A stretch of DNA of 64,000 nt from a virus (IMGVR_UViG_3300025270_000009:37853-101852); one strand, 5' to 3'; shown: positions 1-64,000, counted from the stretch's first letter. The notes: a model not told the origin generated them from the letters alone. Program-made: numbers and translations.

Positions 1-472
1 GAAGCTTGGTCTGTCTTCTCGCCGGGAACTTCTGAGTTAACTGATTGGGTACGCCGAGATTGATTGTGGCGACATAGCTTTCCGAGTCCGAGCTAGCACT
101 TTTTACACTGAAGCGATAAAAGGCCGGCTTCATATCAGTTTCGTTGGCGTTGACCGTTGCTATTCTTACCTTGCTACCTTTCAACCCCTGGTACCGCTCA
201 AGGTAATTATTAAAGACAAGGTATGGGTCCGACATTGAGAGCGATACTTCAGGCAGCTCATTCTCTTTCTCATTAATGTTGAAATCGAAAGCGGCAGCTT
301 CATAAGTGTTTCCGTTTATCACAACCGGCTCGGAGTTTTTTACTGCTCGAATCGTTTGCTCAACGTCACCCGTTTCCTGGTCGATAATGTCCAGTTCCAC
401 AGCGAGAAGACACACTACGTCTGAATTCACCGCTGATTTGTTAATTGCTGCCGCTATCGATGTATTTTTCAT
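1..472 (-). CDS. minor tail protein (gpL/DUF1833-like), runs off window start
   Basis: Manually translated open frame MKNTSIAAAINKSAVNSDVVCLLAVEL...NQLTQKFPARRQTKL, with no stop before position 1; lies downstream of Dit. Confidence 0.65.
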   Translation of the reverse strand, partial: MKNTSIAAAINKSAVNSDVVCLLAVELDIIDQETGDVEQTIRAVKNSEPVVINGNTYEAAAFDFNINEKENELPEVSLSMSDPYLVFNNYLERYQGLKGSKVRIATVNANETDMKPAFYRFSVKSASSDSESYVATINLGVPNQLTQKFPARRQTKL

Positions 473-474
473 AA

Positions 475-494
475 CTATGTCAACACTGAGATAT
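475..494. promoter_or_regulatory. 20-bp palindromic operator copy
   Basis: ctatgtcaacactgagatat matches GTAT-N-TCA-N4-TGA-N-ATAC consensus. Confidence 0.75.
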
Positions 495-512
495 ATTTGT
501 TTCCATTATAAA

Positions 513-887
513 CTAGGCGGTCTTCAATTCAACTTTGATGTTATACCTCTTCGACTTTCCGAGGCCTTGATAAGTAACGTCTGGTTCTTTGGCAAACTTC
601 ACTTCCATGTTCTTTTCAAGTACCGGGTTGAACCAGGTGAATGTTTTGTACATACCGAACTCGTCCCACATTTGCTCGAATATGCTGTAGTGGTCTTGAT
701 CCAACATAGTGAAGCCTGTGGTGTAGACTTTTGGCGGTTTTCTGGTTGATCGTGGTCTTCCCCATGAGTAACCATCTTCTGTTTCTATCTCTACCGCATT
801 ACTTTGAAGCTTGACGCCATAAAGCGACTGGTCCTCTCCTTCGGACCAGCCCGTTGTTTCTTTGGGTGGAAAAACTGGATCTAACAT
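513..887 (-). CDS. distal tail protein (Dit/gpM-like)
   Basis: 124 aa, immediately after tape measure; ETEDGY..RPR and FTWFNP motifs. Confidence 0.7.
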   Translation of the reverse strand: MLDPVFPPKETTGWSEGEDQSLYGVKLQSNAVEIETEDGYSWGRPRSTRKPPKVYTTGFTMLDQDHYSIFEQMWDEFGMYKTFTWFNPVLEKNMEVKFAKEPDVTYQGLGKSKRYNIKVELKTA

Positions 888-3800
888 TACTTAATACCTC
901 TAATCGTTTCTCGGACCGGACCTGGCTTGCTGGCATTCTTGAGAAATACATCAATAATCATTTTCTCACCATCCAGTCGACTTCTTGATTCCGCCTTTTT
1001 CTCGTTGCCTTCGTTATATACATTCACCTGGACATCTTGCCCAACTGGTCTCTTGCTTGCAGCTTGTTCAGAATTTGTAACCGTTACCGGAATCGTTCTT
1101 CCGTCAGGTAGTGGCACGTATGCCTCTGGCATTCTTCCCTCGCCAAATAAAGCGAGTTGCGGTGAATTCGCTATTCCTCCATTGGCGTAAGCGTTAAGCG
1201 GTGCACGACCGTGATCTGTCATAATGCCACCCTTAGCGAATTTATTGGGTATAGCCGGCATATCAAAATTCATATTGCTAGCCTGACTTTGCACTCCGCC
1301 TGATATTTGACCGCCACCACCGGCTCCCCAACCAAAAGCGTTCATCATTGGTTGAATTACGTACTTCATTAAGATCATTTTTGCGATGACTTTGTTTAGC
1401 GATTTAAGGACACCTTTAGCCCAGTCATCCCATGAACCACTGCTTCCGGTTAGCATATTAGCCATAGAGTCGGCAAAGCTCTCCAGGCCATTAACCTGTA
1501 CTGACTTAATGTTTTTCTCAAAGTCTTTCCATGAATTTATCATCTGATGGAGCTCGTTTTGCTCCATCTTTTGAGCTTTAGCTAGGTCAGTATAAAGAGT
1601 TTTGGTCTTCTGAAGTCCTGTTATAATTCTCTCTTGTTGAGTGGATAGAAAACCTTTAACTCTAGCCTCTTCTTTAACTCTGGCTATAGCCTGGTCGATC
1701 ATGCCTATCTCTCGCGTGTATCTTTCGCCTGTCTCGCGTCCGACGTTATTTATCTGCTTTTGAAGCTTCTTGTTTTTGTCAGTGATAAGCTCAATGCTAT
1801 TAGCAAAATCAGCGCTGTACGCTTGCTCCTGCATATCTATTAGGTCTTGCAAGCTCACGCCCATGTCAACAAGACTTAAGCCGAGAGCGTCCGTTTCAGC
1901 CGCTACACCGGCGAATGAGCCTGACAAGTTCGAGGCGACCAGTTGAGACTTAAGCCCGGCTTTCTCCAGTCGGTCATTTATCTTCCCAAGATCCGCCTCA
2001 AAGGACTTCAGGTTTTTGTTGCTGAAAAAGTCATTGTCTAGGTTGGAAAGTGTATCTTCAGCCTTAAGACCTAAACGGTCGTACTTAACGCCTAACGTAC
2101 CAATTAAGTCGCCCGTTTTTTCGAGACCTCTTTGTGTCTTGTAAAGCTTTTCAGTATTTGCCATTTCAGCAAAGATTTTCTCAAGCTCTTCCAGAGACTC
2201 TTTCATGCGGTCGTTCTCACGGACAGATTCAGGTAGAGAGTTAACGTATGCCTGAAAAGGAGTGGCGTTTTCCATCTTAACCTGTAGCTCGTCTATATGA
2301 CCTCTTACGGTGCTAACCTTGCCCTCAACTTTTGACATATAGTTACTTAAGGTGTTTAGCGTTGGATCAACCGGCTCATCCATGTTCTGAAGACGCTCAC
2401 GTTCGTCGCCCATTCTCTCAAGCTCATCATTAAGCGCTTTGAGAACAGCTTCGTACTCTTCCTCATTCAGATCGCTTCTTCCGGCGTCGTATTCTTTTTT
2501 GAAGGTTTTAACTCGTTTTGTAAAAAGCTCCATCAAGCTTGCCTGACGCTCGATTTTTATAGCTTGAGAGGCGCCAAAAAATTCATCCTGAGTAATCTCA
2601 GAGCCGGGTGCGTTGTAAAGCTTGTTTAGCTCTTCAAGCGCCTCCGCAAAGCCGCTGCGAACCTTGTCAGTATTCGACTTGAAGTTATCCACTATTCTGC
2701 CTGACACCGACTCTGCTGAGCGCTCTATGGCAGAGTTTAAATTTGTATCGATTCTGTACTCAAGCTCTTTAATTGCTTGTTCTGCATTTGTTATGTTTTG
2801 CTCGAGCATTTCCCTGTGAGAGCCGTCCGTGTCGTACCCTTGAGTTACGCCGTTTTCAAATGTATCAAGCGCTTGCCTTGCCTTTTCAAGATTTATCTTT
2901 TCCTCTTCAAGCTGCTCCCTGGCCCTCTCTATTTCGTCCATTCCTATTAGGGCGTCCGGGTTTCTCAGAGTTTTAAGTAGGCGCTCCGTTTCTTTGTTGG
3001 CGGTTATCATTTTCTCGATATACATGATGATGCCGCTTATCGCAATGCCGCCCATTATTCCGCCGAACATTCTCATTGCGCCGCCCAGGGCTCTTTTGGC
3101 TACGGCCATTTTCTGAGTAGCCCGGCGTTGTCTTTCAATGACGGCTGCGCCCTGAGCCAACTGCTCGACATGAGCCCTTTGAGCTCTTGTAAGGGCTTGG
3201 GTTTTAGTCTTCATCGCGCCTATAGCGACCATGTGAGCTCGGTACCCTTTACTGGCAGCTGCCATGTGACGGTTGATTATGGCCTGATCTTTAATGGTCG
3301 TTTGAGACATGGCTTTCTTAGCTGCAGCCAGGCGTCTAACCGCGACAATCTGACGCTTTATTTTTTGAGTGGCAGACTGATAGCCAGACCCGACACTCTT
3401 TATGCCAGATGTCATCACGTTGAACACTTTCTTACCGGCGTACAACATGAATACGGTTTTTATAACCTCACCGTACTCATAAGCGGTCTGTGTCAGAGTA
3501 GACATTAACTTAATAACGCCTTCTAAAAACTGACCAAAGGTTCGGGCCCACTCTTTAGCCTCGCTACTCTCAAGAAACTCAAGAAACTCTCTCATTTCGC
3601 TTTTTAGAGTGTCGAAGTAACCGGCTTCATTCAACTCTTTCATTAGAATGGTGAACTGGGTTTTTATGCGTGACTTGAGACCGTCGTAGGTTGTCATCAG
3701 GGCATCGGCCGAACCTTCAGCGTCAATTATCATTTCTCTTGCCATTTCTTTCATGGCTGATTGAGCGGCAACTTTACCTTCAGAGACAAGTTTCACAAAT

Positions 3801-4456
3801 TCGGCATACGTCATGGATAATGAACGAGCTGCTAGTTTTGCAGCATTTGGCACTGCTTCACCAAGCTGCTGTCTCAGCTCCTCCATTGATATCACGCCTT
3901 TGCCTCCCATTTGCAGAATGGCAACTGAAGCACGTTTTAACATTTCCGAGCTGCCGCCAAACTGCGAAACGGACTCAGTAAGTCCTTTAAATAGAAGGTT
4001 CGCGTCTTTTCCGACGCCAGTGTTTAATTTTACCAAACTATCTTGAAGTGTATTGAACTCAAACGGCAGCTGCTTTGCTTTTTGGAGAAGTCCGTCCACC
4101 TGAGCTTTTGCATTTTCCATGCGCTCCATTCGGGTGGCGCCTTCACTGAAGTTCGACATGATTACTGTCGATCTTTCTAGCTCAGCATTGGTAGAGGCAA
4201 TTGCGTCATTCCACCCCCAGGTCATGTTAATCAGATCCGGCATGAAGTAACGGAATGAGGCGCCGATTACGGACACGTCTCTTAGCACTGAGAGCCAGGA
4301 CTTCTGAGTTCTGGTATTTCTCTTTACGGCTTTGTCCAGGCCATAAACAGACTCACTCATTTTGTCCGTGGTACGCTGAAAACGGCGGATCTTCGCCTCA
4401 CCGTTGTTATCGTCAAAGTCTAGGTCTAAAACCAACCGTTCCCGTGTCGTACTCAT
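887..4456 (-). CDS. tail tape measure protein
   Basis: 1189 aa, helical/coiled-coil; QMGGKGVISMEELRQQLGE motif; C-terminal FAKGG..GEGRMPEA motif. Confidence 0.95.
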   Translation of the reverse strand: MSTTRERLVLDLDFDDNNGEAKIRRFQRTTDKMSESVYGLDKAVKRNTRTQKSWLSVLRDVSVIGASFRYFMPDLINMTWGWNDAIASTNAELERSTVIMSNFSEGATRMERMENAKAQVDGLLQKAKQLPFEFNTLQDSLVKLNTGVGKDANLLFKGLTESVSQFGGSSEMLKRASVAILQMGGKGVISMEELRQQLGEAVPNAAKLAARSLSMTYAEFVKLVSEGKVAAQSAMKEMAREMIIDAEGSADALMTTYDGLKSRIKTQFTILMKELNEAGYFDTLKSEMREFLEFLESSEAKEWARTFGQFLEGVIKLMSTLTQTAYEYGEVIKTVFMLYAGKKVFNVMTSGIKSVGSGYQSATQKIKRQIVAVRRLAAAKKAMSQTTIKDQAIINRHMAAASKGYRAHMVAIGAMKTKTQALTRAQRAHVEQLAQGAAVIERQRRATQKMAVAKRALGGAMRMFGGIMGGIAISGIIMYIEKMITANKETERLLKTLRNPDALIGMDEIERAREQLEEEKINLEKARQALDTFENGVTQGYDTDGSHREMLEQNITNAEQAIKELEYRIDTNLNSAIERSAESVSGRIVDNFKSNTDKVRSGFAEALEELNKLYNAPGSEITQDEFFGASQAIKIERQASLMELFTKRVKTFKKEYDAGRSDLNEEEYEAVLKALNDELERMGDERERLQNMDEPVDPTLNTLSNYMSKVEGKVSTVRGHIDELQVKMENATPFQAYVNSLPESVRENDRMKESLEELEKIFAEMANTEKLYKTQRGLEKTGDLIGTLGVKYDRLGLKAEDTLSNLDNDFFSNKNLKSFEADLGKINDRLEKAGLKSQLVASNLSGSFAGVAAETDALGLSLVDMGVSLQDLIDMQEQAYSADFANSIELITDKNKKLQKQINNVGRETGERYTREIGMIDQAIARVKEEARVKGFLSTQQERIITGLQKTKTLYTDLAKAQKMEQNELHQMINSWKDFEKNIKSVQVNGLESFADSMANMLTGSSGSWDDWAKGVLKSLNKVIAKMILMKYVIQPMMNAFGWGAGGGGQISGGVQSQASNMNFDMPAIPNKFAKGGIMTDHGRAPLNAYANGGIANSPQLALFGEGRMPEAYVPLPDGRTIPVTVTNSEQAASKRPVGQDVQVNVYNEGNEKKAESRSRLDGEKMIIDVFLKNASKPGPVRETIRGIK

Positions 4457-4464
4457 CTATTACC

Positions 4465-5147
4465 TCACTGCAGTCTCTTAAGTCGCTCAATCGATTTCTT
4501 GCTGGTTTTTACGTGCTCGACAAACTCTTTCTCAATCACTCCACTCATAGAGCTCTCAAGCTCTTCTGAAATGGATTTGACGCCGTCTTGAGAGTGTACT
4601 GCTCCAGCTACCTTCAGCGCTCTCATATCTTCCTCAGCACGTACTGCGTCTATATGCTTGTTCATCGCCCAAAAAAGCTTGATTCTCATGTTCAGAATCT
4701 CTTCCGGAGAGACGCCGTAAAAACGACAAAAGCGAGAGAAGAGAAAGCCGAAACTTACCCGGCTAACTCTCCAACTCGCCTGTTGTTCTTCGTCAAGCTC
4801 TTCCGGGCTTACGGCTTTTCCGGCTCTTCACCTTCTTCAGCGGCAGAATTTGCTTGAGTCAGCCAAGTCATTAATGCAAACAGCTGCTTCGGCTTGAGCC
4901 CTTTCAGCTTCTCTTCGGGGCAAGTTGGAATTGAACGAGAAATTGCCTCAATCATCTTGAGCATCACTTCGTCCTCACCAATGTTTTCTTCTTCATTGGC
5001 TTTTGCCGCTTCTTTTTCTTCTCGAATCAATGTGATGTACTCACCAACACTTGACTCGACAACTGGGTATTCTTCGCCACCGATTTTCACGGCACGCTCT
5101 TCTTGCGCGATTTCGTCTAAGTCGAACAGGTCAACTTTGTTACTCAT
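4465..5147 (-). CDS. tail assembly chaperone, long -1 frameshift product (gpGT-like)
   Basis: -1 frame from slippery GGAAAAG (4821-4815) is open and in frame with ORF 4465..4689. Confidence 0.7.
4809..5147 (-). CDS. tail assembly chaperone (gpG-like)
   Basis: 112 aa acidic protein between tail tube and TMP. Confidence 0.8.
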   Translation of the reverse strand: MSNKVDLFDLDEIAQEERAVKIGGEEYPVVESSVGEYITLIREEKEAAKANEEENIGEDEVMLKMIEAISRSIPTCPEEKLKGLKPKQLFALMTWLTQANSAAEEGEEPEKP

Positions 5148-5178
5148 GCTTCACCTATTGCTGATTGATTAAAATAAT

Positions 5179-5204
5179 TAAGTGGCTACGTATGTAGCCA
5201 CTTA
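5179..5204 (-). terminator. hairpin after tail tube gene; overlaps a degenerate operator (5190-5209)
   Basis: taagtggctac-gtat-gtagccactta, 11-bp stem. Confidence 0.55.
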
Positions 5205-5213
5205 GATACTAAC

Positions 5214-5762
5214 TTAAGGAGTAGTTTCTGTTGCTGTTGGGTCACCAACGCTGAAGAGCTTGCCTTCGGCATTCGGATAACCTTTAAACTCAGCATTAAA
5301 CACTCGTTCGTCGTCTTTCTTGAAAGAGTATTCCATGCCACCCGGCGTTGACGCCTTAAAGATTGTAAAGTCTTGCGACTTATCTTCGTCAGGTAAGTCA
5401 ATTGGGTGCAGAGTTAATGGTTTAGCTGACTTAACCAAGTCCTTGCCAATGCCAGTGTCGACGTCAACACGTTTCTTGGTTTCGTCAGTTGCGTCAGTTA
5501 CCAAAGTAGCGCCTGGCATTAGCGCGACAAGGTTTTCCAAAGTGGTTTCGGCAAACCGAGCCGATACGCTCACGTTACGACCTTGAATGAACTCTTTAAC
5601 AACCGTGTCACCGTATTGGTCTACAGTTGTCTCACGAGTTGTGGTTGTCACGCTAACGTCTACACCACCAATCGTTAGACCCATATCATTGCCGTCGAGC
5701 ATTACCTTACAGGTGCCCAACTGAATGTTTTCAATGTTCCCGTTTTGTGTTCCTGTTGGCAT
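5214..5762 (-). CDS. major tail tube protein
   Basis: NIQLGTCKV..DMGLTIGGV..TVDQYG motifs; position in operon. Confidence 0.85.
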   Translation of the reverse strand: MPTGTQNGNIENIQLGTCKVMLDGNDMGLTIGGVDVSVTTTTRETTVDQYGDTVVKEFIQGRNVSVSARFAETTLENLVALMPGATLVTDATDETKKRVDVDTGIGKDLVKSAKPLTLHPIDLPDEDKSQDFTIFKASTPGGMEYSFKKDDERVFNAEFKGYPNAEGKLFSVGDPTATETTP

Positions 5763-5764
5763 TA

Positions 5765-6175
5765 TTACCCCCTGTTGACAAACACAATCTTAAAATTCGT
5801 ACTAAATTCATAAGCTGAACTTTTGTTCTTGCGGTACTGAACCGGCAAGTGCTTCGGCTTACACTTTTTAATAAGTACGTCTTCATTTCCCAAGTTCGCA
5901 AAATCAAGTGACTTAACGATCTTGTTAGCCAGCTCGTTACCGGGCTGGATTCTTTTTGAGGCGACTATTACTTGAACCTCTGTCTTGTAGTAACCCGGAA
6001 GCTCTTCATCGTGAGTTACCGGGTCCATGTCAGGCATAACTGCCACCACAGTTTCGCTATCACTTGGGATTTGAGGCAGTTGCCGCTCGAATACTTTTGG
6101 CAGACCGTTGTTCACGTTAAAAGAGGCGCATATACCCTCTGATACCAGTCTTTGAGAAATAATCTCTAAGTACAT
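5765..6175 (-). CDS. tail terminator protein
   Basis: 136 aa, upstream of tail tube; YEFSTNF C-terminus. Confidence 0.65.
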   Translation of the reverse strand: MYLEIISQRLVSEGICASFNVNNGLPKVFERQLPQIPSDSETVVAVMPDMDPVTHDEELPGYYKTEVQVIVASKRIQPGNELANKIVKSLDFANLGNEDVLIKKCKPKHLPVQYRKNKSSAYEFSTNFKIVFVNRG

Positions 6176-6630
6176 TAAAATGCCCCCTTAAGAATAGAGC
6201 GGACCCTGCTAACTATCTCTTCTCTCTGCCCTCTGTAGGCTCGATCCATAAATTTAGGGCCAACGTTCACCCCAAGCCTTTCCTGCTTCTCTTTTGACTT
6301 GGGACCAAGCTCGTAGTCTCTGTTCTCGTGAAGCCAAACTAGGTACTCGCCAACCATAGAGTCTTGTTTAAGCGCTATGTGAGTCTCATCGACAAATACC
6401 GAGTAAACGTTTCTTTTGAAAGGCGCTCTTTCAATGTGAACCTGAATGGCCTCTGTCATATCCCCGTCATCTACCGGGACGAACATTTGCGCTCTATCTC
6501 TTATTTGATAGATTCCGTTTTCCAGTTCGCGATTGATTTTCTGGCCTGTTTCTTTGTAGCCGTTCATGATGCGCTTGTTAAAGCGAGAAAGTTTCGCGCT
6601 GAAATTCGATACGTTTCTTACCCCTGCCAT
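6175..6630 (-). CDS. neck protein (HK97 gp10-like)
   Basis: AQMFVPVDDG and GPKFMDRAY motifs. Confidence 0.7.
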   Translation of the reverse strand: MAGVRNVSNFSAKLSRFNKRIMNGYKETGQKINRELENGIYQIRDRAQMFVPVDDGDMTEAIQVHIERAPFKRNVYSVFVDETHIALKQDSMVGEYLVWLHENRDYELGPKSKEKQERLGVNVGPKFMDRAYRGQREEIVSRVRSILKGAF

Positions 6631-6965
6631 AACTTACAGGTCGCCTCGTAATGGTCTATTTTTCCGCTTATATCTCTCATGGGTCGCATTTCAGCAACCT
6701 CATGCTTTTGAAACTCGCCTTCTATCTGAACTACCGAGTCAGGTCTAGCTTCGGTGCTTGGGCTTAATTGAACCAGGTACTCTCCGGTTTTTATCTCACC
6801 TCGACCTCTCGAGCTAGATGCGTCCGCTCTGATGGAGCTAATGCTCTTGCCAGATCTGCCGCTCAATGGCGTGCATATTTCTCCGCCTATCTTCACCAAT
6901 TCTTTCTCTGCATAACGATTCAAATCGTAAGAGTAGATAGTGATCGGTGTATTCCCCTTAAACAT
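6618..6965 (-). CDS. head closure protein
   Basis: 115 aa; position; DISGKIDHYE C-terminus. Confidence 0.6.
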   Translation of the reverse strand: MFKGNTPITIYSYDLNRYAEKELVKIGGEICTPLSGRSGKSISSIRADASSSRGRGEIKTGEYLVQLSPSTEARPDSVVQIEGEFQKHEVAEMRPMRDISGKIDHYEATCKLWQG

Positions 6966-6991
6966 AGCCTTATTTTCCTCTCTGGCGTTAT

Positions 6992-7011
6992 GTATGTCAA
7001 CGTTTAGATAT
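6992..7011. promoter_or_regulatory. operator copy
   Basis: gtatgtcaacgtttagatat. Confidence 0.65.
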
Positions 7012-7552
7012 ATGGAGAGAAAGAGGCGGACGTTCTTGGGTGATAAGCTCCATCGCTTTTCACAGAATCAATCAAACCGTTCAGTGTTTTTGCTCTGTAA
7101 ACCTCAGAACGTCCGTTGTGTCTTACTTCTACCGAGCCCTTGCCGAGCTCATAGGCGTAAGATATTTCGGCAAGATTGACAGCCTCCGACGCTACCAGTG
7201 CAATCATGTCTTCAAACAGCCGCTTGTTGCGACCGTCTGTCACTCTTCCGGTGAAACTGATTGAGCTTTCGGAGAAGTTTCTCTTGCTCATAGTGACAAA
7301 CAGTTCATTTGCCAGTTGCTTTACATACTTGCCCGACTCTCTAATGAAAAACTCTCTTTCTTTGCTGGCATCGTAACCGGGTAGTCTGCTAGAGACGATC
7401 AGGTCAAAAGCTGAAACTAAACTGAAAGACGCTGAGTCAGAAAGTTTTGATGAAAGAACCCGAAAATTCTTTTCACCTCTGTGCTTTGACAATGCCCCCA
7501 AGAAAGAAAGCCTAGTTGCGTATGCAATAGGCTTTATCTTTTCCGCTTTCAT
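7004..7552 (-). CDS. hypothetical virion morphogenesis protein
   Basis: 182 aa, translationally coupled within head-tail operon. Confidence 0.55.
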   Translation of the reverse strand: MKAEKIKPIAYATRLSFLGALSKHRGEKNFRVLSSKLSDSASFSLVSAFDLIVSSRLPGYDASKEREFFIRESGKYVKQLANELFVTMSKRNFSESSISFTGRVTDGRNKRLFEDMIALVASEAVNLAEISYAYELGKGSVEVRHNGRSEVYRAKTLNGLIDSVKSDGAYHPRTSASFSPYI

Positions 7553-8283
7553 CGCGTCACCACAACCGAGTTATCAATATATCGAGCTATGTAACGCCAA
7601 GCTCTTTTGTGGATCATGTTGTCCACCGGCTTCGAGCGAAAGAATGTCGTTGACGATTCACCAACTGTTTTCGAGAAAACCCCGGACTCTCGCAGCTCTT
7701 CATTAGGGTCTTCCTGCAAAAGAATGCTTGCCTGGATTAACTGAGCCTTTCTGAAGTCATCTATTACAACGTCGGGCACCACTTTCCAATCAACAAGGCT
7801 AGGAACGCTATGGCCAAATATGCCTTTGTTCAACGGGAATCGAGTTATCATGTCGTAACTCTCCATTAAAGCTGTAATTAGCTCGCCACGGTTTCCGTTG
7901 AAGTTTATCTTTGTCAGTCTAGGTATTAGCGACAACGCCTTGTTAAAGCTCATAAATGAGTTTGAAAAGGGCTGTAGCCGCTGCTCTCTGACAACAAAGT
8001 AGTAAACAGTGTTTCGGTAAGTGTTGCCGTCTACACCTGTCATAATGAGAGATACCGCTCTCACGGATGCACCGGCTGAATCTGACAGCGCGTTGTTTTC
8101 CGCATTGACGGTTAATTGTAGTGGCGATGAAAATTCAGAAACGGTGCCAGTTTGAAGAACCTGATCTTCGTCATCAGTAACCTCATACTCGGCACTAGCT
8201 ACATCGACAGGCTCACCCTCTTCGGTTTTAAAATCGATTTGAACGTGAACGTCATTGTTCTGCAAAAAGCTTTTCATCACCAC
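7549..8283 (-). CDS. head-tail adaptor
   Basis: C-terminal KAQLIQA..SKTVGESSTTF..AWRYI typical of connector proteins. Confidence 0.65.
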   Translation of the reverse strand: MVMKSFLQNNDVHVQIDFKTEEGEPVDVASAEYEVTDDEDQVLQTGTVSEFSSPLQLTVNAENNALSDSAGASVRAVSLIMTGVDGNTYRNTVYYFVVREQRLQPFSNSFMSFNKALSLIPRLTKINFNGNRGELITALMESYDMITRFPLNKGIFGHSVPSLVDWKVVPDVVIDDFRKAQLIQASILLQEDPNEELRESGVFSKTVGESSTTFFRSKPVDNMIHKRAWRYIARYIDNSVVVTR

Positions 8284-8290
8284 CTCTCAA

Positions 8291-8917
8291 TTAGACTTTG
8301 AGTAATTTTTCAATCAACTCTTCGATGCTCTTTGCAGAAACATCGTGCTTTTCACCGATTTCGCGTAGGCCTTTAATGCCACGGTCGTCAGCTACAGACT
8401 CAAGGTACTCGCGGGTGTACTTATCGCCGCCGTCTTCCGTACCTTCAATGCCTTCTACAGAAGAGCTATCTTCTGCACCTTCAGCACCGTCTTCCGGGTT
8501 CGCACCTTCCTGCTCGCCGTCTTCTGAGCCCGTTGGGTTGTTGGTTTCAGTTTTGTCTTCATCACCAACATCTGCGTCAGCTGAACTCAGGTCTTCAGAG
8601 TCTTCACCTTCAGGGGTATTATCTGAATCACCGCCACCAGGATTGTCGGAGTTGTCAGGGTTGCCGTCTTCACCTGATTCCGCGTCAGTTTTTTCTTTCG
8701 CTTGTGCTTCACGCTTGGCATGAGACTCGCGTGAATAATAAGTAACTGGCGAGATTTCGTTACCATCATCGTCAGTAATGGGCATTGAAGCGCCGATACG
8801 TATGGCTTCTTGAATGCTCATCAAGTCAACAGAGCGGCCTTCTTTGAACTCAACCATGCCAATCATGCCGGTGTATCGCTCTAAGCCTTTCTGTTTAATT
8901 CGAATATGTAGTGCCAT
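8291..8917 (-). CDS. acidic head-associated protein
   Basis: 208 aa with D/E-rich linker; follows capsid gene. Confidence 0.65.
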   Translation of the reverse strand: MALHIRIKQKGLERYTGMIGMVEFKEGRSVDLMSIQEAIRIGASMPITDDDGNEISPVTYYSRESHAKREAQAKEKTDAESGEDGNPDNSDNPGGGDSDNTPEGEDSEDLSSADADVGDEDKTETNNPTGSEDGEQEGANPEDGAEGAEDSSSVEGIEGTEDGGDKYTREYLESVADDRGIKGLREIGEKHDVSAKSIEELIEKLLKV

Positions 8918-8940
8918 TAAACACCTCCAGTAAAAACGGA

Positions 8941-8964
8941 AAAGTGGGGCAAAAGCCCCACTTT
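8941..8964 (-). terminator. intrinsic terminator after major capsid gene
   Basis: aaagtggggc-aaaa-gccccacttt. Confidence 0.75.
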
Positions 8965-8975
8965 AATGCCAGCTA

Positions 8976-9869
8976 TTAGCTAGCGATAACACCTTCAACC
9001 GCAGATACCGCTTTAGTGCTCTTAAGAGCCATGCCGCAGTACATTTTGATACGAGTACGAGTCGCATCGCGGTTTTGAACGGTACCAAGATCTTCCAGTA
9101 CGAAACCGGCTGTACCTTGACCACCATACAGACCGTGTAGGCCGCTAGCTTCGTCAAAGTTGACCGCGTAAAGCTTAGAAGTCTTGTCAGATGTACCTTT
9201 CGCTTCGGTTTCGATTTTGTCATTCACCATGATTGGAACACCGTCGTGAGAAGGCATTGTCAATCCGCTTGGCAACGTGACAAAGTCAGGAGTTGTGCCG
9301 CCCAGTGAGCGCAACAACGCCTTGTAAGCGCGGTACATATCTTTACGCATCAGGATTGCGTCAGCACCTAATTCACAAGCGTCAAGTAGCTCATCGAGCA
9401 TTGACAGTGAAAGTGCATTACCGTCCGCTGCTGTGGTGATGGTTTGTGCGCTAGGCACCAAGTTCTTCAGACCGTTGAACTGCTTGTTAGCGGTAGAACC
9501 GTTAACCAGTGCGTCACGGAACTGCATAGACATACCCTTCACCTTGGAGGCGATCTGGATAGCCTTCTGGCTGTTCGCATCAGACTGAACGTTGTTCAGG
9601 AATTTGTCGACGTCTACGTCACCGATCAAGATACGCAGTTTAGTAGTGATCTCGTCGAACGTGCTCGCGCTTTCGTTGACGTCCTGGTTAGGGTCTAACC
9701 AGTCACCTTGCGCCAAGGTTTTCTCACGGTTGTAAACGTAAGCTTTACCTTCTGTTTCCGCAAAAGGCAGCATTTCAAATAAGTTATCCGTCTGGATGAA
9801 CTCTTCGATTACGCCGCGAACCAAGTCGTTTTCTGACAGTTTCGCCGCTTCTTGTGCTAGTAATGGCAT
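8976..9869 (-). CDS. major capsid protein (SSU5-like)
   Basis: MPLL..AKLS..LPF..KAYVYNRE..LRILIGDVDVDKFL recognised as SSU5-type MCP. Confidence 0.92.
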   Translation of the reverse strand: MPLLAQEAAKLSENDLVRGVIEEFIQTDNLFEMLPFAETEGKAYVYNREKTLAQGDWLDPNQDVNESASTFDEITTKLRILIGDVDVDKFLNNVQSDANSQKAIQIASKVKGMSMQFRDALVNGSTANKQFNGLKNLVPSAQTITTAADGNALSLSMLDELLDACELGADAILMRKDMYRAYKALLRSLGGTTPDFVTLPSGLTMPSHDGVPIMVNDKIETEAKGTSDKTSKLYAVNFDEASGLHGLYGGQGTAGFVLEDLGTVQNRDATRTRIKMYCGMALKSTKAVSAVEGVIAS

Positions 9870-9896
9870 CTAACTTACCTCTTTATTAAAAGTGAA

Positions 9897-9920
9897 AGGT
9901 ATCTCAGCGATGAGATACCT
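9897..9920. promoter_or_regulatory. perfect operator copy upstream of capsid gene
   Basis: aggtatctca-gcga-tgagatacct, perfect 10-bp arms. Confidence 0.85.
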
Positions 9921-9939
9921 GTTTGCTCACAAAATTGGG

Positions 9940-10854
9940 TTAGCCGCCCTGACTGTCCAAGCCAGCTCGGATACGGTCAACCCCTTTACCAACGGTCTTC
10001 TTAGCTCGACCGTTACTCTCTTTGGAATCAGAGCCTTCTTTAACCTTTGAACGCAAGATTGTGTCTTTGTCCGGGTCCGCCTCAATGATGCGCTGCAGGG
10101 CAACGTCGAAAGAGGCAGGGTCGCCGTTCTTATCAACAATCTTCGTGCGGTCTTTGGCTCCTGATGGTTTGTCGTAAGCAACCATTTTTCCATCTTCACC
10201 GACCTCAAAGTGGTCACCGTAAATCTTCTGAGTCTTCTGAGGAGAAGGTACCAGGTTTTCACGGATGAACTGGCTTTGGCCAAACTGTGAATCAACAACA
10301 AGAGATTTAAGCTGTGTATCGCGATCACCAAGTTGAGACTGCAATTCTTCAATGGTGGATGTCAGCTCACTAATTTTCTCATTAGCTTCGCTCTCAACCT
10401 GCTCAACACGACTGTCAGCTTCAGCGCGAATTGTCTGTTCAAGCTCTTCATAGTTGCCTTCTTCAGCCAACTTACGCTTTTCACCTTCTTTCTGTTGAGA
10501 CATAAGCTCTTGATACTGCTCAAGGTCGATGCCTTCAAACTTGCTGTTCAGCTCTTCAAGCTTGCTTTCAAGTTCTTGACGCTGAGTGCTCGCTTCTTCT
10601 AGCTGACCGCTTAGCTCTTTAATCTTTTCCTTGCGAGACATCGACTCTTTTAGAAGCTGACGTTTTTCAGGGTCCATGCCCTTGTCGTCATCACCTTCTT
10701 TACCGCCGTTGTCACCGCCTTCGTTGCCGCTGCCGCCTTCATCGCCGCCGTCGCTGCCGTTATCTTGGCCACCACCACCGGCTCCGCCGCCTTCGGCTCC
10801 TACTTGATCTTGAACTAATGTGCGATTAGCCATAAGTTTCTGGAAAAATGTCAT
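9940..10854 (-). CDS. capsid scaffolding protein
   Basis: Gly-rich N-terminus, acidic coiled coil, directly upstream of MCP. Confidence 0.8.
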   Translation of the reverse strand: MTFFQKLMANRTLVQDQVGAEGGGAGGGGQDNGSDGGDEGGSGNEGGDNGGKEGDDDKGMDPEKRQLLKESMSRKEKIKELSGQLEEASTQRQELESKLEELNSKFEGIDLEQYQELMSQQKEGEKRKLAEEGNYEELEQTIRAEADSRVEQVESEANEKISELTSTIEELQSQLGDRDTQLKSLVVDSQFGQSQFIRENLVPSPQKTQKIYGDHFEVGEDGKMVAYDKPSGAKDRTKIVDKNGDPASFDVALQRIIEADPDKDTILRSKVKEGSDSKESNGRAKKTVGKGVDRIRAGLDSQGG

Positions 10855-10924
10855 TGCTACTTACTCCTTCCAACGGTTTCTTGTTGGGTTAAAAAAAATA
10901 AACGCCATTCTCTCGGCAAAACTA

Positions 10925-12526
10925 CTACTCATCTTCGAGTTGATCAGACTCTTGACTTTCGTCATCTTGGTTCTGCTGATTAGGTAATGAAGATTTCACT
11001 TCCTCACCCAAACCAGAAGACTTTTCAAATTTCTCCAGGGCATCTTCCATTTCATCGATTGCTTCCTGAAGTTCTTTGATTTCTTTCTGAGGTGCACCCT
11101 GATAAAGCTTATTAACAGCTCGCTTCAACTGATACTGTCGCAATTTAAGCGGTGTAGTAATCATTTCGTAGCGTGCTGACAGCTGAAGCTCATCTTGTGC
11201 ACCAATAACATCGTAATTCTCCGGGTACTTAACCAGAGGCTCGTCGATGTACTTCTCATCCCATTTATCGTGGTAGCGCAGAACAATCTCTATAAGCTTG
11301 TTTTCCGCCCACTCAAGGCTTTGACCTTTTGAAATAAGAAGAGAATTGACGCGCTCAAAGTCGAACGCCTTAGCAACGCCGGATGAATTGTCGATACCCA
11401 TAGCGTTATCTTGCTTGGTACGCTCACCGGCCATGCCAATGCAGTGATAAATTTCATTGATGATCTGCTGAACCACGTCAGTGATCAGGCTTGCCTGTTT
11501 TGGATCTGGAGACAGGAACATCGGCTCTCCGCCTTCAGAGTCGTAAAGAAACACACGTTTGGTGCCGACTTCCTGCATCTTTTTTCGAGCTTCTTCATCG
11601 CCAGTTTCGTCATCAACACTCATGTGCTCCTGGAACAATGAGGATTGAGCCGGCATAGCGAGCTGAGAAAAGGTTTGGTCCTGGATGATTGCATCCAGGT
11701 TTGACAGGTAGTTGGCAACGGCGCGGTCGAGATAGGCAATATCATCAATTAGCGACTGAGAAGAATACTCTTCATCCGAAATCTGATGATCAACCGGGAA
11801 CACCGGAACAACGCCCAAGTTGTGAGAGCCTTCTTCGATAAGTCTCGATGGATCTTTGGACGTCGACTTGGGTTCATCTATCGAGCCACCTAGCTCGAAA
11901 AGATACCAGTCCGTCTGAGTCCAGATTCGAATTCGATCAACTTCCTTTGTGTCACCAAAAGGATCGGAGTCATGTCGAGCTTTCTCAGCAAACATGATCC
12001 AAATAATGTTGCCGTCATCGTCGTAGGCAACGTCAAGCATATCCTGGGGTCTCTTCCAGTAGAAAAACGTCCGATAATCGGCACGCTTTTCATCTTCGAC
12101 TGACTTAATTTCACCTAGAGCTTTCGTTGCATCAACAACTGCCCAAATACGGCCGTAGATGGATGACCCTTTCGAAAGTGTTGGCATCATTTTCTCGATA
12201 GACCAACCATTTCGACGAGAGCGACGCCAAAAGCGTTTAATTTCTTCAGGCGCGTCCTGTGAACGCACCACCTTGCCGCATCGCCAAACATATTTGTTGA
12301 CGAGATCAACGACTTCTCTGGTGTGGTTGAATCGATAAGCCCGCTTCTTGCGCTCTTCAAATTCTGACTTAGACTCCTTCATGTATTTGAAGATGTGCTT
12401 GTCGAACCAAGCACGACCACCACGATACGTCTCATAGAGAAAATCCCAATGAGGCTTCATGTCTTTGTATTGCGGATGTCGGCGTATCGCCAACTTATCG
12501 ATCTTTTCTTTACTGAATCCAGTCAT
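10925..12526 (-). CDS. portal protein
   Basis: 533 aa after TerL; HNLGVVP and SGVAKAFDF motifs. Confidence 0.88.
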   Translation of the reverse strand: MTGFSKEKIDKLAIRRHPQYKDMKPHWDFLYETYRGGRAWFDKHIFKYMKESKSEFEERKKRAYRFNHTREVVDLVNKYVWRCGKVVRSQDAPEEIKRFWRRSRRNGWSIEKMMPTLSKGSSIYGRIWAVVDATKALGEIKSVEDEKRADYRTFFYWKRPQDMLDVAYDDDGNIIWIMFAEKARHDSDPFGDTKEVDRIRIWTQTDWYLFELGGSIDEPKSTSKDPSRLIEEGSHNLGVVPVFPVDHQISDEEYSSQSLIDDIAYLDRAVANYLSNLDAIIQDQTFSQLAMPAQSSLFQEHMSVDDETGDEEARKKMQEVGTKRVFLYDSEGGEPMFLSPDPKQASLITDVVQQIINEIYHCIGMAGERTKQDNAMGIDNSSGVAKAFDFERVNSLLISKGQSLEWAENKLIEIVLRYHDKWDEKYIDEPLVKYPENYDVIGAQDELQLSARYEMITTPLKLRQYQLKRAVNKLYQGAPQKEIKELQEAIDEMEDALEKFEKSSGLGEEVKSSLPNQQNQDDESQESDQLEDE

Positions 12527-12552
12527 ATTGTTAATTCTACTATTGTTCCTAA

Positions 12553-12572
12553 GTATGTCAACGCTGAGATAT
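12553..12572. promoter_or_regulatory. operator copy
   Basis: gtatgtcaacgctgagatat. Confidence 0.8.
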
Positions 12573-12580
12573 AATAGTTC

Positions 12581-13861
12581 CTAAAGATTTGTCCCGAGAA
12601 GCTTAACTTTCTTAATTGGGAACTTGTATTCAATAGGATAACCAACAGCATCAGTTGCGTGCTCCACTCCGCCTCGCTTGTCGACTTCGGGGGCACCCTC
12701 TTTAAATATCGTCTGTTCAAATGACTTGATCGTTTTCTTGCAAGAACGATCAATGAACAAACGAGCTTCGCCTTTTGCGTCAGAGAACATTCGGTTAACA
12801 GAGTTAATCCGGTCTGCGACAAGTGGCGCTTTCTTCTTGAAAATAATCTTCTTAAACCCGGCGTCGCGGAATATGTCAAAGCTTGTTTCACCACGAGCGT
12901 GCTGACGGTTATTGCCTGACGGGTCCGGGAAGATGCTGATTTTACTCTTGTGTCTCCAATACCGGCGCTCGAGTTCATTCGAAACATCGACTACTGAAGA
13001 GCGGTCGCGAATGATTTCATCGACAATCCAGACTTCGCCATTCTTCTGAGGCTGCATAACCACCGTTGACATTGGGTCAACGTTAAAGTCCTGGCCGACC
13101 CAAATTGGAAGGTCAGGGTTGAACTTGTAGTCCCCAACGTGCTTCTTGCGATCAAACGAGTGATAGACACGGCCTGATACAGACTCGAACGATGCTTCAA
13201 ATTCCTGTCTGAACGTTTTGTCGTCCATATCCTGCTTCGCCTGTTCAATCTCAGACGGCGGTATGAACGGACTCGATATTGTTGGAAACTGCCAACTTTG
13301 CCATTCAGGGTTATCTGACTGGCCATTAGTGTAAAGTTCATAAAGCAAGTTGTAAGATTTTGGTGTGCCTATCATCATGGCATCACCACCGGAGTCTACC
13401 AGTGTCGGACGAATTGCTTCGTACCAAACTTCCGGGGACATATCCTGGATCTCATCGAGTACGGCGTATTGAAGTGATACACCACGCAAAGAGTCAGGAT
13501 TGTCTGCTGATTTACACTGTATGATTGATCCGTTTTTCAGGATCAATCTCATTTCAGCTTCGTTTTTCTTTTTAACCCACTGTTTAGGGACTGACTTAAC
13601 CAAGCTCATCCACATGATTTGCTTGGCCATTTGGAAAGATGGAGCTATGTACCACACCATCTTGCCTTTATTTTTGGCCGCAAACTCTATCATTTGCGAC
13701 TTGGCTAACTCAGTTTTACCCCAACGGCGACCTGCAACAACAACCTTAAAACGGGCTCGCGTATTGCGAACCTCCATCTGTTTAGGATGTAGCTTGGTTA
13801 CCTGTCTGTTTCTCTGCCGGCTCGACCTGGTAACTCGGCCAGCTCTTGCTAGCTGGCTCAT
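12581..13861 (-). CDS. terL: terminase large subunit
   Basis: Walker A GRRWGKT, LRG, Walker B AVLDE, GTP coupling motif, nuclease GQDFN and HATDA. Confidence 0.96.
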   Translation of the reverse strand: MSQLARAGRVTRSSRQRNRQVTKLHPKQMEVRNTRARFKVVVAGRRWGKTELAKSQMIEFAAKNKGKMVWYIAPSFQMAKQIMWMSLVKSVPKQWVKKKNEAEMRLILKNGSIIQCKSADNPDSLRGVSLQYAVLDEIQDMSPEVWYEAIRPTLVDSGGDAMMIGTPKSYNLLYELYTNGQSDNPEWQSWQFPTISSPFIPPSEIEQAKQDMDDKTFRQEFEASFESVSGRVYHSFDRKKHVGDYKFNPDLPIWVGQDFNVDPMSTVVMQPQKNGEVWIVDEIIRDRSSVVDVSNELERRYWRHKSKISIFPDPSGNNRQHARGETSFDIFRDAGFKKIIFKKKAPLVADRINSVNRMFSDAKGEARLFIDRSCKKTIKSFEQTIFKEGAPEVDKRGGVEHATDAVGYPIEYKFPIKKVKLLGTNL

Positions 13862-14469
13862 CAGTCACCATCCTCGTCAATGTCTTCAACGTCAGCATCA
13901 ACTACTTCGCCACGGCTTTCCCGGTATTGAAGCTCCTGCTGTCTTCTTATCTGGCCAATGTCATCTTCAGACATTTCACCAACCAACAGATCCGGTAGAT
14001 CGTCGTCTTCCGTCTGGTCTTCACCAAAGAACTTGCTTGCAACATCCTGTATCGTTCTGAAAGACAGCGCCAAGCCTTGTAGAGCTTTTACGTCATCGCC
14101 AAGCAAAGCCAGAGAAGTAGCCTTCTCACCCTGATTCTTTTTAAGAATTCTTAGGTGAGAATTGACAAGCATTTGCAGCGCTGCGTGCTGCTGCATATCC
14201 CACTTCTCCAGGCGATCCTTTTTGATGCGCTCTTCTTCAGAAAGCTCTTCTTGCTCTTCCTGTTCTAGACGGCTCATTAGGCTTTCTTCGATGCGCTTTT
14301 TTAAAACGCCCTTCTCCCAACCATTCCGGCGAATGATCGAGTAAACTGTGTCACGTTTCAGATTCAGCGTTTCCGCAATATCATCGACGGTATGCTCACC
14401 TTCCTCCCACATGGATTTGATAGCATACTTGTCACCGGTCATGACTTTTGTGCGTGTTTTACTTGGCAT
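13861..14469 (-). CDS. terS: terminase small subunit (HTH)
   Basis: N-terminal HTH; coupled to terL. Confidence 0.7.
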   Translation of the reverse strand: MPSKTRTKVMTGDKYAIKSMWEEGEHTVDDIAETLNLKRDTVYSIIRRNGWEKGVLKKRIEESLMSRLEQEEQEELSEEERIKKDRLEKWDMQQHAALQMLVNSHLRILKKNQGEKATSLALLGDDVKALQGLALSFRTIQDVASKFFGEDQTEDDDLPDLLVGEMSEDDIGQIRRQQELQYRESRGEVVDADVEDIDEDGD

Positions 14470-14566
14470 TCAAAAACCCTAAAAATCGTTATCCCTAGAA
14501 ACAAGTGCCTACTCTAAAGCTCTTGATATCCGGGGCTTAGAGAGATATCCGGACTTGAGTTTTCAA

Positions 14567-14671
14567 TTTTTAGGGTCAAAACGTGTCTCTCTATATATAT
14601 ATTTATACTTTTTACTAATTATTTATTTATATATTTATAAACAAACGAAAAACCCGGATTGACCCTAAAAA
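14567..14671. repeat. 13-bp inverted repeat flanking AT-rich core
   Basis: tttttagggtcaa (14567-14579) / ttgaccctaaaaa (14659-14671) around TA-rich tract. Confidence 0.8.
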
Positions 14672-14683
14672 CTCTGCCTAAAA

Positions 14684-14947
14684 TTAACTCAAGTACAAAC
14701 TACCTTTGTCAGTGATAACCCATAAACACCGGCTAGCACCTCTACGTTTCTGATACCCGGATTTCTTAATCAAACCTTTTTCCTTTAAACTCCGGAGTGA
14801 AAACTGGATAGCCGGTTTAGTCACTTCGTAAGGAACTTTCTTAATGATCTGGTCCAGGTCCATGTGGCGTCCGGGGTGCTCTTTTTCGTAACTACCACCG
14901 GCTACCAATGTTTTTAGAATCATTCGCTGTTTTTTCGTTAAATTCAT
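14684..14947 (-). CDS. winged-HTH (MarR-like) regulator
   Basis: LTKKQRMIL..SLRSLKEKGLI..ITDKG pattern. Confidence 0.75.
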   Translation of the reverse strand: MNLTKKQRMILKTLVAGGSYEKEHPGRHMDLDQIIKKVPYEVTKPAIQFSLRSLKEKGLIKKSGYQKRRGASRCLWVITDKGSLYLS

Positions 14948-15002
14948 AAAACGCTCTCAAATCGTTTCTAAGCGGTTAAAATGTCTTACCCTTTACAATG
15001 TG

Positions 15003-15022
15003 ATATCTCAGCATTGAAATAC
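15003..15022. promoter_or_regulatory. operator copy
   Basis: atatctcagcattgaaatac. Confidence 0.8.
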
Positions 15023-15032
15023 TTATATGAGC

Positions 15033-15914
15033 TCAGTCAGCTTCGAGATCGTGCATCGACAGGGGGTCATTCAGCCCTTGTTTGTCAAATTCTCGAAGCT
15101 TTAGCTGTTTTGGCAGCTCTCGACCGTAGTCTGGATTTGTGTAAACACCATAAAGCAGTTGTGTGTGAATCAACTGATTGCAGTTTTTCAAAAGCTGCTT
15201 GTCGGTGTACTTGTCAGCCAGAGAATCTATCTTCTTGCCTAAATTCACACCCGTTTTGTCTTTGGTTGTGAACTTCCAATAGAACTCTTCAAAGTCCTGC
15301 CTAAGCATTTTCTTGATAGGCCCCGGCTTTGACTGCCACTCTTCATAGACCGCAACCCAGTCGTAAATGTTGCAATCAAAACGCTGAGACAAAAATTCAA
15401 TGCCGGCTTCATAGGCAAAAGAACGACTCGGAGGTGCATAAACGAATCCCGATTTTTTGGCAAACGGGTTAAATCGCATCATTGCCGATGTAATCTCGAT
15501 GTATTTACGCCCGGTCATGCGGCACGCTAAGTTCACCATGCGGTATGAGACGCCGGCTCCTCGAAAAATCGGGCTTGTCACTATGCGTGACGCACGTAAG
15601 AAGTTTTCATTGAGGAATTTAGCTCTCACTTGATTTGACGTTTTGGTCTCGGTACCCGTTGGCTTCAGTCTCGGAAACATTACATGACGCTCTTTCAAGA
15701 GCATCTGAGGGGTCGAGAAAACGATCACTCCGATCAATTCATCGCGCAACATACAACGATACATTGAGTGACGCGGCGGCATCGACTCGGCTTTGTAATG
15801 CAAGTGGTGCAACTTGTCCCAGTCTTCCAATGTAGCCGGCTCGACAACCATTTCATCTAAAAGTGAAAGTGCCGGGGAATCCGGCACGTTATTTTCAATG
15901 ACTTCTGGATTCAT
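15033..15914 (-). CDS. GNAT-fold (Mom-like) acyltransferase
   Basis: SRIVTSPIFRGAG acetyl-CoA motif A; NPFAKKSGF. Confidence 0.75.
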   Translation of the reverse strand: MNPEVIENNVPDSPALSLLDEMVVEPATLEDWDKLHHLHYKAESMPPRHSMYRCMLRDELIGVIVFSTPQMLLKERHVMFPRLKPTGTETKTSNQVRAKFLNENFLRASRIVTSPIFRGAGVSYRMVNLACRMTGRKYIEITSAMMRFNPFAKKSGFVYAPPSRSFAYEAGIEFLSQRFDCNIYDWVAVYEEWQSKPGPIKKMLRQDFEEFYWKFTTKDKTGVNLGKKIDSLADKYTDKQLLKNCNQLIHTQLLYGVYTNPDYGRELPKQLKLREFDKQGLNDPLSMHDLEAD

Positions 15915-16585
15915 CAGTAGACCTCCAGCTCGGCCGGGTCGGTTACCAACATTTTCTTCTCATGGGCGTACTTCTTAATAATCGTCTTATTAGCGCCCAG
16001 GTCACGCTGCAGGTCGCGATGAGTGGTTGCGGCCACTACTGCAATTTTGTGCTTCAATGAGACATTCCAGATGTGCCTGGCAAGCACTTTTGCAGTCTCT
16101 CTGTCCAAAATTGCACCAAATTCGTCGCAAATAATGACATCGACGTTCTTCTCAAGCAGCTTTGCAATTCGCAAACGGTATTTCTGACCGTCCGACAGCT
16201 GATTAGGCTTTCGGATGAATAGGTGTGCATCGTTCAAACCCGCCATGTTCAAAAGTTCGATAGCGTGATTGGTCGTCTCACCTAACTGGTCGACAAGCGG
16301 CTTATCTTCAATATCGACTTCGTCCAGATCACCAACTTTGAGACCGGCGTCGATGTAGTCTTGCTTCATCTGACGCAAAAGCTGAGTTTTTCCAGAGCCG
16401 GATTGCCCGGTTACATAGATACGCTCGCCTTTTTCAGTCTCAAAGTTAAAGTCTTCGTAGACAGTAAACGTGCTGTCCGCCATATCCATGCCGAACGCTT
16501 CACAGGCTTCAATAACCCGATCAGTCCGTTCGACCGAGATCGGGAATTTAATGTTAATGCTATGCTGAATGGGAAAATTAGACAT
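15914..16585 (-). CDS. ABC-type ATPase (no membrane partner)
   Basis: GQSGSGKT, LSDGQ, IICDE, H-loop TTH; likely start MSNFP at 16585. Confidence 0.88.
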   Translation of the reverse strand: MSNFPIQHSINIKFPISVERTDRVIEACEAFGMDMADSTFTVYEDFNFETEKGERIYVTGQSGSGKTQLLRQMKQDYIDAGLKVGDLDEVDIEDKPLVDQLGETTNHAIELLNMAGLNDAHLFIRKPNQLSDGQKYRLRIAKLLEKNVDVIICDEFGAILDRETAKVLARHIWNVSLKHKIAVVAATTHRDLQRDLGANKTIIKKYAHEKKMLVTDPAELEVY

Positions 16586-17279
16586 TGGCACTCTCCAACA
16601 ACGCAACAAAGGCCTCTGAACGTTGCTCGTCAGTGGCTTTAACCGGGTCATGGCCAAGCTCGTCTAGCTTAATGGCCATAAACTCACGTAATTTTCGTGC
16701 GTGTTTTTGAGTGACCGTCTTAAAGCCGACCGTTTTAGTCAGTGCAACCGTCTGATCGCCCTCGTCTTCAACTTCATCATCTTCGATCCCGGGATCTACC
16801 TCAGTCTCGTCTTCAATGTCATCCAGAGGCACTTCCATTTCACCTAAATCTTCAGTGAAAAGCTCCAAGTCACGAACTGAAAAGCCGGTCATTGCCGCCA
16901 AATCTTCTTCGCTAATGTCCTCATCAAGCTCTTTCATGATGACGTTCATTTCGAGCTTTTCCATTTCCGCATCGTACTCGGTCGATGTGGTTCGGTTCGC
17001 TGCCAGGCGTAAGCGACGCATTTGCGCTTTACTCAGGTCATCACGAACGTAGACAGGTATCTTTTTCCAGCCTAGCTTGTTTCTGCAGGTCATCCATCGA
17101 CCGTGACCGCTGATTATAGTGCCGTCAGGCTCGATATGAGGGTATTGCTCAAGCCCCTGGTCTTGAATTGACGCGGCGAGGCGCTCAAGGTGTTCATCCG
17201 GGTGCTTTTTGGGATTGTTTTCGTATGGCTTGAGATCATCAATATCAACAAGCTTCGGCTCTAAGATTACTTTATCCAT
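16578..17279 (-). CDS. ParB/Srx N-terminal domain protein
   Basis: LKPYENNPKKH..IISGHGR..LRLAANR. Confidence 0.88.
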   Translation of the reverse strand: MDKVILEPKLVDIDDLKPYENNPKKHPDEHLERLAASIQDQGLEQYPHIEPDGTIISGHGRWMTCRNKLGWKKIPVYVRDDLSKAQMRRLRLAANRTTSTEYDAEMEKLEMNVIMKELDEDISEEDLAAMTGFSVRDLELFTEDLGEMEVPLDDIEDETEVDPGIEDDEVEDEGDQTVALTKTVGFKTVTQKHARKLREFMAIKLDELGHDPVKATDEQRSEAFVALLESANV

Positions 17280-17928
17280 CGTGGTTCTCCAGGTACTCTC
17301 TCATGCACTCAGCCAAAGCTTCACCCCGGTTAATGGCATTATCGGAGTCGTCAAGCTCTAGCATATCGACGATTTTGTTCAGGTCGCGCTCAAAGTCTTC
17401 GTGAAAATCAATGCTCACTCGAACACGAACAGGCTTGTATAGCTTCAGATCGGTGGTTGTGTCTTTGCGATCAACTTCTGGCGGTGTCTCGTCGATGTCG
17501 TCCAGGTCATCAAGCGAAACGTCTGTAGCCCCCATAATCTCTTTCAGCTCGTCTTCATCGATTGGTAGAGTTTCTACCGCAACATCTTCAAGTTCACGAA
17601 GCAGTTCGTTCAGGGCGTACTGGTCGTCATAACCATAGCGTGAGTTATCAGCAATAGTGATTTGCTTAGCACGCTCGTCTGAGATATTTCCCAAGTTAAT
17701 GTACGGCGCTTCTTTACCGCGCTGGATGTAGTACTCACGACGATGGGCGCCGCCGAGAATTTCATGCGTACCGTCTTCTAACTCCCGGACTAGCAACGGT
17801 TTGAACTCGCCTTCGTCCATTGAAGCGAACAGCTTTTGTTCGTTCTCTGCACTCATCTGGTTCGGGTTCCAGTCGTTCGGAATGAGCTCTGACGGGTCCC
17901 CGTATTGGATAATTAGTTTGTCACTCAT
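17272..17928 (-). CDS. ParB/Srx N-terminal domain protein
   Basis: PNDWNPN..EILGGAHR..TIADN. Confidence 0.85.
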   Translation of the reverse strand: MSDKLIIQYGDPSELIPNDWNPNQMSAENEQKLFASMDEGEFKPLLVRELEDGTHEILGGAHRREYYIQRGKEAPYINLGNISDERAKQITIADNSRYGYDDQYALNELLRELEDVAVETLPIDEDELKEIMGATDVSLDDLDDIDETPPEVDRKDTTTDLKLYKPVRVRVSIDFHEDFERDLNKIVDMLELDDSDNAINRGEALAECMREYLENHDG

Positions 17929-17961
17929 TTGACCGCCTCAAAGTATAAGTATAAGATTCAT

Positions 17962-17981
17962 GTATCTCAATTATGACATAC
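17962..17981. promoter_or_regulatory. operator copy between divergent ParB and helicase genes
   Basis: gtatctcaattatgacatac. Confidence 0.85.
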
Positions 17982-18007
17982 ATTTTCCAAATATATAAGG
18001 AATCGAT

Positions 18008-19693
18008 ATGAGTGAAAGAGTCGTAATAGGCTCGGGAGCCGTCAAAGCCCAGGTCTTCGAGGGCTCGCGTGACGTTGAGCGCATCATAAATAAAGCGCTC
18101 AGCTACCACGTCTACGGCAGTGAGCACATGAACGAAAAAGGGGCTGCAACGGGATGGGACGGCATGAGCAGCTTTTACTCGTTCAGGAAGAAACAGTTTC
18201 CGGCCGGTTTTGCACGCTCGGTTGTGACGTCTTTGCGCAAGAAGGGTTACAACGTTATATGGAAGCAACGCCAAGCACCGGAGCCACTGGGCCCACTAAA
18301 ACCGAAAGTAGATGACTTTCCGGAAGATCCACGTTACAGCTATCAACCTGAAACGGTCAATCGCCTGGTGAAGTACCAAAAAATCATTGCGAAAGCAGCA
18401 ACCGGCGCTGGCAAGTCACGTATAGCACGTTTAGCGCATAAGCGCATCGGCAGAAAGACATTATTTCTAACGACTCGCGGCATTTTGATGCACCAGATGA
18501 AAGAAGGCTATGAAGAGTCCATCGGTGAAAAAGCGGGAATTGTTGGTGACGGCGAATGGGACGAAGTCAACGGCTTTAACGTTGGCATGGTGCAAACACT
18601 CGCTCAAGCACTGGAGCCGGCTGACCTCAAGAAAGAAACTGAGCGCTACTTCTCCAATAAAGAAGCCGAGCTCGACCGCGATGTTGAGCGAATCAAACGA
18701 GCTCGCAAGCGTCAGGGTTTTGCGCTTGGCAAAATCATGGACGAGATTGCTGACTATCGTGATAAATTCAATGAATCGCAACCAAGCTCTGAAGAAATAG
18801 AGAAAATAGTGCGTAAGCGCTATGAGCGCCAAAAAGAGCGTAATGAAAAAGCGCTCAAGTTCTTAGAGACCGTCGACCTTCTCATCTTAGAGGAGGCGCA
18901 CGAAACCGGGTCTGATAGCTATTACAAGGTTTGCAATGCGTGTAAAAACGCCATGTACCGCTTGGCACTAACCGGTACCGCCTTTCAGAAGTCTCAGGCA
19001 GAGGATAATATGCGCCTCATGGCCGTCAGCGGCCCAATTGGCATTATCATCAGCGAAAAACTGCTTATTGACCGGGGCATTTTGGCCACACCGAAGTTTA
19101 TGTTCCGTGATGTTACGGCGCCGACCAAGCTTTACCGCTCGACGGGTTACCAACGAGCTTACAAATTCGGCATTGTCGAGAACCAGTTGCGCAATGAAGA
19201 TGCGGTTATGCACGCCACACACCTCTCATCGTTCGGTCTGACCTCGATGATGCTTGTTGGCCAGAAGAATCACGGTAAGATCTTAAAGTCGATGCTTGAA
19301 GACGCCGGATTAAGGGCTGAGTTTATCCTGGGCGAAAACAGCCAGAAACAACGCCAGGCTGCGCTCAATAAACTTGGCCAGGGCAAAATCGATGTATTGA
19401 TTGGCACGACTATTCTGGATGTCGGTGTTGATGTTCCCAGTGTCGGCGCCGTCTTTCTTCTCGGTGGCGGTAAAGACGAGGTCAGTCACAGACAGCGTAT
19501 TGGTCGTGGACTGCGAGCCAAGAAGTCAGGGCCCAACATTTGCTTTGTGTTTGACTATCTCGACCGCAAGAACAAACACCTCAAAGAGCACGCGGCCACA
19601 CGCCTTAAAATCATTAAGGATACGCCAGGCTTCAGAGAGAACATTGTCGAAAACCTTGAGCCTGAAAAGTTTGGCTTTGAGAGGGCTGCGTAA
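18008..19693 (+). CDS. superfamily 2 helicase
   Basis: ATGAGKS, EEAH, LTGT, QRIGRGLR motifs. Confidence 0.92.
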   Translation: MSERVVIGSGAVKAQVFEGSRDVERIINKALSYHVYGSEHMNEKGAATGWDGMSSFYSFRKKQFPAGFARSVVTSLRKKGYNVIWKQRQAPEPLGPLKPKVDDFPEDPRYSYQPETVNRLVKYQKIIAKAATGAGKSRIARLAHKRIGRKTLFLTTRGILMHQMKEGYEESIGEKAGIVGDGEWDEVNGFNVGMVQTLAQALEPADLKKETERYFSNKEAELDRDVERIKRARKRQGFALGKIMDEIADYRDKFNESQPSSEEIEKIVRKRYERQKERNEKALKFLETVDLLILEEAHETGSDSYYKVCNACKNAMYRLALTGTAFQKSQAEDNMRLMAVSGPIGIIISEKLLIDRGILATPKFMFRDVTAPTKLYRSTGYQRAYKFGIVENQLRNEDAVMHATHLSSFGLTSMMLVGQKNHGKILKSMLEDAGLRAEFILGENSQKQRQAALNKLGQGKIDVLIGTTILDVGVDVPSVGAVFLLGGGKDEVSHRQRIGRGLRAKKSGPNICFVFDYLDRKNKHLKEHAATRLKIIKDTPGFRENIVENLEPEKFGFERAA

Positions 19694-20238
19694 TGGCTCT
19701 CAGATTTGGCAAAACAAAGAAAATCGACCTGAGCAAGCTGACAGCGAGAGAAATCACCTCTCGCTTTCACACCATTATCGGCCAAAAACACTACGAGTCG
19801 TGCTATCCAAACGTTGTTCTCGACGAATGGGGTGAGCTCGATATCCTGGCTTTTCGAAAGTCAGGTTTTGCTGATGAGTTTGAGGTGAAAATAAGCCGCT
19901 CCGACTTCAAGCAGGACTTCAAAAAGACCTGCCATTTCGAAAGGCGTGGAGACGACACGCGCAGAAAGCACAGAAACCCGGTTCGCGACAAACACGGCTG
20001 TCTTGAGGCCGGAGACTGTCTGCCCAACTATTTCTGGTTTGTGACTCCCAAGGGGCTCTTAAAACCCGAAGAGATTCCGGAATACGCCGGTCTTATCGAA
20101 GTCAGTGAGCTCGGCATCCCACACTTCATAAAGTCGGCGCCGAGACTGCACAGGCACAAGCTCGACCCGGAGAGACGGTACTACATTGCTCGAAAACTAA
20201 GCTTTCGGTACTGGGATATGATAAAAAAGAGTTTTTAG
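19693..20238 (+). CDS. PD-(D/E)XK nuclease (MmcB-like)
   Basis: ELDIL..EFEVKISRSDF..NYFWFV. Confidence 0.7.
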   Translation: MALRFGKTKKIDLSKLTAREITSRFHTIIGQKHYESCYPNVVLDEWGELDILAFRKSGFADEFEVKISRSDFKQDFKKTCHFERRGDDTRRKHRNPVRDKHGCLEAGDCLPNYFWFVTPKGLLKPEEIPEYAGLIEVSELGIPHFIKSAPRLHRHKLDPERRYYIARKLSFRYWDMIKKSF

Positions 20239-20241
20239 GGG

Positions 20242-20270
20242 TTTACACGGTATCTAAATGCTGAGATACT
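20242..20270 (+). promoter_or_regulatory. sigma70 promoter overlapped by operator (20250-20269)
   Basis: TTTACA-17-GATACT; operator gtatctaaatgctgagatac. Confidence 0.7.
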
Positions 20271-20276
20271 ATTTCC

Positions 20277-20430
20277 AGTTCAACAACATGACGACCTGTT
20301 GAGCCATTTGAATTCTCCACAATTCAGACGTATTACCAAGTCCTTTTGGTTAATTTTAAATCAGAGCCTTGCTTTGTGCACCGCGCACACTAGCTGAATG
20401 AAGCCCCTTTCGCCATGAGGGGCTTTTTTT
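20277..20430 (+). ncRNA. candidate multi-hairpin antisense sRNA (sRNA-1)
   Basis: Promoter, four small hairpins (three with anti-RBS-like loops), CCUUGCUU..GCUGAAUG boxes, terminator agcccc..ggggcttttttt. Confidence 0.7.
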
Positions 20431-20501
20431 ATTGCTGTCTATTGACCCCCTATCTATTTCATTTAGCATTGTCCGTGAATTCACAGAAACGGACTAACTG
20501 T

Positions 20502-20816
20502 ATGAAAAAACTACTATTTATTGGAACATTAACCCTGACACTGGCCGCTTGTGCAACTGGTCCACGACCAATGATGGCCAATGGTGAACGCTGCAAAGAA
20601 GACTACTACTCTCCGACCGGCGTACTCATGACCTGCGAACGTCAAAAGCGACAGGCCTCGATTGAAGCCAGTGAGAAGCTCAACCGTGAGCTCATTGAGT
20701 TTGCGAGACAACAAGTGCGAGAGACTAACGAACGAACAGGGTCCAGCTCTCGCGAGTGTGATGAGATTATTATTTCAAGTAGCGGTGAAGAGCTCTGCGT
20801 TATAAAGCAACGCTAG
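20502..20816 (+). CDS. lipoprotein
   Basis: MKKLLFIGTLTLTLAAC lipobox; true start 20502. Confidence 0.75.
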   Translation: MKKLLFIGTLTLTLAACATGPRPMMANGERCKEDYYSPTGVLMTCERQKRQASIEASEKLNRELIEFARQQVRETNERTGSSSRECDEIIISSSGEELCVIKQR

Positions 20817-21258
20817 TGAGTATGTAGGGGCTTTGCATAGTGGTGTGAACGTTTTTGCTTATTGAGAAGGCAACGGCCGATGTGTAAAGCTCCACAAAAT
20901 CCTGCTCAGACGTTGCGGCATCCTGAATAAACCCGACTATCATCTGCGCGACATCAAAGCTATCCCCTGGGAAGTTCAAGCACTCCCCTATTTTCTTGAA
21001 CGTCAGCTCCGCATGAGGCCCCTCAAACTGATGAAACTCAGAATGAAAGCCGGTGGTCTTGACGTGCAGCTGATAGGACAGCTCATCTTTCTCGATACCG
21101 CTAGCTTTGTTCATTTCTTTTATGAGCGGCAGCATGACTAATGCAGCCCGGTCATTACCGCTGAACGGATAGTCCTTGCTCTTGCTAACATAGCTGTTCA
21201 TAGCTGCTACGCCAATTGCCGATGGGTGTGTCATGTTGACGGCGACTTCTGGTGTCAT
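20800..21258 (-). CDS. hypothetical protein
   Basis: 152 aa ORF with AGGAG RBS. Confidence 0.7.
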   Translation of the reverse strand: MTPEVAVNMTHPSAIGVAAMNSYVSKSKDYPFSGNDRAALVMLPLIKEMNKASGIEKDELSYQLHVKTTGFHSEFHQFEGPHAELTFKKIGECLNFPGDSFDVAQMIVGFIQDAATSEQDFVELYTSAVAFSISKNVHTTMQSPYILTSVAL

Positions 21259-21690
21259 TTCACAATTACTCCTTCTGTCCTGTTGAGGCGAACTATATAA
21301 GAACGAGTTTTCAAATAAAACCCCTTGTTTTTTCTTTTAGAGCTTCAAAACCACGAATTTGCGCATTTTGTTGATAGATAACTGTCAATTTTCGGAATCT
21401 AAACCATTGATGGTAAAGGTGTTTTTAATTATTTCTGGAAAAGCGGCAATTTCTTGCCGAATGGGTATTTTTTAATCTGTTCGGGCTGTAACAAAATGTG
21501 ACAGTGCGAATTTTTGTTATCCGTACACGCCTAACGTTTTAACAATTATGCTCTATAAGTATTACTCCTATCATATCTACGTCTGTCTATAGGGATGAGT
21601 TGCAGCGAATTATCACACGGTTATTACCTAACATTTGTATATTGTGCATTTCTTTGTTTTTTAAGCGTCTTTTGGTGATTTCGGGTTAAA

Positions 21691-21730
21691 ACTCACTTAA
21701 GTGAGTGTTTCGTTGTAGTCACTTAAGTGA
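21691..21730. repeat. tandem palindromes TCACTTAAGTGA
   Basis: actcacttaagtgagt (21691-21706) and tcacttaagtga (21719-21730). Confidence 0.75.
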
Positions 21731-22091
21731 TTAGCCTGTTCTATAAGGGTTTTGGCGATTGTCTAACAAGTGCATTCATTAACTTTTCTTTTTTCTGACT
21801 TCGGCAATGGGTCAAGTAACGCTTCTCTGCAGCCCTTGTCAGTTCGTTCTGAGAGTCGGGTGGTCTGGTTCAAATTTATTGGTTAAGCGCCTTAAACTGG
21901 TGCAACCAGTTCTTTTCAAAACTTTACACTTTTGTGACTGCGGCCAATGCCACGAATTGACAGCCGGCTTTGAGCTTTTTGCTATACGGGTATAAGAGTC
22001 GATAACCTGGTGAGGCGGAAATTTGCCTAATTCCGTCGACCGGGTGATTTGGCTTGCTGTTTTGATTTGGCTGCTCGGGGAATTTTAGGCG

Positions 22092-22144
22092 TTTGGGTAT
22101 AAGGGTGAGTTTTCTGGTAGGCGGAAATTTGGGTATAAGGGTGA
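22092..22144 (+). repeat. 17-bp direct repeat tttgggtataagggtga
   Basis: Copies at 22092 and 22128; GGGTATAA core also at 21988, 27922 and 28020. Confidence 0.8.
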
Positions 22145-22247
22145 ATTTTTGATTGGCAGAAAATTTTGATTCCATCGGGGTCACGGCAGCTGAAAATCTC
22201 TAGGACTTTCAGTACCCGATTAAACTCTAATCATTCAATCGTTTTAA

Positions 22248-22379
22248 TCAATTCAGCATCATAATGCTATTACAAACAACAATCCCCGAAACGATCAAGC
22301 CGACAACGGATAATAAAGCGGCTTGTTTTAGTTGTTTATTGCGCTCTCTGCGCTTGATTCTCTTACTATAACGGCTCAT
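22248..22379 (-). CDS. small membrane peptide (43 aa)
   Basis: MSRYSKRIKRRERNKQLKQAALLSVVGLIVSGIVVCNSIMMLN; GGGAG RBS; ATGA overlap. Confidence 0.65.
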   Translation of the reverse strand: MSRYSKRIKRRERNKQLKQAALLSVVGLIVSGIVVCNSIMMLN

Positions 22380-22483
22380 AAAAACGCTCCCGATGACATA
22401 TAAGCTAGAGTAAAAGCAAACGGAACACCGACAACAACGAATAAAACGAATTGAGCGGCTTTCTTAGCGGTTTCTTTAATCAT
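22376..22483 (-). CDS. small membrane peptide (35 aa)
   Basis: MIKETAKKAAQFVLFVVVGVPFAFTLAYMSSGAFL; GGAG RBS. Confidence 0.65.
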   Translation of the reverse strand: MIKETAKKAAQFVLFVVVGVPFAFTLAYMSSGAFL

Positions 22484-22503
22484 TGCGAACACTCCGACCG
22501 ATG

Positions 22504-22533
22504 AAAAGAAAGAGCGGCACAGAATGCCGCTCT
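22504..22533 (-). terminator. intrinsic terminator
   Basis: agagcggca-cagaa-tgccgctct plus U-tract on minus strand. Confidence 0.65.
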
Positions 22534-22540
22534 GTTGCTC

Positions 22541-23218
22541 TTACTTGATATTGAATGCGGCTTTAAGCGTATTAAGCTTTTTAGTGTCCGCTGTCTCAGT
22601 CTCTAAAATACCGCCCCGACCGATCCAGTTGCCGAGCCCGATAAAAGCAAGTGACTTTAAAAACTCACGGCTTTGTGTCGCTGTCTTGTTGTCAATATGC
22701 TTTTGCAGCTTATCGACCGTGATCGCTTTCTTGTCGAAATTCTCTAAACAAAAACGGATCGCTTTTTCAAAGTTCGACAATTGCGGGTTGTATGTTTGCC
22801 CGTTCGCTTGTCGGGTTGTGTTCGCTTGATGTTTCGCTTTTTTCAGTGCGTTTTCTACGGTTTCACCGTGAAGAATGAAACATAAAGCGCTCATTTTTCC
22901 GTAGTTGTTGCGCTTTGCTTGCTCTGGATTTTTAGCGTGTTGTAATACGTCCGCTACTTTACCGGCAAAAGTGTAGTAGTTGTGTTGAGTAGCGGCTCGC
23001 TGTATAGCGTCAAAGTCGGCAGCGCTTTTGTCGGTTTCACTGATTTTTTGCGCTAGAGCTTCACGCTGCTTTGCTTGCTCTGTTGCAAACTCTGCAAAGC
23101 TCGGCTTTGTCTCTTCTGCTTTTTTCGCTGTCTGTTTGCGAGTAGCGGTTTTTTTCGCTGCTGCTTTTTTAGCGGTTTCTTTTGCTTGAGTTGCTTTAGT
23201 GTTTTTACGTTCTGACAT
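22541..23218 (-). CDS. hypothetical protein with K/A-rich N-terminus (putative pre-early DNA-binding protein)
   Basis: 225 aa; histone-like N-terminus; own operator-controlled promoter. Confidence 0.75.
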   Translation of the reverse strand: MSERKNTKATQAKETAKKAAAKKTATRKQTAKKAEETKPSFAEFATEQAKQREALAQKISETDKSAADFDAIQRAATQHNYYTFAGKVADVLQHAKNPEQAKRNNYGKMSALCFILHGETVENALKKAKHQANTTRQANGQTYNPQLSNFEKAIRFCLENFDKKAITVDKLQKHIDNKTATQSREFLKSLAFIGLGNWIGRGGILETETADTKKLNTLKAAFNIK

Positions 23219-23291
23219 AATAATTACTCTCTAAGTTTGATTGATTTTAAGCTGTATCGGCTCGGCTCTTTGTGCCGTGTCGATGATTCTT

Positions 23292-23319
23292 ATATTACAA
23301 CGCTGAGATATTCGATCAA
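23292..23319 (-). promoter_or_regulatory. promoter with operator (23292-23311)
   Basis: TTGATC..TG-TAATAT; operator atattacaacgctgagatat; AT-rich upstream region. Confidence 0.7.
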
Positions 23320-23539
23320 GTGCTTTTTATAGTTTTTTTTAATAAATTTGATTGTTTGATTACTTTTTAATCATTAGTATGTTTTTTAGTCATTCAGACA
23401 ATAAATATAAAGTTTTTGATTTTTTTCTATTGTATTTCAGCTAAAGCCGTGATAGTAACGCACGCACGTTAAATAAAAGTGCGAATCCTCGATGAGAACA
23501 CTCCTTATCCTCAACCACAGCCGTCACTTCTCTATACAG

Positions 23540-23810
23540 AATTCCAAGGACAAGCCCTCTCCCCTATGCTAATACAGCCTTTCCCTAACCCTGGCACAGC
23601 TCTCCCTGGCCATTCCTGTTGTCACAGCGCCAAGGTAACCAAGGCTGTTTTCTACAAATCCAAGGAAGCTCAGGTTTGCCCACGCTAACGCAGCCTTTCC
23701 CAAGTTTTACCAGGTCAGGCACTATATAGACCAAGGCAACCTTGGAGCCGGTGTGTGCTTACCAGTGGTCGGTCTATATCCCTACGCTAACGCAGCCATT
23801 CTTAAAATTT
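23540..23810. repeat. CCAAGG / CCTAYGCTAACGCAGCC motif cluster
   Basis: Motif copies at 23563, 23679 and 23781; ccaaggcaaccttgg at 23731. Confidence 0.75.
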
Positions 23811-23830
23811 GAGAGGATTGCCTGAAAAGG

Positions 23831-24026
23831 CGTGGCCGGCCAATGATAACGAAGATAACCAAAAGGACCGGCCGGCCACGATTGCCCGAAGGCAATTAGG
23901 GTTGGAGCGCTACTGAGTAAACTGAAGTAACAAAGAGAGAATGAAACCTCAGTAACGCCCCAAAAGTGGCGAGAAGGTGTAGACTGGACAGTAGTGCAAT
24001 GTGTGGGAAACTGTCTACACCTTCTC
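23831..24026 (-). ncRNA. structured RNA: three long-loop hairpins plus cUUCGg hairpin
   Basis: 11-, 16- and 14-bp stems with 28-30-nt loops; G-U wobbles and UUCG tetraloop only on minus strand. Confidence 0.7.
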
Positions 24027-24043
24027 TGAAAGAGTGACCACCA

Positions 24044-24292
24044 TCAGGCGGTCAAACGGGAATCTTGGGTAATTTTCAGCAAACCCTCATCCCTTTCAGC
24101 AGCAAGCATGAAATCAATAGCTTCAACCAGGGCCATGCTGAAAGTAAAGTAATGCTGCTCAGTTACTTTACGCTCCTGGTTAAGCGACGTTCTTAGCCTG
24201 AATTTATCCCCGACCTGTTTGATATGAGCAACCGCCTTATCACTGATATGCAGTTGCTCGCTCTCATCGGGGGTCTGGTAGACCCGCTTCAT
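24044..24292 (-). CDS. hypothetical protein
   Basis: 82 aa, GGAG RBS. Confidence 0.7.
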   Translation of the reverse strand: MKRVYQTPDESEQLHISDKAVAHIKQVGDKFRLRTSLNQERKVTEQHYFTFSMALVEAIDFMLAAERDEGLLKITQDSRLTA

Positions 24293-24293
24293 A

Positions 24294-24611
24294 TTAAGCG
24301 ACTCCGCTCACCACAGCCTGATAGCCTGTGAGCTTAGCGTTCTTTAAGCGCTCTTTTTGTGACACGAATGTACGGCTCTTAGTCAGCCCAAACAAACGTC
24401 TCTCACGCTCTGACAAGACACTGAACGGCTTAAGTCCTTCTTCTTGAAGAAACGCATAGCGTTGCTTATCCAACGTGAATGTCGCGCCATGCGAAAAGCC
24501 GTCTGACTTTAGTTGTTGTATCTGTTGAGCCGGTGTCATTGAAAGAAGAGCTTCCATGCTGACTGACAATTCCTTTTTGCTTTCACCGTTGCCAAAGATT
24601 GCTTGTTTCAT
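24294..24611 (-). CDS. hypothetical protein
   Basis: 105 aa, preceded by conserved leader. Confidence 0.75.
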   Translation of the reverse strand: MKQAIFGNGESKKELSVSMEALLSMTPAQQIQQLKSDGFSHGATFTLDKQRYAFLQEEGLKPFSVLSERERRLFGLTKSRTFVSQKERLKNAKLTGYQAVVSGVA

Positions 24612-24627
24612 TGTAAAATTCCTTCTG

Positions 24628-24715
24628 TTGCTTGCTTGTTTGCTGAATGTTGTTGAGCGATTTGCTGTCTCGCTTCAACGGTTTCTATATTACAGTGCTG
24701 AGATAGGGGAGCAAG
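24628..24715 (-). promoter_or_regulatory. leader/operator/promoter unit
   Basis: ttgcttgtttgctgaatg; operator 24687-24706. Confidence 0.75.
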
Positions 24716-24734
24716 CGAAGTTAAGAACTTAAAT

Positions 24735-24850
24735 CCCTACGCTTTCTAGCTCTACTCCAAGGACGCCTTGGTTTATACAGAACCAGTGGACGACAGGCAT
24801 TCCTACGCTAACGCAGCCAGTCCTAAAACCTGCCTTGGCAACCTTGAACC
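24735..24850. repeat. second CCAAGG-N3-CCTTGG / CCTACGCTAACGCAGCC cluster
   Basis: Copies at 24757 and 24802. Confidence 0.75.
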
Positions 24851-24916
24851 GGGTGAGAAACAAAAAAGGGCGACCGAAGCCGCCCAAACTTGCAGTGACA
24901 AGTTAAAAGACTCTGA

Positions 24917-25165
24917 TTAACGCTCGACCTCTGCGTAAACGTCCGAATCAACGTCCTGGCCAATTTCTTTCACAATATCGGTAGGAATAGGCATCAGAAA
25001 CTGAATTTTTCGTGAAATTCCGTCTTCAAACAAAACGTTTAAATGCTCTCCACCAACATATTTAATCTCCACCGGCTCCTGAGTAAACTGCTCTAACATT
25101 CGTCCGTCCACCAGATACGGTGTGGTGGTTTTCTTCATCACGTTTTTAAGGTGTTGTAGTTTCAT
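24917..25165 (-). CDS. hypothetical protein
   Basis: 82 aa; GAGG RBS; followed by UUCG terminator 24862-24885. Confidence 0.7.
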   Translation of the reverse strand: MKLQHLKNVMKKTTTPYLVDGRMLEQFTQEPVEIKYVGGEHLNVLFEDGISRKIQFLMPIPTDIVKEIGQDVDSDVYAEVER

Positions 25166-25172
25166 TCTTACC

Positions 25173-25505
25173 TCACAGTGTTATTTCTAAAAGTTCAAAT
25201 TCGAAGCTGTTGGGTGAAATGTGGTATTCAAAACCGAAGCTATCATCCAGTGCGTTTATCTCTAATGGCTTGAACACCTCCAAAGCGTTACGAGAAAACA
25301 TTGCCTTGATGTAACCCTTAAGCGTCAGCCCTGCGTCACCCGCTTCTTCACGCCAGTCTTTCTCCAGGTTTGGAGTGTGCTTCATAAGCCTTACCATAAG
25401 CTCGGGCAACGTATCTCTGTCATCGAGATCGGCAGAAAAGGTGTGCTTGTTCTCCGCATTTTCAATGTCTATCAAAACCAGCGTCTGTTGTGATTTAAGG
25501 TTCAT
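25173..25505 (-). CDS. hypothetical protein
   Basis: 110 aa; preceded by leader and operator 25540-25559. Confidence 0.75.
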   Translation of the reverse strand: MNLKSQQTLVLIDIENAENKHTFSADLDDRDTLPELMVRLMKHTPNLEKDWREEAGDAGLTLKGYIKAMFSRNALEVFKPLEINALDDSFGFEYHISPNSFEFELLEITL

Positions 25506-25691
25506 TACTCGTTCTCTCTTGCTTGCTGAATGTGAGTGTATATTACAACACTGAAATAGGCACTCAACAGCTTATCATAAACTATTTACCTCACAGCCGG
25601 CTTGGAATAGGAATAATTGTTTAGTCATTCGCTTGAACGCCTTTGTGTCAGTGTCATAATACACACTCATTCATAAAGAGAGAGAAAAACA

Positions 25692-25943
25692 ATGTCTGAA
25701 AAAGAGCCGAATTTCCTACGTGAAATCATGCAAGTGTTTATCCCGTCTACTCACAAATTTTATGAATTGAACGAGTTTGAGGACGGGAGCTTTAAAATTA
25801 CTGAGCAAACGATTGATGAAAAAATTGTAACAATTGAAGAAGCCGACCTTGTTGACTTCTACGGCGGCAAAACAATCAACTCTTACGAGAGTAAAGAAGA
25901 AGCTGTTGAGCAATTTAAGGAGCTGACATTCTCACAAATCTAA
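25692..25943 (+). CDS. hypothetical acidic protein
   Basis: 83 aa; TTGAAC..CATAAT promoter, AGAGAG RBS, UUCG terminator 25946-25972. Confidence 0.75.
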   Translation: MSEKEPNFLREIMQVFIPSTHKFYELNEFEDGSFKITEQTIDEKIVTIEEADLVDFYGGKTINSYESKEEAVEQFKELTFSQI

Positions 25944-26039
25944 GCAAGCGGCCTTCGGGCCGTTTCTTTTTTGTCAGCCGGCACCAAGGAAGCCTTGGTA
26001 TGAGTGGATTAAACAAAAAAGCGGCCGAAGCCGCCTTTC

Positions 26040-26261
26040 TCAGTCCGTTAATACATAGCAGTGCCAATAATCTCTCAAACTCACCTCTGCAATGCTCTGA
26101 TAACTTCTCATCATGGAAAAGTAATCATCCAGGTTATAAATAACGGCTTCAGGATGCTCAACCTCAACCGGCTCTTGGGTTAAGAAACTGGTTCCATCAA
26201 GCTCTTCTGCCTGTTCAAGCGTGTATTCGCTCTTAGGGAGTAATACAATTGTTGTTGCCAT
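26040..26261 (-). CDS. hypothetical protein
   Basis: 73 aa, last gene of operon, terminator 26015-26035. Confidence 0.65.
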   Translation of the reverse strand: MATTIVLLPKSEYTLEQAEELDGTSFLTQEPVEVEHPEAVIYNLDDYFSMMRSYQSIAEVSLRDYWHCYVLTD

Positions 26262-26263
26262 AA

Positions 26264-26515
26264 CTAATCCTTACCGATATTGACGTAAGTGACCCAAACC
26301 GTATCCAGGTCAATCGCCTCATCGTTACAGTCGTCCATAAACTGCGACAGAGTCATCACCTGAATATCGCAACACAGCGTATTACCTTCTTTGTTCACCG
26401 TCTCAGCAACCGCCTGAATGCTCTCAAACGGTCTGTCCTGGATTAGTTCGGCCACAGCCCGACCATCATTCACCCGAGCGGTTGGAATCAGTACTATATG
26501 CTTCTCAGACATCAC
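26264..26515 (-). CDS. hypothetical protein
   Basis: 83 aa, coupled; similar length and C-terminal W-x-x-YV to neighbour 26040..26261. Confidence 0.65.
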   Translation of the reverse strand: MMSEKHIVLIPTARVNDGRAVAELIQDRPFESIQAVAETVNKEGNTLCCDIQVMTLSQFMDDCNDEAIDLDTVWVTYVNIGKD

Positions 26516-26774
26516 GCTTCTCCTCTCTGGCCTTCACCCAACCGTAATGGTCGGCTATCGCCCTTAAAATGTTCAAAATCTCTTCTTCGCCTTTGAAAAA
26601 TCCAAAGATCGAATTGCCATGCTTAGATTGAATGTACCCCTCTAAAGCATTCACCCGATAAAAGCTGCCCTCCGGGTATTCCTCAGACAAAAACCGCCAA
26701 AAATCTGTCTCTACCATCGGAATGTTAGACGGATTGCCAGCCTTCATTTCTTCAAGAATTTTCTCTCTGTCCAT
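26505..26774 (-). CDS. hypothetical protein
   Basis: 89 aa, coupled. Confidence 0.65.
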   Translation of the reverse strand: MDREKILEEMKAGNPSNIPMVETDFWRFLSEEYPEGSFYRVNALEGYIQSKHGNSIFGFFKGEEEILNILRAIADHYGWVKAREEKRDV

Positions 26775-26777
26775 AGC

Positions 26778-27020
26778 CTACACCGCTGATAGTTCGTAAA
26801 TAACATGACCCTCACGCTCAGCCCAATCGACTAAGTGACGAGTCACCTCTGTCCAGTTCTTAGGAGCCGGTTTATCGCTTGGCCAACCGTCTCCTGCCCA
26901 AATCTCTTCCAGCTCTTCACCGTTATTCCAGTCACCGGCGATGAGAACGTTCGAGCTCTCATCCCAGTCACCAAAACAACTGATCCGGTGGCCACGATAG
27001 GTAATGACTGTTTTACTCAT
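26778..27020 (-). CDS. hypothetical protein
   Basis: 80 aa, GGAGG RBS. Confidence 0.7.
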   Translation of the reverse strand: MSKTVITYRGHRISCFGDWDESSNVLIAGDWNNGEELEEIWAGDGWPSDKPAPKNWTEVTRHLVDWAEREGHVIYELSAV

Positions 27021-27283
27021 GACGCCTCCGGATCGAAGTTAATGAACAGGTCGGCCACACTCTCGATAGCCACCCACATTTCATCAACGGTAAAGTCCTG
27101 GTAAGACTCAGCCGGTACCAAGTCACCGAAGTCGTTTGAACCATCGGGCATTTCATAAAGGGTCTTCAATGCCTGGTCAGCGGTTACCTCGTGCTCGGCA
27201 GGATTGTCACTGTCAGACACATTGTTGAAGAATAAAAGGAGTGAGCGCTTGTTGTAGGCTTCACGTATTTCATTGGCTGTCAT
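27017..27283 (-). CDS. hypothetical acidic protein
   Basis: Start reassigned to MTANE (27283), downstream of leader and operator 27319-27338. Confidence 0.7.
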   Translation of the reverse strand: MTANEIREAYNKRSLLLFFNNVSDSDNPAEHEVTADQALKTLYEMPDGSNDFGDLVPAESYQDFTVDEMWVAIESVADLFINFDPEAS

Positions 27284-27449
27284 AATAGACTCCACTTGCT
27301 GTTGCTGAATGTGCTTATATATTACATTGCTGAGATAGGCACGCAATAGCGACCGTTTATTCATATTCCTGCATAACTATCCACTATTTAAAACAAACCC
27401 TCGGGGATTTTTCTCGAAAACTGCATACCTACCCACACAAAGTGAATAA

Positions 27450-27780
27450 AACCCAAGGATTCCACGCATAAATACCCTATACAAACCCAAACCAACCAAG
27501 GACGCCTTGGATTAAACCCGACCTGCAGGTAACAGCCGGCCAAGGACTCTACATTCCTATGCTTTCATAGCCTTTCCCAAATTCTGACAGCCAAGGCTCT
27601 CTACAAACCTATGCTAACGCAACCAGTCCTGAATTCTGCTATAACTCCCTCACTCAATGTCGTTCCAAGAGCTTCACAGGCACGAGAACACGTCTAAAAG
27701 GGAAAACCTAAGCAACCATACCACCCAAGGGCTTACAATCGCTTACAGAGCGTGTCAGGCTTCCTTGGTTCAATCCCACA
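27450..27780. repeat. third CCAAGG / CCTATGCTAACGCA cluster
   Basis: ccaaggacgccttgg at 27496; motif copies at 27556 and 27608. Confidence 0.7.
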
Positions 27781-27844
27781 AGGGCTGGCAGTTATGTTTA
27801 TCACCGACTGTTGCTCACCACCGGCTGCGTGTTACTATAAACAC

Positions 27845-27920
27845 CGTCATGAAGAGCTGATTACTCTTTTTGATTATTTTAAGCTGTATTAGCCCTGGCC
27901 TCACGGTCGGGGCTTTTTTA
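27845..27920 (+). ncRNA. candidate antisense sRNA (sRNA-3) to leader of gene 22541..23218
   Basis: TTGCTC..TACTAT promoter; 8+7+14-nt identity blocks to 23223-23257; G-U-containing terminator plus U6. Confidence 0.72.
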
Positions 27921-28741
27921 TGGGTATAAGAAAAGACAGTTGGTAAATTTTTTTTGGAAATTTTGCGAGCGCCTGGTTTCCGGCTGTTTGTGCGTGTCCT
28001 GACTGGCCTGGGATTTTTTGGGTATAAAAGTTTGAGGGTCGCGCCCAATTTTTTTGTGAGGGAGCGCGTTCAACTAAACTCGTGCCTACTCCAATCACTC
28101 ACTATCTGCCTACTCTCTCAATCTCCTCTCTATACACTCGTGCCTACTCACATCATTCTCAATCGCCTACTTTCTCATTCAACAATCAATACACTCCTAT
28201 TCTACCTACTCACGCTCTCTCCCTTCATTCTCCCAATGTACACGTTATGCCTAATCACTCTCTCTATACACGTAAGCTCTCTTCTCTCCATAAGCATGAG
28301 CTCTCCCTGTACCTGTGTGAACGTTTGTTCTTCTCCGTGTGTTTCTTTGTTTTGTTTTATCGTTAGCTCCTTTACTCCTTATGATTGTTTGTTCATCCCT
28401 CCTAATGTTCGTTGTCCGTGTGAAATGTTTTTACTTTTATCGTTAGTTCCTGTCGGTCAGAACCGTTCTCCGGCTGTTACCTTTGATTGTTTTGTATTAT
28501 TGATAGCCGAGAGTTTTTGAAATTGTTTGAGGCATTTGTGTTTTGTGTAGCCTGGGTGTTTGTTGGACTTGTTTTGTGAACGGGTTATTCCTGTGTTTTG
28601 TATAGTGAGCCGGGTGTTTGCTTGTGTTTGTGAAGGGAATGCTGTGCTGAGCTTATGAGACGCTTATTTGCTTGGTTTTGTTTTGTGTTGTGAGTCAGAA
28701 TGAGAAAAGCCGACTCTAGGCCGGCTCTGTTAGGCTCTCAA

Positions 28742-28948
28742 TCATTCAAAGTCTCCCTCGAAAATAGCTCTTTTGTTGACTCTGTCCGTGACAATGTCTA
28801 CTCCGCCTGTGCTATACGGGTCGGCCTTGCATTTTTTGAAATATGATACTGCCTTCTTCTTGTCGGTCGTTCGACCGGCGTAAGTGCCTTGACCTCTTCC
28901 ATCGGCGCTTGAGCCGTCATAGAGTAGGTACCAGGTTTCTTCAATCAT
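28742..28948 (-). CDS. hypothetical protein
   Basis: 68 aa, GAGGTG RBS. Confidence 0.65.
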   Translation of the reverse strand: MIEETWYLLYDGSSADGRGQGTYAGRTTDKKKAVSYFKKCKADPYSTGGVDIVTDRVNKRAIFEGDFE

Positions 28949-29153
28949 TGTGCACCTCTAAAGCTTTCACTCTTTGACGTAGAGAGTTCACCTCTTTTAG
29001 TGCTTCATCACGCTCTTTCTCAAGCTTTGCCCTAAGCTCTTTGCAAAAATGAACGTGGCTGGCGTACTTGATGTACTTGCCTTGTTTGTGAATCTCCATA
29101 GACTCACCGTCAAAGCCTCTGATATCTCTCGATGTACAGTTAAAACGTTTCAT
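28941..29153 (-). CDS. hypothetical protein
   Basis: 70 aa, coupled. Confidence 0.6.
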   Translation of the reverse strand: MKRFNCTSRDIRGFDGESMEIHKQGKYIKYASHVHFCKELRAKLEKERDEALKEVNSLRQRVKALEVHND

Positions 29154-29165
29154 TGCCTATTCAAC

Positions 29166-29774
29166 TCACTGTCTAAAAAAGTTCACCGGATGGATCTGGT
29201 AAACGCCGCCAAACTTTTTCATGAACTCAATGGCGTCATCTTCGCAGAGAAAAGTCTCCATGACGTTACCCATATAGGTAACTTCATAGTAATGTTTTTG
29301 GTTGCGTAACTGCTCTAACTTATCTGACAACTCTTGAGTCTGTTCGGTGGAGGCGATTGTCTCACCCTTCTTTGAGAAGTTGTCTTTGAAGTATTCAGCG
29401 GCAACTAGCCACTGGTCTTCATGGTTTTTTGGATTGCGAGCGATCATGTCTCCGATTTTAGGAGAGCCCTTCAACTTGTCTTCGCTCGATATGCTGATAT
29501 TGGCAGCAAGCGTCTCGCCAGGCACGTAAGGTCGCATTTCGGCCACGTTTGTTCGGGTGTATTGTTCAAACTTACTTTCGAGAAGAACCCCTGCGTCGAT
29601 TAACTTTTGATGCGCCATTCTCTCGGACTGATCAACTCGACCGGCCTCCAACTGTCTCAAAGCGTCTTCTGGCGATTCTGGCTCCGAATAGGCGCCGTCT
29701 TTTGAGCTCATTACGCTCTTGGCGAATTCAAACGCCTCTTCCAACGTTGTATCTTTCCCTTCCATATCTATCAC
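29166..29774 (-). CDS. hypothetical phage protein
   Basis: 202 aa; GDMIARNPKNHEDQWLV motif. Confidence 0.7.
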   Translation of the reverse strand: MIDMEGKDTTLEEAFEFAKSVMSSKDGAYSEPESPEDALRQLEAGRVDQSERMAHQKLIDAGVLLESKFEQYTRTNVAEMRPYVPGETLAANISISSEDKLKGSPKIGDMIARNPKNHEDQWLVAAEYFKDNFSKKGETIASTEQTQELSDKLEQLRNQKHYYEVTYMGNVMETFLCEDDAIEFMKKFGGVYQIHPVNFFRQ

Positions 29775-29821
29775 TCTCTTTGAATGTTCTGAAACGAGGT
29801 TACTTAGGTCAGAAATGCCCT

Positions 29822-30133
29822 CTACTCACCCATACTTTCTAGCGCTTTACAGACTGCCTCGTAAGGTTCACAGCCCAAACCTTGCTTATGATGGGTTCTA
29901 CAGGCGTACTTGGCTTTTATGAGTGCTTGCTTCGTCTCTTCCGCCTGAGTCTCCAGCTCTTCAATCCGGCGCTGTTGCTCTTCGATGTGTTTGTCCACCA
30001 CCGATATACCGCCTATGTAAACGCCGTTGTCGCCTTCATCAATGGCGTATATGTGATCAGCTGCATTAAACTTCTTCATCAACTTGCTCCTTTGGCACTG
30101 ATAACTCCAACGTTCTGAACTCGTAAATTTCAT
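29822..30133 (-). CDS. hypothetical protein
   Basis: ORF track; start uncertain. Confidence 0.55.
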   Translation of the reverse strand: MKFTSSERWSYQCQRSKLMKKFNAADHIYAIDEGDNGVYIGGISVVDKHIEEQQRRIEELETQAEETKQALIKAKYACRTHHKQGLGCEPYEAVCKALESMGE

Positions 30134-30404
30134 TCTCAGTAATCTGCTCCGGCTCGATTAAGGCAGTTACGAGCAATTCAATTGCCTGGTTGAATCCGGC
30201 TCTTAACTTCTCTAAGTCCGAGCTTCTTTTACTGTAGGCAGAACTGAGCTCCTGGTTTTTCTTCTTCTCGATGACAACCTGCCGCTCTAACTCTTCAATG
30301 TCATTGGCCGCTTGGAGTAGTTTATCGGCTGAGCTTGTGCAACCACAATCTTCTTCAGTGGCGTGTTTTCTCAACTCTTCTGGTGTAATTCTGCTCATAC
30401 TCAC
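30066..30404 (-). CDS. hypothetical coiled-coil protein
   Basis: 112 aa. Confidence 0.6.
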   Translation of the reverse strand: MSMSRITPEELRKHATEEDCGCTSSADKLLQAANDIEELERQVVIEKKKNQELSSAYSKRSSDLEKLRAGFNQAIELLVTALIEPEQITENEIYEFRTLELSVPKEQVDEEV

Positions 30405-30607
30405 TCCATCGGTCTCAAAATGGTTGTTTGAAAGTGCGTGGTCTCCCGATCATTCTCGAAAGACCGCACTACCGCCTTCTTATCGCTTGGAATGTCTATT
30501 ACTTCTCCGAGAAAGAAGCGCTTAGCCTTAGAACCGGCGTGTATGGTATTAATGGTGTAGACGGTATCGCCTACACTCAAAGGGTTGCCGTGAATGTCAT
30601 TCATCAC
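30401..30607 (-). CDS. small SH3/KOW-like protein
   Basis: DIHGNPLSVGDTV motif. Confidence 0.6.
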   Translation of the reverse strand: MMNDIHGNPLSVGDTVYTINTIHAGSKAKRFFLGEVIDIPSDKKAVVRSFENDRETTHFQTTILRPME

Positions 30608-31076
30608 TGTTCACCAATTTTCTTATTTCTTCTTTAAGGTGTTCAACTTCAATCACGTCAAATGGGCCAGAGGCGCTTGCCTGGCCAATTGTTCTTGAGT
30701 GATTTTCAATAACGCTCTTGGCAAACTCCCGAACTGCCTCTTTCTTCACCTTTTCCAGAGAGAGCTCAGGTATAGAGCCGAGCACCTCATCCATTTCACC
30801 CTCAAAGTCGGCATTAAAATCGACACTTTGGTGATACTTAAAACAATCATCTATGTTTTTCAGATGAGCTTTGAGGCTGACTACCTCAAGCCTAGCCTCT
30901 TCAAGATGCTCCACCGGACGTTTGCCGTCTAAACGCCCGACCACAGTGTAGAATGAGCCGTAATTTGAACCGTAGTGTTGCTCCAGGTAATTCGGTGCAC
31001 CACTTTCAAGAAACGCCTCGAATAACAAGGCGGCTGCACTGTTGCGCTCTTCATCAGTGATCACTTCTTTAGCCAT
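30597..31076 (-). CDS. hypothetical protein
   Basis: Likely start MAKEV at 31076. Confidence 0.65.
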   Translation of the reverse strand: MAKEVITDEERNSAAALLFEAFLESGAPNYLEQHYGSNYGSFYTVVGRLDGKRPVEHLEEARLEVVSLKAHLKNIDDCFKYHQSVDFNADFEGEMDEVLGSIPELSLEKVKKEAVREFAKSVIENHSRTIGQASASGPFDVIEVEHLKEEIRKLVNSDE

Positions 31077-31755
31077 TGAGCGCCCCCTGACTTGAGCCGG
31101 ATACCTGTTTGTCCAGATTTGCGCTGCGACCTGCATTGACGCCCTTCATATAGGCACCGCTTTCTTGCATCGAAGGTTGACGATGACTGCGACTGAACGT
31201 TTTTAGCTTACCAAAGTGCTGCTCAATCATCTTTTGCTTCATTGGAATGAGCTCGGTACCTGTTTCGGTAACCATATCCTTCTCACGCTCACGCTTTATC
31301 TCCATAATGCGAGTGTTTATCTCGGTAGCGAAGCCTAAGCGGAAGAAGTTTCGCTCAGAAGCGCCTACTGCATCGGAAAGATTAACCTGACGCTCACACT
31401 CCTGAACTAAGTAGTCCATCGTGAGCTTGGCCACCACTGCATCTGATGTGAAACCCTGAAAGCGATACTCAACTTCAGGCCGGCTTGTAACCACTGATGT
31501 GCAATCGTTCAGCTGACCAACCGCTGATGCCAGGTAAAGCATCCATGTTTTGCGCTGTCTGGTCACTGAGTCAGCTTTCGTTTCAAGAAACTGGCTAAGC
31601 TCAGACTCCTGAATGTCTTCTTTAGAGAGTTGGTGTTTATCCATCAACTTGCGAGCCTTACGTGCGGCAATCATTGCCTCGTTCGGGCTGCTTGTGTCTT
31701 CCGCCATAGCCAGGAGCTTGCGGATTTTATCAATAACTTTGTCGTTATCACTCAT
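31069..31755 (-). CDS. DUF2786-domain protein
   Basis: KIRKLLAMA...NEA..AARKARKLMDKH. Confidence 0.8.
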   Translation of the reverse strand: MSDNDKVIDKIRKLLAMAEDTSSPNEAMIAARKARKLMDKHQLSKEDIQESELSQFLETKADSVTRQRKTWMLYLASAVGQLNDCTSVVTSRPEVEYRFQGFTSDAVVAKLTMDYLVQECERQVNLSDAVGASERNFFRLGFATEINTRIMEIKREREKDMVTETGTELIPMKQKMIEQHFGKLKTFSRSHRQPSMQESGAYMKGVNAGRSANLDKQVSGSSQGALNG

Positions 31756-31761
31756 AACTAT

Positions 31762-31840
31762 TACCTTGCTTTTTGCTGAATGTATTTCAATTATGACATA
31801 CGAAAATAGGCGCTCAAGAGCGCCCTTAATTTAATTGCCT
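31762..31840 (-). promoter_or_regulatory. cassette boundary unit
   Basis: Leader, operator 31782-31801, hairpin over -35, ttaattgcc. Confidence 0.85.
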
Positions 31841-32157
31841 TCGACAACATGAGTAACAGGCTTGCCAAGCATACTGATGGTTTTCAGTATCTCACCTGGT
31901 GTTGCGTACTGAAGCTGCTCAGACCGCCCCTCTCTAACGTATCGATAAACAGACATCGTCCGCCAATCCGGATGCTTTCTGTCACTGCAAAGCTTCCATT
32001 TGGCACTATTGTTTTCACGCCTGAACACATCTAGCCAAGCCGAGTTGTGACCGTTTATGTTGTAACAGGTTGAAGCTCTTATTTTCACCTGAGAGCCGTC
32101 TTCTCGGGTTATTAAAGCTTCAACCTCGCTTACCAACTTTTCTTGATCTTCACTCAT
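31831..32157 (-). CDS. hypothetical protein
   Basis: 108 aa. Confidence 0.65.
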   Translation of the reverse strand: MSEDQEKLVSEVEALITREDGSQVKIRASTCYNINGHNSAWLDVFRRENNSAKWKLCSDRKHPDWRTMSVYRYVREGRSEQLQYATPGEILKTISMLGKPVTHVVEGN

Positions 32158-32462
32158 GCCGTGTAATACCCCAACTTTTTATCGAAACGCCTAAGAAAAT
32201 CGGGTACCACCTCCAACGTGCCGGAATTCATTTTTTCAATGACCGAGTCAGACATACCCATCAGACAGTCGAGCACTTCTTCATCGCCAAAGGCTTCAAA
32301 GTTTTGATTGATTTTGGGCAAAATAGTCAGCGTCTCGTTGATATTGCAGCGAATCCAAATGCCTTTCATTATCTCACCAACAAAGGCGTGACAGCCTTCT
32401 TCATTGTCATAAGGCCCCATACAAACCTCCAAACTCTTCTTCGATTCCATGATAGTCAGCAA
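32154..32462 (-). CDS. hypothetical protein
   Basis: About 100 aa. Confidence 0.55.
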   Translation of the reverse strand: MLTIMESKKSLEVCMGPYDNEEGCHAFVGEIMKGIWIRCNINETLTILPKINQNFEAFGDEEVLDCLMGMSDSVIEKMNSGTLEVVPDFLRRFDKKLGYYTA

Positions 32463-32772
32463 ATTCCCATGAAGCTAAAGCGTTACCCTTAATCTCTTCG
32501 ACTTTCGGGTGGGCGCGTGACGCCTTTAGAAGTTCAATCATTGGCTCGGTCATAGGTAAGCGGCAACTTTTCTGAATTGAAAAGAAAAGACCCGTACACG
32601 GCTCGGGATTAACCACCTCGCCGGAGTGATCGTGCTCGCTTCTCATGTGACATGGGATAACCGTTTCTGCATTAATCGCGTGGCGGTATATACCTGGGTC
32701 GTTTCCACCAAAATAACCACTAGCAGATCCCTTTTGATAAGGGCATTCTTTGCATGGACTTTTGCAACTCAT
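32407..32772 (-). CDS. Cys-rich putative Zn-binding protein
   Basis: PCKECPY..PCH..PCTG. Confidence 0.65.
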   Translation of the reverse strand: MSCKSPCKECPYQKGSASGYFGGNDPGIYRHAINAETVIPCHMRSEHDHSGEVVNPEPCTGLFFSIQKSCRLPMTEPMIELLKASRAHPKVEEIKGNALASWEFADYHGIEEEFGGLYGAL

Positions 32773-33029
32773 AAATCCAACTCTCCCTCTAAAATAAGCT
32801 CGATTTTTTCAATCTCTTTCTGATCTGGTAAGTGATCGCACTCCATAACTGCGATACTCATAATCGGTGTATGGTAATGTTCGTGAAAACTCCAACCCTT
32901 CGGGTACTCAAGAGAGCTAAGGCGCTCAAAATCTGGATTATCAGCGCTTTCGAACTCTTTCTCTGGCTCCTCGGCTTCGTATGAGAACGGAACCCGAATG
33001 TAGCCACAAAATTCGGCATTTATGGACAT
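32769..33029 (-). CDS. hypothetical protein
   Basis: 86 aa. Confidence 0.6.
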   Translation of the reverse strand: MSINAEFCGYIRVPFSYEAEEPEKEFESADNPDFERLSSLEYPKGWSFHEHYHTPIMSIAVMECDHLPDQKEIEKIELILEGELDL

Positions 33030-33370
33030 AACTGCTCCTTCAGACTTGCCTCTATCTTTTCAAAACTAATCTCGCTAGGAGAACCGTAATAGCCTATGGA
33101 AAGTGACAGTCCGGCGTGTCCAAACAGTATGTCAACGTTCTCCAAAACATACCCTTCAGGCATACGGAGATCTCTTAGGTCGAGGTCGTGAGTCACCGAA
33201 ACTGCATCAAACAAAACCTCCACCTTGAGAGTCACGCTACCTCTATTCACTACTATCGACATCGTGTCACCCCAAAATCTCTCAGGTTTATGGCCACGTC
33301 TTCTCGCAAGTCGCAGCCTTTTAGAAAGGCTTTCAGCCACAGCGAACGACCCTCCGGATCGAATCGCCAT
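33020..33370 (-). CDS. hypothetical protein
   Basis: 116 aa. Confidence 0.55.
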   Translation of the reverse strand: MAIRSGGSFAVAESLSKRLRLARRRGHKPERFWGDTMSIVVNRGSVTLKVEVLFDAVSVTHDLDLRDLRMPEGYVLENVDILFGHAGLSLSIGYYGSPSEISFEKIEASLKEQLCP

Positions 33371-33409
33371 AACCAGCGAAACGCCTGATACCGGCTCATC
33401 GCTGTCACT

Positions 33410-33607
33410 TTAAGCATTGGAACCTCTGTCAGTGATAACGCACGAATCCAACTTGAAGCGCTCCTGCCAAACCGCCCCGCACTCCATGCACGAACACTCT
33501 TGGTGAGCTGCTATTTGAGAGACCTCAACGAATCCACCATCCACGCTTTCTTTGCCGCATACAGGGCAAACATCGGCATCGTTTCTTGCCACTTCTTGTT
33601 CTTTCAT
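33410..33607 (-). CDS. zinc-ribbon protein
   Basis: CPVCG..CMECG; leader and operator 33633-33652 upstream. Confidence 0.7.
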   Translation of the reverse strand: MKEQEVARNDADVCPVCGKESVDGGFVEVSQIAAHQECSCMECGAVWQERFKLDSCVITDRGSNA

Positions 33608-33695
33608 TTTAAACCTCGCTTGCTTGCTGAATGTATCTCAATTCTGACATATCGAGATAGGCACACAAGAGCTAATAAGCAATTAATTGCCTACA

Positions 33696-34214
33696 TTAAC
33701 CCTTGTGATTTTTCACTATTTTTAGTATCTCTTTCGCCTCAGATACCTGTTTGTCGAGCCGGTTGCGCTCTTCTCTCACTGAGTATAGTAATTCTCTGAG
33801 GTCGAGAGCGTTGTGCATGGCGTCGTGGTAGCTCGTGATGCTGTCAGCTCGGTATTGGAAAGAGAAGTTCTTGTAATTGTTCTGAGAGAAGGCCAGGCGC
33901 AACGCTATGCGCTTTTTCTTGACCGTTATATTGGTGGTGTCGGTGTTAACGATAATGCCGTAGGACTCTGGCAACTCGTAACCTAAAGACTCGATCAATT
34001 TGCCAAGCTCATTAATGCTGAGCTGATTGCTTGCTCTTTTCACCAACGAACTTTCTTTTTTGCCGCCCTCTAAAGGCTCCAGAAACTTCCATGATGAGCG
34101 ATGCGCTTGATTAAAGAGCGAATGCTCATCTACTAAGACCACGCCAGTGCAAACAACAACTGTCTCTCCGGTTGGTATGTGAATAAGCTTCTGCTCCAGT
34201 CGTCTGCCTCCCAT
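33696..34214 (-). CDS. hypothetical protein
   Basis: Start reassigned to MGGRR (34214), after leader at 34232. Confidence 0.65.
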   Translation of the reverse strand: MGGRRLEQKLIHIPTGETVVVCTGVVLVDEHSLFNQAHRSSWKFLEPLEGGKKESSLVKRASNQLSINELGKLIESLGYELPESYGIIVNTDTTNITVKKKRIALRLAFSQNNYKNFSFQYRADSITSYHDAMHNALDLRELLYSVREERNRLDKQVSEAKEILKIVKNHKG

Positions 34215-34304
34215 CCTTAGCCTCGCTATTTGCTGAATGATAATAAAAAAGCTTGAGTGCTTATTCTGACATTGCGAATAAGGCACTCAAGCTTTCGGGT
34301 TTAA

Positions 34305-34715
34305 TTAATTACCTTCAATCAAAAAGTCTTCGAGTTTATTTTGACCACTTTCGATGCTCTGCTTGATAACATCTGGAATACGACCCTGACCAGTCCAAGT
34401 CTGCCGGTCTCCATTAGAGTCTTTGTATTCGTATTTAGGCGGCAATTTCTGGCTCTGCTTTCTAACGCTTTTAGCTTCAACCAAGTCATCAACGGTAAGC
34501 CCTGCTGATTTCAATTGTTGATTGAATTCTTCTATCTTTTTAAGCTTTTCACGTTGGGCTTCGAGCTTCTGCTCATTCTCCACATGAATATCTGAGAAAC
34601 ATTCATTCACTTTGCTTTGCAATTGATCAAGGGCTTGTTCGTCCAATTGTCTCAAGTATTTCTTAAAACGATGCTTGTTGGAAATGATGCTTTCGAATTC
34701 TTCAAATTCCGACAT
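34305..34715 (-). CDS. hns: H-NS family nucleoid-associated protein
   Basis: Coiled-coil N-terminus; PKYEY..TWTGQGRIP DNA-binding motif; LEDFLI end. Confidence 0.9.
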   Translation of the reverse strand: MSEFEEFESIISNKHRFKKYLRQLDEQALDQLQSKVNECFSDIHVENEQKLEAQREKLKKIEEFNQQLKSAGLTVDDLVEAKSVRKQSQKLPPKYEYKDSNGDRQTWTGQGRIPDVIKQSIESGQNKLEDFLIEGN

Positions 34716-34766
34716 AAATGTTACCTATTTGTTGCTAGCTGAATAATCTAGGCCGTAGCCTATTTT

Positions 34767-35444
34767 TCAAAATACCACATCAAAAAGTTTCGGTCTCCCC
34801 CTGCTCTCAATATCCTTTTCAAAATAATATCGCTCAGAAGAAGGGGAATTTTGACAGGCTTTATACCACTCAACAGCATCCTCAAATTTTGCCATTATCA
34901 ATGAGGCTGAACTGTTCTTTATGCTCACTTCCTGGCCAGTATTTTCATACATCCAGTCCACAGCCATAGCCGGTGTCACTTGAGATATGTGATAAGTCTG
35001 GTAATCAAAGGAGCCTGAATACTCTTCAGATATTTCATTCATTGTATCTGCGAAGGCATTCAACACAATTTGGCAAGAATCTAATGCGGGATGGCCAGGT
35101 GTCGTTCTATCCATGAACTGATACATTCTTTCAATTACCTTTCGGCTAATCTCATGAAACAGATCACCATAAATGTGCTGACCCAAAGCACGAGCTATTC
35201 TTTGCTCAACAGTGGGACCTTCATCACTGTAATCATCCTCAATGAACTGAACAATAAAACGGATCTCTGCTTTTCTAACAATGTCCATTCTAATTGTTTG
35301 TTCACCAACATTTCTCGCATCCCTTGTTAGAAAAGCGGCAGTCTCACCTTCCGGCGCTCTTCTTTTCATACGTCTTTCATTGCAAACCTTTGCGTTTTGG
35401 GCGAGATTCATTAAAACGTTTGCAATACCGCTAGACTCTTTCAT
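34767..35444 (-). CDS. hypothetical protein
   Basis: 225 aa. Confidence 0.65.
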   Translation of the reverse strand: MKESSGIANVLMNLAQNAKVCNERRMKRRAPEGETAAFLTRDARNVGEQTIRMDIVRKAEIRFIVQFIEDDYSDEGPTVEQRIARALGQHIYGDLFHEISRKVIERMYQFMDRTTPGHPALDSCQIVLNAFADTMNEISEEYSGSFDYQTYHISQVTPAMAVDWMYENTGQEVSIKNSSASLIMAKFEDAVEWYKACQNSPSSERYYFEKDIESRGRPKLFDVVF

Positions 35445-35779
35445 TTTAAACGAAACCTTTTTGCTTTAATTACTTTGCCATTAGCCATAACTGAGAAAAC
35501 GATAGCACCCTCACTCTCGAAAACGTCAATATCCAATACTTCTTCGAGCAATTCAGCGAGCCCCTGCTTTTTCTCTTCTCGCTCACGCTCCTCAGCCAAC
35601 TCTTCTTCTCTGACTTCTTTTTGGCGCTGACGAATTCTAAACGCCTCTTCTCGATAAGCTTCTTCGTATGCTTCTTGAAGGTGAGACTGTTTGTATTTCA
35701 CCTCCGGATCAACTTCAGGGCACCCGTCAAGGCGCCCCTGTCTTCTTGCGTGTGAAGGGCTAGTCGGCATTGTCATCAC
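35441..35779 (-). CDS. hypothetical protein
   Basis: 112 aa. Confidence 0.6.
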   Translation of the reverse strand: MMTMPTSPSHARRQGRLDGCPEVDPEVKYKQSHLQEAYEEAYREEAFRIRQRQKEVREEELAEEREREEKKQGLAELLEEVLDIDVFESEGAIVFSVMANGKVIKAKRFRLK

Positions 35780-36581
35780 CGACAGATTCTTTCGAACTTT
35801 TTAGCGCCTGTTCGTAGACAGCTAAACCGACATTGGCATACAAGTCGCCATGCGCAGCCGCCTCTTTCATCACTTCAGGGTCAAACTTTTCAACATTGCG
35901 ATCAGACCCAACCACAAGCCAATGACTTTGAACGGTATTTGGTGAAATGAAGTGTGAAAACCTAGCGTTCTTTATCTTTTCAAGGTCAATGAGAAGATCA
36001 GCCGGCTCCAAGCTATCTGTTGGCCTTTCTTCCTTTCCTCTGTCGAGCTCATTAACGAAAATGAGTGGCATATAGTGCTGCATACTATTCAGGTCGTCTC
36101 GATTCATAATCTCAACCGCGTCCTCTGTTTGATCAACAGCAGCTTTCATGGCCAACTCAACTCTACTAACTTCTCTTTCCTGGCACCGCTTAAACAATTT
36201 ATCGAATGGTGTGTAGAAGAATAAGCAGCTGCGATGACCATAGAATTCGACATCCGGCCTGGCCTGAACGTAATGAACGTTGTAGAAGCTTAGGTTTTCA
36301 GATACCAGGTGACCAAAGTCGTCACAGGCAAAGTGGTGAACATCATCGATGTCCAAAATGACGAAAGTGCCATGCTTAGACTTAACGACAAAAAAGACAT
36401 TGCTGTCAGGGTTGTCATCAAAAAAGCTGTTCATTACACCAACCGCATCATTTTCGTTGGTTACATAAAACAACGGATTGGTATTTGGGTCTTCGATAAT
36501 CTCTGTGCACTCATGGTTAGTGTAATCCAGAATGCTCTTCTCCAAGTTAACGACTGCAAGTATTACTCGTGACATAATCAT
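35760..36581 (-). CDS. hypothetical protein
   Basis: Start after leader; operator 36603-36622. Confidence 0.7.
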   Translation of the reverse strand: MIMSRVILAVVNLEKSILDYTNHECTEIIEDPNTNPLFYVTNENDAVGVMNSFFDDNPDSNVFFVVKSKHGTFVILDIDDVHHFACDDFGHLVSENLSFYNVHYVQARPDVEFYGHRSCLFFYTPFDKLFKRCQEREVSRVELAMKAAVDQTEDAVEIMNRDDLNSMQHYMPLIFVNELDRGKEERPTDSLEPADLLIDLEKIKNARFSHFISPNTVQSHWLVVGSDRNVEKFDPEVMKEAAAHGDLYANVGLAVYEQALKSSKESVGDDNAD

Positions 36582-36666
36582 TTCCTGCTTTTTTTGCTGA
36601 ATGTATTTCAATTTTTACATACCGTAGAAGGCATACAAGCGGCGCCTCAATAAAGACGCCACTGAC

Positions 36667-36999
36667 TTAAAAGGCGTAAACGTCTTCGCTGTCCAGTTCG
36701 TAAGACTGAATGTCAGGCATTCGATCTCGAACAACTGCACCCCAGTCAACGTGGCAAAATATGTAGCCAGGAATCTCCACACCTTGCTCGTCGAGTTCCT
36801 CTTGAACCTTTTTCTTAAGAGCTTCATCGCCAACAACAAAGTACTCTTCGTGATAGCACTCGATCTCTTCCCAAAACCGCTTCACCTCTTCGTACTCATC
36901 ATCTTCTTCATCAAGCCAGTCTAAGAGAAGCTCCACATCCTTCTTGTTAAAAGAGCCGCCACTGGTCAAGTCACTGATACACTGAAAATCACCAAACAT
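36667..36999 (-). CDS. acidic protein, possible ArdA-like DNA mimic
   Basis: Very D/E-rich; IPGYIFCHVDWGAVVRD resembles ArdA C-terminal motif. Confidence 0.45.
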   Translation of the reverse strand: MFGDFQCISDLTSGGSFNKKDVELLLDWLDEEDDEYEEVKRFWEEIECYHEEYFVVGDEALKKKVQEELDEQGVEIPGYIFCHVDWGAVVRDRMPDIQSYELDSEDVYAF

Positions 37000-37002
37000 A
37001 AC

Positions 37003-37383
37003 TCACCCCACTGCGTAGAATTGATAACCGAAACACTCATAGCCTGAACTCGACTTCAAACCTGGCTCTTTCCTGAGCCGGTACTCATAAAAGTTAATGA
37101 GGTCGATAAGCTCCGCATCATCCTCATCCTCTTCATCAAGCCCGAGCCGGTTTAGCAGCTCATATTTGAAATGCTCTTCAATGGCCTCGACCGTAATGAA
37201 GCGCTCTCTACCGTCACTTTCAACCTTAGCCGTGATAGCTTCAGCTTCTTTGTACTCTTTATGGTCAACGCCAACGTCACCGGCTAACCAATGAAGTGCT
37301 TCTTTCATCTGAGACAGCGTAAACTTTGGCTGAGTCAGAACTTCGTCAAACGACATCGGTGGATTTGCTTCATCAAACGTCAT
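37003..37383 (-). CDS. acidic hypothetical protein
   Basis: Start MTFDE with GGAGG RBS. Confidence 0.6.
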   Translation of the reverse strand: MTFDEANPPMSFDEVLTQPKFTLSQMKEALHWLAGDVGVDHKEYKEAEAITAKVESDGRERFITVEAIEEHFKYELLNRLGLDEEDEDDAELIDLINFYEYRLRKEPGLKSSSGYECFGYQFYAVG

Positions 37384-37567
37384 CACGACCTCCGTACAGC
37401 TCCGTGTGCTGTTTTTCTTGCGACTGAGTGTCATTGGGTAGGGCTAGCTGACTTCTTCCCGCATTTTGCTTTGCCGCAATCACAGTGAGCTCGCCACGTC
37501 GAGACCCTTCAATCTGGCTACCGCCAAACATCGAGTCTATTTGCTTCTCCACATCGCTTAAGTTCAT
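37373..37567 (-). CDS. small protein resembling DnaB Walker-A region
   Basis: GSRRGELTVIAAKQNAGRS; leader and operator 37592-37611 upstream. Confidence 0.5.
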   Translation of the reverse strand: MNLSDVEKQIDSMFGGSQIEGSRRGELTVIAAKQNAGRSQLALPNDTQSQEKQHTELYGGRDDV

Positions 37568-37663
37568 CTAAAACCTCGTTTGCTGCTGAATGTATTTACA
37601 TAATGACATACAAAAATAGGCAAACAAGCGCTTTCAAACACTTATTTGCCTATGGTGGTGGAT

Positions 37664-38011
37664 TTACTTAACGGCTAAAACAAGAGTGTCTTTACCGTCA
37701 TCGACCATCTTCAACTCTTTGCCTTCAGTATTCTCCGGCGTTGGAATTGGAAGCTTCAGTTCGCCGCCCTGAGATTCGACCGCTAACTTCAACATATCAG
37801 CCAGGTTCTTTCGCTTGGCGTCTGCATCAGTCACCTTCTGTTCAAGGTCTGACTTTTGGCTGTCGAGCTCATTGAACTCTTTGGATACAAACTGAAACAT
37901 GGCGCCGACATTCAAAACACCGTCACCAGGCAAACCCAACATACTCACTGGAAGTGACACTTGAGACTGGCAAAGGTCTCGGATAATTGCGTAATTGTCT
38001 ACTCTACTCAA
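37664..38011 (-). CDS. hypothetical protein
   Basis: 115 aa. Confidence 0.65.
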   Translation of the reverse strand: MSRVDNYAIIRDLCQSQVSLPVSMLGLPGDGVLNVGAMFQFVSKEFNELDSQKSDLEQKVTDADAKRKNLADMLKLAVESQGGELKLPIPTPENTEGKELKMVDDGKDTLVLAVK

Positions 38012-38492
38012 CTTCTTCTCCTAAATTTACTGAGTTATAACGTGAAAGTCGCAAGGCGAATGTCATTTCTTCACCGAAACAAGCGTTCCCCATGACTTTC
38101 ATTGCTTCAATGATCTTGTTTACTTGTTCAATCGGAACATTCAATACCTTGTCTTCTATGAGATCGTCATCAATGGGCTCTTCGTAAACTTCATAGAAAG
38201 TGTCAATAGGTGCCACATCAAGAACCATTCCAGGTCTGCCCAAACCTTTCTTCACAAAGTCATCGAGAAGAATCCAGTCACTTTGCTTGGTCACCGGAGC
38301 CATTTGAAGCTCAGCGAACTTGGACATCATCGAGTCATTGAGAACAACCACCTTTTCGTAGTTGCTCTCTACGCACGACATACAACGACCTCGCTGAGAC
38401 AATTGCGCTGCTAGCTCGTCACACTGGTGGCAGCGCTTCATGTTGCTTGGTTCAAGATCGAACTCTCGGGCGGTGCTCATTAAAGACTCCAA
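38004..38492 (-). CDS. hypothetical protein with Zn ribbon
   Basis: CHQC..CMSC. Confidence 0.65.
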   Translation of the reverse strand: MESLMSTAREFDLEPSNMKRCHQCDELAAQLSQRGRCMSCVESNYEKVVVLNDSMMSKFAELQMAPVTKQSDWILLDDFVKKGLGRPGMVLDVAPIDTFYEVYEEPIDDDLIEDKVLNVPIEQVNKIIEAMKVMGNACFGEEMTFALRLSRYNSVNLGEEVE

Positions 38493-38794
38493 TTCATTTC
38501 TTCAAAGAATGATTTAGGCAACGAATAAACCGTGAAGCCGGTGGCGTCTCGGTCATAGCGCAACACAGAGATAGCCTTAGACACCTCTTCATGCTCAACA
38601 CCTTCCGGCACGAACAAAGTGAAGTGCATACCATCCGGCCCTGACAATTCTTCAGAGAAAGGGAAGTTGTTCGCCACCTCGCCCCAACGTGAAGCCCATT
38701 TGAATGCACTTTCGAGACCCAAGCGATTTTCTTCAATCAAATGACTTCCATCTAAAATCTTAGTTTTTGGCATTGCTTGGCACCCCCACATCAA
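38480..38794 (-). CDS. hypothetical protein
   Basis: About 100 aa. Confidence 0.6.
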   Translation of the reverse strand: MMWGCQAMPKTKILDGSHLIEENRLGLESAFKWASRWGEVANNFPFSEELSGPDGMHFTLFVPEGVEHEEVSKAISVLRYDRDATGFTVYSLPKSFFEEMNWSL

Positions 38795-39305
38795 TTAATT
38801 CTGCCGCTGTCTCTTCAGACACGGTGTTCATGGTCAGACAATTGTGGTCAAAGTCGCTTTCGGCAACGGTAGCCACCTCATCATAGAAAACCGCCAGAGC
38901 GTCATCGAACGAAAGCGCTTTAACAATGGCCACAACAGACTTTTCATCTTTCTGAGCCACGTAGTACTTCTTAAGCTCCTCAAGTCGGCGCTCATTGGCA
39001 GCTCGAATCAGATAGTGAATTTTAGCCCCGATAGGCTTCGGATAATCAAGCTCTCTTAGAACATCAACCAGTCGAGCCCGAATAACTATTCTGTTGCCTG
39101 ACTCGTCAGCAAGTCTTTCACTTTGAAAGAAGACAACTTTACCCAAGTCATCTTCGAGATAACGAAAGACATCCAGAACGTTTTTGTAGTCACTCAAGGA
39201 CAATCCGCTAGGCTCCATCAACACCGACATTTCAAGGTCGGCACTTGGCTCATAAATAGCGCTTTCTTCGTCCGCCACTAAGAGCGGTAAGTCAACTTTA
39301 TACAT
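38760..39305 (-). CDS. hypothetical protein
   Basis: 181 aa, GAGG RBS. Confidence 0.7.
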   Translation of the reverse strand: MYKVDLPLLVADEESAIYEPSADLEMSVLMEPSGLSLSDYKNVLDVFRYLEDDLGKVVFFQSERLADESGNRIVIRARLVDVLRELDYPKPIGAKIHYLIRAANERRLEELKKYYVAQKDEKSVVAIVKALSFDDALAVFYDEVATVAESDFDHNCLTMNTVSEETAAELIDVGVPSNAKN

Positions 39306-39326
39306 TTAAACCTCACTCTTAGCATT

Positions 39327-39860
39327 TCATTCGTAGAAAGGAACACCGGCTTCACGCTTGATATTGACAAGCTTGTCGCCTAGACCACACCAACTTAGCT
39401 CTAAACTAGATAGACTCTCCTGTGACGACGCAATGCCACACTCAAAAAGAGTCTTGCGAATAAAGTTGGCAGCTTCACCACCGGAGCTTGCTTTTACAAC
39501 GGCACACACTGGCGTGTTTCGGCCTTCAACGAGATAGTGGATTTTGAATGCGGCAGACTCTCTATCAAAGATGCCTTTTACCAAGCCAATAAAAGACTTC
39601 AGCGAGTTGTGAGGCTGTCCCCAGTATTCTTCGAGAAGATCTTGTACGTTGGCTCGATAAGTTACCCCATCGTAACCAGCCTCAACAAAAGCCTGTTTGT
39701 CGGCATAGTCAGAGAAGCGGTGAAATAACCCCTTGAACTCTTCAAGTGTGTCGATAGTGATTTCACCTTCTGCAACCACAGTTTCACCGCTTATGCTTTC
39801 AGAAGGGTTGTAAAGATCTAAATCGTTAGAGCAAATATAAATAGCTGAATCAATTCTCAT
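39327..39860 (-). CDS. hypothetical protein
   Basis: 177 aa; leader and operator 39886-39905. Confidence 0.7.
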   Translation of the reverse strand: MRIDSAIYICSNDLDLYNPSESISGETVVAEGEITIDTLEEFKGLFHRFSDYADKQAFVEAGYDGVTYRANVQDLLEEYWGQPHNSLKSFIGLVKGIFDRESAAFKIHYLVEGRNTPVCAVVKASSGGEAANFIRKTLFECGIASSQESLSSLELSWCGLGDKLVNIKREAGVPFYE

Positions 39861-39945
39861 GTTGTTACCTTGCTTGTTGCTGAATGTATTTCAATTTTGA
39901 CATACAGTTTTAGGCAGTCAATACCGAACAAGACAAAAATTGCCT
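39857..39945 (-). promoter_or_regulatory. cassette boundary unit
   Basis: 39857-39906 identical (50 bp) to 45853-45902. Confidence 0.9.
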
Positions 39946-40492
39946 ACGCAAAGTAGGTCGATTTGCCGCATTTAAGGTTCAGCTCCAATATATTGAAGGC
40001 TGTTACAGGGTCAAACTCGGTATAGTTTTGCGTTAATTGACTCACTCTATTTATGCTTTCGTCAATGGCGTCATCAGGTATTAGCATAACCATTTCGTTT
40101 GCCCTTATTTTGTCGATGACAGCCGAGCCGTTACCCATGTATGGCAAAATCTCTCGATCAGGGTCCAACCGGCTTTCGCTCACAGGCAGTCCCTTCATAA
40201 CCTCTGCATCAACATCAAATATCACCAGGCGGATGCCGGCCACGTAAAAGTTGCACAGCATATCCCTAACCGGCTGAGACAAGCGAATGTCGTTTGGCGC
40301 CTTGTCTTCGGAAATCTTCACCATAGTTTGAAATTCATCATTCTGTATCACAGCAATGCTTTCAGACGATCCTCTCTTGAAGTCCAAATCCGTCAGGTAA
40401 TCAATGTCAAAGGCTGATAGGTGCAACATCGACAAGGTTACGCATACGTTCGTTTCAAGTTGACGCTTGTAGGCTGCTTTTGTATCAATCAT
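39944..40492 (-). CDS. hypothetical protein (DUF5983-like)
   Basis: LSMLHL..LVIFDVDA..LP motifs. Confidence 0.55.
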   Translation of the reverse strand: MIDTKAAYKRQLETNVCVTLSMLHLSAFDIDYLTDLDFKRGSSESIAVIQNDEFQTMVKISEDKAPNDIRLSQPVRDMLCNFYVAGIRLVIFDVDAEVMKGLPVSESRLDPDREILPYMGNGSAVIDKIRANEMVMLIPDDAIDESINRVSQLTQNYTEFDPVTAFNILELNLKCGKSTYFA

Positions 40493-40859
40493 TGCTCTTC
40501 TCCCCTTGCTGCTCTTTTAAAGAATTTTCGATTGTTTTGGCCATGAAGTTCCAGGTGAACATCATCATATTCGTCGCCTGAGCTCGATGCTCTTCCGGAA
40601 TGTTGGTTATTCTAGCCTCAAGCTCTTTAGTGCTTTCAGGTGTCGCCCACATATCAACGGTCTTGAATGGCGACTCCACCGGCTTCATGTCGTTTATTTC
40701 TCTCTGAAGCTCGCCAACCGCTGTCTGCAAATCATCAATTTTGCCGAAGTAATGGTCTTTCTCTTCCTCATCCATGCAGTCCAAATCAACGTAAATGTCC
40801 TCGTTTGACATAACCCGAACATCGTCAATCAGGCGCTTCAATTTCTCTAACTTGCTCAT
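40485..40859 (-). CDS. hypothetical protein
   Basis: 124 aa; leader and operator 40886-40905. Confidence 0.7.
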   Translation of the reverse strand: MSKLEKLKRLIDDVRVMSNEDIYVDLDCMDEEEKDHYFGKIDDLQTAVGELQREINDMKPVESPFKTVDMWATPESTKELEARITNIPEEHRAQATNMMMFTWNFMAKTIENSLKEQQGEKSND

Positions 40860-40935
40860 TGCTTAACCTTTGTTGCTTGCTGAATGTATCTACATAGTGA
40901 CATACGAAAGAAGGCACGCAAGTGCGTGCCTCAAA

Positions 40936-41601
40936 TTAATTGCCAACCGGATTCCGAATGATCGGGAATCCCATAGGGTGCTCGTCGCTATTCATGTAAA
41001 CCATGAACTGCTCATCGAACACTGACAATCCAGGTGGATCGTTTTTCAGGAGATAATTAAGTTCATCCCGAACATCAAGCCAACTTTCTTTTTCTGTGTA
41101 GAAATAGGCTTCACTGTAAAACTTACCGCTTGGCTTGAAGTATTCAATCTGAACTCGGTATCTATTTCGCCAATTTTCATTTACAAAGGTTTGAACGCAA
41201 AACTCATCAGCTACACCGTGATGCCACATTGCAATGAATTTTCTCAGAAGAAGCTCAACCCAATTCCACTTCTGACTCCTTTGCAAGCTGCTGTCAGACA
41301 GTTTCTCAAGCAATTTTGGGTGAGTGAATATATTGGGTAAACACTCTCCCATCAAGTCCTCAAAAACGGTTCCTTCTGCCGGCTCTCCCTCGCAATCGAG
41401 ATAAGCTATCTCAACGGCTCTTTTAACAATCCGAGCTTTGGCATAGTTAATCGACATGAACCCCTCATCAAACTCTGACAATTGACCGATGTTTAATGCG
41501 GTCAGGGTTGTTCGATTCCGAGCAGTATAATCGCAAGTACCTTGCGCGAAATAGACTGCCGCCTGAACTAGCTCCATTGAATCTATCTGCTTAATGCTCA
41601 T
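40936..41601 (-). CDS. hypothetical protein
   Basis: 221 aa; YFKPSGKFYS motif. Confidence 0.7.
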   Translation of the reverse strand: MSIKQIDSMELVQAAVYFAQGTCDYTARNRTTLTALNIGQLSEFDEGFMSINYAKARIVKRAVEIAYLDCEGEPAEGTVFEDLMGECLPNIFTHPKLLEKLSDSSLQRSQKWNWVELLLRKFIAMWHHGVADEFCVQTFVNENWRNRYRVQIEYFKPSGKFYSEAYFYTEKESWLDVRDELNYLLKNDPPGLSVFDEQFMVYMNSDEHPMGFPIIRNPVGN

Positions 41602-42017
41602 AGTGGAATATCCTTCATGAATGGTTCGGCAATTTTCTGCGCTTCACTACGTTGCAATGGCGCACCGATGCGGTTGTCTACACCAACGTTGTATTTTTCC
41701 GCCAACAGCTGTGAAACAGCCAATGCTTGCTCGGGCTTTTCAAAGTCAGCCAGAACATTGTGAAAGCCCAATTGCGTCTTAACATAAACGGCATAGGTGC
41801 GCTTCTCATCCGGCTCCAAATCTTCAACCATATCGCTGAACCCAACGGCTCCGGCTTTCATCTGCTCGTAGCCTGACATTTCTCTGAGCTCTTCAATACT
41901 GTGCTCGATATCGCCACGCTCGATAAGTCGGATGGTCTCAATATCATCCATTTCAAACCAAATCTGAGCACACTGAATGCCGTGTACTTCTTTTGGTAAG
42001 ACTGGTGCTAAAATCAT
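41598..42017 (-). CDS. hypothetical protein
   Basis: Start MILAP after leader; operator 42042-42061. Confidence 0.7.
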   Translation of the reverse strand: MILAPVLPKEVHGIQCAQIWFEMDDIETIRLIERGDIEHSIEELREMSGYEQMKAGAVGFSDMVEDLEPDEKRTYAVYVKTQLGFHNVLADFEKPEQALAVSQLLAEKYNVGVDNRIGAPLQRSEAQKIAEPFMKDIPL

Positions 42018-42091
42018 AACAACCTCACTTGCTTGCTGAATGTATCTCAATTATGACAGAGTTGAATAGGCATAAAAGACAAGTCCAGTAT

Positions 42092-42211
42092 TTATTTGCC
42101 TAGCGACAATCGTATAGCTTGGGTAGCATCACCGAGCGATGAAAAATCACCAAGCCCATCAACCTTAAACCGTCTTTCATGCTCGTGAATGATGATTCGC
42201 CCAAAGTACAT
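42092..42211 (-). CDS. small hypothetical protein (39 aa)
   Basis: MYFGRIIIHEHERRFKVDGLGDFSSLGDATQAIRLSLGK fills the gap in the operon. Confidence 0.45.
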   Translation of the reverse strand: MYFGRIIIHEHERRFKVDGLGDFSSLGDATQAIRLSLGK

Positions 42212-42215
42212 TAGC

Positions 42216-42911
42216 CTAATCATCTTCATCCTCTATTTCGCTCTGTATGGCTTCGATGTCGTTCATCATGCCACCACTGAGCTCAAAATCATCCGGCGTT
42301 ACCTTTATATGCACTGAACACCCTTTGAACGTCTCAAGACCACCAAGCAAACCTGCTTCGTCAATAATCGCCTGGTAAGCTGATCGGGCTGAGTCGAATA
42401 CGGCATAAGCGGTATTCCAGTCTCCATAAAGCTGTTCAGCCTTAACCGCCCCTGCCTCCATGTAAGCTCTCGCTATTTCAGCAAACTCTTCAGCTTCAAC
42501 GGTTTCATCATTGAAAGTGGCAATGGAGTAGTCTATATCGTCATCGACTTGGCTTGGCTCGTCTGGTCGCTCAATAGCTTTAATCTTTCTGCCGTGTGGA
42601 TTTTCGGGATTGTGCCCTGACGCTTCAAAAAGCGATTGAAGGTCACTGGCAATGTGAGTGTAGCGACTATGAATGCCCTCATCCAACTCACCGGATAATC
42701 CACGAATCCACAGTACGCAACCTAGCGCTTCAAGCTCATCTTCAATAGTTCCGATGTTTGGCGTACCATTGACGTGCTCAACCAGATCGTGAGCAAACGT
42801 TAAAGCGTCATGGCTTGGATACGTTGATGACTCATAACAGGAGAGTGGAACAAGGCCAATCTCGCCCGTGTTCTGGTCACTAACAATGAATGTTCCCTGC
42901 CTATCAATCAT
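42216..42911 (-). CDS. acidic hypothetical protein
   Basis: Likely start MIDRQ; AHDLVEH motif. Confidence 0.65.
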   Translation of the reverse strand: MIDRQGTFIVSDQNTGEIGLVPLSCYESSTYPSHDALTFAHDLVEHVNGTPNIGTIEDELEALGCVLWIRGLSGELDEGIHSRYTHIASDLQSLFEASGHNPENPHGRKIKAIERPDEPSQVDDDIDYSIATFNDETVEAEEFAEIARAYMEAGAVKAEQLYGDWNTAYAVFDSARSAYQAIIDEAGLLGGLETFKGCSVHIKVTPDDFELSGGMMNDIEAIQSEIEDEDD

Positions 42912-43350
42912 CAGCTTGCCCTCCGAACATACAAATTTCAGAAGAAATGTACTCAGCCAGGTTCTTAACTCGCCACTGAATGTCGGCAGCTTGCCATTTT
43001 TCACCTTCAGTAAAGTAAACTCCGGCAAAGTCACCTTCATCCTGGCCAAGATAATCTTGAACTCTAGCAAGTGCCGCTGTGAAAATTACTTGCTGAGGAT
43101 GCTCTTCAAAGGCGTACTCCATTCTTACGATGACGTAAGTGAGGTTGAAAATGTTGTGGTTCATACCGCACTCAAGAAAGAATGCGTCCAAAGCCTGAAA
43201 CGGACACTGACAACAATAAACCTCTCTCGTATCGTCAGTTTCGTTGTCCCCAGTATTAACCGGAACCTCGAACTTCTTGTCCACTTCATCAAATAAAATC
43301 GAGACCGTTTCACCGTCTTCACGTTTTCTTGAGATAACTTCAATACTCAT
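42904..43350 (-). CDS. hypothetical protein
   Basis: Start MSIEV after leader; operator 43377-43396. Confidence 0.7.
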   Translation of the reverse strand: MSIEVISRKREDGETVSILFDEVDKKFEVPVNTGDNETDDTREVYCCQCPFQALDAFFLECGMNHNIFNLTYVIVRMEYAFEEHPQQVIFTAALARVQDYLGQDEGDFAGVYFTEGEKWQAADIQWRVKNLAEYISSEICMFGGQADD

Positions 43351-43357
43351 TATCTTC

Positions 43358-43435
43358 ACCTTGCTTGTTGCTGAATGTATTTCAATTTTGACATACAAAA
43401 AGAGGCACGCAAGTGCGTGCCTCAAATTAATTGCC
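43358..43435 (-). promoter_or_regulatory. cassette boundary unit
   Basis: 49 bp identical to 45863-45911; 33 bp identical to 40912-40944. Confidence 0.9.
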
Positions 43436-43809
43436 TAAATAACATGATGAGTCTTTATGTCGAAGTGGCGAGACAGTTGGTAGTTCGTCTCAAAACCCAT
43501 CACCTTCTTCATGTAGCTCTTTGTCGGTCTAACATAAACCCTAAAGCGGTTATTTACATTCAGCTTTTGTATCAATTGCCGAACGTTTGAGAGCTTAACA
43601 CTGGTAAGAAGAACATAGTCTTCCGGCTCCAATTCTTCCCTAATTTCTTCAGCCTTAACCAAAAATACTGTGTCATAAAAAAGAACGTCAAATCTGGCAT
43701 TTTCGAGAAGACTGAGGTTACTATCTTCAAAGTCTGCCGATATAAACCAGAACCCCTCTTCAGGTTCAAACTTGTCTATCGCTTCTTTTAATATATCTGC
43801 ATTGCTCAT
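43435..43809 (-). CDS. hypothetical protein
   Basis: Start MSNAD, GAGGTG RBS. Confidence 0.65.
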   Translation of the reverse strand: MSNADILKEAIDKFEPEEGFWFISADFEDSNLSLLENARFDVLFYDTVFLVKAEEIREELEPEDYVLLTSVKLSNVRQLIQKLNVNNRFRVYVRPTKSYMKKVMGFETNYQLSRHFDIKTHHVI

Positions 43810-43816
43810 AGTCACC

Positions 43817-44479
43817 TCACGCCGCAAATCGTTTGGACAGTTCAATGGCCAACCGGCACTGCTCTTCATCAAACATGGCAATGTGACAAGCCGCAACCGG
43901 AATTCCCATCGAGTCTGCAAGCCACGCATACGCATCAGAACGGCTTAAGCCTTCTCGCTTCCATATCCGGTCGAATGCTTCATGGCATTGCTTTCTGAGC
44001 TTTCTCAGTGGCGCTCTGGCCACAGTTCCTAACGGCATTCTCGTCTTGTCATGAGAACCCACGTAAGCAAGACACTTCGGGCATCGGTACATGATTTTTC
44101 GCTGCAAGTCAGGGCGACCGCTGTAAAGCATTGCACCACTGATAATTTCAGTGTCTACATTGCAGTAGTGACAATCGAGTCTCGGCACGCCTAGCAACTG
44201 ATGAAGCCCCGCCTGAGCTTTTGCAATTGCACCTTCAGCATGACCTCGATAAATCATGGCACCGCCAGAGTCAGCCAGTGCATAGTCGCCGTTGTACTTC
44301 ATGTATGAAAGCGTGAGCCCAGGTCGAGGTCCCAATATCTCTCGGCCTGGTATCTCCAGGTGAGGCCCGACACCAGTGTTTTGAACAACTTCGCAAGGAA
44401 CACGCTTCATGATGTCCTTCAAAGCAAACATAGCCGGATTCGCTATCTCTCCGGCTGTTGGCTGTCTAAATTGGTTCAT
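43817..44479 (-). CDS. DUF3268-like zinc-finger protein
   Basis: CHYC..CPKCLAYVGSH..PLGT..HEAFD..AYAWLA..CHIAMF. Confidence 0.8.
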   Translation of the reverse strand: MNQFRQPTAGEIANPAMFALKDIMKRVPCEVVQNTGVGPHLEIPGREILGPRPGLTLSYMKYNGDYALADSGGAMIYRGHAEGAIAKAQAGLHQLLGVPRLDCHYCNVDTEIISGAMLYSGRPDLQRKIMYRCPKCLAYVGSHDKTRMPLGTVARAPLRKLRKQCHEAFDRIWKREGLSRSDAYAWLADSMGIPVAACHIAMFDEEQCRLAIELSKRFAA

Positions 44480-45182
44480 GCTCAACCTCTCCATGCTTCA
44501 CTTCAAGCTTTTCAAAAAGCTCTTTCATTAGAGAGCTCATCTTGGTGCTACCTTTAGAAGCTCTGGCACTCGAAAAAGTGTATGAGCCGTTTCGGACTGC
44601 ATTGAGGTTATTTTTAATCCATCCCAACGTTCTCAGTGGCACCTTTATTTCGTGACGCTTAAGCAAGCCTTCAAAATCATCACCACCAATGAATGAGCCG
44701 TTGTAGTAATCAAGCTCCGCCTTGTCGAGACGCTCTTCTGCTGCCTTTTGTTCGGCAAGCTCTATCTGCTTTTTCTCTTCAGCTTCCTTCTTCTTCTTTT
44801 CGTTGGTCAGCTGCCAGAATTCTTTCTCGGCCTCTTCGTACTCACCAAGCCGGTCGAAGGCAATAGCCCAGTGTTTCGGCACCATGAAACACTGACCTCT
44901 TTTTGCCTTTTCTAACTCATCAGAGACACGCTTGTTCATCATGGCAAAAATGTCTTCACCTTTTTCAACCAACTCTTTCAAGCGATAAAGGCTTTTTGGG
45001 TTAATGATCTGAGTGATAACACCGCTTGGCGTTTCAATCAGAACACCGTCCGACCATTCGTCGTCCGCCCACTTATCAAGCTGATATAGTTTGTATTCAC
45101 CATGCTCGTTTTTAAGGGTTTCAAGCGGTGTAACCCGAGCGTTTTGAAAGCCACTGACAGCCAAAAGTATCTCTTTAATCAT
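44466..45182 (-). CDS. hypothetical protein
   Basis: 238 aa. Confidence 0.7.
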   Translation of the reverse strand: MIKEILLAVSGFQNARVTPLETLKNEHGEYKLYQLDKWADDEWSDGVLIETPSGVITQIINPKSLYRLKELVEKGEDIFAMMNKRVSDELEKAKRGQCFMVPKHWAIAFDRLGEYEEAEKEFWQLTNEKKKKEAEEKKQIELAEQKAAEERLDKAELDYYNGSFIGGDDFEGLLKRHEIKVPLRTLGWIKNNLNAVRNGSYTFSSARASKGSTKMSSLMKELFEKLEVKHGEVEHEPI

Positions 45183-45856
45183 TATTTGCTCTCCTCGATG
45201 AATTCAGAAAGGTTTAATTCGTTGAAGTCTTCAGGCAGCTTCATATTCACTGCTGCATCGACCAGTGCGGTTTGAGCTTCCAGAAGAATGCTGTCGATAA
45301 ATTTGAGCTTTTCTTTCATCTGCTCCTGCATAACGCTGAACAGGGATTGATGGTCGTTGCTGAAAATCCGATATTCCTCAGTAAGCATTGGCAGCGTTAC
45401 GTTGAAGCCGGAATCCAATTCATCCTCTATGAATAGGTCGGTGTAAATCTGAACACACTTGCCTTTGTAGAAGTCCTTACCGAACATTTCTTTGATGACT
45501 TCTTTAAGAGCCAATGTTTCTTTCACACCGAACTTTGGTAAGTCGGCTATGTATGGAAAGTAGGATTCGCATGAGAGATCCGGCGCCAACCCGTTTATCT
45601 TTTCGATAATGTCTCGGTCACGCTCTTCAAGGATAATGAGGTTAGACTCAACGTGATTCTCAATGAGATCTCGCAAATCTCCAATGTCAGCGGCGCAATG
45701 CTCGCTCTTAAAGGCGATAAGCAGACTGTCCTCTGAAATATCACCATTCGCACAGGCGTGTATCGCACGATAAGCCTCAAGTGTGCCACCTGGATAAGTC
45801 GTCTCGATAATGAAGTGTTTCATTGCCATTTTGATAGCGGCATCTAAATTAGTCAT
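45182..45856 (-). CDS. hypothetical protein
   Basis: 224 aa; leader and operator 45882-45901. Confidence 0.7.
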   Translation of the reverse strand: MTNLDAAIKMAMKHFIIETTYPGGTLEAYRAIHACANGDISEDSLLIAFKSEHCAADIGDLRDLIENHVESNLIILEERDRDIIEKINGLAPDLSCESYFPYIADLPKFGVKETLALKEVIKEMFGKDFYKGKCVQIYTDLFIEDELDSGFNVTLPMLTEEYRIFSNDHQSLFSVMQEQMKEKLKFIDSILLEAQTALVDAAVNMKLPEDFNELNLSEFIEESK

Positions 45857-45953
45857 GTTGTTACCTTGCTTGTTGCTGAATGTATTTCAATTTTGACATA
45901 CAAAAAGAGGCGGTCAATGCCGCCTCTTTAAATAATTGCCAAGTTATTATTTT

Positions 45954-46493
45954 CTAACCAGGTTTTTCTTCAACCGTAATAGGTTCAACGTTTAGGTTTA
46001 ATGGTTGGTCGCTAATGAACGCCTTCAAATCTTTCAAGCTTAATAGTGCATTGCTATTGGCATCGAAAAAGTAATCTTTATTGCAAACACCATTTCCGGC
46101 GTTGTAGAGCCCATTTAGGCTTGGAGCTGTTCGCACCACATCACTATGAATACCTGACTCATCAATCTTGTCAGGTGGCGTCATGTTGTTGCAGATATTC
46201 ACCGGCGGACCCTTAGAAACAAAGTACCCAATGGCGTTGCCATTATCAGCCAGTACGTAGATATAGAACAGCTTGTTAGGCTGATCCATCCGCTTCATGT
46301 ATTCGGCTACCACCTGTCGAGTAACAAAGTTATTAACGTCAGGCACCGGCACTGCATGATTAGCCTTTGATGAAATTTGAGCTCTTTGTCGCTCTTGCTG
46401 TTGAGACGTCGACTCTTTGGCGTCACAACCGGCTAAGGCCAATGCCATGCCCAATCCGGCAATAGCGCTAACTACAACTTCTAATTTGCGCAA
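45954..46493 (-). CDS. lipoprotein
   Basis: LALAGC lipobox. Confidence 0.75.
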   Translation of the reverse strand: MRKLEVVVSAIAGLGMALALAGCDAKESTSQQQERQRAQISSKANHAVPVPDVNNFVTRQVVAEYMKRMDQPNKLFYIYVLADNGNAIGYFVSKGPPVNICNNMTPPDKIDESGIHSDVVRTAPSLNGLYNAGNGVCNKDYFFDANSNALLSLKDLKAFISDQPLNLNVEPITVEEKPG

Positions 46494-46909
46494 TGTGTTT
46501 CTCCTTCCACTTTAAGTTTTTCTGGTAAACGGTCGTCAAAAAAGCGACCTGATGTATAGCTCTTGCGAGCCTCGTTGTTGTACCGCATAACGTCTCCTGC
46601 AACCTGGGACTCCAATGCGGCAATGTTCGTGTAAATTCGAGAGAGGTCTTCTTCATCAGTCGTGACTTTTGCCAGCCTTTTCTGAGCCTTGAGAGACGCC
46701 TTTTTCTCGACCACTGTTGAGCACATATCGAAAAATTGCTCATAGCGTTGAATCCGGCTTTCCGCTGACTCAATTTGAACCTCTGCATTCACACGACCCG
46801 TCACTTCTGCCGTAAAATACCGCCAAGCCAAATGAGCAGCGGCAATCAACAAGATTAACCCGACAAAAACAACAAGAATCTTTGCCAATGCACGCTTTTC
46901 ACCTTTCAT
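46481..46909 (-). CDS. membrane-anchored coiled-coil protein
   Basis: N-terminal TM helix; operator 46987-47006 upstream. Confidence 0.7.
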   Translation of the reverse strand: MKGEKRALAKILVVFVGLILLIAAAHLAWRYFTAEVTGRVNAEVQIESAESRIQRYEQFFDMCSTVVEKKASLKAQKRLAKVTTDEEDLSRIYTNIAALESQVAGDVMRYNNEARKSYTSGRFFDDRLPEKLKVEGETHCAN

Positions 46910-47029
46910 TTCATACTTACCTCGCTGAATGTTAATGATTAAAAATAATCGTTGAAAAGAGCTTATACTTTGACGCTTGCCTGAGTATATGTCAACACTG
47001 AAATACTAATAAGCTCAAAAGTTAATTCC

Positions 47030-47098
47030 TCAAATGGCGAATATCAAAGCCAAAACGACAACGACAACAACAATCTTCAACTTCTCTTCCGCATCCAT
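47030..47098 (-). CDS. 22-aa membrane peptide
   Basis: MDAEEKLKIVVVVVVLALIFAI. Confidence 0.4.
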   Translation of the reverse strand: MDAEEKLKIVVVVVVLALIFAI

Positions 47099-47298
47099 AA
47101 ATCCGCCTAGTTTTTAACCAATAAAAGTATAAGAGTTAGACCCCTCGTTTGACCACATCGTAAAATGGAACATTTTACCACCCGTCTATTCCGAGAAGTC
47201 TTGATATATAAGGGTTGTAGGCAAACTGACGGCTGCTAAAATTTTGCAAACACCGCCTACGCTTGCCCACATTCTGCCCACATTTCGCACACAAAAAA

Positions 47299-47838
47299 TC
47301 AGAGCTCGTTGACAGGCACCGCCGCCATACCACAAACAAACAAATCAGCGCCCTTTTCACCCTTTTCAAAGAGCTCAAGTGCCCTTTCTTTTGTTGTAGC
47401 CACAAACGAATTAATCTCTTCGTCAAAGCGAATGCAGTAACCCTGCGCTCGCAACTTGGGACCAACCGTTTTAGTAACCGGCAGCACCTCGTTTGGCATC
47501 TGAGCTATGATCCGCTCAAAATCTGCTGAGGTCAGCTGTAAATGACCCTTTCGAGCCCTAACCAGTTTTTCAGCCAGTGCTCCGGTGACGGATTCGCTTT
47601 CTGACTCCATTCGAGACATCATAAGCTCAAGCTCTTTGTTCAGGTTCAACGCTTTGAACACCTTGAACAGCGTCTTTAACCGAACAGCCTCAGCTCGCTC
47701 AATAGCGGCAATTGACGGCTGTGACAGCCCAGTCATCGCCGCCAATTCTTTTTGTGACAGTCCGGCGCTTTTCCGCCGCTTTTGTATAAACGTGGCCAGA
47801 GCCTCAGAAAATTCTTCAAATTCCATGTTATCAACCAA
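47299..47838 (-). CDS. XRE-family HTH regulator
   Basis: RRKSAGLSQKELAAMTGLSQPSIAAIER. Confidence 0.85.
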   Translation of the reverse strand: MVDNMEFEEFSEALATFIQKRRKSAGLSQKELAAMTGLSQPSIAAIERAEAVRLKTLFKVFKALNLNKELELMMSRMESESESVTGALAEKLVRARKGHLQLTSADFERIIAQMPNEVLPVTKTVGPKLRAQGYCIRFDEEINSFVATTKERALELFEKGEKGADLFVCGMAAVPVNEL

Positions 47839-48364
47839 TGCTAGTTAAAAATTCAGAAGACATATTTGCCTTCAGTTTACTACCATCTAGCACCGCAATG
47901 CCAAGAGCCGGCATCAATTTTCTCATTTGAGTGGCTTGAGAATTCGCTGTACTCTGCTTCAGCCCTTTCTCCAAGTACACTTCAATAAGCTCTTTACGCT
48001 CAAATTCTTTTTTCTCTTTGAGGTGTTCAAGGGCAATCAATGTGTATCGAGACAAAGGTTTTCCGGCCTGAAGCGCTGCAATAGCGTTTTTCGCCTTGTC
48101 CTGGACTTTCTTGGGTAGGGACTCAATGTCGTAAGAGCCGGTTGAAACAGGCGCTTTCTTTGCGCTCTTTTTCTTTTCCGTCTCAGGCTTGGATTCGGCT
48201 TTCGCCTTTTTAGCCTGGCTTTTGGCACGAGCTTCATCAGCCTTCTTTTTTGTTTCGGCTTTCTTCTCTTGAAGCTTAGCTTCGTCTTCCGGTTTAGTGG
48301 TGGGCTTCGACGCTCCAATTTCTTCCTGAAGCTTGTCGATTTCTGCTAATAGATCGTCTGACAT
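47831..48364 (-). CDS. Lys-rich hypothetical protein
   Basis: 177 aa; leader and operator 48394-48413. Confidence 0.7.
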   Translation of the reverse strand: MSDDLLAEIDKLQEEIGASKPTTKPEDEAKLQEKKAETKKKADEARAKSQAKKAKAESKPETEKKKSAKKAPVSTGSYDIESLPKKVQDKAKNAIAALQAGKPLSRYTLIALEHLKEKKEFERKELIEVYLEKGLKQSTANSQATQMRKLMPALGIAVLDGSKLKANMSSEFLTSIG

Positions 48365-48464
48365 GATACACCTCTTGCTTTTGCTGAATGTTTGTATTTC
48401 GATGCTGATATACTAAACGATCCGAGTAGGCAATCAAGCGGTTTTTGATTTTGTTTTTTCCAAT

Positions 48465-48553
48465 AAAAAACCGCCTTCCCAAGCAAAAGAAAGGCGGTCT
48501 ACATTCAGCAATAGCAAGCAAGGTTTTACAAGAAGTGCAAAATCACGCTTACT
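48465..48553 (-). ncRNA. candidate master antisense sRNA (sRNA-4) complementary to conserved early leader
   Basis: TTGTCG-17-TGTAAT promoter; 25-nt seed at 48524-48500; terminator ACCGCCUU..AAGGCGGU plus U-tract. Confidence 0.75.
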
Positions 48554-48617
48554 TTGCTCATTACAGCATAAACCCTGGGCTGCGACAAGTTTTAATGCTT
48601 AATGCTGAATATCGGCT

Positions 48618-49058
48618 CTATTCCTTCTTAGCCTTTCGCTCTTTGTAAGACCGATAAAGCTCTTTTGCCTTTTCCGTTCCGCCCTGAAGCAATGGCTTGC
48701 TAAAGTAAAAAGGAACAATCCAGACCAGAATCGAGTTAATGTTTTTATCCACGATCTCCTGCAAGTCCTTCACAAAGTCAGCGTCAAATACAGCACCACC
48801 GGCTAAGAACAATACACAGACCAACCAAGCAAAAATCACAGCCACTACAATCGCTCGCCTTGAGACGTTCTGCCCCTCAGTGTTCTTCATGTACTTACCC
48901 AGGCTGTCGATAAACTGCCGGTTCGCCTCTACCCGCTCTTGATCGCCAAAATGAAGCTTGTCCATTCCTGATGAAACAGTGTCAAAGACGCCCTTCGTTG
49001 ACTCAGGTGTTCCGAACATAGTACCGAATACGTGTTTAATGCCATTCCACAAACTCAT
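48618..49058 (-). CDS. holin-like membrane protein
   Basis: Amphipathic N-terminus, 2 TM segments, basic C-terminus; operator 49102-49121 upstream. Confidence 0.55.
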   Translation of the reverse strand: MSLWNGIKHVFGTMFGTPESTKGVFDTVSSGMDKLHFGDQERVEANRQFIDSLGKYMKNTEGQNVSRRAIVVAVIFAWLVCVLFLAGGAVFDADFVKDLQEIVDKNINSILVWIVPFYFSKPLLQGGTEKAKELYRSYKERKAKKE

Positions 49059-49121
49059 AAAAAAATACCCCTGTTAATGAATAACAGAGGCATTTTATCA
49101 ACTATCTCAGTATTGAGATAC

Positions 49122-49364
49122 CTAAGTGTAACGAGAAATCTTCTGGTGCGACTTCAATACCAACTCCCAGGCGGTCATTAAAATCAACCAAATGCCGCAA
49201 GCAATCGAGAACAAGCCGAACAGAAGCGAATATCTGGCCAATAGCTCAAAAACATAACCATACCCGCCAAACGCTTCTTCGTTCCACTGGCCAAACACGC
49301 CCAAAGGTATGCTTGCCAGTGTAAACATGACACCAAATAACGTGAGCTTTATTGCGTCTCGCAT
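49122..49364 (-). CDS. membrane protein
   Basis: 2 hydrophobic segments. Confidence 0.55.
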   Translation of the reverse strand: MRDAIKLTLFGVMFTLASIPLGVFGQWNEEAFGGYGYVFELLARYSLLFGLFSIACGIWLILMTAWELVLKSHQKISRYT

Positions 49365-49927
49365 GAAAGTTCCTCCAAGTCTAACTTAAAATAGCCTTTC
49401 TTAAGGCCGTAAATGAGAGCGTCCATCATTTTCTCGGTATCGTACCAAGCTCGGTGAGCGCTAACCTCATCAAAATCTATCCGACACGCCCGACAAAGCT
49501 CAGCCAGTTTTGGCACCTTGCCGTTAGGAGTAGCCCATCTGCCGTTTTGCATCGTACAGAAGATCTCAATATCCGGCATTTCGAGTTTCACTTTGTTCAT
49601 CATGTGGTACATGAACGGCGCATCGAAATTGGCATTGTGAGCCACAAAAACGTCACAACCGTTAATTATTGACTTCACTTTGGGCGCAATCTCATGCCAC
49701 TCCGGAGCACCCTTTACCATGTCCGGTGTGATACCTGTTATCTCCTGAACCTTTTGCGGTATGCTGCGCTTCGGATCAACAAGTGTCGACCACTTCTTTC
49801 GGTCAACGGCCTCCATTGTCTCGGTGTCGAGTTTGACAATGCTTATGGCAATCTCAGTTACCATGTGACCGTCATCTGCATCGAAACCTGTGGTCTCTAA
49901 ATCCGTTCCGAATAATTTAAGTATCAT
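49349..49927 (-). CDS. DEDDh 3'-5' exonuclease (DnaQ-like)
   Basis: DLETTG, AHNANFD, HRAWYD. Confidence 0.92.
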   Translation of the reverse strand: MILKLFGTDLETTGFDADDGHMVTEIAISIVKLDTETMEAVDRKKWSTLVDPKRSIPQKVQEITGITPDMVKGAPEWHEIAPKVKSIINGCDVFVAHNANFDAPFMYHMMNKVKLEMPDIEIFCTMQNGRWATPNGKVPKLAELCRACRIDFDEVSAHRAWYDTEKMMDALIYGLKKGYFKLDLEELSCETQ

Positions 49928-50363
49928 ATTTTTCCCTCAACTTTTTGACCACGTTTTTAAAGCGCTTACAGGCGTCACTGGAATCGCTTATGTTGATTGA
50001 CTTCACCGGCTCCGAGATCAAAATGCGCATTTCGCTCGGAATGTAGTTTATGTGGTATGGGCCAGCCCTAACGGTGTCCGTTGATTGACCCACAACCTCT
50101 TTATTAAACTCGTGAAGCACGTTAATCAAAAAGTCGTCCTTGTCGTATCCGTTCAATACCGAATACAGTGCGTGAATAGCTTCATAACCGGCGTTGGTGG
50201 ACATATTGCCAGCCTCAACAGCCAGGCAAATGTTCTCAATCTGTCCGGTTATCTTTCTCTGAATGCCGTCCTGAAACTGTTCGAAGTCTTCTTCAGCGAT
50301 TTTAAGGCGCTCTCTCAACCTCTCTATTTCAGTGATTGACTCCAGTTCTTTCATGTCACTCAT
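49917..50363 (-). CDS. hypothetical protein
   Basis: 148 aa; leader 50371-50391; operator 50402-50421. Confidence 0.7.
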   Translation of the reverse strand: MSDMKELESITEIERLRERLKIAEEDFEQFQDGIQRKITGQIENICLAVEAGNMSTNAGYEAIHALYSVLNGYDKDDFLINVLHEFNKEVVGQSTDTVRAGPYHINYIPSEMRILISEPVKSINISDSSDACKRFKNVVKKLREKYDT

Positions 50364-50424
50364 TGCTCTTACCTTGCTTGCTATTGCTGAACGACTTAAT
50401 ACTATCTCAGCAATGAAATACTAA

Positions 50425-51084
50425 TCAAGCAACAAAAGCACGCCGAGTTAGAAAATAATCCCTCTCCAAGTTGTGCACCATCATGATTGCACGTCTATGA
50501 ATGGATGCGCTTGGAATTAATCGACCCATTTGCTCACTGGATAGCGGTGCGCCTGTCACTGACTGATAAAGACCGACCATCATTGCGTGTATGGCAAGCT
50601 GAGCGGCTTTTGACGGCTTACCCTTGCCCTCGACTGCACTGGTGTACTCCAATGGCTCACAGACGTACACACGAAAGAATGGGCTAAACTTCTTGTAGAA
50701 TTCGGCACAAGTCTCAAGCATGGTTGTGAATACATGGTCTGCATACACTCTTTCGTTTTGTCGAACGTTGGCCACCGTACCAATGTCAAACATCATCGCT
50801 GTGTAAGCCAGATAGTCCAGAGGCGAACGGTCGGCTACATAAATTGTTTGGTTGCCGTCCTGCAAAAGCTCGATGTACTTTTCCATCGCTATGTAGAAAA
50901 TATGCTTCTGACGCTCAATAACTTCAGAGAAGTCGTTGGTGTGCATATCAAAACCGGCACCCTCGATCATTTCTCCGGTATTCATGTATAACGGCTGTGC
51001 ATTGTTCAGCATTGGTGCTAAGTTTTCAGCCAGTGTGGTTTTCCCTGAGCGGTGAGCTCCCGCTAAAAATATAATCTTTGACAT
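50425..51084 (-). CDS. P-loop nucleotide kinase (AAA_28-like)
   Basis: GAHRSGKTT; DRSPLDYLAY. Confidence 0.8.
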   Translation of the reverse strand: MSKIIFLAGAHRSGKTTLAENLAPMLNNAQPLYMNTGEMIEGAGFDMHTNDFSEVIERQKHIFYIAMEKYIELLQDGNQTIYVADRSPLDYLAYTAMMFDIGTVANVRQNERVYADHVFTTMLETCAEFYKKFSPFFRVYVCEPLEYTSAVEGKGKPSKAAQLAIHAMMVGLYQSVTGAPLSSEQMGRLIPSASIHRRAIMMVHNLERDYFLTRRAFVA

Positions 51085-51145
51085 AGTTGTTACCTCAAAC
51101 AGCAAAAAGGGGCACGAATGCCCCGACATTAACTTGTTTAAACGA

Positions 51146-52090
51146 TTAGCCTTCCATCACACGGTAAGCTTCGTGGGTGCATAGCTTGTCGAATGCTTTT
51201 TCAAAAGCAATCTGCTCACCAAGCTCCTGATCGAAGTCATCAGGGTTCACGCACGAAGAGTCGCCTTCAACAGCAAAGCCTGACGGCATTTTAATGACAC
51301 AAATTGTCATCGTGGTTTCAGGCACAATAGTGTACTCAACACTGGCAATGCGAGACTTAAGCTCATCAACATCAATTGCCTTGTTACGACCATCGTTGTC
51401 GTTAACCTGGTCTTGACCGGCTACCTTCGCATCGTAGTATTCGAGCAAGCCTTTCTTAATAAACTCTAAAGGCTCTTCTTCTAAGGCGATTGTCTCAGCC
51501 ATTCTGCCGACAAAATCAACCATGACTTCGTTGTCTTCCTGGCCGTTCCAGATTTTGCGGTACTCACCTTCTTTGTAGCCACGCTCCTGACGAACAAAGT
51601 TTAGGGCGTTTTTACCCATATACATTGAATAGAAGGTCTCAAAATCACCGTAAAAATCCATCACCATGTCGAACAATATAATATAGAAATTAAAGGTCGG
51701 CACTCCAACCGTAAAATGCTCGGTTAACTCAGCCTTGCCATAAGAAATAGAGCCCTGATTAGGCACCGTTTCTGACCATGCTTGAGAAATTGCTCCCGCC
51801 AGATAATCAAGGGCTTCATCAAAAGACTTGTAGCCTTTCATTTCATGTTCAATGCTTGCAGACATTGCAAAGTGGAATATATCGACCAACTCCATTGCTG
51901 CCTGATCCAAGTCCGGTGTCTGATTCTTCCACCACTTGTAACCCATGTGGTCGTGAAACTCACCAAACTCTACGTTAATGGCTACTGCATCTTCACGCTT
52001 AACTTTTGGGTTAATTGGCCAATCCTTGTCAATTTTTTGGTTAAACAAGGTTTGAAGCTCTAACATTTTGCGGAACTGCTTCTTGTGCAT
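51146..52090 (-). CDS. dimeric (all-alpha) dUTPase fused to Gp49/66-like domain
   Basis: EFGE..KWWK..MELVDIFHF..KNALNFVRQ..GY; C-terminal SSCVNPDDFDQELG. Confidence 0.85.
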   Translation of the reverse strand: MHKKQFRKMLELQTLFNQKIDKDWPINPKVKREDAVAINVEFGEFHDHMGYKWWKNQTPDLDQAAMELVDIFHFAMSASIEHEMKGYKSFDEALDYLAGAISQAWSETVPNQGSISYGKAELTEHFTVGVPTFNFYIILFDMVMDFYGDFETFYSMYMGKNALNFVRQERGYKEGEYRKIWNGQEDNEVMVDFVGRMAETIALEEEPLEFIKKGLLEYYDAKVAGQDQVNDNDGRNKAIDVDELKSRIASVEYTIVPETTMTICVIKMPSGFAVEGDSSCVNPDDFDQELGEQIAFEKAFDKLCTHEAYRVMEG

Positions 52091-52098
52091 AATTGCCT

Positions 52099-52707
52099 CT
52101 ATTGCTGTAATGTTTTTGTTTGCTGTTTTGGGTAATCTTTCCCTGCTTCAATCACGGCATCAATCGACTGCTCGTAATTGTCGTGGTACTCAATTGCGTA
52201 AATGGCGTGAGAGAACTCATCAAAGTCCGCCACGTCACAGGGAATCATATCGAACGCCACTGTCGAGAAATGGTCAAGGTTCTGATAACGAACTTCATCC
52301 GGTGACCCAGTGCTTTTGTAGTCCACCGATGATGCGTGTACCGCCTCAACTCTTCCCGATCTAAATGCTGCATCCCAGGCACCCGGTCCACCGATGACAA
52401 ACCACTGCTTATCAAGCCAACGGTTCATATTGGTGAAAGCCTCCAGGCTTTCTGCATAAATGACGGTTTCGCCATTCTCCTGCACCTCAGTGATACCGTC
52501 AAAGCCACTGGAAAGAACGACATTGATACGGTTTGGCAAAGGAAATTTTGGTAACCCCATGAAAGTGCCTTTGCCCATAATGACAACCTGGTTCTTCGTT
52601 GTCTCTTTGAAAAGCTTCAGCTCTTCAGAAATGTGCCAGGGTAGGCGGTCACCTACCCCAACAACATATTCCTCACCGAAAGCCATTATGACTCTCAACC
52701 CCTTCAT
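52099..52707 (-). CDS. folA: dihydrofolate reductase
   Basis: [28 protein letters not shown]. Confidence 0.9.
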
Positions 52708-53567
52708 ACAGAGATTTCTCCTTTAATAGCTGAGTGAGGTTTATAACCAACAAGCTCCACCATATCCGGCGTCAGATTGTCGATGGTTGCTTCAGAATCT
52801 AACTTCACTGAAGGCAAGCTCTTAGGCTTGCGACCTAATTGCTTCTTAACCTGGTCTACGTGATTCAGGTATATGTGAGCGTCACCAATCGTATGAATGA
52901 ACTCGCTAGCAACGTGACCTGTCATGTTCGCCACCAATTGCAGCAGAAGCGCATAGCTTGCGATATTGAACGGAACCCCCAAAAACAGATCTGCGCTGCG
53001 TTGGTACAGCTGCAACGATAAGTGACGGGCACCATCAATTTCATAGCTCTTAAACTGAAACAGCGTGTGGCATGGCGGTAACGCCTGATTGCCTTTCTCT
53101 GCATTCTCAGAAGGAGACATTGAGGTGTCCGGTAGTAAGGCCGGGTTCCAACCGCTTACGATGATGCGGCGGCTGTCAGGCTCTTCTTTCAGCTGACGGA
53201 TCACTTCACGCAATTGGTCGAAGCGCAAATCCATTGTATTCATGCCGTGATCGATCTTGTGCGGCCAACTGCGCCACATTTTCCCGTAGATAGGGCCTAG
53301 CTCCCCATCTTCAGTCGCCCAGTCATCCCAAATTTTTGCACCAAGCTCGTTCAGTCGCTTAGCGTTGGTACTTCCTTCTAAAAACCAACAAAGCTCCGCC
53401 ACGATAGCGTCAAAGTTCACTTTCTTGGTGGTCACCAAAGGAAAGCCTTCTTTCAAGTCGTACCGAGACTGAGTGCCAAACAAGCTGATGGTGCCGGTGC
53501 CTGTTCGGTCGCCGGTCTCAACGCCTTCTGTTAGCACCTTGTCCAATAAATCATGGTACTGCTTCAT
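52704..53567 (-). CDS. thyA: thymidylate synthase
   Basis: [30 protein letters not shown]; start MKQYH with GGAGG RBS. Confidence 0.97.
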
Positions 53568-53580
53568 ACTTCCTCCTACG

Positions 53581-53886
53581 TTATATGTAGGGAATGACTG
53601 TTTCACTTTCAGCTATCTCAGTGAACAACAGGTAGCTACCATGAGCTCTCATGTCGTCCTTGAAATAGCCCTTCTGAGCGATGTCTTCAGAAACGCCTTT
53701 CAACGTTCTCATAAAACACTGAACTAACGTTGGGTGAGACTTTAAAAGGCCTGTTAAAAAGCCCTGCTTCACCTCTTCGTCGTAGCCCATTATGTTTATC
53801 GACTCCAACAGTCTTCCTACTTGTTTTTCAACGTCTTCAGTTACTTTTTGTTTTTGCTTGTGAAGATTTAAGCCTTCTTTATCCAT
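53581..53886 (-). CDS. hypothetical protein
   Basis: 101 aa; leader and operator 53913-53932. Confidence 0.7.
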
Positions 53887-53970
53887 GTTGATTACCTTGC
53901 TCGTTGCTGAATGTATTTCAATTCTGACATACTGAACAAGGCAATCAACTAGACCTAAAACAAAAACCCC

Positions 53971-54189
53971 TTACATTTTTACCTCGACCTTGAGAGGCTC
54001 TATTTCATCTGACCTGATTTTGACAGGTGTTTTATCCTTCCCATAATAAGTATGGTTGGCAAGGACAATGAATACTCCCAAGTAAAAAAGGAGAAATGCC
54101 ACTCCAACTATGCGCCACTTCCTTCTATACAAATAAGCAAGCACAGCCTTTCCCAAATTCTGCGAGGTCAGTCGAAAATCGAAACCCAT
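53971..54189 (-). CDS. small membrane protein
   Basis: 1 TM segment. Confidence 0.5.
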   Translation of the reverse strand: MGFDFRLTSQNLGKAVLAYLYRRKWRIVGVAFLLFYLGVFIVLANHTYYGKDKTPVKIRSDEIEPLKVEVKM

Positions 54190-54416
54190 AAGCCTTTATT
54201 GTCCCACATCTTTCGCGAACGATGCTCAAGCCTGATCTTCTTAAAGTTGTCCCAGGCCACAATAACGCCCATTAAAATGAGAACCGTCGATAACAGCATA
54301 CCGGCTGCCATTTCCAGCCCCTTATCACTACTTGAGGACAGATAAAAGGCTAATAGCCCTGATGTAGCGGTCATAACGCCACAAATTAAAATTACAAACA
54401 GTCGAAACATAACCAC
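54168..54416 (-). CDS. small membrane protein
   Basis: 2 TM segments. Confidence 0.55.
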   Translation of the reverse strand: MVMFRLFVILICGVMTATSGLLAFYLSSSSDKGLEMAAGMLLSTVLILMGVIVAWDNFKKIRLEHRSRKMWDNKGLWVSIFD

Positions 54417-54453
54417 CTCTATACAAAAATAAGCAAGAACAGCCTTTCCCTAA

Positions 54454-55449
54454 TTACCACTCGGCCATGTCATCGTAAGTGTCACGCTCTGACTCAAAGA
54501 AGTTTGTTTCAAAGGCGACATCATCAGCACGCTCTTCAACAAACGGAGCCGGATCTTTTGTAACACCGGGGTAGATTTCACCCAGGCCTAGCGCTTTCGA
54601 GTATTGGTTGGTCAGATACTCGATGTAGGTCTCCATGAGCTCGTTCGATAAGCCCATAATGCCGTCACCGATGATGTGATTGCCCCACTGCTTTTCAAGC
54701 TCAGCCGTGTTCTTCAGAATGTCCTTAGCACGCTCACGGAATTCCGGAGTGTCTACTTCAGGGTTTTCAGCCAACACGTCTTTAAACATGGCATTGAACA
54801 GGCGCAAATGGTTATTTTCATCGCGGTGGATGTAACGAATTTGCTTAGCCGATTCGGGCATTTTTTTGTTTTCTGCCAAAGCGTAGAAAAACAAAAATCC
54901 AGACTGGAACATAATGCCTTCTAGCGCCTGGTTTGCGACTGTGGCCAAAGCAAAGTTCTCGGTCGAGAAACCTTCCGGCATCAACACGTTCATCACGCGA
55001 ACGTACTTGTTCTTTTCGTGAAGAAGGTCGTCAGTCATGAACATATTGTAAGTTTCGATAGGGTCAAAGCCCATTGTCTCGATCATTAAGCTGTACGCCA
55101 TGACGTGCATGGACTCATCAAAAATCTGACGACTCAACGCCATGCGGTACCAGGGCGAAGTCACATGAGAGTTAACCACGTTCAAGTTGTTCAGCTGAAG
55201 ACCGTCCAGATTTGACAAGAACGCCAGGGCTTTTTGGTAACCGCGTTGCTCAGCCTCAGTTAGAGAGGACCACTGTTGAACGTCACGGCTCATGTCCACA
55301 GAAGACTCATTCCAATGGTCTTCACGCATCTTGTCGTAAATCGCCATTGCAGCCGGGTGCTTGGCCGGTTTGATCTGCATTAACCCATTGTCAGGGCCAT
55401 TAATTACACGATAATCGTCTAAGTTGATGATTTCTTTATCAGATTTCAC
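54454..55449 (-). CDS. nrdB: ribonucleotide reductase class Ia beta subunit
   Basis: NLDG, ESMH..Y, EG..F..GF, DENNH, NFFE. Confidence 0.93.
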   Translation of the reverse strand: MKSDKEIINLDDYRVINGPDNGLMQIKPAKHPAAMAIYDKMREDHWNESSVDMSRDVQQWSSLTEAEQRGYQKALAFLSNLDGLQLNNLNVVNSHVTSPWYRMALSRQIFDESMHVMAYSLMIETMGFDPIETYNMFMTDDLLHEKNKYVRVMNVLMPEGFSTENFALATVANQALEGIMFQSGFLFFYALAENKKMPESAKQIRYIHRDENNHLRLFNAMFKDVLAENPEVDTPEFRERAKDILKNTAELEKQWGNHIIGDGIMGLSNELMETYIEYLTNQYSKALGLGEIYPGVTKDPAPFVEERADDVAFETNFFESERDTYDDMAEW

Positions 55450-55506
55450 GTCTATTCTCCGCTACTAATTACAAAATGAGAGGGACAATAAGTCCCTCAA
55501 CAACAA

Positions 55507-55866
55507 TCACTGACACGCTTCGCAAGCAATCTCTTCGTCAGCGTCATAGTCGGTCGCTTCAGCAAGCTCAAAGACTACTCGCTCGATGCGACTCTCATCG
55601 TCACCAGTAACCCGGTTTTCTTCCATGCCATAGGCAAAGGTCATTACCGTTGGTGCCGAGCGGATATTGCGCAGATGCAAAAAGCCGTTATCCACGTCTT
55701 TAATGTCGATTTTGATAAAGTCGATACTCTGATGAGTTTCTTCTAACTTTTTCAACGTGCGCTCTGCACTTTGGCAGGGTGCACAGTTTGTAGCGCAAAT
55801 CATGAGGACCGTAGGACGGCCCTCTGTTAAACGCTGTACCATTTTTTTGTGATCTAACTGTTGCAT
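55507..55866 (-). CDS. thioredoxin-like protein with extra C-terminal CEAC tail
   Basis: CAPC active site, cis-Pro APT, ends DYDADEEIACEACQ. Confidence 0.85.
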   Translation of the reverse strand: MQQLDHKKMVQRLTEGRPTVLMICATNCAPCQSAERTLKKLEETHQSIDFIKIDIKDVDNGFLHLRNIRSAPTVMTFAYGMEENRVTGDDESRIERVVFELAEATDYDADEEIACEACQ

Positions 55867-55868
55867 GA

Positions 55869-58061
55869 TTAAGCTCCTACTTTTTTAGCTGCTGAAGAGG
55901 TTTTTTGCTTCTTCAGGTAATAAGTTGATTTCAAACCTAAGCGCCAAGCCAGGTCGTAAATTGCAGCGACTTCTCGCCCTTTTGTGTCCGCCTTGCAATA
56001 GATATTCAGACTTTGAGACTGATCTACCCATTTCTGGCGAACCGCAGCCGGACGAATCTGCCACTCCGGAGATATTTCATAAGCCGTCTTCGTTATTTCA
56101 GGCCGGTTGTATTGCTGACACGGCTCTACAACACGGTATAAACCGCCTATGTTTTCTTTCTTGAATACACGGTGCTCACTTGCTTCAGTACAAGGCGTGG
56201 TACCGGCTATGTTGGCGATGGTTGCCGTTGGTGCGACCGCCATTAGGTTGCAGTTGCGCATACCTTGTTTAGCCAGTTCGCGAACACGGTCCCAAGCCTC
56301 AGCTGAGTACACGTTTGTTTCACGGTTGCGAGCGGTATCAATTGGCAAAATGCCCTGAGACCACAAGCTACCTTCAAACGACTCGTACCGGCCTCGAGTT
56401 CGAGCCAACACGCTTGAGCTAACGATTGAGTGATATGAAATAACCTCAAACACTTCGTCTGCCCATTTCAGGTGCTCTTCTGACTCATAATCGATGCCAC
56501 ATTGAACAAGTGCTTCTGCGTAGCCCATGACACCAAGACCGATTGGGCGATGACGCATATTCGAGCGGCGAGACTCATCGCTTGGGTAGTAATTGAGGTC
56601 AATTACGTTATCCAACATTTCGATAGCGTCAGAAACCGCCTGGCCAAGCAGGTCAAAGTCAATTTTTCCGTCAACAACCATACGGCTCAGGTTGATAGAG
56701 CCTAAGTTACACACGAACGTCTCATTAGTGCTGTTGTTCAGCGAGATTTCAGTGCACAAGTTCGAGTTGTGAATCATTCCGTCGTGCGACTGAGGATTAC
56801 GGCGATTATGCTCGTCCTTAAACGTCAGCCACGGCGCACCTGTTGTCATGACGCTCAGAACGATTTTCTGCCAAAGCTCAGCTGCATTAATCTGGTGACG
56901 CGCTTTACCGGCCTTCTCAGCTTCAATGTAAAGGCGCTCAAACTCTGCACCGTAGCTCTCAACAAGCTCGGGGCACTCGTCAGGGTCAAAGAACGACCAG
57001 ATTGCTTCCGGATCTTCTTTACGCTTCATGAATAAATCGTTCATGAAGAAAACAGGGAAAATGTCATGAGTTCGGCGGCGCTCATCGCCTGTCTTCTTCT
57101 TCAGATCGATAAAGGCTAGAGCGTCTGCGTGCCACGGCTCAAGATAAGCCGCAAAAGCTCCCTTTCTCTTACCTCCCTGGTTAACAGCTACAGAGGTGTC
57201 GTTATAAACTTTCAGGAACGGCACAATCCCTGAGCTTCTTCCATTCGTTGCGCGAATGTGTCCACCCATCGACCGTACACCTGTCCAGCACGTTCCAATC
57301 CCCCCGGCATACTTCGACAGAGCGGCGCACTCGGTCATCTTTGGGTAGATACCGCCCTCATCAATCAAGCTGTCACCAACAAAGTTGCCGTAACATGAGC
57401 TCATTTGGCTGAAGTTGGTGCCTGAGTTAAACAAGGTCGGTGTCGAGCTCACAAACTCCAGGCTGCTCAGCCGGTCGTAGTAACGAATTGCTGCTTCAGT
57501 GCGCTCTTCTTCACTGTCAAAGTTCAGGCTTAAGCCCATTGCGACACGCATCCAGAAGTGCTGAGGCAGCTCAAACAAACGACCCACTTTTTCATCACGC
57601 AAAGGTTCTTTACGCATCAAATATCTTTCTGTCAGTGTTGACATACCGACAAAGTCAAATAAAGAATCACGCTCCTGAACGATAGCGTCATTAAGGTCGT
57701 CCATGTTGAAGCGCAGCATACGCTTGTCAAAACGGTTCTCTTCGATACCAGTAATGATTGTCTCTTCAAGGCCTGGGTACCGTAAAGAGCCGCCGGTCAC
57801 TTCTTTGAAGTTGTTCATCATCATCAGACGCGCTGCCACAAACGTGTAGTTACGCTCTTCTGATACTTTCTGTGCTGCCGAGATAATCAAGGCATTTTGA
57901 ATGTCAGACGTTGGGATGCCGTCAAAGAATTTAAGCGTTGTGCTCATTACAACGTCATCCGGTGAAACGTTTTCCAGGTCACGGCACGCGAATTTTGCAG
58001 CGGCGGTGATCTTGTCGATGTTCAACTCTTCAAGAGAGCCGTTCTTTTTAGTGACTTGCAT
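55869..58061 (-). CDS. nrdA: ribonucleotide reductase class Ia alpha subunit
   Basis: ATP cone, TPTLFN, SSC, SNLCTEI, VCNLGS, APTA, STYY; operator 58115-58134 upstream. Confidence 0.96.
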   Translation of the reverse strand: MQVTKKNGSLEELNIDKITAAAKFACRDLENVSPDDVVMSTTLKFFDGIPTSDIQNALIISAAQKVSEERNYTFVAARLMMMNNFKEVTGGSLRYPGLEETIITGIEENRFDKRMLRFNMDDLNDAIVQERDSLFDFVGMSTLTERYLMRKEPLRDEKVGRLFELPQHFWMRVAMGLSLNFDSEEERTEAAIRYYDRLSSLEFVSSTPTLFNSGTNFSQMSSCYGNFVGDSLIDEGGIYPKMTECAALSKYAGGIGTCWTGVRSMGGHIRATNGRSSGIVPFLKVYNDTSVAVNQGGKRKGAFAAYLEPWHADALAFIDLKKKTGDERRRTHDIFPVFFMNDLFMKRKEDPEAIWSFFDPDECPELVESYGAEFERLYIEAEKAGKARHQINAAELWQKIVLSVMTTGAPWLTFKDEHNRRNPQSHDGMIHNSNLCTEISLNNSTNETFVCNLGSINLSRMVVDGKIDFDLLGQAVSDAIEMLDNVIDLNYYPSDESRRSNMRHRPIGLGVMGYAEALVQCGIDYESEEHLKWADEVFEVISYHSIVSSSVLARTRGRYESFEGSLWSQGILPIDTARNRETNVYSAEAWDRVRELAKQGMRNCNLMAVAPTATIANIAGTTPCTEASEHRVFKKENIGGLYRVVEPCQQYNRPEITKTAYEISPEWQIRPAAVRQKWVDQSQSLNIYCKADTKGREVAAIYDLAWRLGLKSTYYLKKQKTSSAAKKVGA

Positions 58062-58156
58062 ACTACCTCTAGTGTTATTTCTTATATCGAGTTACTAAAT
58101 GTTGGGGTTTCGTAGTATCTCAGCGTTGAAATACACAATCAACCCCAAAAAACGAA

Positions 58157-58549
58157 TTACAATCTGCTAATTTTTAACAGGTGCGAATAAAACGCAACAA
58201 ACGGATAAGCAATGGCCGCGTTTATCAACGCATAAGCTGGCAGATAAACCGGGTCGAGCGTTTCTATAAAGACCAACCCTAATGGCCAGGCAATGACTGC
58301 CACCGCCATATTCACGAAGATCCAGCGAACAAGGTTCCACGATCTGCGAGCCATATAAACATTGCGGTAATTTTCCGATGCTTTTGCAAGCGCATAGTCT
58401 GTCGCTTTTCTGGTGCCAAGAAACAGGTCGCGCATAAAAACAGACAGGGCAACGTAAAACGGAACAAACCAGTACGGGTTCATTTCGTGCTCAGTCTGAC
58501 AATATACCGGCAGTAGCATCATCAACACGATTATAGCGAAAACCTGCAT
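58157..58549 (-). CDS. membrane protein
   Basis: 3-4 TM segments. Confidence 0.6.
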   Translation of the reverse strand: MQVFAIIVLMMLLPVYCQTEHEMNPYWFVPFYVALSVFMRDLFLGTRKATDYALAKASENYRNVYMARRSWNLVRWIFVNMAVAVIAWPLGLVFIETLDPVYLPAYALINAAIAYPFVAFYSHLLKISRL

Positions 58550-58551
58550 GA

Positions 58552-59145
58552 TTACGCTCCTATCGCCATTTTCAGCGCATTTCTGAAATAGTTAAACTCT
58601 TCGGTTTCCAGGCCGGCTTGAATCGCTGCAATAGCGTCTGCGGCGTGCTCATTGAAGCCTTCTGTGAAAACCATTTCACCGTTTTTCTTGTGCTTCTTCC
58701 ACGGTGCATTAGGATGCACTTCGCGCACTGCATCAATCATGGTTTGCTTGGTTATAGCGCCTTTAAGACCCATAGCCTTTTTGTTTTCAGCTTCACTCAG
58801 TTGAAATACCGGCAGACCTGTCTCGTTTGATACAGCGGCCAATACAGTAATGCACATGGCATAGCTCAACTGGGAGCTAGCGTTTTGCGAGCCGTGTGGC
58901 ATTTCGACGAACAATGCTTTCGGCTTGTGCTCGTCAATAGAGGCCATAACCTGTTTGTGCAGATACTTGGCTCGGTCAAAGTTCTGAGAGCTTTTGCGCA
59001 CCTGCTTTTTCTTGGACTTATCCAGTTTATTTTTAATGACGTCGATATGAGTCACTTCAAATTCCAGATCTTCAATGTCGAGGTTGGCTACCGCCAAACC
59101 CCAGTTAGTCATGCTAGGGTCATAACCCATCACTACTTGCTGCAT
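58552..59145 (-). CDS. RuvC-like Holliday junction resolvase
   Basis: GYDPSMTNWG, FVE, EHAADAIAA; start MQQVV. Confidence 0.8.
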   Translation of the reverse strand: MQQVVMGYDPSMTNWGLAVANLDIEDLEFEVTHIDVIKNKLDKSKKKQVRKSSQNFDRAKYLHKQVMASIDEHKPKALFVEMPHGSQNASSQLSYAMCITVLAAVSNETGLPVFQLSEAENKKAMGLKGAITKQTMIDAVREVHPNAPWKKHKKNGEMVFTEGFNEHAADAIAAIQAGLETEEFNYFRNALKMAIGA

Positions 59146-59146
59146 T

Positions 59147-59596
59147 TTATACTCCGTATTTTCCCCAACTTGGAATGCGCTCTCGCATTTCTTCGTTTTC
59201 ACCACGCTTGTAAAGCTCAACTGTGCTTTCAAGCTCCTTTTCGACAATCTGCTCAAACTGAACAAATTGCTCGACCGTTGCTGAATAACCGAGCTCATTA
59301 ATAATGCACTCTGCTATTTCAACGTTTTCCGGTTTCTCCAGGTTCGCTCTTATGCGTCGAGTTCGTATCTTGCCTTCGACATAAAGAGTGCCGTTCTCAT
59401 CGACAAGCCTCGGACTTCTAATGACGGCGCCTGGGCCAACTGTTGACTCCTGGTAACCATGCTTTTCTCTGAAGTCCACCAACAGCTGAGCCGCATTAAC
59501 GTCTAGCTTGCCTAGCGACTCAACTTTTACCCCCCAGTCATCAATAAGGGCTCTCAGAACTATCGGCTTCAACCTTAACCTCCTTTGCCTTAACAA
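59147..59596 (-). CDS. hypothetical protein (start uncertain)
   Basis: Fills operon gap. Confidence 0.55.
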   Translation of the reverse strand: MLRQRRLRLKPIVLRALIDDWGVKVESLGKLDVNAAQLLVDFREKHGYQESTVGPGAVIRSPRLVDENGTLYVEGKIRTRRIRANLEKPENVEIAECIINELGYSATVEQFVQFEQIVEKELESTVELYKRGENEEMRERIPSWGKYGV

Positions 59597-60065
59597 CCTC
59601 TACATCATTCAAATCAACAATTCCGGCTATACCCTCCTCGTCAATCATTTCTTGAGCTATGGCGGCATAACCTCCCCTCAAAAACGCATCATCCCGAGCA
59701 CAGGCATTGTTAATTCGAACCTTTACGGTCACCTCAAGATGCTGTGTTTCATTGCAGTGCGGTCTAAACTGCTCGCAGTTTTTCTCTGCACGATCTTGCT
59801 CATTAAGCCAGTAGAAGACCTTGTCTTTGCTCTGCTCATCCGGGTCTTCTACGACTTCACTGCCTGGCACCAACTGGATCTCACTAACTTCGTCATCAGG
59901 AATCCCGAATCTCGACTTAAGTGGCCAAAAAGATGTTCCGTTTGGAAGGCACCACTTAACGACCTCACCCTTCTTGGTTTTTATGTTGTAGAGGTCTTTG
60001 TAACGAAAGCCGGTGTACTCGACCCAACGTCCAAAGTCATCGTATCTATGGTTTACTTCGTTCAT
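59541..60065 (-). CDS. hypothetical protein
   Basis: 174 aa, coupled to SbcC-like gene. Confidence 0.65.
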   Translation of the reverse strand: MNEVNHRYDDFGRWVEYTGFRYKDLYNIKTKKGEVVKWCLPNGTSFWPLKSRFGIPDDEVSEIQLVPGSEVVEDPDEQSKDKVFYWLNEQDRAEKNCEQFRPHCNETQHLEVTVKVRINNACARDDAFLRGGYAAIAQEMIDEEGIAGIVDLNDVEVVKAKEVKVEADSSESPY

Positions 60066-61990
60066 TACTCCACCAATGTTGCTTGACCGTCACGTTTGAC
60101 GACCGTTACTTGTTGACGAATCCAGTCTCTAAGCTCGTTATGACTGATTACCAGTACTGTTCCGTGTGTACGTGCACGTTCATCAAGTACATTCATCAAT
60201 CGCTCAAGGCCGGCTGTATCGAGTGCATGGTCTATCTCATCACCGATATACAGATCGATGTTTTTAACAGCTCGGGTAGACACCAGATCTTGCAATGCCA
60301 AGTTTGTTGACAAGCGAACCTTGCGCTTCTCGCCGCCTGACAGCGCCTTGAATGAGTTGCCGCCTGTCTGAGATTCCACATCAATCGTGAACTTCTCAGT
60401 CAGCTCGCCGTTGGCCTTTTTGCTTAGTGTTTGCCATGTCGCCGTAATGTTGCCGTCTGACAGCGCTGACAAGTACTCCGCCGTTCTCTGGTTAAGATAA
60501 GGCGTTACCGTGTCGAGAATATGAGCACGAACACCCGAATTCCCGTAAACTTCTGCAACTTCCTTCATCACCTCAACAGTCTCAGCTTGCTCTTCAAGAT
60601 CACTTATGACCTTTTCATAGCTCTTCTTCTGGTCAGCCAAACGCTTCTCAAGACGCTCAATACTCTGCTTGTGAGGGTTAGACTCATCACTTTTGGCGTG
60701 CTCGAGCTGTATCTTTTTAGAGTCAATTGACTCCTTTTCGCGCTTAAGGTTATCAACCGCTCGTTGATATTCGTTTCGCTGATTGAAAAGCGCCACGATC
60801 TCAGAATCATCGAACTCCGGCGCCTCTCTTCTGGCCACATTCAATTCTGTTTGAGCATCGTCAAGCTGCTTCTCAAGGTCGGCAAGCTTTGGCTTCTCCT
60901 GCTTTATCTCGGCCATTAACTCGTCAAGGCGCTTCTTGCGGACTTCAATGACATCAGCCATGTCATGCTCCGAGTAAGGCTTGCCACACTCGCGACAATC
61001 AGTGCCAATTAGCGACTCACTGTTGTCTATTTCACCCTTGAGCTTTCTCGCTTCATTGGCCAACTGACTCAGCTCAGCCCGAACCTTGCTGTGCTCAGCC
61101 TGGACTGCAGAAAGGTTTGCCTGTTTCTGAGCCTCATAAGCTTTGTGCGCTGCTTTGGCTTCTGTTCGAGACTCTTCAATTTCCTTTATCTTGTCTTCAA
61201 TTGAATCGTCTTTCTTACCCTTCAGCTCGGCTGCTTTTTCTCTAACAGAAGCGGCCTTTTCTTCAATTTCTCGCTCAAGGTCTGCCACAACCTGCTTTTG
61301 GCGCTCTTCGTGCTCTTTAGCCTGAGACTTGGCTTGCTCCAAATCTTCTTTTGTTGTCTGCAAGCTGCGAGCTTCAAACTCCTTGCTTTGAGAAAGTGTT
61401 TCGTAATCCCGCTTTGCATCCTTCAGCTTGTCTTTGGCCAACTTATAGGCGTTTTGCAGTCGAGTGATTCCGGCTGCTTCTTCAACAATGGTCTTTAGCT
61501 CTTTATCGGTCATGGCGGGTAAGTCCACCTGAGCCTCTTGAGCGCTATACACGGACGCATTGAAGATTTCTTGACTGCAACCTAAGACTTCTACAATTTT
61601 CGCCTGAGTGAGCTTGTCTGTGCCGCCTGTGAGCGATTCTTCTTTGCCGTCAGCAATACGAACAAGCTGAACCGAATTTTTGAACTCTTTGTGCTTGCGA
61701 TACCGGGTTACCACGTACTTGTCGTCACCGTCGATGATCTCTACCGACACCGAGCAATTTTTCTTGGCTTTTCGGTTAACAATGTCGGTAGGTGAAATGC
61801 CCCGAGCTGTCACGCCAAACAGACACCAACTTATTGCATCAGCAATAGTTGATTTACCGGCTCCGTTTGAGTTCTGACTTTCGTCATGCTCGTTCTCGCC
61901 CTGTATCAACAGAAGCCCTCGTTGCTGAAGGTTAATCGATGCTTCACCGATTGCCATGAAGTTAATGATATTTACGTCGCCAAAGTGCAT
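60065..61990 (-). CDS. SbcC/Rad50-like ATPase
   Basis: NGAGKST, CRECG zinc hook, LSGGE, DE, SH. Confidence 0.93.
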   Translation of the reverse strand: MHFGDVNIINFMAIGEASINLQQRGLLLIQGENEHDESQNSNGAGKSTIADAISWCLFGVTARGISPTDIVNRKAKKNCSVSVEIIDGDDKYVVTRYRKHKEFKNSVQLVRIADGKEESLTGGTDKLTQAKIVEVLGCSQEIFNASVYSAQEAQVDLPAMTDKELKTIVEEAAGITRLQNAYKLAKDKLKDAKRDYETLSQSKEFEARSLQTTKEDLEQAKSQAKEHEERQKQVVADLEREIEEKAASVREKAAELKGKKDDSIEDKIKEIEESRTEAKAAHKAYEAQKQANLSAVQAEHSKVRAELSQLANEARKLKGEIDNSESLIGTDCRECGKPYSEHDMADVIEVRKKRLDELMAEIKQEKPKLADLEKQLDDAQTELNVARREAPEFDDSEIVALFNQRNEYQRAVDNLKREKESIDSKKIQLEHAKSDESNPHKQSIERLEKRLADQKKSYEKVISDLEEQAETVEVMKEVAEVYGNSGVRAHILDTVTPYLNQRTAEYLSALSDGNITATWQTLSKKANGELTEKFTIDVESQTGGNSFKALSGGEKRKVRLSTNLALQDLVSTRAVKNIDLYIGDEIDHALDTAGLERLMNVLDERARTHGTVLVISHNELRDWIRQQVTVVKRDGQATLVE

Positions 61991-61992
61991 GA

Positions 61993-63066
61993 TTAAGCCT
62001 CCACTTCCTGCAGCACTGCCAGTGCTTCTTTCACAACACGGTTCTTGCGAATAGAATCGCGTGATTCAACATAGCTCTCAATTGAGCCCTCTAGCGTCTC
62101 TGACTTTTCAGTATCAACACTGTCCTTGCGCTCAGTGACGTTGGTCTTCGGTGTAGCAACAATTGACACACCAAGTGCGCCCCTCTCTTTCATGTCGTTT
62201 TTCAGAGAGCTTGATTCTTCAATGCTTAGCTCAGAAGCACGAACACGAACGAAATTACCGGGTACGTGGTAAACAGCGTCTTCGTAATCTTCCTCTTCGC
62301 TTATCAAGTCCATGTTCACGTCTACGAATTTAGGCGCCTGAGTTTCAAAGTGCTTGACGCTGTCACCTTCAACCAGTATGAATCCGGCTCTGGAGCTAAT
62401 ATCGCCAAAGTTCTGATGTGTTAACGCACCAACAGACACAACCGACTTGTCATCGTCTATGTCAAACACTTTGTGATTGTGGTAATGACCAAAGTAGAAG
62501 CGCTTGGCTTTATACTTCGCAAGCTCTTCGTATGAGAAGCCGTGATCGGGTATGCCGCTAATCACGCCGTTCAATTGCGCGTGCAGGTGAACATGAGCGT
62601 TTCCGTTACTATCATCCAACTGATTGCTAAGCTCTTCACGCAAGTCATCCAGGTTTGCAAACCAGGGCATTAATAGCGTTTCTTCGTCAATCCAGGTTGG
62701 TTCTGTCACAACATTGACACCGACACCCTGAAGCGCTGAACTGGCGTTAGACACCCACTCTGAGTCACGACCTTCTAAGTCATGGTTGCCGGCTATCATG
62801 TGAATGCCGTCTTCAAACTTACCTTCGTACTCTTTGTACAGGTTTAGTACCGGGTTCAAAACGCTCGGAATGATTTTTCCGCGAACATGAAAGCAATCGC
62901 CGTCATGGATAACTCGGGTAGCACCCTCTTTCAGAGCGTGCTCAAACGCTTCTCGGGTTGCCTCTATGATATGCAAAAGTCGGCTGTTAACGCCGTCCAC
63001 AGTTGTGCTGAATTGGTCGAAATTGTGATAGTGAGTGTCACTTATCAAGCAATCGAATCTGTTCAT
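61993..63066 (-). CDS. SbcD/Mre11-like nuclease
   Basis: SDTH, GD, GNHD, GHYH; leader and operator 63094-63113. Confidence 0.93.
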   Translation of the reverse strand: MNRFDCLISDTHYHNFDQFSTTVDGVNSRLLHIIEATREAFEHALKEGATRVIHDGDCFHVRGKIIPSVLNPVLNLYKEYEGKFEDGIHMIAGNHDLEGRDSEWVSNASSALQGVGVNVVTEPTWIDEETLLMPWFANLDDLREELSNQLDDSNGNAHVHLHAQLNGVISGIPDHGFSYEELAKYKAKRFYFGHYHNHKVFDIDDDKSVVSVGALTHQNFGDISSRAGFILVEGDSVKHFETQAPKFVDVNMDLISEEEDYEDAVYHVPGNFVRVRASELSIEESSSLKNDMKERGALGVSIVATPKTNVTERKDSVDTEKSETLEGSIESYVESRDSIRKNRVVKEALAVLQEVEA

Positions 63067-63114
63067 CTTTTAATCTCGCTTGTCTTGCTGAATGTATTTC
63101 AATACTTACATAAA

Positions 63115-63567
63115 TTAAGCTCGGGTTAAATAGATAGCCGTTAATTTGTTTGACTTTAAAACCCAATTCTTTCCATAACTTTTCACCAGTGCATCAAAAA
63201 CAACCGGCACAAAGTGCTCATCTTGGTTGGCCAGGGCCATGTGATTTCTCTCGCCGTGTTCTAAAAGAACATTGTCGAAATCACCGGCTATCGTCATCAC
63301 AACGGCGCAATCTAACCGCTCACCCTTGCATTCCAGTGTAATGATGTCACCCGGCTTTAATCGCTTATGCCATGCACTGTGAAGCCGCATTGTGTTGAAT
63401 ATCTTTTGATCGGTTCCGTCCAACCATTTTATCGGCAATATCGGTCTCATTTCCTGACACATTTGAACGTCACCTCGAAACTCGCAGTTTAAAGAGCATT
63501 CACTGCAAAGCGTTTCCGTCGATGACGTTTGAAAACCTGCTTCCATGCGTTTTAGAACTCTCATCAC
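63115..63567 (-). CDS. hypothetical protein (possible ASCH/PUA-like)
   Basis: NTMRL..LKPGDIITL. Confidence 0.5.
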   Translation of the reverse strand: MMRVLKRMEAGFQTSSTETLCSECSLNCEFRGDVQMCQEMRPILPIKWLDGTDQKIFNTMRLHSAWHKRLKPGDIITLECKGERLDCAVVMTIAGDFDNVLLEHGERNHMALANQDEHFVPVVFDALVKSYGKNWVLKSNKLTAIYLTRA

Positions 63568-63648
63568 TTCTCCCGTAGATATAAAAAATGCGACACCGTT
63601 AGTGTCGCATTTAATTAAAGGTAATCAATACCGATTGTATCTATTTAA

Positions 63649-64000
63649 CTAGATATTTTCCTTAAGATGCTTGATGACATCGCCGGTTAGGTCGTTGTCG
63701 TCAATATGCTTAATCAACGTTGCGCGAGGGTAAGTTTTCCCGTCAATAAACTTGATTCGATTACCGGCTCTCTCCAGAAAACCGTTCTCCTTCATGTAAT
63801 CGACAAGCGCCCCGGTTGTGTCGATACGACCGATTGACTTCTGACCGGCTCCGCTGCGCTCATACGCAATGTTCCACTTAACTTTTTCACCGACCGACTG
63901 CGTCACTTTGTTCTTAATGATTTTCGCCGTGATTTCATGCTCATGCACGCGACCCTCTTCCGACTTCACCTTCTTGCCGAGAGAGATACGCACTGAAGCG
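63649..64000 (-). CDS. recA: RecA-like recombinase, C-terminal part
   Basis: RISL..ITAKIIKNKV..ID..LERAG; terminator 63583-63612 downstream. Confidence 0.7.
   Translation of the reverse strand, partial: ASVRISLGKKVKSEEGRVHEHEITAKIIKNKVTQSVGEKVKWNIAYERSGAGQKSIGRIDTTGALVDYMKENGFLERAGNRIKFIDGKTYPRATLIKHIDDNDLTGDVIKHLKENI

Follow-up and report, generated by a model that had tools for sequence, protein, structure and literature searches.

We consider it likely that the class I RNR encoded in this phage DNA is a three-gene enzyme whose shuttle dithiol is no longer on the large subunit NrdA but on a dedicated thioredoxin, and that this state originated by insertion of a thioredoxin gene into nrdA. 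The anatomy of the locus, the homology of the tail, the single origin, the co-inheritance and the purifying selection can be regarded as established as far as sequence comparison carries. The path of the electrons, including the reduction of NrdA by the thioredoxin-tail protein, is inferred; there is no biochemical, structural or complex-model evidence for it. If true, this would be the first natural class I enzyme that has the shuttle dithiol on the reductant instead of the alpha subunit.

In canonical class I enzymes NrdA, or R1, carries a covalent C-terminal Cys pair (C754/C759 in E. coli, C-x-x-C in most others) which is re-reduced by thioredoxin, glutaredoxin or NrdH (PMC6187632, PMC4078304, PMC9669993). 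It has been described as standard for class I RNRs (PMC6187632, PMC9669993). The C-terminal Cys pair of one polypeptide reduces the active-site disulfide of its partner; globular redoxins are unable to reach the active site directly, and mutants of the tail are active only with small reductants such as DTT (PMC4078304). How the tail enters the active site and how it is recognised by redoxins are poorly characterised because the tail is disordered and tethered. A tail on a small, soluble and folded thioredoxin would make these steps separately testable by titration of the shuttle, trapping of mixed disulfides and the structure of a complex.

The window, i.e. the whole stretch of 64,000 nucleotides that was analysed, is part of a 101,852-bp IMG/VR phage record. 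The RNR genes are placed in a nucleotide-metabolism block in the order nrdA, thioredoxin-tail gene and nrdB, all on the minus strand (Table 1). Downstream of nrdB follow small ORFs, thyA, a DHFR gene and a dUTPase_2/gp49_66 gene.

Table 1. Features of the three-gene RNR locus; positions are counted from the first letter of the window.
Feature	Position	Strand
nrdA, class I RNR large subunit, 730 aa, without C-terminal Cys pair	55869..58061	(-)
NrdA stub, 15 Lys-rich residues past Tyr-Tyr, net charge +5	55872..55916	(-)
Shine-Dalgarno sequence AGGAG of the thioredoxin-tail gene, within the final nrdA codons	55874..55878	(-)
Thioredoxin-tail gene, 119-aa thioredoxin-fold protein plus NrdA-type redox tail, stop included	55507..55866	(-)
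Redox-site codons C28-A-P-C31 of the thioredoxin-tail protein	55774..55785	(-)
Tail, residues 105-119: acidic linker (net -6) plus C115-E-A-C118-Q	55510..55554	(-)
GC-rich hairpin (7 bp), then T-rich run, between thioredoxin-tail stop and nrdB	55480..55498	(-)
nrdB, class I RNR small subunit, 331 aa, GTG start, PF00268	54454..55449	(-)

The catalytic residues of the NrdA are retained. Pfam recognised the ATP-cone (PF03477), the all-alpha domain (PF00317) and the ten-stranded barrel (PF02867, E 7.5e-155), and the protein scored 573 bits at a cut-off of 341 for TIGR02506. The best solved relative is the P. aeruginosa NrdA (5im3). Cys223 in SSCY, Cys436 in N-x-C-x-E, Cys451 in VCNLGS and Tyr714-Tyr715 all align with it. 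Of the hallmarks of a class I NrdA, the protein has the Cys pair of the active site, the thiyl-radical loop and the Tyr-Tyr pair for radical transfer; it lacks the flexible C-terminal Cys-pair tail on the same polypeptide. NrdA terminates 15 residues past Tyr-Tyr with a Cys-free end, and its last Cys is residue 689, located inside the barrel.

The nrdA gene is closed by a TAA, two bases (TC) follow, and the ATG of the thioredoxin-tail gene is at 55866-55864, in the -1 frame relative to nrdA. The distance from AGGAG to this ATG is 7 nt. The last approximately five codons of the NrdA stub double as ribosome-binding site of the thioredoxin, while the first approximately ten stub residues align with the beginning of the linker in tailed NrdA relatives. 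Since the Shine-Dalgarno sequence is placed within the final codons of nrdA and the spacer measures only 1-2 nt, we infer that NrdA and the thioredoxin are probably translated in a coupled manner. An intron or ribozyme at the junction was not detected; scanning of 55300-56200 gave no Rfam match at E<=1.

The downstream 119-aa ORF was identified as thioredoxin by Pfam (PF00085, E 8.9e-8) and also matched PHROG 22. An AF2 model from an 84-sequence alignment (pLDDT 95, pTM 0.86) resembled solved thioredoxins with TM values of 0.75-0.88 (Foldseek), as required for a thioredoxin fold. The C-x-x-C at the start of helix 2 and the cis-Pro loop of thioredoxins are present (C28-A-P-C31 and P72). The canonical Trp-Cys-Gly-Pro-Cys site is not, as an Asn precedes the motif and Ala is in place of Gly, and at 35.2 vs 96.8 bits the protein remained far under the thioredoxin equivalog cut-off (TIGR01068). 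Past the last helix of the fold the tail extends for about 15 residues, modelled at lower confidence. A preliminary description of this DNA had proposed an NrdA that retains its active-site residues and lacks the Cys tail, and a CAPC thioredoxin that carries this tail after a gap of 2 nt and in another frame. The former was confirmed by the alignment with 5im3 and the Cys-free end, the latter by the ORFs and Pfam.

The closest cultured relatives are from the Pseudomonas phages nickie, Nican01 and Cygsa01 (~50% identity). Their NrdAs are 23-30 residues longer and have a terminal C-E-[AS]-C-Q; the NrdA of phage nickie ends with the same five residues as the thioredoxin-tail protein. Among 18 IMG/VR relatives C-E-[SA]-C-Q was found on every NrdA whose end falls within the fetched DNA, and in most of them nrdB adjoins the nrdA tail. 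No thioredoxin ORF was read or annotated between NrdA tail and nrdB in the fetched tailed relatives. A hairpin comparable to that of the window is present 3' of the nrdA tail in tailed relatives, i.e. tail, hairpin and nrdB stand in direct succession.

The survey was extended to the 120 best database relatives of the C-terminal third of NrdA. The tail was present in 109 of the 120 (C-x-x-C-x end), in 90 of these 109 as CE[SA]CQ. The other 11 NrdAs are tailless and all stop 15-20 residues past Tyr-Tyr; their stub is Lys-rich and conserved, and its last codons contain a Shine-Dalgarno sequence. In trees computed without the tail columns these 11 formed one clade nested among the tailed NrdAs (FastTree SH-like 99; IQ-TREE SH-aLRT 98), corresponding to one change. 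The sister clade has two-Cys tails, the last nine residues of which are identical to the end of a thioredoxin of the tailed family (P0010) and nearly identical to the end of another (P0007). Judged by these termini, the tail of the thioredoxin is homologous to the NrdA tails. One of the tailless NrdAs, P0228, had only 29%-identical matches in IMG/VR.

On the thioredoxin side the tailed form proved to be a rare family: a profile search of 1.84 billion representatives yielded eight 50%-identity clusters of tailed thioredoxins among the 150 best matches. They comprise 113-126 residues and are 26-50% identical to the window protein; all have a C-x-[PS]-C site with the cis-Pro and, behind an acidic linker, end in C-E-[AS]-C-x. 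A C-E-x-C-x end occurred in only 8 of the 150 nearest thioredoxin-like representatives, all members of this family. Because the motif is confined in this manner, it is more than a chance terminus. C-E-x-C-x also is the family-specific terminus of the NrdA clade to which the window NrdA belongs. In an 11-member alignment only G16, C28, C31, R69, P72, G80, C115, E116 and C118 were invariant, i.e. both Cys pairs are among the few fixed positions. Two family members, P0040 (with a C-x-x-S site) and P0046, have no Cys tail.

Tailed thioredoxins were paired with tailless NrdAs in five lineages in which the longest contigs of both were equal (101852, 90671, 57413, 22279 and 59659 bp). This pairing in the wider family rests on the equal length of the longest contigs in bp, not on genomic context that was read. 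The thioredoxin tree agreed with the NrdA tree wherever it was resolved. Relatives of the tailed thioredoxins were not found in GenBank phages, PLSDB plasmids, IMG/VR or GTDB genomes. A metagenome scan returned one true relative, the distant locus L026; the other eight loci encoded ordinary thioredoxins. A fused NrdA-thioredoxin was absent from the longer proteins searched, which is weak evidence.

Genomic context was read directly in four loci only and, beyond the close ones, in L026 only. Two close loci from two other, independent assemblies, L004 and L005, contain the same three genes with equal synteny up to thyA/DHFR. Identity among the close loci is 85% for NrdA and 75-80% for the thioredoxin. 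At the junction the window and L005 have TAA plus 2 nt, whereas L004 has TGA plus 1 nt. Correspondingly, the frame of the thioredoxin relative to nrdA is -1 in the window and L005 and +1 in L004. Therefore, an indel artefact as well as conserved recoding were ruled out. The Shine-Dalgarno sequence is conserved in L004 and L005, and the hairpin behind the thioredoxin-tail gene is kept in both with compensatory changes. L026 encodes a Cys-free NrdA end, followed by a 192-aa ORF and then by a thioredoxin of the family which is truncated by the contig end. Codon comparison of the three close loci revealed 4-6 synonymous vs 0-1 non-synonymous changes per pair in the tail; in the helix just before it the numbers were 4-5 and 8-10, respectively. 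By this measure the tail on the thioredoxin is under strong purifying selection, as are NrdA and NrdB. Taken together, the split is real and old on the comparative data, because stops and spacers vary, the tailless NrdAs constitute one clade and the thioredoxin tree is congruent.

How might the split have arisen? The event would date to an ancestor of this phage clade, in which a thioredoxin gene that brought its own ribosome-binding site inserted into the flexible linker between body and tail of NrdA. Thereafter, NrdA would stop about 15 residues past Tyr-Tyr and the thioredoxin ORF would read into the old tail codons. A single insertion of a Shine-Dalgarno sequence plus thioredoxin gene, in frame with the tail codons, would account for the layout, which is NrdA body, about ten residues of old linker, about five new residues containing the Shine-Dalgarno sequence, stop, thioredoxin, old tail, stop, hairpin with T-run and nrdB. 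An insertion of a thioredoxin gene at the 3' end of nrdA had been suggested in the preliminary description, and the order of stub, Shine-Dalgarno sequence with thioredoxin, tail, hairpin and nrdB fits it. The survey of tailless NrdAs that it had recommended gave 11 of 120, in one clade, with matching tailed thioredoxins in five lineages.

The electron path can be outlined by inference. Turnover would leave a disulfide between Cys223 and Cys451 of NrdA, and the tail cysteines Cys115/Cys118 of the thioredoxin would reduce it. The thin acidic tail could enter the active-site cleft, which is closed to a globular redoxin. Once oxidised, the tail would be re-reduced by the CAPC site, either of the same or of a second thioredoxin-tail molecule, and the CAPC site presumably by a host system, most likely thioredoxin reductase and NADPH. 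In the phage neither a glutaredoxin nor a second thioredoxin nor a pyridine-nucleotide disulfide reductase was found, and there is one RNR large subunit only. Therefore, the final electron donor must be derived from the host. That this is host thioredoxin reductase remains an assumption because the site is non-canonical and the equivalog score is low. In the most far-reaching reading, which we hold to be somewhat more likely than not, a class I RNR has the thioredoxin-tail protein as its obligate third subunit, a diffusible, self-recharging carrier with two dithiols. Electrons would pass from a host reductase to the CAPC site, from there to its own tail and on to the active site of NrdA.

Other readings have to be weighed. 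Possibly the tail acts in trans and the thioredoxin domain is a mere carrier or docking module. Host thioredoxin or glutaredoxin would then re-reduce the tail, and the CAPC site would have another purpose or none. The missing Trp, the Ala for Gly and the low equivalog score would be compatible with this, and in the family member P0040 the second site Cys is lacking. However, none of the 11 tailed members deviates at either site cysteine or at the cis-Pro in spite of identities of only 26-50%, and P0040 lost the tail along with the site Cys, as expected if both cooperate. We therefore view a passive thioredoxin domain as rather improbable. Still much less probable is a role of CAPC and CEAC in binding of a metal or an Fe-S cluster, which would make the protein a sensor or regulator and not an RNR shuttle. 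It is true that two C-x-x-C motifs on a thioredoxin fold resemble zinc-binding thioredoxins, e.g. TrxC, albeit as a weak match; yet the tail is a homologue of the shuttle tail of NrdA, its presence coincides exactly with the loss of the latter from NrdA, and tail and loss were inherited together.

The remaining alternatives concern the junction itself. A run of six A precedes the nrdA stop. Ribosomal slippage by -1 at this run would generate an NrdA-thioredoxin-tail polypeptide with the tail still tethered, and in the window and L005 no stop interrupts the -1 frame between the A-run and the ATG (open frame of 125 aa). In L004, however, a stop blocks the -1 frame, the thioredoxin being in +1, and in L026 a whole 192-aa gene intervenes. 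In addition, a good Shine-Dalgarno sequence and the ATG are conserved, and no fused form was present among the longer proteins searched. Slippage thus is very unlikely, and a conserved programmed frameshift had to be rejected in view of the different frame relation in L004 and the intervening gene in L026. For an artefact of assembly or sequencing, or for a decaying nrdA, nothing speaks beyond the 2-nt spacer beside a homopolymer run. Against it stand 11 tailless NrdA clusters from independent data sets with the same stop position, three DNA loci with different stops and spacers, and the strong purifying selection on NrdA, NrdB and the tail. Accordingly, this explanation can practically be dismissed. 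A sequencing indel in particular is refuted by the comparative data from the three loci and the 11 tailless clusters. An indel fusing both ORFs had been named at the outset as a finding that would overturn the three-gene reading; the varied stops and spacers in three loci exclude it.

We then compared the three-gene RNR with known systems. It shares with canonical class I NrdA the enzyme, the catalytic residues, the terminal C-E-[SA]-C-Q motif of the nearest relatives and the presumed relay. In contrast, its tail is located on a separate thioredoxin and not on NrdA. In the presumed relay the step from redoxin to tail consequently becomes intramolecular and that from tail to active site intermolecular. 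In the split class II RNR NrdJa/NrdJb of P. aeruginosa NrdJb provides the cysteines for disulfide exchange in trans (Crona et al. 2015, PMC4520616). Similarly, the catalytic subunit lacks shuttle cysteines and a separately encoded neighbour protein has them. NrdJa/NrdJb, however, is class II and B12-dependent (PMC4520616, PMC9669993), whereas the window operon has NrdB. Further, NrdJb is a cleaved-off C-terminal domain (IscU-like plus zinc finger) which needs an external redoxin; the window protein is itself a thioredoxin. The nrdA of Aeromonas phage Aeh1 is split by a homing-endonuclease gene, and the pieces form a working enzyme (PMC3045599). Here, too, a phage nrdA is interrupted by a foreign gene, but in Aeh1 the split is in the catalytic body and the inserted selfish nuclease is no part of the enzyme. 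In the window the inserted gene is fused to the downstream fragment and probably is a functional subunit by now.

Fusions of glutaredoxin to RNR subunits are known as well, e.g. Grx::ATP-cone::NrdB in Facklamia ignava or grx::nrdB in vibriophages and in Francisella (Rozman Grinberg et al. 2018, PMC6187632). Like the window protein they are dedicated redoxins joined to RNR components and encoded in the operon. Unlike it, the redoxin resides on a whole subunit and reduces a tail that is still on NrdA; the window thioredoxin is joined to about 15 tail residues only and does not constitute a fusion to a complete NrdA, NrdB, NrdD or NrdJ. NrdH-redoxin is a small dedicated redoxin of class Ib operons, in which NrdE keeps its C-terminal cysteines. 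Both NrdH and the thioredoxin-tail protein are small dedicated redoxins within an RNR operon; NrdH has no RNR-type tail whereas the latter has one. In none of NrdJa/NrdJb, Aeh1, the Grx fusions and NrdH is a class I NrdA without tail accompanied by a tail-bearing redoxin, and full-text searches of the literature gave no description of such a pair.

The locus would be a clean example of a gene insertion which broke an enzyme and then became part of it. It also may be one way by which phages lessen the dependence of deoxynucleotide synthesis on host redoxins. For annotation, the label truncated should be avoided for the tailless NrdAs of this clade, and the thioredoxin downstream should be listed as a component of the RNR.

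Finally, the geometry of the presumed encounter was considered. Between the last thioredoxin helix and the Cys pair there are only about 5-9 flexible residues, far fewer than in the tether of fused NrdAs. Because the linker is short, docking of the thioredoxin body at the active-site mouth would be required. The stub of the tailless NrdAs has a charge of +2 to +5 vs a mean of +1.2 in tailed NrdAs, and the tail of the thioredoxins has a charge of -3 to -6 vs a mean of -2.3 in tailed NrdAs. This complementary shift hints at electrostatic recruitment.

The end of nrdA, where a run of A residues is followed by GTAGGAG, has the look of a slippery site. In the window and in L005, one of the two other assemblies with the nrdA/trx-tail/nrdB arrangement, the -1 frame is open through to the thioredoxin ATG, and low-level slippage that fuses NrdA to the thioredoxin remains possible at both loci. 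In L004, the other such assembly, a fusion by this route is impossible.

The trx-tail stop is followed directly by a GC-rich hairpin in all three loci. Its stem carries compensatory changes among them, and a T-rich run accompanies it in two of the three. Similar hairpins lie behind the nrdA tail in the relatives whose NrdA keeps its own tail (L007-L010 and L023). The hairpin may act as a partial terminator or as an mRNA-stability element which fixes the alpha:beta ratio.

Features at and around the nrdA/trx-tail/nrdB loci
Feature	Locus	Position	Strand
Six-A run, then GTAGGAG, just 5' of nrdA stop	window	55872-55889	-
GC-rich hairpin, 7-8 bp, directly 3' of trx-tail stop	window	55480-55498	-
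GC-rich hairpin, 7-8 bp, directly 3' of trx-tail stop	L004	6370-6388	
GC-rich hairpin, 7-8 bp, directly 3' of trx-tail stop	L005	458-476	
Overlapping pair of small hydrophobic ORFs, 82 aa and 72 aa long	window	53971-54416	-
dUTPase_2 protein with gp49_66-like C-terminal domain, 314 aa	window	51146-52090	-
192-aa ORF between tailless nrdA and thioredoxin gene	L026	469-1047	+

The intervening ORF of the distant locus L026 shares a 1-nt start/stop overlap with each neighbour. It matches phrog_322 and phrog_4435, families of unknown function. Inspection by eye showed a likeness between the C-terminal half of this ORF and the gp49_66-like C-terminal domain that the window's dUTPase_2 protein carries.

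Two database thioredoxins, P0040 (123 aa) and P0046 (127 aa), resemble the tailed family and have no Cys tail. The tree placed P0040 within this family, and its redox site is CxxS, i.e. the second site cysteine is gone as well as the tail. For P0046 the likeness was judged by eye only; CPPC is retained and the C-terminal end is a different acidic peptide.

NrdA relatives often bear inteins, e.g. L024 (1441 aa). The 1119-aa NrdA P0160, encoded on a 95,322-bp Logan contig, contains a LAGLIDADG-type intein (PF14528) and is identical to the window NrdA across residues 560-730, including the tailless end. The window NrdA itself is without an intein.

The small hydrophobic ORFs of the window are located between nrdB and the thyA block; at the same position in L004 counterparts of 78 and 77 aa were called.
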